From assembly GCF_030028105.1 (NCBI RefSeq), contig NC_092398.1, positions 28,676,424 to 28,740,423 on the forward strand: a stretch of 64,000 nucleotides of DNA, given 5' to 3'. The stretch comes from Mobula birostris. Taxonomy: Eukaryota. A model generated the notes under the pieces. That model was not told the DNA's origin. It saw nothing but the letters and a program-made list of their open reading frames with translations, and did no database searches. Of the stretch, positions 1 to 64,000 are shown in pieces (positions within the stretch are counted from its first letter, which is position 1; every line of letters starts with the position of its first letter). Made by a program: the position numbers and the translations under genes.

Positions 1-1905
1 AGAAGTGTTTCAGGAATCTTTGAAGAATGGTTCCTTACCCCCTACTCTTTCAGAGGCATCTATTTCACTTCTTCTTAAAAAGGACAAGGACCCGACTCAA
101 TGTGGATCATATCGCCCCATCTCACTTTTGAATGTGGATGTGAAAATTTTGGCTAAAGTGCTTGCGTGCCGTTTAGAACGCTCCCTTCCCTAGATAATCT
201 CAGATGATCAAACAGGTTTTATTAAAAATTGCCATTCTTTTTTTAATATCCATCGACTGGCTGATGTGGTTTATTCACCGAGTGATTCTCTGAGTCAGGA
301 GGTTGTTATCTCCTTGGGTGCGGAGAAGATGTTTGATAGAGTGGAGTGGGTATACTTGTTTAGAGTTTTGGAGAAATTTGGATTTGGCAGAATATTTGTA
401 GCCTGGGTTAAGCTATGATATCACTTGCCTTTAGCGTGTATACAGATAAATTATTTTCGATCGGACTATTTCCCATTAACACGCGGCACTCGCCAAGGCT
501 GCCCATTGTCCCCTCCTCTTTTTGCAATTGCAATTGAGCCTCTTTCTATTGCACTTTAAGTCAACTACATTATTTCAAGGTGTTAGGAGAGGGAACGTGG
601 AACACCGTGTATCCCTATATGCTGATGACCTCTTACTTTACGTTAGCGACCCTGTAGGTAGCAGTCCTGCTATTGCGTCATTATTAGGTCAACTTGGAGC
701 CTTCTATGGCTATAAACTGAACCTTCAAAAAAGCAAATGATTTCCCATTAATAACTTGGCCCTACAGATCCGACAGGAATCTTTGCCTTTTCCTTTATCT
801 CAAGATGGTTTTGTATACCTATGAATACATGTTACTCGCTCTTTTACATCTCTGTCTGAAGCTAACTACAGGCCTCAGGTTGGCCAAATGAAGGCTGATT
901 TTGAGAGATGGTGCAGTTTACCCCTTACTATAGCTGGGAGAATTCAATCAGTGAAAATGACTATACTTCCCAGATTTCTTTATTTGTTCCAGTGCTTGCC
1001 AATTTTCTTATCTAAGTTATTTTTCAAATCAGTCGACCAAGCTATAACCTCTTATATTTGGGAAAATGAGGTCCCAAAGGTTAATGAGTGCACTCTCCAA
1101 AGAGGTCATGACGTAGGTGGAACGGGCCTTCCTAGCTTTGTTCATTATTACTGGGCATCAAACATTCAAAAGGTATTATTTTGGCTCCACCGGCTAGATA
1201 TAAACTGGTGCCCGCTTGGGACACGGTCTTGCCACTCCTCGTCTCTCCCAGCTTTAGTGTATTCTTCCTTACCTTTGAAATCCTCTCAATTCACATCTAA
1301 CTCGGTCGTGCTCTCCACCCTCAAAATTTTTAATCAATTTCGCTCCACTGTAAGTTCACATCAGCTTCAGTTTTGGGTCCCATTCATAGAAACCATCTAT
1401 TTCTTCCCTCCACACTCAATTCATTTTTTAGACAATGGGGTTTGAACTGTCTTATACGCATTAAGGATTTGTACACTGATAACATATTTAATAGTTTTGA
1501 TAACCTGTGCAGTAATTATGGCCTTCTGCATAATCATTTTTTAAAATACCTGCAGATTCACCACTTTGTCAAGGAAAAATTTCCCTGTTTTTCTGATCTA
1601 CCCCCTGCTATATTGTGGGAGAAACTCACTCATAGCTTTAATAATAAAGGGCTGATCTCTGTACTATACTCTCAGCTGATGTCCTTGGGAGTTCAAGATC
1701 TAAACAAAACTAAAACTAGGTGGGAGGTTGATCTTGGTATGGATCTGGTTGAGGAATATTGGGCAAAAGCATTGAATAGGGTTCATTCCTCATCATCATG
1801 TGCTAGACTGGGGCTCATACAATTTAAAGTTTTACACAGGGTACATTTATGTAAAACCAGCCTTGCTGACATATATCCTGGGACAGATGCTGGCTGTGAC
1901 ACATG
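1..1905 (+). mobile_element. L1/Tx1-type LINE ORF2 (reverse transcriptase) fragment, degenerate
   Basis: [24 protein letters not shown] and SLYADDLLLY motifs, broken by stops and frameshifts. Confidence 0.9.
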
Positions 1906-2439
1906 GACTGTTCATAAATCTGATGGCAGAAGGGAAGAAGCTTTTCCTGAATCCTTGAGCGTATGCCTTCAGGCTCCTGTACCTCCTCCCTGAAGGTAGC
2001 ACTGAGAAGAGGGCATGTCCTGAGTGGTGAGGGTCTTTAATGATGGATGATGCCTTTTTGAGGCATCACTCATTGAAGATTCCTGAATGCTAAGGAGGCT
2101 CGTACCCATGATGGAACTGACTGAGTTCACAACTTTCTGCAGCTTCTTTCAACCCTTTGCAGTATCTCCACCCCTCCCCCCATGTGCAGCCAGTTATACC
2201 TCTCCACGGTAAATCTGTAGAAATTTGACATACCAAATTTCCTCAAACTCGTAATGAAATATAGTCACTGTCGTGCCTTTTTGTAACTGCCTCGACATGT
2301 AGGCCCCAGGACAGATCCTCAGAGACATTGATGCCCAATAACTTGAAATTGCTCACTCCCTCCACTTCTGATCCCTCTTTGAGGACTGGTGCGTGTGTTC
2401 CCTTGTTTTGCCCTCTCTGTCAGCCTATGCCACACAGCC

Positions 2440-2965
2440 TGCTTGAACATCGCTTTGAAAACAAAACTTTAATTCCACTTCCCACTCCCATGCCATGGCC
2501 TCCTCTTCTGTCAGGATGAGGCCACACTCAGGTTGGAGGAGTAACATCTTGTATTCTGCCTGGGTAGCCTCCAACCTGATTGCAGGACCACCGATTTCCC
2601 GAACTTCCAGTAATGCCCCCCCCCACTTCATCATTCCCCATTCCCTTTTCCCCCTCTCACCTTACCTGCACATCACCTCCCTCTGGTGCTTCCCCCCTTT
2701 CTTTCTTCCATGCCCTTCTGTCCTTTCCTATCAGATTCCTCCTCCTCCAGCCCTGCACCTCTTTTCCCAATCAACTTCCCAGCTCCTTACTTCACCCCTC
2801 TCCACCTCCTAACTCTGACTCCTCAACTTGTTTCTCCAGTCCTGATGAAAGGTCTCAGCCTGAAACGTCGTCTGTACTCTTTTCCATAGATGTTGCCTGG
2901 CCTGCTGAGCTCCTCCAGCACTTTGTGGGTGCTGCTTGGATTTCCAGCATCTGCAGATTTTTTTG
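2440..2965 (+). mobile_element. Penelope-like element 3' fragment
   Basis: End of GIY-YIG coding sequence (RLEE.HL...LGSLQP) plus a pyrimidine-rich tail and the gaaaggtctcagcctgaaacgtcg terminal motif shared with other copies in the window. Confidence 0.75.
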
Positions 2966-2980
2966 TGAAAATAAACTTAC

Positions 2981-3238
2981 TCGTCAGAGTTTGAACAGCC
3001 TGGTGAACGATCCCCATGGCAAAAGGCATGTCATTAACATAGCGGGCAACATTTCTGATAATCTTTTGATTGCGGTTCAGATCGTCCACGAAAGACTTCA
3101 CAAGTGGACTGATGGCCACAAACTTTCCTGTAGTATAATTAAAGCAAACAGCCGCTTCGCCATTGTAAGCAAACTGCAGGGTAGCCATTGAGAACTCCGA
3201 ACCTTTACCAGAGAAAGTAATTTGACTGATGTGCATTC
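2981..3238 (-). CDS. WB: MHC W-category beta chain gene, exon 2 (beta1 domain); downstream exons lie left of the window
   Basis: 258 nt open exon, acceptor tttgcttgccag, donor A|GTAAGT, phase 1/1: GMHISQITFSGKGSEFSMATLQFAYNGEAAVCFNYTTGKFVAISPLVKSFVDDLNRNQKIIRNVARYVNDMPFAMGIVHQAVQTLT. Motifs match MHC beta1/class I alpha2. No Ig exon is visible in the window to confirm this. Confidence 0.8.
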
Positions 3239-3439
3239 CTGGCAAGCAAATAATAATCGATCCATTAACCATTTGTGAGAGTGAAACGGCTCATTTTAAA
3301 ACCGTAAAATTAATCAACCTGAAACAACAAATTTGTCTCTCCCTTCTGTGGATACCACACCATTCTGACAGCAAAAAGGTGCTACTCCTCTAGAGCCACC
3401 TCTCCCTCCCACCGTAAAACTCCAATAGTTGGGATTTGG

Positions 3440-4370
3440 TGGTGGTGCTGCTGACCCTTCACCCTCACTCTCTGCACCCACCTCTTCCTCAGTTCGATGC
3501 CCATGTCCTCACCCACCTCTTTGCCCAAAACCCTCCTCGCCATTGAAGTGCCCTTCCCTCAACAACTCTCCCCACAGACATCTCTCCTCACCGTCCACAC
3601 CCAACTCTCCACCCACCCCCTCTCTCCCTACCCACCCTCAGTGACTACTTCCCTCCCCAAACATCCTTGGCAGTCCCTCCCCACCCACTCACCCATGGCC
3701 CCCTCCCCTCCCAGTCTCCGTGCCCTCTATCCTCCCCACTCTCTGCACCCCCACAACTCCACTCCTCAGCCTTCCGTCCCACACTTAGCACCCCTCTCCC
3801 TCCCCACACACCTTTGGCACCCTAATTTCTTCCCTACACAACCATCCCCAGTGACCCCTCCTCTTCCACCACCCCCTCAACAATACTCAATCCACCTCCA
3901 CTCCCTCCCTTCCTGCTCTCTCTTAGTGCGTCCTTCCCTTCCCATGCCCGTTCTGTGCCCTCTCTCCTCTCCTTTGGAAGCCCCTCCTCTCCCATGATGC
4001 CCACTCCAGTACCCTCCATTGGTGCCCCCTCCTCCCTACCTTCCCTTTGCACCCCCTTCCCACCCTCCTTTGGTGCTCACTCCCCACCCTGCCTCAATGT
4101 CACTCCCCTCTCCTCCCCACCCTCCATCGGTACCCATTCCCCTCCCCTCCCCTCTTAACCCTCCCTCAGTTCCCCTCCCCACCCTCCCTTGGTGCTACTC
4201 TCTCCACCTTCCTTCAGCGAGGTCTCCCTTTCCCTCCTGACCTTTACCCTCCCCTCCCTCCCTAGTTGCCCCCTTCCCTCTCTTGCCCACCCTCCCTCAG
4301 TGTCCCCACCCCCCTCTACCTCCCTACGCTCCATCGGTGCCCCCTCCCCCGGCGCCTCCCATCCCCGGGG
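3440..4370. repeat. C-rich low-complexity tract in WB intron 1
   Basis: About 900 bp dominated by C/CT runs on +, so G-rich on the WB sense strand. Confidence 0.9.
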
Positions 4371-4770
4371 CGCTGCGCTCCTCACCCAGGGCAATGGAGC
4401 CGTTGTGGAGGAGGAGGAGGAGGAAGGCGGCGAGCAGAGAGGGAGAGCGGCGTCGCCTCACGCCGGCCGGCGGCTCCTGAGACAGCGGGAGGAGCAGCTG
4501 GCTCACGGTTCGCGGAGACGGCATCATTCCCCACATCCCTTCCGCCGAAGGCTGAGGACCTCGTCACACAGCCGCTACGCGCGAAACCGATCGCCAGCCG
4601 GCAGGTCCCGTAACGGGAGGCGATCGATGTCGAAGTTTCCCCGACTGAGCGGGCGGCCGCTGCCACAGACAGGCGGGGCGAGGCGGGAGGGAACGCCTTC
4701 TGTTTCCACATGGCGGTTATTCTCAACGAGACTCAACAACACTAGACGAAAGGTGATTGGGATACCGGCT
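4330..4770 (-). promoter_or_regulatory. CpG-island promoter/exon 1 region of WB
   Basis: Dense CpG, GC boxes (4650-4690), YY1-like ACATGGCGG at 4708-4716, ATTGG at 4756-4760 and a TGACG half-site at 4562-4566. Confidence 0.7.
4386..4536 (-). CDS. WB: MHC W-category beta chain gene, exon 1 (long leader)
   Basis: MWGMMPSPRTVSQLLLPLSQEPPAGVRRRRSPSLLAAFLLLLLHNGSIAL plus phase-1 donor G|GTGAG at 4385, inside a CpG island. It splices in frame to the exon at 3238. The start could be 4536, 4527 or 4524. Confidence 0.72.
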
Positions 4771-4800
4771 GAGAGGAGCGTGGATGGGGTCGGGTAATAA

Positions 4801-5200
4801 CAGGTGAGGGGGAGGTAGGTGTGTGGGTGGGACACCAGGTGAGGGGGAGGTAGGTGTGTGGGTGGGACACCAGGTGAGGGAGAGGTACGTGTTTGGGTGG
4901 GATACCAGCTGAGGGGAGGTGGTTGGGTGGGTGGGATTCCAGGTGAGAAGGGAGGTGTGTAGGTGTAATACCAGGCGAGGGGGAGGTGGAATGGGGGGAA
5001 AGCAGGTGAGGGGGAAAGTGGGTGGATGGGATACCAGTTGAGCCATAAGGTGGGTGATAGGGGGAGGGAGTATACCAGATGAGAGGGACTGTGTTTGTGT
5101 GTGTGTGTGATGTGTGTGTGGAGGGGGGCTACCAGGTAAGAGGGGATAGCAGGTGTTTGGATGGTAGACAGGTGGGTAGTGGATGGGGATATGCCAGATG
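4801..5200 (+). repeat. G-rich minisatellite, ~35-bp unit
   Basis: caggtgagggggaggtaggtgtgtgggtgggacac occurs exactly at 4801-4835 and 4836-4870, followed by progressively degenerate copies. Confidence 0.9.
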
Positions 5201-5574
5201 AAGGAGAAGGTGTGAGGTTGCTCCATTTTCCATTCCTATCAGATTCCTCCTTTTTCAGCCTTAACCGCTTCCACCAATCACCTTCCAGCTTCTTATCCCA
5301 AAACCTCAACCCATCCCACCCACCTTCCCCCTCTCCTGACCTCACCTATCACCTGCAAGCATGTACACCTTCCCCACCTCCCACCTTCTTATTCTGGCTT
5401 CCCCCACCCCCCACCTTTCTTTCCAGTCCTGGTGAAGGTTCTCGGTGTGAGACGTTGATTGTCCATTTCCCTCTCTAGACATTGCCTGACCTGATGGGTT
5501 CCTCCAGCATTTTGTGTGTCTTACATTTATGTAGCATCTTTGAAGACATTCTGTGTCAATTAAATGTGTCATCA

Positions 5575-6330
5575 GACGCTCAGGAGGCTGATGGCACCTA
5601 ATGGTGATTCCTTTGCTTGCATCTTTGAAAACAGCTCTATTTCTTTTTTTTCCTTTTCAGGGTTCTTTTGAAGATCTTGACCTGGAGTGACACGCTGACT
5701 TCGGTTCTTTGTAGGAATGGAACCTGCTCTCGGGGTCTCACGACTGGCTGCTTTTTGATATGCCATGGACGTGGCCTGGAAGACTTGCGCACCTTTGGTG
5801 TGCCAGATTCCGGTGGCTCTGGAGGCAGGTGGCCTCGAGGTCGGTGCCGGTGCCTGGTGTGTTGTGGGAGACGAAAGACCCGAGTTCTTTGGGCACAAAG
5901 CTCAGAAAAAGCGATGCAGCAGACTTTTAAGTCTGTTGTTTTTTATACCTCCCCTCTCACTGTGAAACGGGGATACCTCTTTTTCCATTATTAGAGAGAG
6001 AGAGAGCCCGTGGTATGTCGAATACTGGGTGAATGAATAGTCTTTGAGGTACTGCAAGTCTGTGTCTTTATTGGTGCTTTGCTGCACGCTTGAGTTCTTT
6101 GTCGGGGTTGCTGACGCTTTTTTACTGGTGGGGGAGAGGGGGGTTGTTGCCTTGCTGCTGCTTATGCATGGCAGGGGTGAGCTGGGGGGGTGGGCTTTGG
6201 GGTTCTAACATTTAACTGTCATTCATTCTTTGGGGAACTCCTCTGTTTTCATGGATGTTTGCGAAAAAAGGGAGTTTCAGGGTGTATATTGTTTACATTC
6301 CTCTGACATTAAATGCACCTTTCAAATGTG
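5575..6330 (+). mobile_element. Unclassified dispersed repeat (~0.75 kb), copy 1
   Basis: Collinear with 30345-31135 on the opposite strand (cctttgcttgcatctttg..., gacctggagt..., ggaatggaacc...). Confidence 0.75.
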
Positions 6331-6499
6331 ATGTTGAGATGCCAATGGCAAAAGTTGCAAAGGTCAACAGATGTTTGAAGGAAGAGGTAACTAAGCTACT
6401 TAGAGGAGCAGAGAGGTGCAGATATTACAGGTGATAATTCTTAAGAGCTGCCGACAATGGATTGGGTGGTGTAAGAAACCAGGGATGAGGTGACTACCT

Positions 6500-8170
6500 T
6501 CTCTGGAATCTCACTAGGCTGTGGCCTCAGCCTCCTTCTTTGTTTGTTGTACACTCACAACTGTGCGGCCAGAGTCTGTGCTAACTCCATCTACAGGTTT
6601 GAGGAAGACACCATTGTAGTGGGCCGAACCTCAAAAAGCAATGAGGGGAAGGAGAGGAAGATACAAGAGAGCCTAGTGGCATGGAGTCGTGACAACAGCC
6701 TCTCCCTGACTGTCAGCAGAACAAAAGGCTTTGTCAGTAACATCAGGAAAGAGGGTGGGGCGCATGTTCTTGTGTACTTCATTGGTACTGAGGCTCAGAG
6801 GGTTAAGAGCTTCATGTTCCTAGGTGTGAACATCACTAATGTTCTATCCTTGTCCAACCACCTAAACACCAAGGCCAAGAGCACTCACCAATGCCTCTGT
6901 TTCCTCAGGAGGCTAAAGAAATCTAGCACGTCCCTTTTGACCCTCTCTGAGGGTCGTCACCTTATCATGGTGGGGAGGCCCGTGAGTTCCTGAGGTCCTG
7001 AGAGTAATGCCGCCTGGAGCTTAGGCCCTGATAGGGTCACCCACGGTGGTAAGGTTAACGGAGAAGTTCCAGACAAAGAGCGATGCAACTAAGACCTCAG
7101 TTGTAGGGCTGGCGGAAGATAATGACACATCACAATGACAGTGAGGGCCGGGGACGGCTGTAGCAATGACGAGTCTCCAGTCGCCTTGCACTCCACGCCA
7201 CTGGACCCTGACCTGAATCTGTCAATGACCGTGCATCAGCATCTCCACATTGAACAAGGCCATGCATAGCTGTTCTCCATTAAGGGAATAGCCCCTTTGG
7301 AGAGTGTCATACTCGTTCGAGTGAATGTTCTATTCTTGTATGCAGCGGCACAAGAGAATGCCATCACAGCTTGATGGGGCAACAGCTCTGCACGTGACTG
7401 CACAAAACTGTAGAGCTGCAGGCCACAACTCAGCACATCGTGGAAAGTGGCTTCTCCTCCATACACTGCTTGCTGCTTCAGCAAAACAGCCAGCATAACC
7501 AAGGACCCCAGCCACCCCAGACATTCTCTCTTCTTCCCTCTGCATTGGGCAAAAGCCTGAAAGCATGCACTACCGGGCTCACGGACAGAGCCCATCCTGG
7601 TTATAAGATCATTGAATGGCCCTCTAGTCAGATGGGGTGGAATCTGGACCTCATAACCTTTCTGGTTGTTGCCTGCGCTGTGCTTTCTCTGTTACTGGAA
7701 GACCCTACTCTTCATTGTGTGATTGCTCTCCCCTTGTACCATCTCAGTGTGCTGATGCGATAAATGATTTGCTGGTGTGGCAGGCAAAAACCAAAATTTC
7801 CCACTGCTTTCAAGATGTTTGAGGCCATCTTCAAAAGGCAATGCCTGAAAAGGGGGTCATCCGTCATTAAGGACCCCCATCACCCAGGATGTACCCTCTT
7901 CTCATTGCTACCATCGGAGAGGAGGTACACAGACCTGAAGGCACACACTCAATGTTTTAGAAACAGCTTCTTCTCCCCCCCCCACCACATTTCCAAATGG
8001 TCCATTTCCTCATGAATACTATTTTGCTCTCTTTTCTCTCTACTTATTTATTTTAATGTATTGTCATGTATATATTGAAATCTATAGCATTTTGTATGCA
8101 TTGCAATGTTCTGCTGTTGCAAAACAATCGATTTCACAACACGTCAGTGATAATAAACCTGATTCTGTGC
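6500..8170 (+). mobile_element. Fragmented Rex1/L2-like LINE 3' part with an inserted RTE/Rex3-like 5' fragment (~6948-7225)
   Basis: Degenerate TG.PQGCVLSP and YKFADDT-like RT remnants. The tail gacccccatcacccagga...ctcttctcattgctaccatc recurs elsewhere in the window. Confidence 0.6.
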
Positions 8171-8258
8171 TTGGGGTCACATGACAATTTCAGTGTGGGA
8201 GAAACATGGACAAGCCACACAACATATTGCACATATTTCCGGTGAATGCTTGATATTC

Positions 8259-9190
8259 ACTCAGGGGCCACTTTATTGGGTACTTTAATGCAAGTATCTA
8301 ATCAGCCCATCATTTGACAGCAGCTCAATGCATGTGTTTTTGTTCAGACTAAACATCAGAATGGGAGAAGAAATGTGATCTAAGTGACTTTGACTGTTGG
8401 TGCCAGATGGGGTGGTTTGAGTATCTCAGAAACTGCTGACCTCCTGGGATTTTCACATACAAGTCTCTAGAGTTTACAAAAACTGGTCCAAGGAACAGAA
8501 GTGGAGAGGCAGTTCTGTGGGTGAAAGTGCATAGGAACATCTGGATTAACTTCTGAAATGCCTGCTTCGCTGCCACTGTTACTGTGCAATCGAGAATCTC
8601 CAGAGACGAAGGCCCCAAATCCTCGGCTTTGCGTATCACCTGTTGCCGGGGCTGGGGTCGAAACGCTCGGCAGAGATGGTGCTCGGTGCTCGGTGTCGAA
8701 TAGGTGGTCAGAGGATCGGAGTTTTTCGGACGGACTCGGAGTCGGACTGTGGTCGGATGCTTCCGGGATGCTGCATCGGCAAGTTGGCAGCACTGGAGGT
8801 TTACCGTCTGTGTTTAATGATGGGACTTTCGAGAGACTTTGTGACTTTTACCGTGCTATGGTCTGTTCTTATCAAATTATGGTATTGCTTTGCACTGTTG
8901 TAACTATATGTTATAATTATGTGGTTTTTGTTAGTTTTTAAGTCGGTTGTCAGGTGTTTTCGTGATATCTTTCTGGAAAAACATTTTTATCATTTCTTAA
9001 TGCATGCATTACTAAATGACAGTAAAAGGGACTGCGTGTCCTCATAATTATAATCATAATTTGTTAATGAGAGAGGTCAGAGGAGAATGGCCAGACTGGT
9101 TCATACTGACAGGAAGACAACAGTGAGTCAAATAACTACACATTAAAACAGCAGTGTGCAAAAGAGCATCTTGAAAGCACAGCATGTGCA
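8259..9190 (+). mobile_element. Tc1/mariner-derived MITE interrupted by another repeat (~8550-9058)
   Basis: TIR-like cactcaggggccactttatt and Tc1 HTH remnants that resume after the insert. Confidence 0.65.
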
Positions 9191-10569
9191 CCTTGAAGTT
9201 TGTACATTCTCCCCGTGACCATGTGGGTTTCCTCTGGGTGCTCTGGTTTCCTCCCACAGTCCCCAGACCTACTGGTTGGTAGGTTAATTGGTCTTTGTAA
9301 ATTGTCCTGTGATTAGGCTAGCATTAAAATGGGGTTTCTGGATGGCACAGCTCAAAGGAGAAGGGCCTAAAATATTTATAACTAAATAAACCTACACTTA
9401 ACAATAATCAATCAATTTACCAATTTCAAAGTGGAAGAAAGACGGCAAGCCACACTATATATTACATAAATTTCCAGTTCCGTCCTCCATAAATTTGCAT
9501 ATTTTAAATTCTGTGCATTCTTTGGGGAGATGAGGAACTTAACTCAGCTTCGGGGAAGTTTCACATGGGAGGTCCCGTGTTGGCTCTGTGCCCAAGACAC
9601 AAAATTATATTCTGCAGCACACTGAAATGCACTGAACTTGAACTGGGGGATTTCTCAAGCTGTGTTCCTTTGTTCAACCAGGAAATGGTCTCATTTAAAT
9701 ATCCTTACAACCAACTACACTGGATTATCCACATAAAAATAATTTTTTGAGCAGAGAGCAGCAGTTAACTCAATAAGATCTGGTTTCTTTTCTATCATAT
9801 GTCCCTTGTTCAAGGCTCAAAGTAGATGCATTATTAAAGTACATATATGTCTCCATACAGAACTCTGAGATTCATTTCCTTGTGGGCATATGTACATAGT
9901 AAATCCAATGCGTCACCAATGTTCCGGATTCTTCTCTGAGAACCCATGAGTCCAAAATTTAAGTGTAGAAAAGTAGCATCACATACTTAATGTCTATTTG
10001 GGAGGTTAACCCCCAAAAGTTTACAAAACCGGAAAAATGGGAGCCCTATGAAGGGTCTTGGCCTAAAATATCAACTCTTATTCCTGTAGCCGCTGAGTTC
10101 TTCTGGCATTTTGTGTGTGTTACTCAAAAGTGGAAAATACTGGATTTTCCTCCGGCCAGGCTAAATGATGCAGTGTGACTCTGGTCTGAAGTCCTGGGTA
10201 AAACACTAAGCAGAGAAAAGATTATGAGATGACTCATGCGTGAATCTTATGAATAACAGGAAGGGTGAAATGCAACAGATTTAAATAAAGTAGGAGGAAC
10301 ATCTACTGAACTTCATTTTGAAGAGTCTTTCTGCCCCAGAGTTTCATGTGGTTTGGATTGGGTATTTCAAAGTTCAGAGTTCAAAGTAAAGCTCACTATC
10401 AGAGTACACACATGTCACCGTATACAACTCTGAAATTCTTTATGTGTGGGCATACTTAGCAAATCTATAGAACACCATCTGGAAACAGTATCTATAAACT
10501 ATAAACAATCTCTGCAACTTGTTTCAGTCAGAACAAAGGGAAGTACACTGTGATTAAAGCATACAGTTG

Positions 10570-11075
10570 GTACTTAATAAAGTAGCCACTGAGTTTATGT
10601 TCATGGTCACCTTGCTGCTGTACCTTGTCCATGTCAAGGTTCGATGTATTGTGCATTCAGGGATGCTTTTCTGCACACCACTGTTGTAACGCATGGTTAT
10701 TTAAGTTACTGCCAGCGTGGGCCAGTCTGGCTGTTCTCCTCTGACATTAACAAAGTTTTTTCACCCACAAAATTGATCCTCACTGGATGTTTTTTTAAAT
10801 TTTTGCACCAGTCTGTGTCAACTCTAGAGATGCTTGTGTGTGAAAATTACAGGAAATCAGCAGTTTCTGAGATACTCAAAACACCCAAATGTGGCACCAA
10901 CAATCACTCCATTCTCAAAGTCATCTAGATCACGTTTCTTCTCCATTCTGATGTTTGGTCTGAACAGCAACTGAATCTCTTGACCATCTCTACATACTTT
11001 TATGCATCGAGTTACTGCCTCGTGAATGGCTGATTAGATATTTGCAATAATGAGCAGGTGTACAGGTGTACCAAA
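10570..11075 (-). mobile_element. Tc1/mariner-derived MITE
   Basis: taataaagtagccactgag TIR and the same internal sequence as 8259 and 63019. Confidence 0.65.
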
Positions 11076-11212
11076 TTTATTATTAAAGAAAATGTGATAT
11101 TGAAACATACTGTTTCAACTTCTGGAGCTGCAAAAGGCCTTGGACCAATGTTCCCTTTATCTTTTTTTAAAGCTGCATAGACCAACAATTGTTCTGAGCA
11201 GGAATTTTCCAT

Positions 11213-11880
11213 CAGGTTGGAGGCTACCCAGACGGAATATAAGGTGTAGCTACTCTCTGTCCGCCAGAGAAAGCAGGATCTCCCAGTGGCCACATATTTC
11301 AATTCCACATCCCATTCCCATTCTGACATGTCTATCCACAGCCTCCTCTACTGTAAAGATGAAGTCACACTCAGGTTGGAGGAACAACACCTTATATTCC
11401 GTCTGGGTAGCCTCCAACCTGATGGCATGAACATTGACTTCTCTAACTTCCACTAATGCCCCACTTCCCCCTCGTACCCCATCTGTTATTTATTTATATA
11501 CACACATTCCTTTTCTCTCTCTCCTTTTTCTCCCTCTGTCCTCTCACTATACCCCTTGCCCATCCTCTGGGCTTTTCCCCCCTCCCCCTTTTCTTTCTCC
11601 CTAGGCCTTCTGTCCCATGATCCCCTCATATCCCTTTTGCCAATCAACTGTCCAGCTTTTGGCTCCATCCCTCCCCCTCCTGTCTTCTCCTATCATTTTG
11701 GATCTCCCCCTCCCCCTCCCACTTTCAAATCTCTTACTAGCTCTTCTTTCAGTTAGTCCTGACGAAGGGTCTCGACCTGAAACGTCAACTGTACCTCTTC
11801 CTAGGGATGCTGCCTGGCCTGCTGCGTTCACCAGCAACTTTTATGTGTTTGCTTGAAATTCCAGCATCTGCAGATTTCCT
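11213..11880 (+). mobile_element. Penelope-like element 3' fragment
   Basis: RLEEQHLIFRLGSLQPDGMNIDFSNF (GIY-YIG C-terminus) and the conserved tail. Confidence 0.85.
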
Positions 11881-11884
11881 TGTG

Positions 11885-12540
11885 TGCGCAAGAGGATTTG
11901 GTAATCCTCTTGCAGGATTTCCCAAAGGTTAACTTGCAGGTTGAGTCATTATTAAGGAAGGCAAATACTATATTGACATTCATTTCAAGAGGGCTTGACA
12001 ATAAAAGCAAGAATGAAATGCTGAGGATTTATAAGGCACTGGCCAGACCACATTTGGACTATTGTGAGCAGTTTTCGGACCCGTATCTCAGAAAGGATGT
12101 GACAGTATTGGAGACGCTCCAGAGGAGGTTCACAAGAATGATCCCGGGAATGAAAGGGTTAACAAATGGCGCTGAGTGTGTACTTGCTGGAGTTTAGAAG
12201 AATGAGTGGAGATCTCATTGAAACCTATTATAGAGTGAATGTAGAGAGGATGCTACCAATAGTGAGAGATCTAGGTCCAAGGAGTCCAGCCTTTAGACAG
12301 AAATGAGGAGAAATTTCTTTATCCAGAGAGTGGAATTCATTGCCACAGACAGTCGTGAAGGCTAAATCATTGGGTATAATTAAAGAGACGTTGATAGGTT
12401 CTTGATTAGTAAGGGCGTCAAAGGTTATGGGGAGAAGGCAGGAGAACAGGGTTGATTGGAAAAATAGATTAACTTTGATAAAATGGTGGAGCAGATTCGA
12501 TAGACTGAATGGCTTAATTCTGGTTCTGTGTATTATGGAA
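11885..12540 (+). mobile_element. CR1 LINE 3' fragment
   Basis: KANTILTFISRGL...IYKALARPHLDYC...QRRFTRMIPG motifs. Confidence 0.85.
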
Positions 12541-13358
12541 ACCTCAGGGTAATAGTTGAATACGTGAACAAATAGGTAACTAGCATCAGAAAGGACCAGA
12601 GGGACACAGATACTGTATTATGGGTGATAATTTTAAGAGGTGCTGCCACTGAACACTAGGTGGTGTAAGAGACCAGAGATGAGGTAGGTGTCTTCACTGG
12701 AATTCCACAAGGTGCATTGTTAATCCGCTTCTCCCTGTACACTCACGACCTCCTGGCCGGATTCTGCTCGAACCCCACCCACAAGTTTGCAGATGAGACC
12801 ACTGTGGCGGGCTGGATCTCAGATACCAATGAGAGGAAGTGGAGGAAAGAAAGAGAGAGCCCAGGGGCACGGATCCGCGCTAACAACCTCTCCCCGACTG
12901 TCGGGAGAACGAAAGAGCTGGTCCTTGACTTCTGGAAGGGAGCGGTGCACTCACTCCTATTTACAGCACTGGTGCCGGGGTGGAGAGCTGATAATTTTTA
13001 ATAGTGAACATTATCAATAAGTTCTGCTCCACGCCGCAGCTAAGAAGGTGCACCATCTCTTCTATGTGGTCTGGAAGATAAAGAAATTTATCTGCCCCCT
13101 TTGTACCCTCTCCAAGTTTTATCGATGCACCATGTTACGTGGATGTATTATGACTTGGTTCGGCAACTGTTCTGCCTGGGATCTGACACCGGACAATGCA
13201 GATAACCGCAAGTGCTCGTCCCAACTGTCATGTGTCTGAAGATCATCGCCACGGTGTTGGAAAGAGTTTTGAGCTGCAAGATGAAAATTATTTGTAGTTC
13301 CATGAACACCAGAGCAGTGCGTACAGTAATTGTGATCGGTGCAGACTCTGGACCTTAC

Positions 13359-13632
13359 CCCAAACTGCACATCTCTCCAGGACACCCCTGTGCTCCAGTT
13401 GAGAAGTATAGGTGCTCCCCCTGCTGGGGTCAACGCTGACATGAAGTCTGAGTTGGAATATGTCAGTTTGGCAAAATGCTGCTCCTGAACATCTCCTGCT
13501 TGATGGCTTCGCCATTCCGCAGCCATGCTGTGTTGACGTCCGTTGGGTAAATTCCATCCACTCTGTACATCAGGACTAAGGGCTTTACTCCCACGTTCAG
13601 CTGTGTTGACGTTATGGCAATGGAACGTTTCA
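13359..13632 (-). pseudogene. Second WB-like gene, disrupted beta2 (Ig-C1) exon
   Basis: Acceptor ccactgcag, donor TGG G|GTAAGG. Reads VKRSIAITSTQLNVGVKPLVLMYRVDGIYPTDVNTAWLRNGEAIKQEMFRSSILPN / frameshift / DIFQLRLHVSVDPSRGSTYTSQLEHRGVLERCAVW. 274 nt; both canonical Ig cysteines are replaced (Y, S). Confidence 0.88.
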
Positions 13633-16600
13633 CTGCAGTGGAGAGAAACCATAAGAAACAGGAGCAGAATTAGGTCATTCGGCCCATCGAGTCTGCTCTG
13701 CCTTTCCATCATGGCTGATTCATTATCCCTCTCAACTCCATTCTCCTGTCTTCTTCCCAGAACCTTTGATGCCATTACCAATCAAGAACTAACAACCTCC
13801 ACTTTAAATACACCCAATGACTTGACCCCCACGGCTGTTTGTGACAATGAATTTCACAAATTCACCACCCTCTGGCTGAAGAAATTCCTCCTCGGCTCTG
13901 TTCTAAAGGGACGCACTTCCATTCCGATGCAGTGCCTCAGTATTACTGAGAATGCTCAGTACAGGAGAGGGAATATCACGTTATAGCATATTGGTAAGGT
14001 CACCTCCATAGTGCTGAGGCTATGAAGACTGCCCCAGCTTCTGTGCTCCATGCCCGCTAACATGATAAACTGATAAGCCAGGCTTTGGGCTGCTCCAGGG
14101 TTCGGATCTAAGGATCATTTTTGGTTTGGAATGCTGTTGTCTGCATGACTTCTTTTTGCTTTCTCTTGCACATTGATTGTTGTTTTTTCTTTAATTAGGT
14201 TCTTTCAGGTTCCTTGCTTTGTGGCCACCTGTGAGCAAACAAATCTCAATGTTGTTTAATTTTTACATTCTTTGATAACAAATGCACTTGAATCTTGAAT
14301 CAATGTACAGATCTGGTCACTCTCCTGTAGGAAGAATTTTATTAAATGAATAAGGTGCAAACAGGATGTTACCAAGACAAGAGATTATAAGAAGCTGGAT
14401 AGGCTGGGTCTTTACCTTCTCAATTGTAGGAGTTTGAAATGTGACCTTATAAACTTCTGAGGTTTATAAGACCACTCTTGGAATATTGTGTTCAGCCATG
14501 TTTGCTTCATTATAGGAAGGACATTGACACTTTAGAGAGGTTGCAGATCAGATTTTTCAGGATGTTGTCTGTTCTAGAGAGCATGTCTTATGAGGACAGT
14601 TTGAGCAAGCTAGGGATTTTCCCTTTGGAGCAAATAAGATGAAAGTTGACTTCATAGAGGTGTAAAATGATAAGAGGCATAGATCAAGTAGATAGCCAGA
14701 AACTCTTTCCCAAGGCCAAAATGCCTAATACAAGAGGGCATAATTTTAAGGTGATTGATGGGAAGAATGGTGGGGGGGGGGGGGAAGATGTCAGAGATAA
14801 GTTTTTACACAGAGTGGTGGGTGTGTGGAATGCACTACCAGGGTGGTGGTGGAGGCAGATACATTAGGGGCTTTTAAGAAACTCTTAAATAGGTACATGA
14901 ATGATAGGAAAATGGAGGTCTATGTGGGAGTGTAGAGGTAGATTGATCTAGGAGTAGGTTTAAAGGTCTGCACAACATCTTGCGCCAAAGGGTCTGACTG
15001 TGCTGTAATGTTCTGTGAAGTCATAAGGGACATAGAGAAGGTGAATACAATCTTTTTCTCCAGGTTGGGTAGAAGTGAGAGCGTGAGAAAGAAAGACTTA
15101 TAAAGGACCTGAGGGGAAACTTGTTCCACATGAAGTCATGTAGTTATTGGGAATGAGCTGGCAGAGGAATATTTGAAGCAGGTATAGTTATGATATTTGA
15201 AAGGCCTTTGGGCCATTAAAGATTAAATGATCTAAAGATTAGCCTCACTTGTCACATGTACATCGAAACACATATCGAATCACAAACACAAGAGCTTCTG
15301 CGGATGCTGGAAATCCAGAGCAACACTTTGTGTGAACGATGATCACAGACTGAGGATTGCGCTGCAGGCCTTGCCATGCTTTTGAAGCCTTCGTAGCATT
15401 CCCACATGGATAGGAAAGATTTAGAGCAGTGGTTCCCTTCCTGGGGTTCTGAGATGCCTCTGTTAATGGTCGGGGTCCATGGCATAAAACAATGATGAGA
15501 ACCCCTGGTTCACAGGGACATGGACCAAATGCAGGTTTCTGTCCTGCTGTTTGAAGACTATTGAATCATTCCCTAGTATGACAAGATGGGCTCTGGATCA
15601 CACCGTGTGCCTCTCCATGGCCTTACAGCTTATTGTCTACCTACTTACACTCTGAAACTGTATCTCTTTGTTCTGTATTCTGTTATTGTTTTATCCTCGT
15701 ACTACCTCAATGCACAGTTGTAATGAAATGATCTGCATGGACGACATGTACTGTACCTTCATTAGGCTACTCGTTCAGATTAATTCAGTTCAAGGTGGAA
15801 GATTATTTATCGTCATTCTTCAGTACACGAGTGTAAAGGAAAACAAAATGATTGTTATTTCCAGTCCAACACAGCACAAAACAATACAATTAGAAGACCA
15901 GTAAATATAAAAGCAATTCTATAAAACAGAACGTACAAGTGAGAGTTTGAGTGCAGCCATATATACTCAAGATTAGCTTATACACAGGGACTGATTCTAC
16001 GTACACAAAGTGACAGTAGGTACAGGATTCTGTTATCCTCGGCTTCATAAGTCCAGGGAAGACAATCTCCGGCCCTGCCAAACATGTGAGACTAAGTCAC
16101 GAGCCCACCCCGAAATCCCCTGTTCGTGTGTAATTTGTTACCCTGTTACAAATGAGTGCATGAAATTACAGACAGTACAACGCATTCAGTTAAAAGATTT
16201 AGCTTTACAATTCTTAACTTGACGAAAGGGTTAGTGAAGAAAGAACAAAAAAAAAGAAAAGGGCCCATTTTTGTGAAGCAGTCTAATGTGCACAAGTTGG
16301 ACTCTCGGTTTCCCCATCGGTGATCCTCCATTGATCACCCTGGGCTTTGTCGAATCATGGTCCTGCTCTGGGTCCAATCCTATGGCCTCTTCCCTCCCAC
16401 GTCCTCTCTCTTCATCTCTCTCTGACAAGAGCCCCAAGCCCAACCTTAGTATCTCTCACCAGAGAAACCTCCCCTAATCCGACCATCCTAATTGGATGGC
16501 ACACAATTCTCCTATTTCTTATCTTCAACAATCATCATCATCATCATCAGGTGCCATGCCCAGTTTGAGCTTTGACTGCCGTGGCCCACACACTCCTGTT

Positions 16601-18002
16601 TCGGGTCAAGTGGATAAATTCATTGGTATTCATTTCCAGTTCTCTGGCTGCTGTCCCCATCATCATTTGTCTTTGTCTTCCTCTTGCTTTCTTCCCCTCA
16701 ATCTTTTCCATAATTACCGTGCATTCTAACTCCTCTTTCCTAATCACATGCCCAATGAAGTTACGTTGCCTTTTCATGATCTCATACATTATTTCTCTTT
16801 TTGTACTTGCTGTGTTCATGACATCCTCGTTAGATATTTGTTTCATTCATGGCATTCTTTGAATCCTCCTCAAAAAACGCATCTCTGCTGCTTCAATTCA
16901 TTTCCTCATGTTACTAGAGATTGTCCAACATTCTGAGCCATATAACATAACTGGATAAAAGTAACATTTCAGTGCTCTGAGGCGGGTTCTCATGCCTAGT
17001 TTAGTATTGGTCAGTATACTCTTCATTCTCGTAAAGGTGTCTTTTGCCATCCCTATTCTTCTTTTGATGTCCATGTCGCACCTGCTATCTGATCTCACCC
17101 AGCTTCCTAAGTCGCAAAAGTTCTGTACTTGTTTCATGTCTTCCCCATTTATTCTCAGCCTGCAGATAGGATTCCCCTTCTTTTTGGATATCACCATGCA
17201 TTCTGTCTTTTTGCAATTGATAGATAGGCCCATTTTTGCTTTTTCTTCAACAGTTATATCAATTAAGTTTTGTAGTTCTTCCTCCGTACTTGCAATTAAC
17301 ACAGTGTCATCTGCATATCTGAAATTATTGATGTTTTCACTGCCAACTTTGATTCCAAAGATGTCTCTTATTTTTTGTAATATTGTTTCACTGTACACAT
17401 TAAATAAATCAGGAGAGAAAACACACCCTTGTCTAACACCTCTCCTGATTTTCGTAAACTGACTCACATCGCTATCTATTCTTATAGTGGCAGTTTGTTC
17501 CCAGTACAGATTTCTGATTAAGCAGAGGTCTTTCGAATCTAGATCTAGATTTTCTGTAATATTTCAAATAACTTATTGTGCTTCATTTTATCAAATGCTT
17601 TTGTGTAGTCGATAAAACAAACAATCGTTTTGCACTTGAATGGCTTGTTCTGATAGTATCCTTAATATCAATATTGCATTTCTTGTACCTTTGTCTTTCA
17701 CAAAACCACATTGTTCTTTACCTATTTCAGCTTGTATCTTACTTTTAGCTCTTGTCATCAAAACTCTTAGAAGTATCTTGGTAATATGACTCATTAAACT
17801 TATGGTCCTATGTAATTCACATTCTATTGCTCCAGGTTTCTTAGGAAGAGTGATAAATACTGATTTTTTCATCTCTTCTGGTATTATTCCAGTCTCATAA
17901 ATGTCATTGATTAAATCAGTAAATTTTCAATTCCATAATCTTCGAGGGAGATAATTTGTTTATTACTAATTCATCAGGACCTGCTGCCTTTCCTTTCTTC
18001 AT

Positions 18003-20154
18003 AGAAACCATAGAAACCATAGAAAAACTACAGCACAGAAACAGGCCTTTTGGCCCTTCTTGGCTGCGCCGAACCATTTTCTGCCTAGTCCCACTGACCT
18101 GCACATGGACCATATCCCTCCATACACCTCCCATCCATGTATCTGTCCAATTTATTCTTAAATGTTAAAAAAGAACCTGCATTTACCACCTCGTCTGGCA
18201 GCTCATTCCATACTCCCTCCACTCTCTGTGTGAAGAAGCCCCCACTAATGTTCCCTTTAAACTTTTCCCCCCTCACCCTTAACCCATGTCCTCTGGTTTT
18301 TTCTCCCCTTGCCTCAGTGGAAAAAGCCTGCTTGCATTCACTCTATCAATACCCATCATAGTTTTATATACCTCTATCAAATCTCCCCTCATTCTTCTAC
18401 ACTCCAGGGAATAAAGTCCTAACCTATTTAACCTTTCTCTGTAACTGAGTTTCTCAAGTCCTGGCAACATCCTTGTAAACCTTCTCTGCACTCTTTCAAC
18501 CTTATTAATATCCTTCCTGTAATTTGGTGACCAAAACTGAACACAATACTCCAGATTCGGCCTCACCAATGTCTTATACAACGTCATCATAACATTCCAG
18601 CTCTTATTCTCAATACTTTGATTAATAAAGGCCAATGTACCAAAAGCTCTCTTTATGATCCTATCTACCTGTGATGCCACTTTTAGGGAATTTTGTATCT
18701 GTATTCCCAGATCCCTCTGTTCTACTGCACTCCTCAGTGCCTTACCATTTACCCTGTATGTTCTACCTTGGTTTGTCCTTCCAAAGTGCGATACCTCACA
18801 CTTACCTGTATTAAACTCCACCTGCCATTTTTCAGCCCATTTTCCCAGCTGGTCCAAGTCCCTCTGCAGGCTCTGAAAACTTTCCTCACTGTCCACTACA
18901 CCTCCAATCTTTGTATCATCAGCAAATTTGCTGATCCAATTTACCACATTATCATCCAGATCATTGATATAGATGACAAGTAACAATGGACCCAGCACTG
19001 ATCCCTGTGGCACACCACTAGTCACAGGCCTCCACTCTGAGAAGCAATTCTCTACTACCACTCTTTGGCTTCTTCCATTGAGCCAATGTCTAATCCAGTT
19101 TACCACCTCTCCATGTATACCTAGTGACTGAATTTTCCTAACTAACCTCCCATGCGGGACCTTGTCAAAGGCCTTACTGAAGTCCATGTGGACAACATCC
19201 ACTGCCCTCCCTTCATCCATTTTCCTGGTAACCTCCCCAAAAAACTCCAATATGACCTACCACACACAAAGCCATCTTGACTCTCCCTAATAAATCCCTG
19301 TCTATCCAAATGCTTGTAGATTCTGTCTCTTAGTACTCCCTCCAATAACTTACCCACTACCGACGTCAAACTTACTGGCCTCTAATTTCCCGGATTACTT
19401 TTCAATCCTTTTTTAAACAATGGAACACCATGAGCCACTCTCCAATCCTCTGGCACCTCACCCATAGACACCGCCATTTTAAATATATCTGCCAGGGTCC
19501 CTGCAATTTCAACACTAGTCTCCTTCAAGGTCCGAGAGAATACCCTGTCAGGTCCTGGGGATTTATCCACTTTAATTTGCCTCAAGATAGCAAGCACCTC
19601 CTCCTTTTCAATCTGTACAGTTTCCATGATCTCACTACTTGTTTCCCTTAATTCCATAGACTTCATGCCAGTTTCCTTAGTAAATACAGATGCAAAAAAA
19701 CCATTTAAGATCTCCCTCATTTCTTTTGGTTCCGCACATAGCTGACCACTCTGATCTTCAAGAGGACCAATTTTATCCCTTACAATCCTTTTACTCTTAA
19801 TATACCTGTAAAAGCTCTTTGGATTATCCTTCACTTTGATTGCCAAGGCAACCTCATGTCTTCTTTTAGCCTTCCTGATTTCTTTCTTAAGTATTTTCTT
19901 GCACTTTTTATACTCCTCAAGCACCTTATTTACTCCCTGTTTCCTATACATGTCATACAACTCTCTCTTCTTCTTTATCAGAGTTGCAATATCCCTTGAG
20001 AACCAAGGTTCCTTATTCCTATTCACTTTGCCTTTAATCCTGACAGGAACATACAAGCTCTGCACTCTCAAAATTTCTCCTTTGAAGGCTTCCCACTTAC
20101 CGATCACATCCTTGCCAGAGAACAACCTGTCCCAATCCACGCTTTTTAGATCCT
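18003..20154 (-). mobile_element. CR1 LINE, 5'-truncated, nested in the RTE
   Basis: 323-aa RT ORF at 18279-19250 ([26 protein letters not shown]) and a (GGTTTCTAT)n tail. ttcat is duplicated at both junctions, and the host reads AINKMKKGKAAGPDEL when rejoined. Confidence 0.95.
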
Positions 20155-21230
20155 TTCATCTTATTTATTGCATTACAAACTTCAGATTTTAAAATACTTG
20201 GACCTTCAATGTTTTTCTTAATTTCTGGTTTTTCACCTCGATCGTCTTCAAACAATTCCTGAATATACTCAGTTCATAATCTGTTCATAATCTCATCTTT
20301 TTCCATGATAATGGTACCGTCTTTTGTTTTCAAACATCCACCTGAAGAACAGAGGAGCTTTTTACCAGTGATATTCTTGATTTGTTGATGTAACCTTTTT
20401 GAATCAGTAATAAGGATTCTTTCTATTTGCTCACATTCCTGATTTAACCATTCTTCTTGGCTTTTTGACATAAGCTTTTAACTTCTTTATCTAAGGACTT
20501 GTATTCATAAGATTTGCTTTTTTCCGTCTCCTTTCTTCCATTAGATTTTTGATTTCATCTGTCATCTATTTATTCTTTGTGCTTGTTTTCTTTTTTGGGA
20601 ATCACTGACTTTCCTGATTCTACCAAGGCATCCTTTAGAGAGTTAAATTTCATTTCTACATGATTGCTATCATCTTCAACAGATCCTATTTCTAGACTTT
20701 GAAATCTATTCCTTACTTCAATTGTAAATTTTTGTCTTAAGTTTACTTCTTTAATTAATTGCAAGTAGCCAAGGGATTGTTCAGGTTTTTGCTTGTTTAG
20801 TTTTTTAAGTTTTACTTTTACATGACATATTACTGGGTTATGGTCACTATTACAGTCTGCACCTGGATATGTTTTGCATTGAGTCACTGAGTTTCTAAAT
20901 CTTTGGTTTATAGTAATAAAGTCAATTTGATTTCTAGTGTTATCACCTGGACCTTTCCAGGTCCACAAGCCTCTTGGATGGTTTTTAAAGTAGGTAGTCA
21001 TAATGACCTGATTATTCATCTTGCACCATTCTACCCGCCTCTCACCTCTTTCACTTCTTTCCCCTAGTCCAAATTTTCCTATGGTATTTCCATCAGCACC
21101 TTGTCCTACTTTAGCATTTAGATCTCTCATGACAATAACAATATCTTGAAATTTGCATCCATTCTTTGCTTGTTCAAGCTCTTCATAGAATTTATCTACA
21201 GTATATCCTCATTTGTTCCATCTGTTGTTG

Positions 21231-23574
21231 AGCAATGAGGAAGGGTTAATTAGCAATCTTGTCGCGAGAGGACCCTTGGGTAAGAGTGACCATAATATGG
21301 TGGAATTCTTCATTAAGATGGAGAGTGACATAGTTAATTCAGAAACAAAGGTTCTGAACTTAAGGAAGCTTAATTTTGAATGTATGAGACGTGAATTAGC
21401 TAAGATAGACTGGCAAACGACACTTAAAGGGTTGATGGTGGATATGCAATGGCAAGCATTTAAAGATCGCATGGACGAACTACAACAATTGTTCATCCTA
21501 GTTTCGCAAAAGAATAAATCAGGGAAGGTAGTGCACCCATGGCTGACATGGGAAATTAGGGATAGTATCAATTCCAAAGAAGAAGCATACAAATTAGCCA
21601 GAAAAAGTGGCTCACCTGAGGACTGGGAGAAATTCAGAGTCCAGTGAGGAGGACAAAGGGCTTAATTAGGAAAGGGAAAGAAAATTATGAGAGAAAACTG
21701 GCAGGGAACATAAAAACTGACTGTAAAAGCTTTTATAGATATGTGAAAAGAAAAGGATTGGTTAAGACAAATGTAGGTCCCCTACAGACAGAAACAGGTG
21801 AATTGATTATGGGGAGCAAGGACATGGCAGACCAATTGAATAAGTACTTTGGTTCTGTCTTCACTAAGGAGGACATAAATAATCTTCTGGAAATAGTAGG
21901 GGACAGAGGGTCCAGTGAGATGGAGGAATTGAGGAAAATACATGTTAGTAGGGAAGTGGTTTTAGGTAAATTGAAGGGATTAATGGTAGATAAATCCCCA
22001 GGGCCAGATGGTCTGCATCCCAGAGTGCTTAAGGAAGTAGCCCAAGAAATAATGGATGCATTAGTGATAATTTTTCAAAACTCTTTGGATTCTGGACTAG
22101 TTCCTGAGGATTGGAGGGTGGCTAATGTAACCCCACTTTTTAAAAAGAGGAAGGAGAGAGAAACCGGGGAATTATAGACCAGTTAGCCTAACATCAGTGG
22201 TGGGGAAAATGCTACAGTCAGTTATCAAAGATGTGATAACAGCACGTTTGGAAAGCAGTGAAATCATCAGACAAAGTCAGCATGGATTTGTGAAAGGAAA
22301 ATCATGTCTGACGAATCTCATAGAATTTTTTGAAGATGTAACTAGTAGAGTGGATGGGGAGAACCAGTGGATGTGGAATATTTGGATTTTCAAAAGGCTT
22401 TTGACAAGGTCCCACACAGGAGATTAGTGTGCAAACTTAAAGCACATGGTATTGGGAATAAGGTATTGATGTGGATAGAGAATTGGTTGGCAGATGGGAA
22501 GCAAAGAGTGGGAATAAACGGGACCTTTTCAGAATGGCAGGCAGTGACTAGTGGGGTACCGCAAGGCTCAGTGCTGGGACCCCAATTGTTTACAATATAT
22601 ATTAATGACTTAGATGAGGGAATTAAATGCAGCATCTCCAAGTTTGTGGATGACACGAAGCTGGGCAGCAGTGTTAGCTGTGAGGAGGATGCTAAGAGGA
22701 TGCAGGGTGACTTGGATAGGTTAGGTGAGTAGGCAAATTCATGGCAGATGCAATTTAATGTGGATAAATGTGAGGTTATCCACTTTGGTGGCAAAGACAG
22801 GAAAACAGATTATTATTTGAATGGTGGCCGATTAGGAAAAGGGGAGGTGCAACGAGACCTGGGTGTCATTATACACCAGTCATTGAAAGTGGGCATGCAG
22901 GTACAGCAGGCGGTGAAAAAGGCGAATGGTATGCTGGCATTTATAGCGAGAGGATTTGAGTACAGGAGCAGGGAGGTACTACTGCAGTTGTACAAGGCCT
23001 TGGTGAGACCACACCTAGAGTATTGTGTGCAGCTTTGGTCCCCTAATCTGAGGAAAGACATCCTTGCCATAGAGGGAGTACAAAGAAGGTTCACCAGATT
23101 GATTCCTGGGATGGCAGGACTTTCATATGAAAGACTGGATCGACTAGGTTTATACTCATTGGAATTTAGAAGATTGAGGGGGGATCTTATTGAAACGTAT
23201 AAAATCCTAAAGGGATTGCACAGGCTAGATGCAGGAAGATTGTTCGCGATGTTGGGGAAGTCCAGAATGAGGGGTCACCGTTTGAGGATAAAGGGGAAGC
23301 CTTTTAGGACCGAGATGAGGAAAAACTTCTTCACACAGAGAGTGGTGAATCTGTGGAATTCTCTGCCACAGAAACAGTTGAGGCCAGTTCATTGGCTATG
23401 TTTAAAAGGGAGTTAGATATGGGCCTTGTAGCTAAAGGGATCAGGGGGTATGGAGGGAAGGCTGGTACAGGTTTCTGAGGGATGATCAGCCATGATCATA
23501 CTGAATGGCGGTGCAGGCTCGAAGGGCTGAATGGCCTACTACTGCACCTATTTTCTATGTTTCTATGCTTCTAT
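21231..23574 (+). mobile_element. CR1 LINE, 5'-truncated, nested in the RTE
   Basis: RT ORFs at 21644-23416 ([18 protein letters not shown]) and a (TTTCTATG)n tail. It interrupts the host IQVY-(AP)-TTDG motif. Confidence 0.95.
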
Positions 23575-24858
23575 ACCTGTATAATTGCTAAATCAAATGG
23601 TTGTCCTCTGAATCTAACAAGGAGCACTCTTTCTGATATTGCCCAATGTCCTAAATCACTTTTTAACCATGTTTTCATTCATAAGAATTCCTGCTCCATT
23701 AGTACATGGGATGTTCCACAAGAATAAGTTAGTGTTTTATTTCTATTCTGACATGTTCCAGCACTTATCCAATGAACTTTGCTAATTCTCATGTTGTTAA
23801 TCTTTAGTCTTTCCATTTCACTTATCACATTGTCCAATCTTCCTGCTTGATATAGGGTTCTGACATTCCAAGTGGCAATAATTTTATTTTGCGTTACTTG
23901 AATTTTATGAGCAGTAGCTTGATGACGGCTGGGGATCCCCTGCTGACCAGAATCAACCCTACCGAGCGAAACATCTTAGACTTGTCTTGAAGATCCTCTT
24001 GACGCTGTTGTTGTGTGATACATTTTGTGAGTTTGACCATGGTTTTCTTAGCAAATAGATTCTAGGAAACCTAGTATCTAGCAACAGTGGTTTGCTATTG
24101 CCTATCGTTGGGCAAACTAAAGAAATCGCCATTTCTCCTCCACCTGTACTATAGCCGTTGACATCTTCAACAATAAACTAAACATAAGCTGAAAACAAGC
24201 AGCTCACACAGAAGAGCACAAAATGAAATACAAAACAGCATAACATTAAAAAAATACGAACCAGGGCATTACATGCACATAAGATTACTGACAGGAACAA
24301 GGCCTGTTCCCGAGCTGTGTGACTCTGATGGACAGCATAGTCATGATGGGCCACAGGGTCTGCTCCTATGCTGACTGACCTTATTGTGTCAGTGCACAGA
24401 CGGTGGGGACACTGTCAGCCACACCCTCTTCATCCTTAGTCATCCAGTACGGAGGGGCAGGGAGAAAGGCTGATGCCCCAGTTAACCTGCTCCTGGAAGC
24501 TGGGTAAGATAATTACCTGTGGGTTTTGGAGGTGGGTAGTGGAGGGTTCTGACTAAGCTGATTACCTGGCAATGTTTGAGGGAGAGGGGGATGCCCGTGC
24601 CTGGGCAGATCTGGAAAAAGAGCATGCACAGTGACTATGGGTAGTAAGGGGTATTTCTATACTTTTGGGCACTCTGGGGGGGTTGGGGCTAAATGCTATC
24701 CTCGATGAGGATAGGAATGTGTTAGCGTAATCTGTATTAGTCATAATTTGCCTGTTTACGTTTGTAATGCAGTGTATCAGAGCACTGCAGTGGTTTGAAT
24801 TGAGAATAAATGTAGTTTTGTAAAGAAACTGGTGGGGGCGCTGTTGTCAGCGATTTGC

Positions 24859-25124
24859 CTTGCATTTGTAGAGTTGGCGTCATAACTTCCATGATGTTAT
24901 GATGTAGACAGCTTGGCATTCAGGATCAGAACTTCCTTGGTACGGTTGACTTCAAAGACAGGGTTTGTGGTGGTTCAGGCCACTGATAAAGTCTTCCAAC
25001 AGTGGAATACTGGCCAGAAATTTCCTGACAGAGAAATCAAAATAGGTGATGTCTTTGCCATCATAACCAAATCGCAGGCCTGTTTCTGAGAACCACAGAG
25101 CTGTGTAGGAGCCGACTGTCTTCC
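24859..25124 (-). pseudogene. Second WB-like gene, disrupted beta1 exon
   Basis: Acceptor tgttcatcag, then GKTVGSYTALWFSETGLRFGYDGKDITYFDFSVRKFLASIPLLEDFISGLNHHKPCL* (stop at 24952-24954). A beta1-like C-terminus (HHNIMEVMTPTLQMQ) is in another frame. The exon is 266 nt (not a multiple of 3) and the donor reads G|GCAAAT. A 35-aa core aligns without gaps to WB beta1 (13/35 identical). Confidence 0.75.
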
Positions 25125-25489
25125 CTGATGAACACAATTGAGAAGAAGGATAGTTGAAGAGTCGTCACAAGGGTAGGGTGTGTTGCGAATGAATTGCATG
25201 AAACATGGTGATTTCAATCTTCTGAGTTGCAGGTTCCACCTGACTATAAGTTACAATTTCAATCCCTTTGCTCCCATGCTAGACAACACACTTGTTAGAC
25301 CACACTTACGTTGACTGTGTGACTATCAGAAATGGCTGAGAGTATTGGATACAACAAAGTTTACGGGAGCAGAAGCCACCGCAGCTGTAGTACTGTAGAC
25401 CAGAACTAGGCATGCCTCTAATGAATGGTGGGGAGAAGCAAAGGGATCTTGGGGCTCACATCCATAGATCGCTCAATGTTTGGTAGGAC

Positions 25490-26150
25490 AAGTTATCAGA
25501 TCAGGTTTAATACCACTGGCATATGTCATGTAAATTGTTGATTTGTTGCTTTGTGGCAGCAGTACAATGCAATTATTGACATATAAAACTATGAATTACA
25601 ATAAGAACATATAGAATTAAATAAGTACTGCAAAAAGAGAGGGAAAAATTCTGAGGTGGTGTTCATGGGTTCATTGTCCATTCAGAAATCTGATGGAAGA
25701 GGGGAAGATTCTGTCCCTGAAACATTGAATGTGCCTCCTCAGGCTCCCATACCTCCTCCTTGATGGTAGCAAAGAGAAGACATGTCCTAGATGATGGGGT
25801 CCTTTGTGATGAATGCTACCTGCCTGAGGTATTGCCTTTTGAAGATGTCCTGGATGTTGAGGAGGCTAGTGCCCATGATGCAGCTGGCTGAGTTTACAAC
25901 TTTCTACAGAGTTTTCTGATCCCGTGTCATGGCCCCTCCATAACAAACTGCGATGCAACCAGTTTGAATGCTCCCCATAGTACATCTATAGAAATCTGCA
26001 TGTGTCCGTAGTGACATACCAATTTTCTTCCAACTCCCAATGAAATACAGCCGCCATTGAGACTTCTTTGTAATTGCATCGATATGTTGAACCCAGATTA
26101 GAGCTTCAGAGATGTTAACACCCAAGAACTGGAAACCGCTCACCTTTCCA
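25490..26150 (-). mobile_element. Rex1/L2-like LINE 3' fragment
   Basis: FQFLGVNISE.L.W..HID...RLYF motif in the ORF at 25904-26191. Confidence 0.7.
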
Positions 26151-27374
26151 CTGTTATGCTTTAAGAAAGGGTATGGTGTACTCACCTTCAATTAGTCAGG
26201 GAATTTAATTCAAGAGTGAGGAGGTAATGTTGCAGCTCTACTAAACTCTGGTTTGACCCCATTTGGAGTATTGTGTTCAGTTCTGGTCACCTCATAGGAA
26301 GGACGTGGAAGCTTTAGAGAGGGTGCAGAGGTGATTTACCGGGATTCTGCCTGGAGTGGTGAGCATGTCTTATGAGAAATGGCTGAGCGAGCTCAGGCTT
26401 TTCTCTTTGGAGCAAAGGAAGGCGAGAGATGACTTCATGGAGGTCTACAAGACGATATCAAGCAGATAGCCACTAAATCTATTCCGCGTTTTTTTCACTT
26501 GCCTATTTCAAAACTTCAGGTCTTTTGCTGCGTTCAATATGATTGGGACTGATACTCTGATCTCAACATATTCTTTCTCTTTCCTTACTCATTTGGATAA
26601 TTTCTACATCCAGAAGTCTATCTTTCTTCTTAAAGGTAACAATAAAGATTAATTTGTCACACGTACATTGAAAGCAAACATACAGAGTAATATGTCGTTT
26701 GCATTAACAACCAACACAACTTAAGGTTGCCACACATTTTGGCACCAACATAATGTTTATCAGAACAATACGAGCAACAAAACAACAACAGAACAGCAAT
26801 AAATCAACGACAACAAAGCAGACTTCATTCCTCCCGACCACCCACACACACACACACACAGATGGTCCTCCAACCCCAGGACAGTCCGCCTTTGAGCATC
26901 CAACCTCCGACGATCTTGCAGATATCAACCTCCAGACTTCCGTTTGACCTTCAGGCTTTGATATTTGTTATTGACCCCAGGACCTGCCAGTGAAAGGACC
27001 TTGAACTCCAGACTTGCCAACTCATGCACTAAAGGGATCACCTGTCCTCATGCCTCCTGCCCACGTGAATCCACAGACCCGGGCAGATTCAGGGGGTCAG
27101 TGCATATTGGCCCATCTTGAAGGTAACCCTCTTCATATAAGCTGGAACAGGTGGTTGGCTTTTAAGCTCTGTGAAACTCAGGAAAAAAAAACACTGCAGA
27201 TACCTGATTGGAATTGTCCAAGATTTCCAGTGTCTCTGTGTTATTTCACTTACACCTCAAGTTTTTTGCCTCATTCATTACGATAATGTCTAATCCCATC
27301 AAAACATGATGCTTTTGTTCTTTCCTCACACTCTTCGATGACTTCTACTTGCAGAAATCTATCTGTCTTCTTAA

Positions 27375-27695
27375 AGATTAAGGTGAAGATTGGCTTTATT
27401 TGTCACATGTACCTTGACACAGACAGTGAAATGCGATGTTTGCATCGAATCAATCAGTGAAGATTGTGCCAAGGGCAGGCTGCGAGTGTCACCATGCTTC
27501 TGGCACCAGGATAGCCTGCCCACAGCTTGCTAACCCTAACTGTACGTGGGAGGAAACAGGAGCTCCTGGAGGAAACACACACCGTCATGGGGAGAAAGTA
27601 CAAACTCCTTACAGGCAGCAGCAGGAATTGATCTCCGATTGGTGATTGCTGATGCTGTAAAGGCATTTTGCTAACCGCTACGCTACAATGCTGCA
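27375..27695 (-). mobile_element. tRNA-derived SINE (V-SINE/HE1-like)
   Basis: Reverse complement has a tRNA-like head (gtagcgtagcggttagc) and the V-domain-like gtttgtactttctccccatgac...gtttcctcc. Confidence 0.75.
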
Positions 27696-28181
27696 AAATC
27701 CTAATGATGTGCCAGACTGGCAGATTTTTCTAGGCTGTTAGATGTTGTCTTTTAACACCCCAGCCTGCGCAATTTTATTTGTAACGTATGAATGATAATG
27801 AAATAATTATTCCCATGAATAAAGTGAGCCCTGATGAGTTTAAATGTGAATAATTCCTTTAAGGAGGTGTCACAGATAGATAGGGTTGTGAAGGGAGCTT
27901 TTGGCACACTGACATTCATAAATCAATGTACTGAGTACAGGAGTTTGTGATATTATATTGAAATTGCATGAGACATAGGTGAGGCCTAATTTGGAGTATT
28001 GTGTACAGTTCTTATCACTCACCGAAGGAAGAATATCAATAAGATTAAAAGTGTACAGAAAAAGTTTACAAGGACGTTGATGAGATTTGAGAACCTGAGT
28101 TATAGGGTGTAGGGTAACGTAATTGGGAGAAATGTACTATTGGCCAGAAGAAACTATGGTATGCAATTAGTGGACTTGACG

Positions 28182-29446
28182 TGTTACGTACCCCGTAATG
28201 GGTTAAAGAATCAGCAGAAATGGAACACACCTGGAGTCTGGTTTTGCTGTTAACTAATTCTATTTCATTAGTAACTACGTAATAAAGTAACATAAAATCA
28301 GATAAATCAAACAGGTTAGCACAGTTAATGCATATATAGGTGTGGAAATACAGAACCTAAACTTCTTCAAGCTTAGGTGGTAATTGATACAGTCTTACAA
28401 TGGTATTGTAAACGAAGTAAATTCAGTTCATGATGCACAGGTTAATTAATGCGAGATGTTTGTAATTCAAAGGCGGATGTTGTGAGAAGGCAATTACATC
28501 GATATTCCACAGATTCCGCGACAGCAATACAAAATAACAATAGTAGTAGGTTTTATCTTGGAAGTTGTTCCACTCCACACACAAAATATCACCGACAGTG
28601 ACCTTCAACGAATATCCTTTCAACACAAGTGGTAGCACAGCCTAATTTAGCTATGGGACATCTCAAAGTGGTGGCCACAGGATACTCCAGTGGATACTTC
28701 AGGATACGTATGGATTATCACCAACAGTAGCTTATCACAAAGGGGACCCTCTTCAAGGGAACCACCACCCAGGCAAAGGGTCGACACACTGGTAGATTCC
28801 ACAGGGTTACCCCAAACATGATAACCACTTATCCAGTTCCACGACATACAAAATAACTCCAACAGTGATTTGCCACAGGGGTGCCTTTCTTCAGTGAACT
28901 ACCACACCCAGACAAAAGGGTAAACACACACGTGGTGTTCACAAAGGTTTTCCCCTCACCAGAGAACCCACTCCTGTGGATTAACTAAGTGACAATCACA
29001 CTTCCGTAGTCGAATGGAAACAAACTCACCCTCATGGGCTACTTTGGGAGAGAGTCCAAACAGTGATCTCTTTGTCCTCAGGTTTCTTCTGTTTCAAACC
29101 TATCTCTCCTCTCTTCTCTTCCTGCAAACTTGTTCTAGTTGCAGAAAACTTGTGAGAGTCATTTATCAATACTCAGGATCGATCTCAACTCACCCCTTTA
29201 GGGCTACTGAAAGTTTAAACCAGCGACCAACTTACTGGTGTCTTCCATTGACTCTAACTGTGTCTGCCTGTGTGTCCTTGTATATTCAAAACAAGCTGCA
29301 GAGAAACCATAACATCAATTGTCCATCAAATAACTCCTTCTCTCTCTCTCTGGAGCAGTTGAAACAGCGTCCAGAAGTCAGTCTCATTCTCCCGACGTTT
29401 TAAAGTGACAGTCCACAGAAAATATGAACCCTAGGGGTACATAACA
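28182..29446. mobile_element. Solo-LTR-like element (TG...CA) with 4-bp TSD
   Basis: Ends are tgttacgtacccc...ggggtacataaca; TSD gacg at 28178-28181 and 29447-29450; no ORF. Confidence 0.8.
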
Positions 29447-30344
29447 GACGCATCAAAGCAGGGAAGCAGACAAACTAATTGTCTTTGTTTTCCCCTCCCA
29501 CTCCATTTTGTGGACTCTGAACTGATTATTGCTCTGGGATAATCTAATCAGAGTAATTGAATGTTGACACAAAGAAGCTTGAAATAATGACCTTAAACCT
29601 GTGAGCATTTCAGACAAGTAGATATTTATGTAAGATGCTAGCCCCTACCAAAAAGCCAGCTGTAATTTCATTAGACTCTGTCTGGGTCGCCTCATTAAAC
29701 TGCTTTGGACCAGTCAAAGCTACAAATACACAAGGTGGGCAGAACCATGAAACAAAGTTGGTTGTAGCCCTGTATAAGGATCAGTGAGAAGGTGACCTTG
29801 AGCCAATGGGATGGAGATCCACCAGTTCAACTTATGAGGAACACTACGAGTCAATAGCTCAAAATACACAGGGGTGAAGACCACGAAGGACGCCTCGGCA
29901 GTGTAGCCCCCTTTCCCTGGGTAATATCTTTTCTTTTCATGTACTGTTCATGGGGGGGCATCAGGGATTCTAGTGGGGTCCACACAGGTAGTTAGTTTGT
30001 GAACCCATGTGCTTTTCAGATGAGACAATAAAAGTTACTTGTCGGTAATTACAGATACTCTGTGCCTCACTGATCAATATTACAAGGGGTGATTCTTGTA
30101 ATAGGTTCATGGTTAAAAAGGGTTTCAAAGGTTATGGGGCAAGGCTGGAGAATGGGGTAGAGAAGGAAAATAGATCAGCCATGACTGAATGGCAAAATAG
30201 AATCGATGGACTGAATAACCTAACACTTCTCTTATGTCTTATGGTCTCTTATGGCATATGGTATGTTGCAAGGGGATGTGCTGTAAGAGGAGAGGTGGTC
30301 AGAATATGGGGCGACCTTGTAGAGGTGTATAAGGTCATTCAATA

Positions 30345-31135
30345 GGTGCATTTTATGTCAGAGAAATGTATACAAAATACATTTTGAAATTCTTTTTCTT
30401 CACAGACATCCATAAAAACAGAGGAGTGCCCCAAAGAATGAATGACAGTTAAAACATTTGAACACCAAAGCGCCCCCCAACTCCCCCTCCCACCCATAAG
30501 CAGCAGCAAGGCAATGACACCCTTCCACCCCAACCAGCACAAAAGCATCAGCACCCTCCACTGAGCACTCAAGCGTGCAACAAAGCATCAGTAAAGACAC
30601 AGACTTGCAGTTCCCCAAAAGCTACTTGTTCACCCAGTAATTCGACATACCACAGGCGCTTTCTCTCCCTAATAAGGGAAAAAGAGGTGTCCTCGTTTCA
30701 CAGTGAGAGGGGAGACATAACAAACAACTTGCTGAGTTACGATGTTAAAAGTCCGTTGCGTCAGACTTGGCATCAGAAAGGCGCAGCTCCCCGGACACAC
30801 AACCCCCGGCAGCTAACCTGCTGCTCCTGATGTTCCGTGTTCTCCCAGAACGCTTCAGTGAGTGGCACTAGCCTCACATCAGCACGTCCCCAGAGCCACG
30901 AAATCCCAGAATCCTGAAGGCGCACTAGTGTTCCAGGACGCGTCCTTGGGATATCAAAAACCGGCCGGTCATGAGCCCTGAGAGCGGGTTCCATTCCCGC
31001 AAAGAACTGAAGTCAGTGTGTAACTCCAGGTCAAAAGAACACCCTGAAAAGGGGAAAAAAGAGATATCTGAGATAGAAATAAAGTTGTTTCCAAAGATGC
31101 AAGCAAAGGCGTCACCATTTGGCGCCATCTTAACT
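30345..31135 (-). mobile_element. Unclassified dispersed repeat, copy 2 (same family as 5575-6330)
   Basis: Collinear inverted match to 5575-6330. Confidence 0.75.
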
Positions 31136-34099
31136 TTGCCCCGCCTTCAAATTTAAGTTGTTTTACAATTTTCACATGTATTGAGGTACAATAACAAGCT
31201 CAGAGATTGTGGCTGAGAAGGAAAATGGATCAGCCATGATGCAATGGTGGAGAAAACTCGATGGGCCAAATGGTCTACTCTGCTGCTATATCTTATGGTC
31301 TTATGATAGGAAGCAGGAAGCAGATGGTGAGGGTTGAAGGTTGTGTCTCGGAACGGTGGCTGGTGACTAGTTGGCTGCCACAGGGTTGGTCACAAGTTCA
31401 CCAGACCTGATCACTAAGGTTGTGGACAACACAAAATGATGCATTTTGTAAGGCAAACCAACATGGAACTGTACTGTCAATGGTTGGATGAGACAGGATC
31501 ATTTACATGGGACCCGAGGATCAATGATCTTATTTACACAGAGGGTGGTAAGTAGTTGGAATGATCTGTCAGAGGAAGTGGTTGAGGCGGACATAACAGT
31601 ATCACTGAAGAGGTATTTGCATAGATTTGGTTGCAAAGAGAAATGCTGTTTTATATATACAGTGTTTTTAGATTTTGTGATGGTGAGGATTGGAGAGATA
31701 TTGTCCAAATTCAGGAAAATGGGACAAACTGAGAGGGCACCATGGTTTGCATGGATTGGCTGGGCTGAAAGGCCTGTATCCATGCTGGATTGCTCTTTGA
31801 CTCTTCAAGACTCTATGAGACGAGTTAGAAGCTGTCCAGGACAGTAGTAACAGAAAGGCATGGGGAAGAAACATGGAAGGACAGGGAAGGGGACAGTAAC
31901 AGAGAGAAAGACAGACAAAGAGAGATACAGAGAAGGAGGGAGATGAAGGGTGAAAGAGAGAGAGGGAGAGAGAGAGAAGGAGGGAGACAGAAGGGAAGGA
32001 GAAGAGGCAGGTGGAGGGTAGGAGGAGACGGGGAAGCAGAGGTAGAAAGGTTTGGGGAAACAGAGTGGGGGTGATGGGGGAGATGGTGCAGGGGTAAGAC
32101 AGAAAAAGAGCAACTGAGAGACAAAGACCATACCCCAATTTAAAACCGTAACCCCAATTACTAACCCTAAGCCTCTAGTCACTGACCTAGTCCCAACTCT
32201 TTACCTCACCTCCAGTCGTCATGTTACTCCTTACATGTTATAAATTTCCGGTAACGTTCAGGATTTAGTCTAGAGGCTTAGAGTTAGTTCCAGCGCATCC
32301 TTTCTTCGATAAGGGGCCCAGAAGTTCCCACAATACTCTCACCAATGCCTTAAAAAGCCTCAGCATGACATTGTTGCTTTTATATTCTAGTCCTCGTGAA
32401 ATGAGAGTCTCCCTCGCTGTATCTCCCCCACCTCCTGACATTTCTACTCAAGCCACTGACTTCCCTCCAGTAGGGAATGGGAGGTCTCAGCTCACTCCCA
32501 CTGACTGAATTCTGCCACTCACCTAAGCCTTTGTTTGGTTCCTCTGGTAGAAGAAACCACCGTGTGAATATTGAATGCTGTGGACTAGACTGGAAAAAAT
32601 GTAAGTGAATTACTTTCTTGCCCTGTAAGGTGCATTCAGGTCCCATGATGGTGCGATGGGAAGAGGTCAGAGTATTGTGAGCAGTTTTGGGCCCTTTACC
32701 TGAGAATAGATTTGCTGGCATTGAAGGGAGCCTACAGGGGGTTCATGAGAATGGTCCCGGAATGAAAGAGTTAACTTATGAGGAGCGTTTGATTTTTCTG
32801 GGCCTGTACTCACTGGAGTTTGGAAGAATCAGGGGGAATATTCATTGTAACTTACTAGTTAGTGGAAGTCCCAGATAGAGAACATGAGGAGAGAATGTTT
32901 CTTATAGTGAGGGAGTCTAGGAACAGAGGGCACAGCTTCAGAATAGGCCATTGCTTTAGAACAGAGATGACGAGGAATTTCTTTAGCGGTGAATCTGTAA
33001 AATTCATTGTCACAGTCAGCTGTGGAGATCGAGACAAGGGATGTCTTTAAAGTGGAGGTTGATAGATTCTTGGTTAGTAAGGGTGTCAAAGGTTACAGGA
33101 CAAGGCTAGAGAATGGGACAGAGAGGGAAAATGGAATGATGGAAAGGCAGAACATAATAGATGGGTCAAAAGGCCTAACACTACTCCTGTGTCTTATGGT
33201 CTCTTCTGGCATATGACAGTTGCAAAGGGAGGTGCTGTAAGAAGGGTGCAGTGAGAATGTGGGGTGATCTTGTAGAGGTGTATCAAGTCATACATAAGTT
33301 GTTTTGCTGTTGTCACATGAACCAAAGTACAATAAAAAGTGTATCTTGCATAGCGTTCATGCAGATCAAATCATTATGTAACGCTCAGGTCTATCGGCTG
33401 GTGTTTATCCAGGAAACCCTGTCCGCCTGCCCAACTGTGTCTCACGGTTGCGTTGTTGCTGTGTAATGCCACCTGGTACAAACTCACACGTATCAGACAG
33501 CACACAATGTATGATTTACAGATTACACTTTATAATTCTTACTGGAACTATGAAATAAATAGAGATACAATATAAAAGGGAAAGAGAAAGGCGCCAGACT
33601 TATCAGAGTTCAACCTCTTCATGCACACAAGTTGTAGCTGAAATAACGGGGCTTCTCTCCACCATGCGATCCTCTCCGACCACCTTGACTCGCTGCTCAG
33701 GACCAACCACGGTGGTCGACCAGAGCGCTTCCAGCACGCCCTTCTTCTCCGGGTCTCCTCCCGAAAAGCCTGCCAAACCACACGGTTCCCAGCCATATGA
33801 GACAGAATATCACCCACAGAAAGATTAACATGGACACCCATTGGTTCGTTCGCTCCCTTATCAATAATATAACTCAAACAAGCAGAGAGAGAGAGCATCC
33901 TTACATCGCAGTATTTATTACAGACAAGCCATGTTTAATTCCAACATAACAAAAAAGCCATTTTAAGAGCCTTCGCAGTAACATAGAAGAAGAAAGCCCT
34001 TACAATTACATGGTGCATTGAGGTAGAACAAGGTAAAGCAAAAAAATAATTCACAGTAAAATGTCAGAGCAACAGAGAATATTCTGCAGGATAGGCAAT

Positions 34100-35580
34100 A
34101 AGGATGAGATGGACTACACTCCAGGGATCTGAAAGGGGTGTCTGTAGAGATAGTGGAGGCATTGATGATGATCTTTCAAGAATCACTAGATTCTGTAATT
34201 GTTTTGGAGTACTGGAAAATTGCAAACGTCACTCCACTCTTCAAGAAGGGAGAGAGGCAAAAGAAAGAAAATGGTAGGTCAGTTAGTCTGACTTCAGTGG
34301 TTGGGAAGATGTTGGAGCCGATTGTCAAGGAAGAGGTTTTGTGGGTACTTGGAGGCACATGATAAAATTGGCCATGGTTTCCTTAAGGAGATATCTTGCC
34401 TGACAAATCTGTTGGAATTCTTTGAGGAAATAACAGGCAGGACAGACAAAGGAGTCAGTGAGTTTTGTGTACTTAGATGTTCAGAAGGCCTTTGACAAGG
34501 TGCCACACATAAGGCTGCTTAACAAGATAAGTATCTGTGTTATTACAGAAAAGATACTAGCATGGAGAAAACAGTAGCAAATTGGCAGGAGACAAAGAAT
34601 TTAAATTAAGGTAGCCTTTTCTGGTTGGCTGCCAGTAACTAGTGGTGTTCCACAGGGGTCTGTGTTGGGACGGCTTCTTTTTACGTTATATGTCAATGAC
34701 TTGGATGACAGAATTGATGGCTTTGTTGTAGAGTTTTCAGACAATACTAAAATAGATGGAGGGGTATGTAGTTTTCAGGAAGTAGAAAGAATACAGAAGG
34801 ATTAGACATTAAGAGAATAGGCAACGAAGTGGCAGATGAATACAGTGTCAGAAAGTGTATGGTTATGAACTTTGGTAGAAGAAATAAAAGGGGTAGATTA
34901 TTTTCTAAGTAGAAAAAAAAATCAAAAATCTGAGGTGCAAGGGAACTTGGGAGTCCTTGTGCAGGATTCCCGAAAGGTTGAGTGGGTGGTGAGGAAGGCA
35001 AATGTGATGTAAGTATTCATTTCAAGAGGACTAGAATATAAAAGCAAGGATATAATGTTGAGGCTTTATAAAGCACTGGTGAGGCCTCACTTGCAGTATT
35101 GAGCAGTTTTGTGCCCCTTATCTAACAAAGGATGTGTTGACATTGGAAAGGTTCAAGGGAAGTTCATTAAAATGATTCCAGGATTGAGAGGCTTGTCATA
35201 GGAAGAGCATTTGATGGTTCAGGCCTGTACTCACTGGAATTCAGAAGAATGAGGGGTGACCAAATTGAAACTTATTGAATGTTGAAATGCCTCTTTGAAG
35301 TGGATGTGGAGAGCATGCTTCCTGTGGTGGAATATCTAAAACCAGAGGACACAGCCTCTGAGAGGTATTCTTTTTGAACGGAGATGAGGAGGAATTTCTT
35401 TAGCCAGAGAGTGGTGAATCTGTGAATTTTTTTGCTACAGGTGGCTGTGAGGGCAAGTCTTTAAGTATATTTAAGGTAGAGGTTGATAGGATTCTTGATT
35501 AGTCAAGGCATGAAGGGATGCAGGAAGAAGGCACAAGATTGGAGCTGAGAGGGAAAATGGGGCAGCCATGTTAAAATAGT
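34100..35580 (+). mobile_element. CR1 LINE RT fragment, degenerate
   Basis: [22 protein letters not shown] and GVPQGSVLG motifs with stops. Confidence 0.88.
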
Positions 35581-38229
35581 GGAACAGACTCGATGGGGTA
35601 GGAAGCAGAGGGTGGGGGTTGAAGGTTGTGTCTTGCAATGGCGGCTGGTGACTAGTGGGCTGCCACAGGGTTGGTCATAAATTCACTAGGCCTGATCACT
35701 GAGGTTCTGGATGACACAAAATGATGCATTCTGGGAAGGCAAACCAACACGGAATTGTACTGTCGATGGTCGGGTGAGACAGGATCATATACAAGGAACC
35801 TGTGGTTCAACCTATTTATTTATTCAGAGGGTGGTAAGTAGATGGAATGATCTGTCAGAGGAAGTGGTTGAGGCAGATACAATAGCATCACTGAAGAGGT
35901 ATTTGCATAGGTTTGCTTGCAAAGAATGCCAGTTTTATATCCAGAGCATCTTTATATTAGTGTGCATCATTGGGATGGTGAGGATTGTATGGATATTGGC
36001 CAAATTCAGGAAAATCGGAGAAGCTGAATGGATTGCACCGACTGACTGGGCCAAAAGGCCTGTATGTGTGTGCTCAATTGCTCTATGATTCTCTGAGACT
36101 CTGATACGAGGTAGAAGTTGTCCTCAGCTAATAATGAATGGTAATAAGAGAGGGTGGAGGGGCAGAAAGATGGAACGACAGAGAGGGGGACAGTAACAGA
36201 GAGAAATAGACAAAGAGAGAGACAGAGAGCGAGGGAAATGAAGGGGGAAAGACAAGGTGGACGACGGAGGGGGGATAGAGACAAAAGTGGGAGGGGAGAG
36301 AGAGAGGATACAGAGTGGGGGTGATGGGGGAATCGGAGTGGGGCTGGCAGAGCGGAGGAAGACAGAGAGGAAGGGTGAGGGAGACAGAGAGAGGGAGCGA
36401 GAAACAGAGCAACTGAGAGACAGAGACACATACCCCAATTTGTAACACACACCCCCACCGCTAATTTTAAGCCCTCGGGCCCTGACTCTGACCTAGTCCC
36501 TAATCTTACCTCATCTCCAGTTGTCATGTTACTCTTTTCAGTCTTTTCTACCTTCTTCCCAATGGGAGGGGTGTGTGGCATCTCCAAGGGGCATAAATCG
36601 GGTGAATGCAGATAGCCCTTTTTTCCAGGACAGGGGAATCAAGAGCTAGAGGACAAAGGTTTAGGTAAGAGGGGAGAGATGTAATAGGAACCTGAGGGTC
36701 TATTTTTCCACAGAAAGGGTGGTTCATACCTGGAACCAGCTGCCAGAGTTTGGAATGGAAAGGTTGAGGCAGGTATATTAACAATGTTTAAAATACGCCT
36801 GGATAGCTACATAGGCATAAGACACGGGAGCAGAATTAGGCCATTCAGTCCATCCAGACTGTTCCACCATCCATTATTAGCTCTGTTATTTTCTCAACCC
36901 CATTCTCCTGCTTCCTCCCATAACATTTGATGTCCTTTCTGATGAAGAATCTGTCAATCTCTGCTTTAAATATACCCAATGATTATGCCTCCACAGCCGA
37001 CTGTGGCAATGCATTTCATAGATTCACCATGTTCCAGCAAAAGAAATTTCTCCTCACCTCTGACTTAAAGCCTCCTATTCTGAGGTTGTGACCCTGGTGC
37101 TAGACCCCCTCACTACTGGAAACTCCCTCTCCATGCCCACTCCATCCTGGCCTTTCAATATTTGATAGGTGTCAATGAGAATCCCCACCCCAATCGTTCT
37201 TCTGTGCTCCAGGCCTAGAGCCATCAAATGCTACATGGATGGGAAGGGTTAACAGGGGGATGGAGCAAACACTGCAAATGGGACCATCTCAGATGGAAAC
37301 TTGGGTCAGCACAGACCAGTTGGGCAGAAGGGCCTGTTGTCTTACTGTATGACTCTTTAATATTCTGAAAGACGAGGAAGGGAGAAGGCATGTTAGGTCT
37401 TCAATGAAGCTTAGGACAAGCAGTTCGGCCATTTTGGGAGAGGCTGCTGTGAGAGTGGGTCCTTGCATAGGCTTCAGCATGAAGAAGCTTAGTGCATGGC
37501 CCAGGTTCTCGGCGCAAGGGCAGGAACTTTAGAAAGAGAAGTCTCATTAATTGACTAATTGCAGGACGGAACAAAATAAGTTATTCCAAAACACTCAGCA
37601 AATGAGATACATAACACAGTTGTTGCAAACAAGACCCTAAATAGTAGAGTGGCAATGTATGCATTTTGGTCTGGAAACATTGATTTAGCCTGTCTTGTCA
37701 TTTTGTTGTAGACTTGGATCTATTTTCTCAGACTTAAGTGCAGGACAAAATAAATGATTCCAAAGCACTCAACACTAATTTAGCTGATTTGGTAGTTTTC
37801 TTACACAACCGGATCTACCGTGGCCACTTTATTAGGTACACCTGTTCACCTGCTTGTTAATGCATATATCTAATCAGCCAATCATGTGGCAGCAACTCAA
37901 TGCATAACAGCATGTAGACATGGTCAAGAGGTTCAGTTGTTGTTCAGATCAAATATCAGAGTGGAGGAACAAAAGTGATCGAAGTGACTGTGACCTTGGA
38001 ATGATTGTTCGTACCAAATGGGATGGTTGAGCATCTCAGAAACTGCTGAGAGGTCAGAAAAGAATGGTTCAAACCGACAGGAAGGCAATATTAACTCAAA
38101 TAACCATGCATTATGAAGGTGGTGTGCAGAAGAGCATCTCTGAATGCTCAAAACTTAAAGTGGATGCGCTCTAGCAGCAGAAGATCGTGAAGTTACAACA
38201 GTGGCCACTTTATTAGGTACAGTAGGTAA

Positions 38230-39600
38230 GTCCAGATGGAGTTGCTTTATTGGTTAAAGGAACCAAGCAGGAAGTCTTCCACAGCACCGGTATCTTTTCC
38301 TGACTCAGTCTCAGATTGTAGTGCATCAAAATACCAGAGAGCAGGTACCCACCTGCTTCAAAGGAGTGACGGTAATACCAGTGCCCAAGAAGAGCAGGGT
38401 GATTTGACTCAACAACTGTTGCCCAGTGGCACTTACATCTACTGTGCTGATGTGTTTTGAGAGGGTAATGATGGCTGCAATCAATTCCTGCCTTAGCACC
38501 GACCTGGACCTGCTGCAATTTACCTAATAAATCTACAGTGTTTGCAATATCACTGGCTCTCCATCTGGTCTTGGATCACCTGGACAATAGTAATACTTAT
38601 CTCGGGCTGCTGTTTATTGACTACAGCTCAGCATTCAACACAATCATACCCTCGGTACAAATCAACAAGTTCCAAAGCCTGGGCCTCTGTATCTCCCTCT
38701 CCAGCTGCATCCTTGACTTCCTCTCTGGGAGACTACAGTCTGTGCAGATTGAAAATTCCTCACTGACAATCAACACTGGCGCAACTCAAGAATGAGGGCT
38801 TAGCTCACTGTTCTACTCCCTCTACACTCACGATTGTGGGGCTAGGCACAGCTCAAACACCATCTATAAATTTGCTAACTATGACAGAACTATTGTTGGC
38901 AGAAATTCAGTTGTGACAAGGAGGCACAAAGGAGTGAAATAGGTCAGATGGGTGAGTGGTGTGGCAGCAACAACTTTGCAAGACGAAGGTTGGGGAAGTC
39001 AGGAGGATACACACCAGTCTTCATTGACGGGTGGAAAGGGTGAGCAGTTTCAAGTTCCTGGGTGTCATATCTCTGAGGATCTTACCTGGGTCCAACATAT
39101 TGATGCAAATACAGAGAATGCATGACAGTGGCTATATTTCATTAGGGGTTTGAGGAGATTTGGTATGTCACCAAAGACATGTGCAAATTTCTACATTGGT
39201 ACCATGGAGGGTATGCTAACTGGTTGCATCACCATCTGGTATGGTGGTGCCACTGCAAGTGGTAAACTCAGCTATCTCCATCATGGGCACAAGCCTCCCC
39301 AGCATCTAGGACACCTTCTTAAAGCAATGCCTCGAAGGCAGCATCCATGATTAAGAACCCCATCACCCAGGACATGCCCTCTACTCATTGCTACCATCAA
39401 GGCCGAGGTTCAAGAGCCTGAAGATACACACATTGCAAGAACAGCTACTTCCCCTCTGCCATCAGATTTCTGAATGAACAATAAACCCATGAACATTACC
39501 TCAGTATTTTCCCCTTCTCTATTTGTACAACTTAATTAACTTAGTTTTCTTCTATACATATATATATATACATACTCTTGATTGTAATTTACGGTTTTTA
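38230..39600 (+). mobile_element. Rex1/Babar-like LINE RT and 3' end, degenerate
   Basis: [25 protein letters not shown]...ILDFLSGR.Q motif. Confidence 0.85.
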
Positions 39601-41470
39601 TTATTACAGAGTAATAGAGAAGTGCAGCACAGAAACATGCCTCTATGGTCCATCTGGTTTATGTTGAAACCATTTAAAATACCTACTTCCATCAGCCTTC
39701 TCTGAGACCATATCCCTCAATACCCTTACCATCCATGTACCTATCCTAACTTCGCTTAAACATTGAAATTGAGTTTGCATGCACCACTTGTGCTGGCAGC
39801 TCATTCCACACTCTCATGACCCTCTGAGTGTAGAAACTTCCCCTCATGTTTCCCTTAAATATTTCACCTTTCACTCTTATCCCATGAGCTCTTGTTGTAG
39901 TCCCACTCAACCTGAGTGGATAAAGCTTGCTTGCGTTTACCCTATCTATACCCCTCATAATTTTGTATACCTCTATCAAATGACCTACGTTCTAAGGAAT
40001 AAAGACCTGGCAACATCCTTGTAAATTTTCTCTGCATTCTTTCAAGCTTGTTTACATCTTTCCTATTGGTAGGTGACCAAAACTACACACAATAATCCTA
40101 ATGAGGCCTCACCAACTTCAACATAACATCCCAAAGCCCGTAGTCAATATTCTGATTTATAAAAGTCAATGTGCCTAAAGCTTTCTTTACAACCCTCTCT
40201 CCCAGTTATGCATTCCAGACCCCTTTGTTCTACCACTCTCTATAGTACCCTCCATTCACCATGTAAGACCTATTCTGGCTGGACCTACTGAAGTGCAACA
40301 CCTTGCACTTATCTGCATTAAATTCCATTTGCCATTTTCAGCCAATTTTTCCAGCTGATCCAGATCCTCATGCAAGCCATGATAGGCTTCCTCGCTGTCC
40401 ACTATACCTTCAATCTTGGTGTCATCTGCAAGTTAGCTGATCCATTTAACCAAGTTATCATCCAGGTCAATGATATCAATGACAAGCAACAATGATACCA
40501 GCACTGAACCCCACTAGTCACAGGTCTTCAGTCAGGGAAGCAACAAGCCCACAAAATTGAATCCAATTTACTGCCTCATCCTGAATGTTGAGCAACTGAA
40601 CCTCTGGACCAACATCCCATGCGGGACCTTATTAAGTGTCTTGATAAAGTCCATGTAAATGACATCCACTACATTGCCTCCATCCACTTTCCTGGTAACT
40701 TCCTCGAAAAACCTTATAAGATTGGTTGGACATAACCTACCAGGCACGAAGCAATGCTGACTATCTCTAATCAGTCCATGTCTATCCAAATACTTCTTTA
40801 TCCAGTCCCTTAGAATATCTTCCGATAACTTTCCCACAACTCACTGGCCTACAATCTCCTGGTTTATGTTTACAGTCTTTCTTAAACAGTGGAACAACAT
40901 TGGCATCCTCCAATCTTCTGGTACCTCTCCCATCACTAAAGATGATCTGAAAATCTCTGCTTGGGCTACAGCCAATTCTGCACTTGCTTCTCGTAGGGTC
41001 TGAGGGAACACTTTGTCCTGCCATGGCAATTTTTCCACCCTGATTTGCCTCAGCACAGCAAACACCTCCTCCTCTGTAATCTGTAGAATCCCGTCACCTT
41101 GTCTACTTCATGCCTTCTTTTAGCCCTCCTGATTTCTGTCTCAAATGTTCCCTTGCATTTCTTATACTCCAGCACCTCATTTGTTCCTACTTGCCATACA
41201 TCTTTTTTCCTTAACCAAGGCCTCAATATCTCCTGAAAACCAAGCTTCCCTGCACTTGTTACCTTTACCGTTGGTACATAACTAGCATTTTGCTCTCAAA
41301 ATTTCACTTTTGAAAGCTTCCCACTTACCAAGTACACCTTTGCTAGAAAACAGCCTGTCCCAGCCCGTACTTTCCAGATCATTTCTAATACCATCAAAAT
41401 TGGCCTTTCGCTGAATTAGAATCTCAACCCGCAGACCAGACCTATCTTTTCACATATTTACTTTGAAACT
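39600..41470 (-). mobile_element. CR1 LINE fragment, degenerate
   Basis: WRDANVVPLFKK, YMDF.K..NKVPH and YKIMRGIDRVNA motifs plus a CR1 tail. Confidence 0.88.
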
Positions 41471-42319
41471 AGTTGCATTATGATGCAAGTTGCTCACCTG
41501 CACCAGTGATTCCCAATGGGTGCAGTTATGTGTTCTAAGAGGCCGTTAAAGGAAATGGAAGGCGTTGGGGGGCGGTGTACAAGATTCTTGGAGGGGGGCA
41601 GTAAACGGCACCCTAACTTGAATCTTGAGACCTGACCGACCGTTGGTTGAGCTGGCACTTCCAGAAAAAAAAGGATGAGGCACTAGAACACAGCTCAGCA
41701 GGCAGTGAGCTCTCGTCGTCACAACAAGTCTGAAATTCAACAATCTCATCCAACCTTACCAACTAAAGCGACATAATTGGGGAGGCATAATTTAGCAACC
41801 AGAATCCATTGACTTGTGGTACGGAACGAGTTCATGCAATATAACAGTTAGTATGCCAAGTACTTTCTCTACAGACCTACAAAAACAGATTGCACAACAA
41901 GACATAGAAACATAGAAACATAGAAAATAGGTGCAGGAGTAGGCCATTCGGCCCTTCGAGCCTGCACCACCATTTATTATGATCATGGCTGATCATCCAA
42001 CTCAGAACCCCGCCCCAGCCTTCCCTCCATACCCCCTGATCCCCGTAGCCACAAGGGCCATATCTAACTCCCTCTTAAATATAGCCAATGTACTGGCCTC
42101 AACTGCTTCCTGTGGCAGAGAATTCCACAGATTCACCACTCTCTGAGTGAAGAAGTTTTTCCTAATCTCGGTCTTAAAAGGCTTCCCCTTTTCTGGCCCG
42201 AACCAAACGGTGAAATAAAGACAATCGGTGAACCTGCCAACCCCGAGGATACTTCTTAATGTGTTCAATATGTGCAGTCAAGAACCACTTGGGGATTATG
42301 AAGCTTTATGTGATTGGTC

Positions 42320-43500
42320 TCAACAACACTCACGACATGCTGGAGGAACTCAGCAGGTCGGGCAGCATCCATGGAAAAGATCAGTCAACGTTTCGGGTCG
42401 AACCCTTCATCAGGACTGAAGAGGGAAGGGGCAGAGGCCCCATAAAGAAGGTGGGGGAGGGAGAGTGAGAAGGAGAAGGCTGGTAGGTTCCAGGTGAAAA
42501 ACCAGTAAGGGGAAAGATAAAGGGGTGGGGGAGGGGAGGCAGGGAGGTGATAGGCAGGAAAGGTGAAGAAGGAATAAGGGAAAACACAATGGGTAGTAGA
42601 AGGAGGCGGAACCATGAGGGAGGTGATAGGCAGCTGGGGGAGGGGCAGAGTGAAATGGGGATGGGGGAAGGGAGGGGGAGGGAATTACCGCAAGTTGGAG
42701 AATTCTATGTTGATACCAAGGGGCTGGAGACTACCTAGACAGTATATGAAGTGTTGCTCCTCCAACCTGAGTTTAGCCTCATCATGGCAGTAGAAGAGGC
42801 CATGTATGATATCCGAATGGGAATGGGAAGCAGAGTTGAACTGGGTGGCAACTGGGAGATCCTGTCTGTTGTGGCAGGCGGAGCGGAGGTGCTCGATGAA
42901 GTGGTCCCCCAATCTGCATCGGGTTTCACCGATGTAGAGGAGGCCGCACTGGGAGCACCGGGTGCAATAGATGACCCCAACAGACTCACAAGTGAAGTGT
43001 TGCCTCACCTGGAAGGACTGTTTGGGGCCCTGAATGGTGGCAAGAGAGGAGGTGTAGGGACAGGTGTAGCACTTACGCTTACAGGGATAAGTGCCGGGTG
43101 GGAGATCCGTGGGGAGGGACGTGTGGATCAGGGAGTCGAGGAGGGACCGATCCCTGCGGGAAGCGGAGAGGGGTGGAGAGGGAAAGATGTGCTTAGTGGT
43201 GGGGTCATGTTGAAGGTGGCGGAAGTTGCGGAGGATAATCTACTGGATTCGGAGGCTGGTGGGGTGGTAGGTGAGGACAAGGGGAACTCTGTCCCTGTTG
43301 TGGTGGCGGGAGGATGGGGTGAGGGCCGAAGTGTGGGAAATGGAGGAGATGCGGGTGAGGGCATCATTGATGATGGCAGAAGGGAAATCATGATCCTTAA
43401 GGAAAGAGGACATTTGAGATGTCCTGGAACAGAAAGCCTCATCCTGGGAGCAGATGCGGCGGAGACAGAGGAACTGGGAATAGGGAATGGCATTGCAAAA
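42320..43500 (-). mobile_element. Penelope-like element: RT C-terminus, GIY-YIG endonuclease and tail
   Basis: NAIPYSQFLCLRRICS and FTCES.GVIYC.RC..CGLLYIGET.CRL..HFIEH...RLEEQH motifs. Confidence 0.92.
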
Positions 43501-45698
43501 GTGCTTTTGTTGCATCTGCACGAGCTGACTACCTGGTATCTGACATTCTTTTCACAATGGGGAAGTGAGCACCGCCATCAGATAATGCAGCAGAAAGGAG
43601 ATCCCACTGATAAGTAGAAGCAGGAAAAAATCTGGACAGGCTTTCTACAAATTGAAAGAAAATTAATACTTCTTGACAACATTCAGCAGCACATTTTCCA
43701 ACCAATTTTAGTGAATGGAATGTAATCCGCAAACTCATTCAGCTCTTTAATTCGTGCCACTATACTTGCCACTCATGTTGCTGGCATTGTCATAACTTTG
43801 ACCATGGCAGTCTTTAATATCAATAACATTTTCCTTTAAAAAGTCAAGTAAACTAAGCGAGCTGTTCAGCACTATAACCTTCCACATCCAAAAACTTCAC
43901 AAATCTTTTCACTGGTCCAGACGGCAAAACATAGCGCACAGTCAAAGTCAGCAGGTCCACATTCGATATGTCTGGAGTAGAATCCAATGAAACCGAATAA
44001 TACTCGTATTTCTTCACTTCACCGATAATGTGATCCAGTATGCTGGATCCAATCAGACTGATGAATTTCTCACACGTTGTTTTAGAAAGGTATGATTTAT
44101 GTCCCCTTCCTTGGTTTGCATGAGCATTTATATGCTCTGCCATAAAAGGGTCAAAGTTGGCCAGTAATTCTAACAACCCCAAGTAATTTCCATTATGAGG
44201 AGAGCCAACAAAATGAAAAGCCTCATTCTTCTAAAAACTTTACAACTTTAATTATTCACTCCAAAAGTGTGCGCCGATACTTTTGTTCAGTCTCCATTTC
44301 TTTCACAAGGTGGGAATCGACACGCTTAGCTTTGTTTTTGCGCATCAACAGTGAAATTAAAGCTTGTCTATGTGAGGAACTTTCTTCAAGTCGATGTAAT
44401 AGATTGCTTGCATTTTTCCAGTCATTAAACCCCTCTTCACTAAACTTTGATGAACATCCTGAAGTCATAACCTTGCATGGGAAACAGAATAGGCTTCCTT
44501 TGCTTTCTGAACAGAATAACCAATTTCTTTCATGTTGCTTGTTTGTAGATTTATGAACGTATGTAAAATAAGACTTCTGATAGTGCCGAGGTTTCTTTTC
44601 ATTGTCATACAATCGCATGGATGAAGACATCACTTCCCTTGGCTATCCAATATTCACGATCACAATAATCTAGATTGTATGGCCATTCACCAATATCATT
44701 AGAACACTTGTTTTTTTCACTTGTTCTTTCGCATTCAATGGACGCTGGCTGTTGCTGTATCATGCCTTCTGCCGCACTAGTACCAGTTGTTCCTAAATTT
44801 CCAGCTTCAGCCATTATAGCACCATCACCATCTCCATGAACACCAAAATATTCTGTCAATTTAGGTGTTTTTGATATCATAAATTGGTCTCTTCTTTCTT
44901 TTTCTTCCTTCGCTTTACGCTTTGCACTTCCAGAAGCATAATGACGTCCAATATCTCTAGCTGTCTTTCTCATTGCTATCTACATGAAAACAACAGCATT
45001 GCCAGATCATCGTTGTTGTGGCATGGATGAAATCACAGAGCGTTGTGTTACCAGTAGGTACAAGGCAGTTTCTTTATTCGACAAAACAAGGTTACAGCAG
45101 GCAGAGTTCCCTGGCAGAACATGTCTAACTGCCTTGTGATTGAGGCTCGATATTTCTTTGTTAAACACAAAGGACAGTTCATAGTTACAAGTATAGACAA
45201 TTCTTTGAACTTTTCACATCTTTTGATTAAATTCATTCTACCAGCACCAGTATGCCTAAGCTGGCATTCATGGCCTTTAGAAATGCAAGTTAAAATCCAT
45301 AATACATTATTTGGTATGTTACGTGCTAACATAGAGGTCAGTTCGTATTCAAAAAAGCATAGATATGGTGTCTTCGCAACTACCTGTAAACTTAGAATTC
45401 TTGCGCCAGAGATGCATTGTTACAAGTGAAACTGGGTTCATAGCTTTTAGGAAATGCATTATTATGAATTCAGTCTAAAGTACTTTGTCAAAGAGCAGAA
45501 GGCTGCTGGCTGAAGTCATTTATTTAAGTGTAAGTGAATCGTTTACCGAAAGACCACTCTAACAATCGTGAGAATACGGTGAGTTCGGATGCCAATTTCA
45601 CCAGACTGCAGCTTGGAAGCATTTAGTGTGGGTGACGCCCTCGTAAATGTGGGGCTCATAGCATATCCTACTTTTGCTACTAGGTTAATCCGGCCCTG
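43500..45698 (-). mobile_element. hAT DNA transposon (ZnF-TTF/DUF4371-type transposase), 3'-truncated and frameshifted
   Basis: WLFCSESKGSLFCFPC...GFNDWKN (TTF zinc finger), YSVSLDSTPDIS and DTR*SARADAT motifs; 5' TIR cagggccggattaac ending at 45698. Confidence 0.88.
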
Positions 45699-45699
45699 T

Positions 45700-45965
45700 G
45701 TGCTCTCTGTCTTTGGAAACTCTCCTGAACAAATTTGACGAGCTCTATCCCATCTCATCCTTTTACAGTATGGGAGTCCCAGTCAATATGTGCAAAGTTA
45801 AAACTATCTACCTTATCTTTCTTGCAATAGCCTGTGATCTCTCTACAGATTTGTTCCTCTGCATCCCTCGGACTGTTGGGTGGTCTGTAATATAGTCCCA
45901 TTATCGTGGTCATACCTTTCTTATTTCTCAGTTCCACCCACAACACCTCACTAGATGAGTTCTCC
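45700..45965 (-). mobile_element. CR1 endonuclease fragment abutting the WA promoter
   Basis: LWVELRNKKGMTTIMGLYYRPPNS motif. Confidence 0.85.
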
Positions 45966-46460
45966 AGTGAAGCCAATCCCGAGACCCGGCGAGCCGGCAC
46001 CTGCCAGAGACTGCGCATGCGCTCGTCATCCAGCCGGCCGCCGCTGATTGGCTGCCGCGGCTTCCCGCCAGAGACACTCCCCGCCCTCTCTCCGGCACGT
46101 GACTCCGCCAGCGGCCGGGCCGCTCCTTCACTCTCTTCGGCGTTGCCAGAAGCGGAGGAGCGAGGCCGGGGCTGGGACTAGGGCGGTACGTTGGGCGGGG
46201 AGAATGGCGGGGGCGTCGCCTCCTCCTGCCTCCTGCCTCTTACCTCCAGCCGCTCTTTGGTTTTGGCGCAGTCGCAACCATGGGTCGATATGGCGCCGCC
46301 TGGGCGCTCCTCCTGCTCCTCGTCGCTCGTTCGGGAACTCACAGCTCGGCGGCCGGTGAGTCGATTCCTGTCGCGGGGATCACCGCTCTTGCTGCAGACT
46401 GTGGGATCCTGCACAGTTCGCATTGCTGGGGTCATCAACCGGGTCGGGGGTGGGGTGTTA
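45965..46460 (+). promoter_or_regulatory. CpG-island promoter of WA
   Basis: Dense CpG in a CpG-poor background. CCAAT at 45973, NRF1-like TGCGCATGCGC at 46012-46022, CGTCA at 46024-46028, Y-box CTGATTGG at 46044-46051, E-box CACGTG near 46096, and several GC boxes. Confidence 0.75.
46280..46355 (+). CDS. WA: WA exon 1, signal peptide [25 protein letters not shown]
   Basis: Strong Kozak (accATGG), hydrophobic core, small-residue c-region, phase-1 donor G|GTGAGT at 46356, located inside a CpG island. Confidence 0.85.
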
Positions 46461-49400
46461 TGGGTTGGATCTTGTTGTTTAAGGGTTAAACTTCCTGGTA
46501 AGACCTGTCACGTATCCCGTGATGGGAATAAAGAACAGGCAGAAATAGAAAACACTTTGGAGTCCAGTATTACTATTAACTAGTAATATTTATTAGAAAC
46601 TACTCAATACAGTAATATAAATGTAGATAAATCAAACAGGTTAGCAATGATTATTTATGTAAGTAAGTATATCAGTAAGCGTGGAAATATAGGTGAAAAA
46701 CCAAGCTTCTTCAAGTCTAGGGGTAAAAAGATACTGTCTTACGATGATGAGTAAAGTTCAGTTCAGTTCATGGTGTTCCGTTGAGTAGTGATGGAGAGAG
46801 AGGGAGGGAGAGAATTGGGTCTTCAGGTGAGCTGACACCGTTGATCTTCTCGTTGTCCTCCAAAATCCTTTAAAGTCACAGACTGTGACTTCAACAAAGG
46901 GGACCAGTTTTCTGTGGTGGAGCTATCGCCCAGGCAAGGGTGGACACATGGCCAACTCCCCACCGGTCACTGCCTTTTCTTTTCACTGCAGGAGCCACTG
47001 ATCGATCTGTCTGATCGATCCTCCAAAAACCCACTTTTTCTGCAGGCATAACAAAGCTCATTCAGTGTCCAAAACACATGTCTGAGGTTATATCATCTGA
47101 CCTTCTATTTATCTCACTGTACTGAGTATCAACTGTCATTCAAATTACTCCTCCTTCCTTTCTCTGTGTAAGAAATGCAAGCAGGCAAATGTCCTTGAGA
47201 AGTATCAACATGCTGCTGAAAAATCATAACATTGATTGTCCATATAATAACGCCGCCTTCAGTCACCATAGCAACTTACGAGCTGCTCGGTGCCATCTCC
47301 AACTCAGCAGAAATCCAAAAGTTAGCCAGTTCTTTCTCATGCCTTAAAGTGACAGTCCAACAGTTAGTCTTTGTCTGTCTGTCTCTCTCTCTCTCTCTTT
47401 TCAAAACAATATATCGGTGTTAAATAACTCTCTCTCTTCTCTTTTCAAAAGCACAGTTCATAGGGGTCATTCAGGACCCCATCACAGACCACACTTGGAG
47501 TATTGTGTTCAGTTCTGGTTGCCTCATTACAGAGCCACGTTTAATAGCAGGATATTTAAATTGGGATGTGGAAGCTTTAGAGAGTATGCTGAGGAGATTT
47601 ACCAGGATTAGAGGGCCTGTCTTGTGAGGTTGAGCAAGCTAGGGATTTGCTGTTTGAAGTGAAGGAGCATGAGAGGTGACTGAACAAAGATGTACAAGAT
47701 AAGAGGCATTGATAGGATGGACAGTGGAAGACTTTGCCTCAGGGTGGCAATGGCTAACATGAAGGGGCATAACTTTAAAGTGTTTAGAGGGGGAATGTCA
47801 GAGGTAGTATATTTAGGTGTGGAACCTGGCACTGCCAAGGTTGTCATTAAGGACACTTAAGAGACTCTTATAGGCACAGAGGTGACAGAATACTGGAGGC
47901 TTCTGTGTGAGGGAAGGGTTTGATTGATCGAAGGGTTGGCACAACAATGTGGACTGAAGAGCTGGCACTGGTCTATGCACATGGTTGGTGGGATCTTGCT
48001 GTGGACACTCAGGGATGGGGACGGAGGAGTTGTGTAGTGGGATCTTGCCGTGCACTTGTTGGGTGGGGGCTGTGCTATGGATTGAATGGGAATTTGTTTG
48101 ATTGTGCCTTGCCCGTGTTGCATGAATGCTTACCACGTGCAGACTGGATGGGGATTGTTGTAGTGTTACAGACTTGTACAACACACAACTGGGCCCCTTT
48201 GCCCACCATGTGTTTGCTGATGTTTTTGCCCATCTACGCTAATCCCACCCTTCTCCCCCCCCCCCACCCACAGACACACACATTAGGACCATATCCTGAT
48301 GTTAAAGGTACTTTGAATATAATTACAAAATAGGCTGAAGGAACTAGGATACATTAGAGGAAATTTTAAAAATTAGGAATGAAATTAATAGTTTGGCCAC
48401 ACAAGAAATCAGGAAAAATTTAATGTTTCTGAAGCAGAGACACTATGAAAGTGGATCTAAGTCTATGAAAATACTGGCGTGGAAACTGGAAAAAAAATAG
48501 CAGAAAATACAATTCATAGAATTAGGGATTCAAGAACAAAAATAAAAAAATAAGGCAAGTGAAATTCAAGAAGCTTTTGAAGTGTTTTACAAAACTCTAC
48601 ATTCCAAAGTTCCAGGGGGAAGCATAACCCAAATGGACACCTTCCTGAATTCGCTAGTTACCCACTTTAAGCGAAGAACAAAATAGAATGATGACTGATG
48701 ACATAACTGAAGTTGAACTAAAAGCTGAAGTTAGCAGGCTTAAATTAAACAAGTCACCAGGATCAGATGGGTATAAGGCAGAGTGGTATGAAGAATTAAA
48801 AAATAAGTTAATTCCTGTCTTACTCCCCACACTGAACTGGGCTCTAAAATAGGCACAAATGCCACCCAGCTGGAAGGAAATGATAATCCCAGCTATACCG
48901 AAAGAAGGCAAGGATAAAATGGAATGTGGGTCATTTAGACCAATATCCGTTCTTAATGTAGATCAGGGATCAGCAACCTTTTTGCCTCTGTGGGCCGGAT
49001 GGCGTATTAATGAGCGGACGGTGGGCCAGATAAATGACACAAAAAACTTGAAATATGGGAATTATCCATTTAAATACATCTAGTTATGTTTTGCCTCAAA
49101 TTAATGAATAACGCATGCTAGAAAATCATTTGTGCTTAACCAAGGATGCCAATTAGTAATCAAAGAACTCAGTTTAGTTTTTCTGTCCCACCATTGCTGG
49201 TGCCCCATCAGTTGTGAAGCCAATTAGCATCGACATGTTAAGTTTAATTCTGACATCATTTTCAGCAAAGCTTCAAAATTGTCTGCCCCAGTAACCGTGT
49301 CCTTCATAGGAATTAATTGAATAAATTCTTCAAAAATTTGAAAAGTTGAGGTCAGTCCTCGCACAAACACTGCAAGTTGAGCAGTGTCTCTCAAGTCTGT

Positions 49401-52400
49401 ACTCTCATTATGCGCAATTGAAAAAAATAATGCAATTCGTTGTGGGCATCCCTTTAACAACTTTTAACATCTGACATTTCTTCAACTCGCCATGTGATCG
49501 TTCTTGCTGACAGGCTGATAGATGCAAATAAAGATTTCTTTTCAGGACGAACAATATCCACTACTGTCCGTAAACATTCATTGACAAACTCTCCATTTGT
49601 AAAAGGCTTAATCTTTTCTGCAGTATGTTTTGAGACTTCGTTGCTGGCATGGGTATTTCCTTCATTGTCACTGCTTTTCCGCCATTCAGAGTCTACCTTC
49701 CTGCGTTTTGCATTCATTTTGCAAGTATCTCAATATTTGCTCGCGGCTGGTCAAAATACCTTTGAGGGCCGGATCTGGCCCGCGAGCTGTAGGTTGCCTA
49801 CCCCGATGTAGATTATAGATTATTTACCTCCATCGTGGCCAAACGATTAGAAGAGTTTCTACCCATACTGATACATAAGGATCAGACAGGGTTTATGCAA
49901 CAACGCTATACGGAAGACAATGAATGAAGAACACTTCACGTTATGGATCATATGCAAAAAAATAAATTTGAAGCCATAGTGATAAGCGTGGACGATCCTC
50001 CAAAAACCCACTTTTTCTGCGGGCACAACAAGGCTCATTCAGTGTCCACAACACATGTCTGAGGTCTATATCATCTGACCTTCTATTTATCTCACTGTAC
50101 TGAGTATCAACTGTCATTCAAATAACTCCTCCTTCCTTTCTCTGTGTAAGAAATGCAAGCAGGCAAATGTCCTTGAGAAGTATCAACACGCTGCCGAAAA
50201 ATCATAACACTGATTGCCCATCAAATAACGTCACCCTCGGTTACCATAGCGACTTACGAGCTGCTCGGTGCCATCTCCAACTCAGCAGAAATCCAAAAGT
50301 TAGCCAGTTCTTTCTTGTGCCTTAAAATGACAGTCCAACAGTTAGTCTTCGTCTCTCTCTCTCTCTTTCTTTTTCTCTCTCTTTTCAAAACAACATGTCA
50401 GTGTTAAATAACTCTCTCTCTCTCTTTTGAAAAGCACAGTTTATAGGGGTCATTCAGGACCCCGTCACAGACCACACTTCGAGTATTGTGTTCAGTTCTG
50501 GTCGCCTTATTACAGAGCCACGTTTAATATCAGGATATTTAAAATGGGATGTGGAAGCTTTAGAGCAGTGGTCCCCAACCACTGAGCTGCAGATCATGTG
50601 CTACCGGGCTGTGAGGAAACAATATGAGTCAACTGCACCTTTCCTCATTCCCTGTCACGCACTGTTGAACTTGAACATAGGGTTGCCAACTGTTCCGTAT
50701 TTGCCGGGACATCCCATATATTGGGCTAAATTGGTTTGTCCTATACGGGACCGCCCTTGTCCTGTATTTCCCCCGCTAAGGTAGAGCATTCCTATGAAAC
50801 CTTTCATGCCAAAATGGTGTGAAGCGAAGAAGCAATTATCATTAATTTATATGGGAAAAATTTTTGAGCGTACCCAGATCCAAAAAATAACCTACCAAAT
50901 CATACCAAATAACACATAAAACCGAAAATAACACTAACATATAGTAAAAGCAGGAATGATATAAATACACAGCCTATATAAAGTAGAAATAATGTATGTA
51001 CAGTATAGTCGGGAAGATGAAGGCAAAACCGATCTGTTGAAAAAAATCGACACTTACGTGCATGCGCACACAGGTGCCCGCCCAAGGCTTCATGGTCATG
51101 GTAGTCTTTCTTGGGGTAATGTGTCCTGGGATTTTACTGCTACTTTCATCCCTTATTTGGGAGTGAGAAAGTTGGCAACCCTAACTGTAACAGACATGTT
51201 GAGGTGAGTTTAACCCTACTTGAACCCCCCCCCCCCGGTTGGCCGATCCACAAGAATATTGTCAATATTAAACCGGTCTGCAGTGCAAAAAAGGTTGGGA
51301 ACCCCTGCTTTAGAGAGTATGCTGAGGAGATTTACCAGGATTAGAGAGCATGTCTTGTGAGGTTGAGCAAGCTAGGAATTTGCTCTTTGAAGTGAAGGAG
51401 CATGAGAGGTGACTTAACAAAGATGTACAAGATAAGAGGCATTGATAGGGTGGACAGTGGAAGACTTTGCCCCAGGGTGGCAATGGCTAACATGAAGGGG
51501 CAAAACTTTAAGGTGTTTAGAGGGGGAATGTCAGAGGTAGTATATTTAGGTGTGGAACCTGGCACTGCCAAGATTGTCATTAAAGACATTTAAGAGACTC
51601 TTATAGGCACAGAGGTGACAGAATAATGGAGGCTTCTGTGTGAGGGAAGGGTTAGATTGATCAAAGGGTTGGCACAACAATGTGGACCTAAGAGCTGGCA
51701 CTGCGATCCGCTGTTCTATGCACATGGTTGGTGGGATCTTGCTGTGGGCATGCAGGGATGGGGAAGGAGGAGTTGTTTAGTTGAACTTGTTGTGTGGGGG
51801 CCGTGTTATGGATTGAATAGGAATTTGTTTGATTGTGCCTTGCCCATGTTGCATGGACGCTTGCCACGTGCAGACTGGCTGGGGGTGTTTTAGTGTTATA
51901 GACTTGTACAACACACAACCATGTGTTTGCTGACATTTTTCTCCATCTATGCTAATCCCATCCTCCCCCCCCCCCCCCCGCACCACCATTAGGACCGTAT
52001 CCTGATGATACATGTACTTTGAATATACTTATACACATTGCCCCTTTAAGTGTCTGTCCAAATACCTTTTAAACGTAGTGATTGAGCCCATTTCCACAGC
52101 CTCTGCTGGCAGCTCATTCTAGATATCAACCATTCTTTATGTAAGAAAAAAAGTGTACCCCCTCGGATCCCCTTTAAAACTCCTTCTTTTCACTTGAAAT
52201 CAGTGCTGTCTTGTTTCCATTTTGTATGGATTGGTTGGGATGTTGTTGTGTAACTGCTGAGTGGGATCTTGTCATGTACACAGGGTTGGACCTGATCACA
52301 GAGTGGGATTGTGTTTGTGCTTTGTGCATGTATATAGATGGGTGAGTTATTTTTCGGTGAGACATTAGACACACTACATACAGAGTAGGGAACTTTTCTC

Positions 52401-63953: not shown

Positions 63954-64000
63954 TACTTTAGTTTTATGAATCATCTTGCTGTTGGATGACAAAGTGTGTT

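Follow-up and report, generated by a model that had tools for sequence, protein, structure and literature searches.

A WB gene at the manta ray locus

The window, by which we mean the whole 64,000-nucleotide stretch of Mobula birostris DNA analysed here (contig NC_092398.1, positions 28,676,424 to 28,740,423), carries on its minus strand the 5' part of a W-category MHC beta-chain gene (WB) and on its plus strand a candidate WA partner gene. The WB gene was modelled by tblastn with M. hypostoma P0001 and M. birostris P0021 and P0034, and its parts are as follows.

4386..4536, minus strand: WB exon 1 (start codon, signal peptide MWGMM...NGSIAL plus G), a 100% match to residues 1-50 of NCBI P0021 and a 94% match to P0001
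3239..4385, minus strand: WB intron 1, CT-rich and of low complexity, missing from the spliced RNA contigs of sister copies
2981..3238, minus strand: WB exon 2 (beta1 domain), 258 nt, phase 1 at both ends
1..2980, minus strand: first part of WB intron 2 (whole intron ~9.4 kb), with a SINE-like repeat at 2900-2965 and broken LINE fragments at 5-740 (plus strand)
window -6441..-6722 (outside the window), minus strand: WB beta2 exon, C1-set (Pfam), 'ILPNRDGTFQ'
window -10050..-10154 (outside the window), minus strand: WB CP/TM exon, by tblastn
window -19366..-19452 (outside the window), minus strand: WB cytoplasmic exon, by tblastn

Leader, beta1, C1-set beta2 and CP/TM/CY thus lie on separate phase-1 exons, which is the plan of a class II-type beta chain. 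Exon 1 ends in the donor G|gtgagg, and an exon of its type is joined to beta1 in RNA contigs of sister copies. Exon 2 is bordered by the acceptor ttgccag|GA at 3238 and by the donor A|gtaagt after 2981. In beta2, the string 'LPNRDG' supplies the class I-like P57 and G61, and the class II-invariant W61 is absent.

The non-coding surroundings of these exons are rich in repeats and simple sequence. Just downstream of exon 2, the ~65-nt repeat at 2900-2965 has dozens of matches in the genome at 91–97% identity, with a summed depth across RNA contigs that is very high, in the tens of thousands, and looks like a SINE-like, heavily transcribed element. The LINE reverse-transcriptase fragments at 5-740 match Pfam RVT_1 below its gathering score and in two different frames. 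Intron 1 and the region upstream of the gene (3400-5400) are CT/GA-rich and of low complexity, with many long, meaningless Pro/Ser-rich ORFs on both strands, and a GC-rich stretch surrounds the WB start codon at 4536.

Exon 2 encodes a beta1 domain of the WB_DS1 lineage

The translation of exon 2 reads GMHISQ...LQFAYNG...AVCFNYT...IIRNVARYVNDMPFAMGIV and contains every string quoted in a preliminary description of this DNA. It scores 30.9 bits against Pfam MHC_II_beta (cut-off 20.9, E 3e-7), an MHC match that is not due to chance. An exhaustive HMMER search with exon 2 returned a single close protein, from Mobula hypostoma (87% identity), followed by WB_DS1-like proteins of white and basking shark (39–41% identity), and across shark and skate members of WB_DS1 the beta1 identity ranges from 38% to 42%. 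Among sharks, exon 2 is closest to the WB_DS1-like sequences of white shark in Dataset S1 of Okamura and colleagues, and it has the WB_DS1 hallmarks FAY[DN]G...FNY[TS] and LN. Position numbers used below (6, 12, 32, 35, 37 and 40) are those of Dataset S1; the residue numbers of our own query (Q5, A23, G26) form a separate series.

A sequence search of the PDB with exon 2 found weak matches to chicken class II beta (E 0.06), which we used for position mapping only; class II beta positions were mapped by a phmmer alignment to chicken BLB2, extended ungapped. An AlphaFold2 model of beta1, built on 15 relatives, has a mean pLDDT of 86.8, with strands at residues 4-11, 17-24, 27-33 and 38-41 and helices at 44-55 and 57-84. 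Searched against the PDB with Foldseek, this model has an MHC class II beta chain at each of its 50 best matches (TM 0.65–0.81).

Exon 2 is the beta1 exon of an M. birostris WB gene of the WB_DS1 lineage, within the W-category. The preliminary description had proposed a WB identity, and the proposal holds both in alignment with known WB beta1 domains, where exon 2 places in WB_DS1, and downstream, where a C1-set beta2 with the class I-like P..DG, a class II-type TM exon and cytoplasmic exons follow. Those same downstream exons were examined for a class I heavy chain or a non-MHC gene; neither was found, and what they encode is a class II-type beta chain.

The W-category MHC family, a proposed bridge between class II and class I, was described in 2021 (Okamura et al., PMC8713811), in a survey that took in sharks and skates and contained no myliobatiform rays. 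Exon 2 extends the range of known carriers to a myliobatiform ray. The manta WB gene is a further member of a known lineage and leaves the view of the family as it was.

Class I-type docking residues and a candidate WA partner

According to the 2021 paper, Q6, A32, G35 and D37 of WB beta1 are the equivalents of class I Q96, A117, G120 and D122, which surround W60 of beta2m, and such class I-type contact residues belong to the published definition of the W-category (PMC8713811). The corresponding codons in exon 2, with three other sites discussed in the next section, are listed here.

3153..3224, minus strand: underside-residue codons (Q6 at 3224-3222, A32 at 3170-3168, G35 at 3161-3159, and position 37, which is Ala, at 3155-3153), from the alignment and the complex model
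3144..3146, minus strand: lone Cys codon TGC (position 40), strand S3, two residues before NYT
3132..3140, minus strand: N-Y-T glycosylation sequon in the S3-S4 turn, read from the sequence
3024..3026, minus strand: Pro at the class II beta C79 position (second disulfide Cys), from the phmmer alignment to chicken BLB2 with ungapped extension

Only seven columns show no variation across the 15 sequences compared from rays, skates and sharks, and Q6, A32 and G35 are among them. Position 37, the published contact D37 (class I D122), is Ala in the present copy; close Mobula copies have A, V or T, and the other rays, skates and sharks aligned have E or D. The class I-type contacts reported in the preliminary description are therefore present at Q6, A32 and G35, all touched by Trp169 of WA in the model described below, but not at D37. 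They are a defining, published feature of the W-category and not a new one; what exon 2 adds is confirmation that conservation within beta1 is highest at the docking residues. In one paralogue, c25.59 (contig positions 25591681-25591935), Ser replaces the otherwise invariant G35 (FAYNSE).

The candidate partner lies in the same window, on the opposite strand.

46280..60667, plus strand: candidate partner WA gene (WA_DS10-like alpha chain, NCBI P0038), by tblastn at 95–100% to P0038
46280-46354, plus strand: WA leader, by tblastn
56839-57093, plus strand: WA alpha1, by tblastn; resembles the little skate WA DS10-like sequence in Dataset S1
58682-58963, plus strand: WA alpha2, by tblastn match; holds Trp169
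60494-60667, plus strand: WA CP/TM, by tblastn

P0038 has Y8, F57 and W61 ('LYLY', 'HLSFGKDW'), the published WA criterion being Y8, L55, F/Y57 and W61. The WA gene is 42 kb from the start of the WB gene, with a WB pseudogene between the two, so WA and WB do not form a tight head-to-head pair. This pseudogene is a second, diverged WB copy (13360-13633 and 24973-25092, minus strand), whose beta2 has lost both Ig cysteines ('LMYRV', 'YTSQLEH') and has a frame break. The helix of WA alpha1 (56839-57093) is strikingly hydrophobic, and the domain contains no Cys.

Modelled together, the WA ectodomain and beta1 gave an ipSAE of 0.71, where the best of three controls reached 0.01; a mark of 0.71 is reached by 51 of 78 solved complexes and by two of 108 mismatched pairs, and a pass at this mark may reflect recall of solved MHC structures and is blind to which WA pairs with which WB. 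Contacts agreed between runs at 92% or better (at least 92%), and the partner pLDDT was at least 78. In the model, beta1 strand S1 pairs with WA residues 28-39, and WA Trp169 (the W61 of 'GKDW') touches beta1 Q5, A23, G26, E27 and A28 in query numbering, where Q5, A23, G26 and the touched neighbours are Q6, A32, G35 and position 37 of Dataset S1. WA P0038, which lies in the same window, is the likely partner of WB beta1.

A missing disulfide and an incidental cysteine

The preliminary description had also noted that the groove disulfide (class I C101/C164, class II beta C15/C79) is absent, and this is borne out: position 12, the site of the first Cys, is Gly, and the site of the second is Pro. 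Beyond the present copy, the residue at position 12 differs between groups: G is shared by Mobula, stingrays and sawfish; skates carry C; and F, Y or I occurs in houndshark, blue shark, catshark and white shark. The first Cys on its own is kept in the skates and also, within the first 48 alignment columns, which end before the helix halves, in the Dataset S1 sequences of bullhead shark and dogfish. The second position is Pro in all DS1-type rays and skates aligned and Asn in sharks, and a helix Cys was absent from all DS1-type sequences of sharks, rays and skates examined as the lineage comparison. Because the disulfide is missing in every WB_DS1-type sequence examined, in sharks and rays alike, its loss is an old, lineage-wide trait that is not specific to this exon. 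The absence is already visible in published alignments; the searchable text and supplement of the 2021 paper mark the conserved cysteines and do not discuss their absence from WB_DS1 (PMC8713811). We regard the absence of the beta1 disulfide across the WB_DS1-type sequences examined as a modest new lead.

The lone Cys is a different matter. A single Cys does occur in AVCFN beside NYT, as had been claimed, but it is not conserved, close copies having Arg or Gly in its place. Position 40 is CGC (Arg) in the three other intact M. birostris copies and in a frameshifted one, Gly in M. hypostoma P0001 (and in the closest M. hypostoma protein), and Arg or Gly (CGC/GGC) in transcript contigs from two species; among sharks the residue is Q, R or K, and relatives overall have Arg, Gly, His, Gln or Lys. 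We also considered whether the Cys is unique to the present copy and rejected this, as M. hypostoma P0017 shares EAAVC, the only other copy with the Cys in that species. In the complex model the residue falls outside the WA interface. The lone Cys is a variable site on a surface strand, incidental and not a feature of the family. Shark WB_DS1 sequences and most rays keep the adjacent sequon as NY[TS], which skates lack (EYS). In paralogue c25.59 the NYT sequon is lost (DYA) and a helix Cys is present (LNCN).

A cluster of paralogues diverging in the helix

Manta rays carry at least five close copies of this beta1. The M. birostris contig holds four intact copies of the type (at 25.59, 28.68, 28.84 and 29.06 Mb), a frameshifted one (25.15 Mb) and two copies that belong to a shorter subfamily. 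When the present copy is compared with the 29.06/28.84 type, the exon is only 86% identical while the 300-nt intron flanks are 96–98% identical (Fisher P 3e-8). Classical class II beta chains are marked by high allelic polymorphism in beta1; the divergence measured here is that between paralogues of a single genome.

This excess of exon divergence falls mainly in the helix. By the Nei–Gojobori method, dN/dS against the c29.06/c28.84 type is 3.1–3.3 for the helix half (bootstrap P ~0.014, nominal and uncorrected), 0.45 for the sheet half and 0.45–2.7 for beta2. Whole-exon values of 1.0–1.84 were not significant (bootstrap P 0.11–0.47), so that the helix half against the c29.06/c28.84 type gives the sole nominal signal. 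Among seven Mobula sequences, helix residues 56-70 vary at 12 of 15 positions, compared with 32 of 70 elsewhere (P 0.02). These selection figures rest on small numbers and gene conversion could contribute to them; the case for diversifying selection on the beta1 helix, drawn from sequence comparison, is suggestive only. The present copy keeps the helix motif NVARYV...MPF, which it shares with sawfish and skates, and the 29.06/28.84 type has the derived KYVTCCVES. Within that derived motif, the sisters at 28.84 and 29.06 Mb have two adjacent helix Cys, a CC shared by M. hypostoma P0014. In beta2 these sisters read LPNWDR, with Arg for the class I-like G61 and a Trp two residues earlier.

The 2021 paper reports low variation for the W-category (PMC8713811). 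In contrast, divergence among the manta paralogues is concentrated in the beta1 helix and outpaces that of their introns, a further modest lead. One might speculate that in manta and devil rays the disulfide-less WB_DS1 lineage has expanded into a paralogue cluster in which selection diversifies the central helix and leaves the beta2m-like docking pocket unchanged, a scenario that we hold to be rather improbable on present figures. If it were true, W-category molecules would be a family of variable surface ligands and not monomorphic housekeeping molecules, with helices that are read by receptors or pathogens, or that line a hydrophobic non-peptide groove.

Expression and splicing

Four small public RNA runs were compared with the window over positions 2900-4600. 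All four contain transcript contigs that cover the leader or the beta1 exon, and in three of them one contig carries leader and beta1 with no room for the intron at 3239-4385; since single contigs join both exons without this intron, the contigs represent RNA. Contigs of one organism match c28.84 and c29.06 at 29 of 29 and 28 of 29 listed differences from the present copy, and those of a second organism resemble M. hypostoma in that position 40 is Gly and the leader is shorter by 6 nt. Sister copies are, then, transcribed and correctly spliced in two ray species, which is another modest lead. No contig of the present copy occurs in these four small runs, which do contain its sisters and whose contigs drop rare variants.

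The three NCBI isoforms of the present gene are all non-canonical. X1 and X3 start at an internal Met ('MATLQ') and are missing the opening bases of the exon, among them the ATG at 3236-3234, and X2 (P0021) joins the leader directly to beta2, skipping exon 2. Two private changes sit at the edges of exon 2.

3226..3227, minus strand: private AG inside exon 2 (GGT>AGT, Gly>Ser), which may act as a cryptic acceptor 13 nt downstream of the true acceptor; 3227 is G in all four close paralogues
2981, minus strand: private last exon base A (donor -1 G>A); G in all four paralogues

Splicing to the cryptic AG would remove the first in-frame ATG and put the leader out of frame, which would explain the MATLQ start, and the change at donor -1 would weaken the donor, which fits the skipping of the exon. 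The M. hypostoma counterpart has neither change and a canonical gene model. Going by protein models and DNA, we suggest that the present copy is probably spliced poorly or wrongly, and it may be on its way out.

The main competing view is that the gene is fully functional and canonically spliced, with the odd NCBI isoforms being errors of annotation that stem from near-identical paralogues and both G>A changes being neutral. We consider this possible, though clearly the less probable reading. Every exon found is open and GT/AG are intact at every junction, for which reason the copy may be functional; the intron part of the exon 2 donor is a perfect gtaagt; and X1 and X3 still join beta1 to beta2, so the donor of exon 2 must work at least sometimes. 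The copy has, moreover, kept the ancestral helix motif found in sawfish and skates, and it has kept the beta2 G61 that its expressed sisters have lost. Against this, none of the three isoforms has both the leader and a full beta1, whereas the paralogues and the M. hypostoma counterpart have both; the MATLQ start would seem to need the loss of at least the first 13 exon bases; and the four runs that contain the sister copies contain no contig of this one. Mis-splicing of the present copy remains the reading that we prefer.

The groove

The class II residues that hold the peptide backbone, W61, H81 and N82 in the DR numbering that we take from established knowledge, are L, A and M in this beta1 (ungapped extension of the phmmer alignment to chicken BLB2). 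As the domain is without these residues, a non-classical groove is plausible from its sequence. This was already stated for the W-category in 2021, in a paper that describes W subgroups without full sets of peptide-binding residues (PMC8713811).

The preliminary description had pointed to a helix rich in aliphatic and aromatic residues. The helix is moderately hydrophobic (54% over H2), but this is ordinary within the family, whose members range from 43% to 64%, and we rejected the idea that hydrophobicity sets this helix apart. The contacts with WA listed for the complex model run along one face of the long beta1 helix, at every one of its turns, and WA helix residues V92, L95 and M96 touch the beta1 floor at residues 4, 6, 22 and 24; these modelled helix-to-floor contacts hint at a narrow or filled groove.

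A further proposal is that a disulfide-less, hydrophobic groove of this kind would bind a lipid or some other non-peptide ligand, or else be closed with no ligand at all, and that the free Cys would be functional, for instance in covalent capture of a ligand or in dimerization. The loss of the peptide-backbone residues to L, A and M is in keeping with such a groove, as are the mostly hydrophobic residues at sites aligned to groove-lining DR beta positions (judged by alignment and knowledge of DR1), the likewise hydrophobic helix of WA alpha1, the modelled contacts at every turn of the helix with V92, L95 and M96 on the floor, and the Pro that every aligned DS1-type ray and skate has at the C79/C164 position. 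On the other side, the hydrophobic fraction of the helix is that of the family at large, and the central helix is hypervariable between paralogues, which fits a variably read surface better than an inert, closed platform. A functional Cys is at odds with the Arg, Gly, His, Gln or Lys of relatives and with its place outside the modelled interface. Taken as a whole, we think this proposal unlikely.

A proposed account of the manta WB gene

We think it probable that the locus is best described by a single account: a WB_DS1 beta1 exon that docks onto a WA Trp, has no disulfide, forms a non-classical groove and bears a variable Cys, in a gene copy that is probably mis-spliced. In this account beta1 would be half of a class II-style membrane-distal platform, consisting of four strands and a long helix, with its strand S1 paired with strand S1 of WA alpha1. 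The pocket formed by Q6, A32 and G35 would receive the conserved Trp (W61) of the beta2m-like WA alpha2, in the way that class I alpha2 receives W60 of beta2m. The lack of both an intradomain disulfide and the class II peptide-backbone residues would make for a non-classical groove. The private G>A changes at both exon edges would lead mostly to mis-spliced or exon-skipped transcripts from the present copy, with its sisters expressed normally.

There is very little to be said for reading the gene instead as a classical or conventional non-classical class II beta chain, for which the Pfam label MHC_II_beta and the NCBI product name 'class II histocompatibility antigen beta chain-like' would speak, or exon 2 as part of a class I heavy chain: the former is refuted by the missing C15-C79 pair, the missing W61, H81 and N82, a beta2 with G for the invariant W together with the class I-like P57 (PMC8713811), and nearest relatives in WB_DS1, and the latter by a gene layout in which, unlike the class I plan of alpha1-alpha2-alpha3 with soluble beta2m, sister copies have the leader spliced straight to beta1, and a separate gene encodes the alpha chain, which is membrane-anchored.

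Comparison with known MHC systems

The closest known system is WB_DS1 itself (Okamura et al., 2021). The manta gene is like it in its class II-type exon plan, in Q6, A32 and G35, in the 'LN' helix motif and the FNYT sequon, in P57 and G61 of beta2, in the absence of a helix Cys and in a linked WA gene with W61. The present copy differs in having Ala for Glu/Asp at position 37, Gly at position 12 and Cys at position 40, in belonging to a manta-specific cluster (at least five copies) with a helix that may be diversifying, and in its own private changes at both exon edges.

Compared with classical class II beta1 domains (HLA-DRB1, chicken BLB2), WB beta1 has the same fold, exon phase and place in a two-chain molecule, but it has neither C15-C79 nor W61, H81 and N82, its underside is class I-like and the alpha2 of its likely partner resembles beta2m. 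With class I alpha2 and beta2-microglobulin it has in common that the equivalents of Q96, A117 and G120 touch, in the model, the Trp of an Ig-like partner, as they touch W60 of beta2m; unlike class I alpha2, it has Ala at the equivalent of D122 and no C101-C164, is not fused to alpha1, and would face a partner that is anchored in the membrane.
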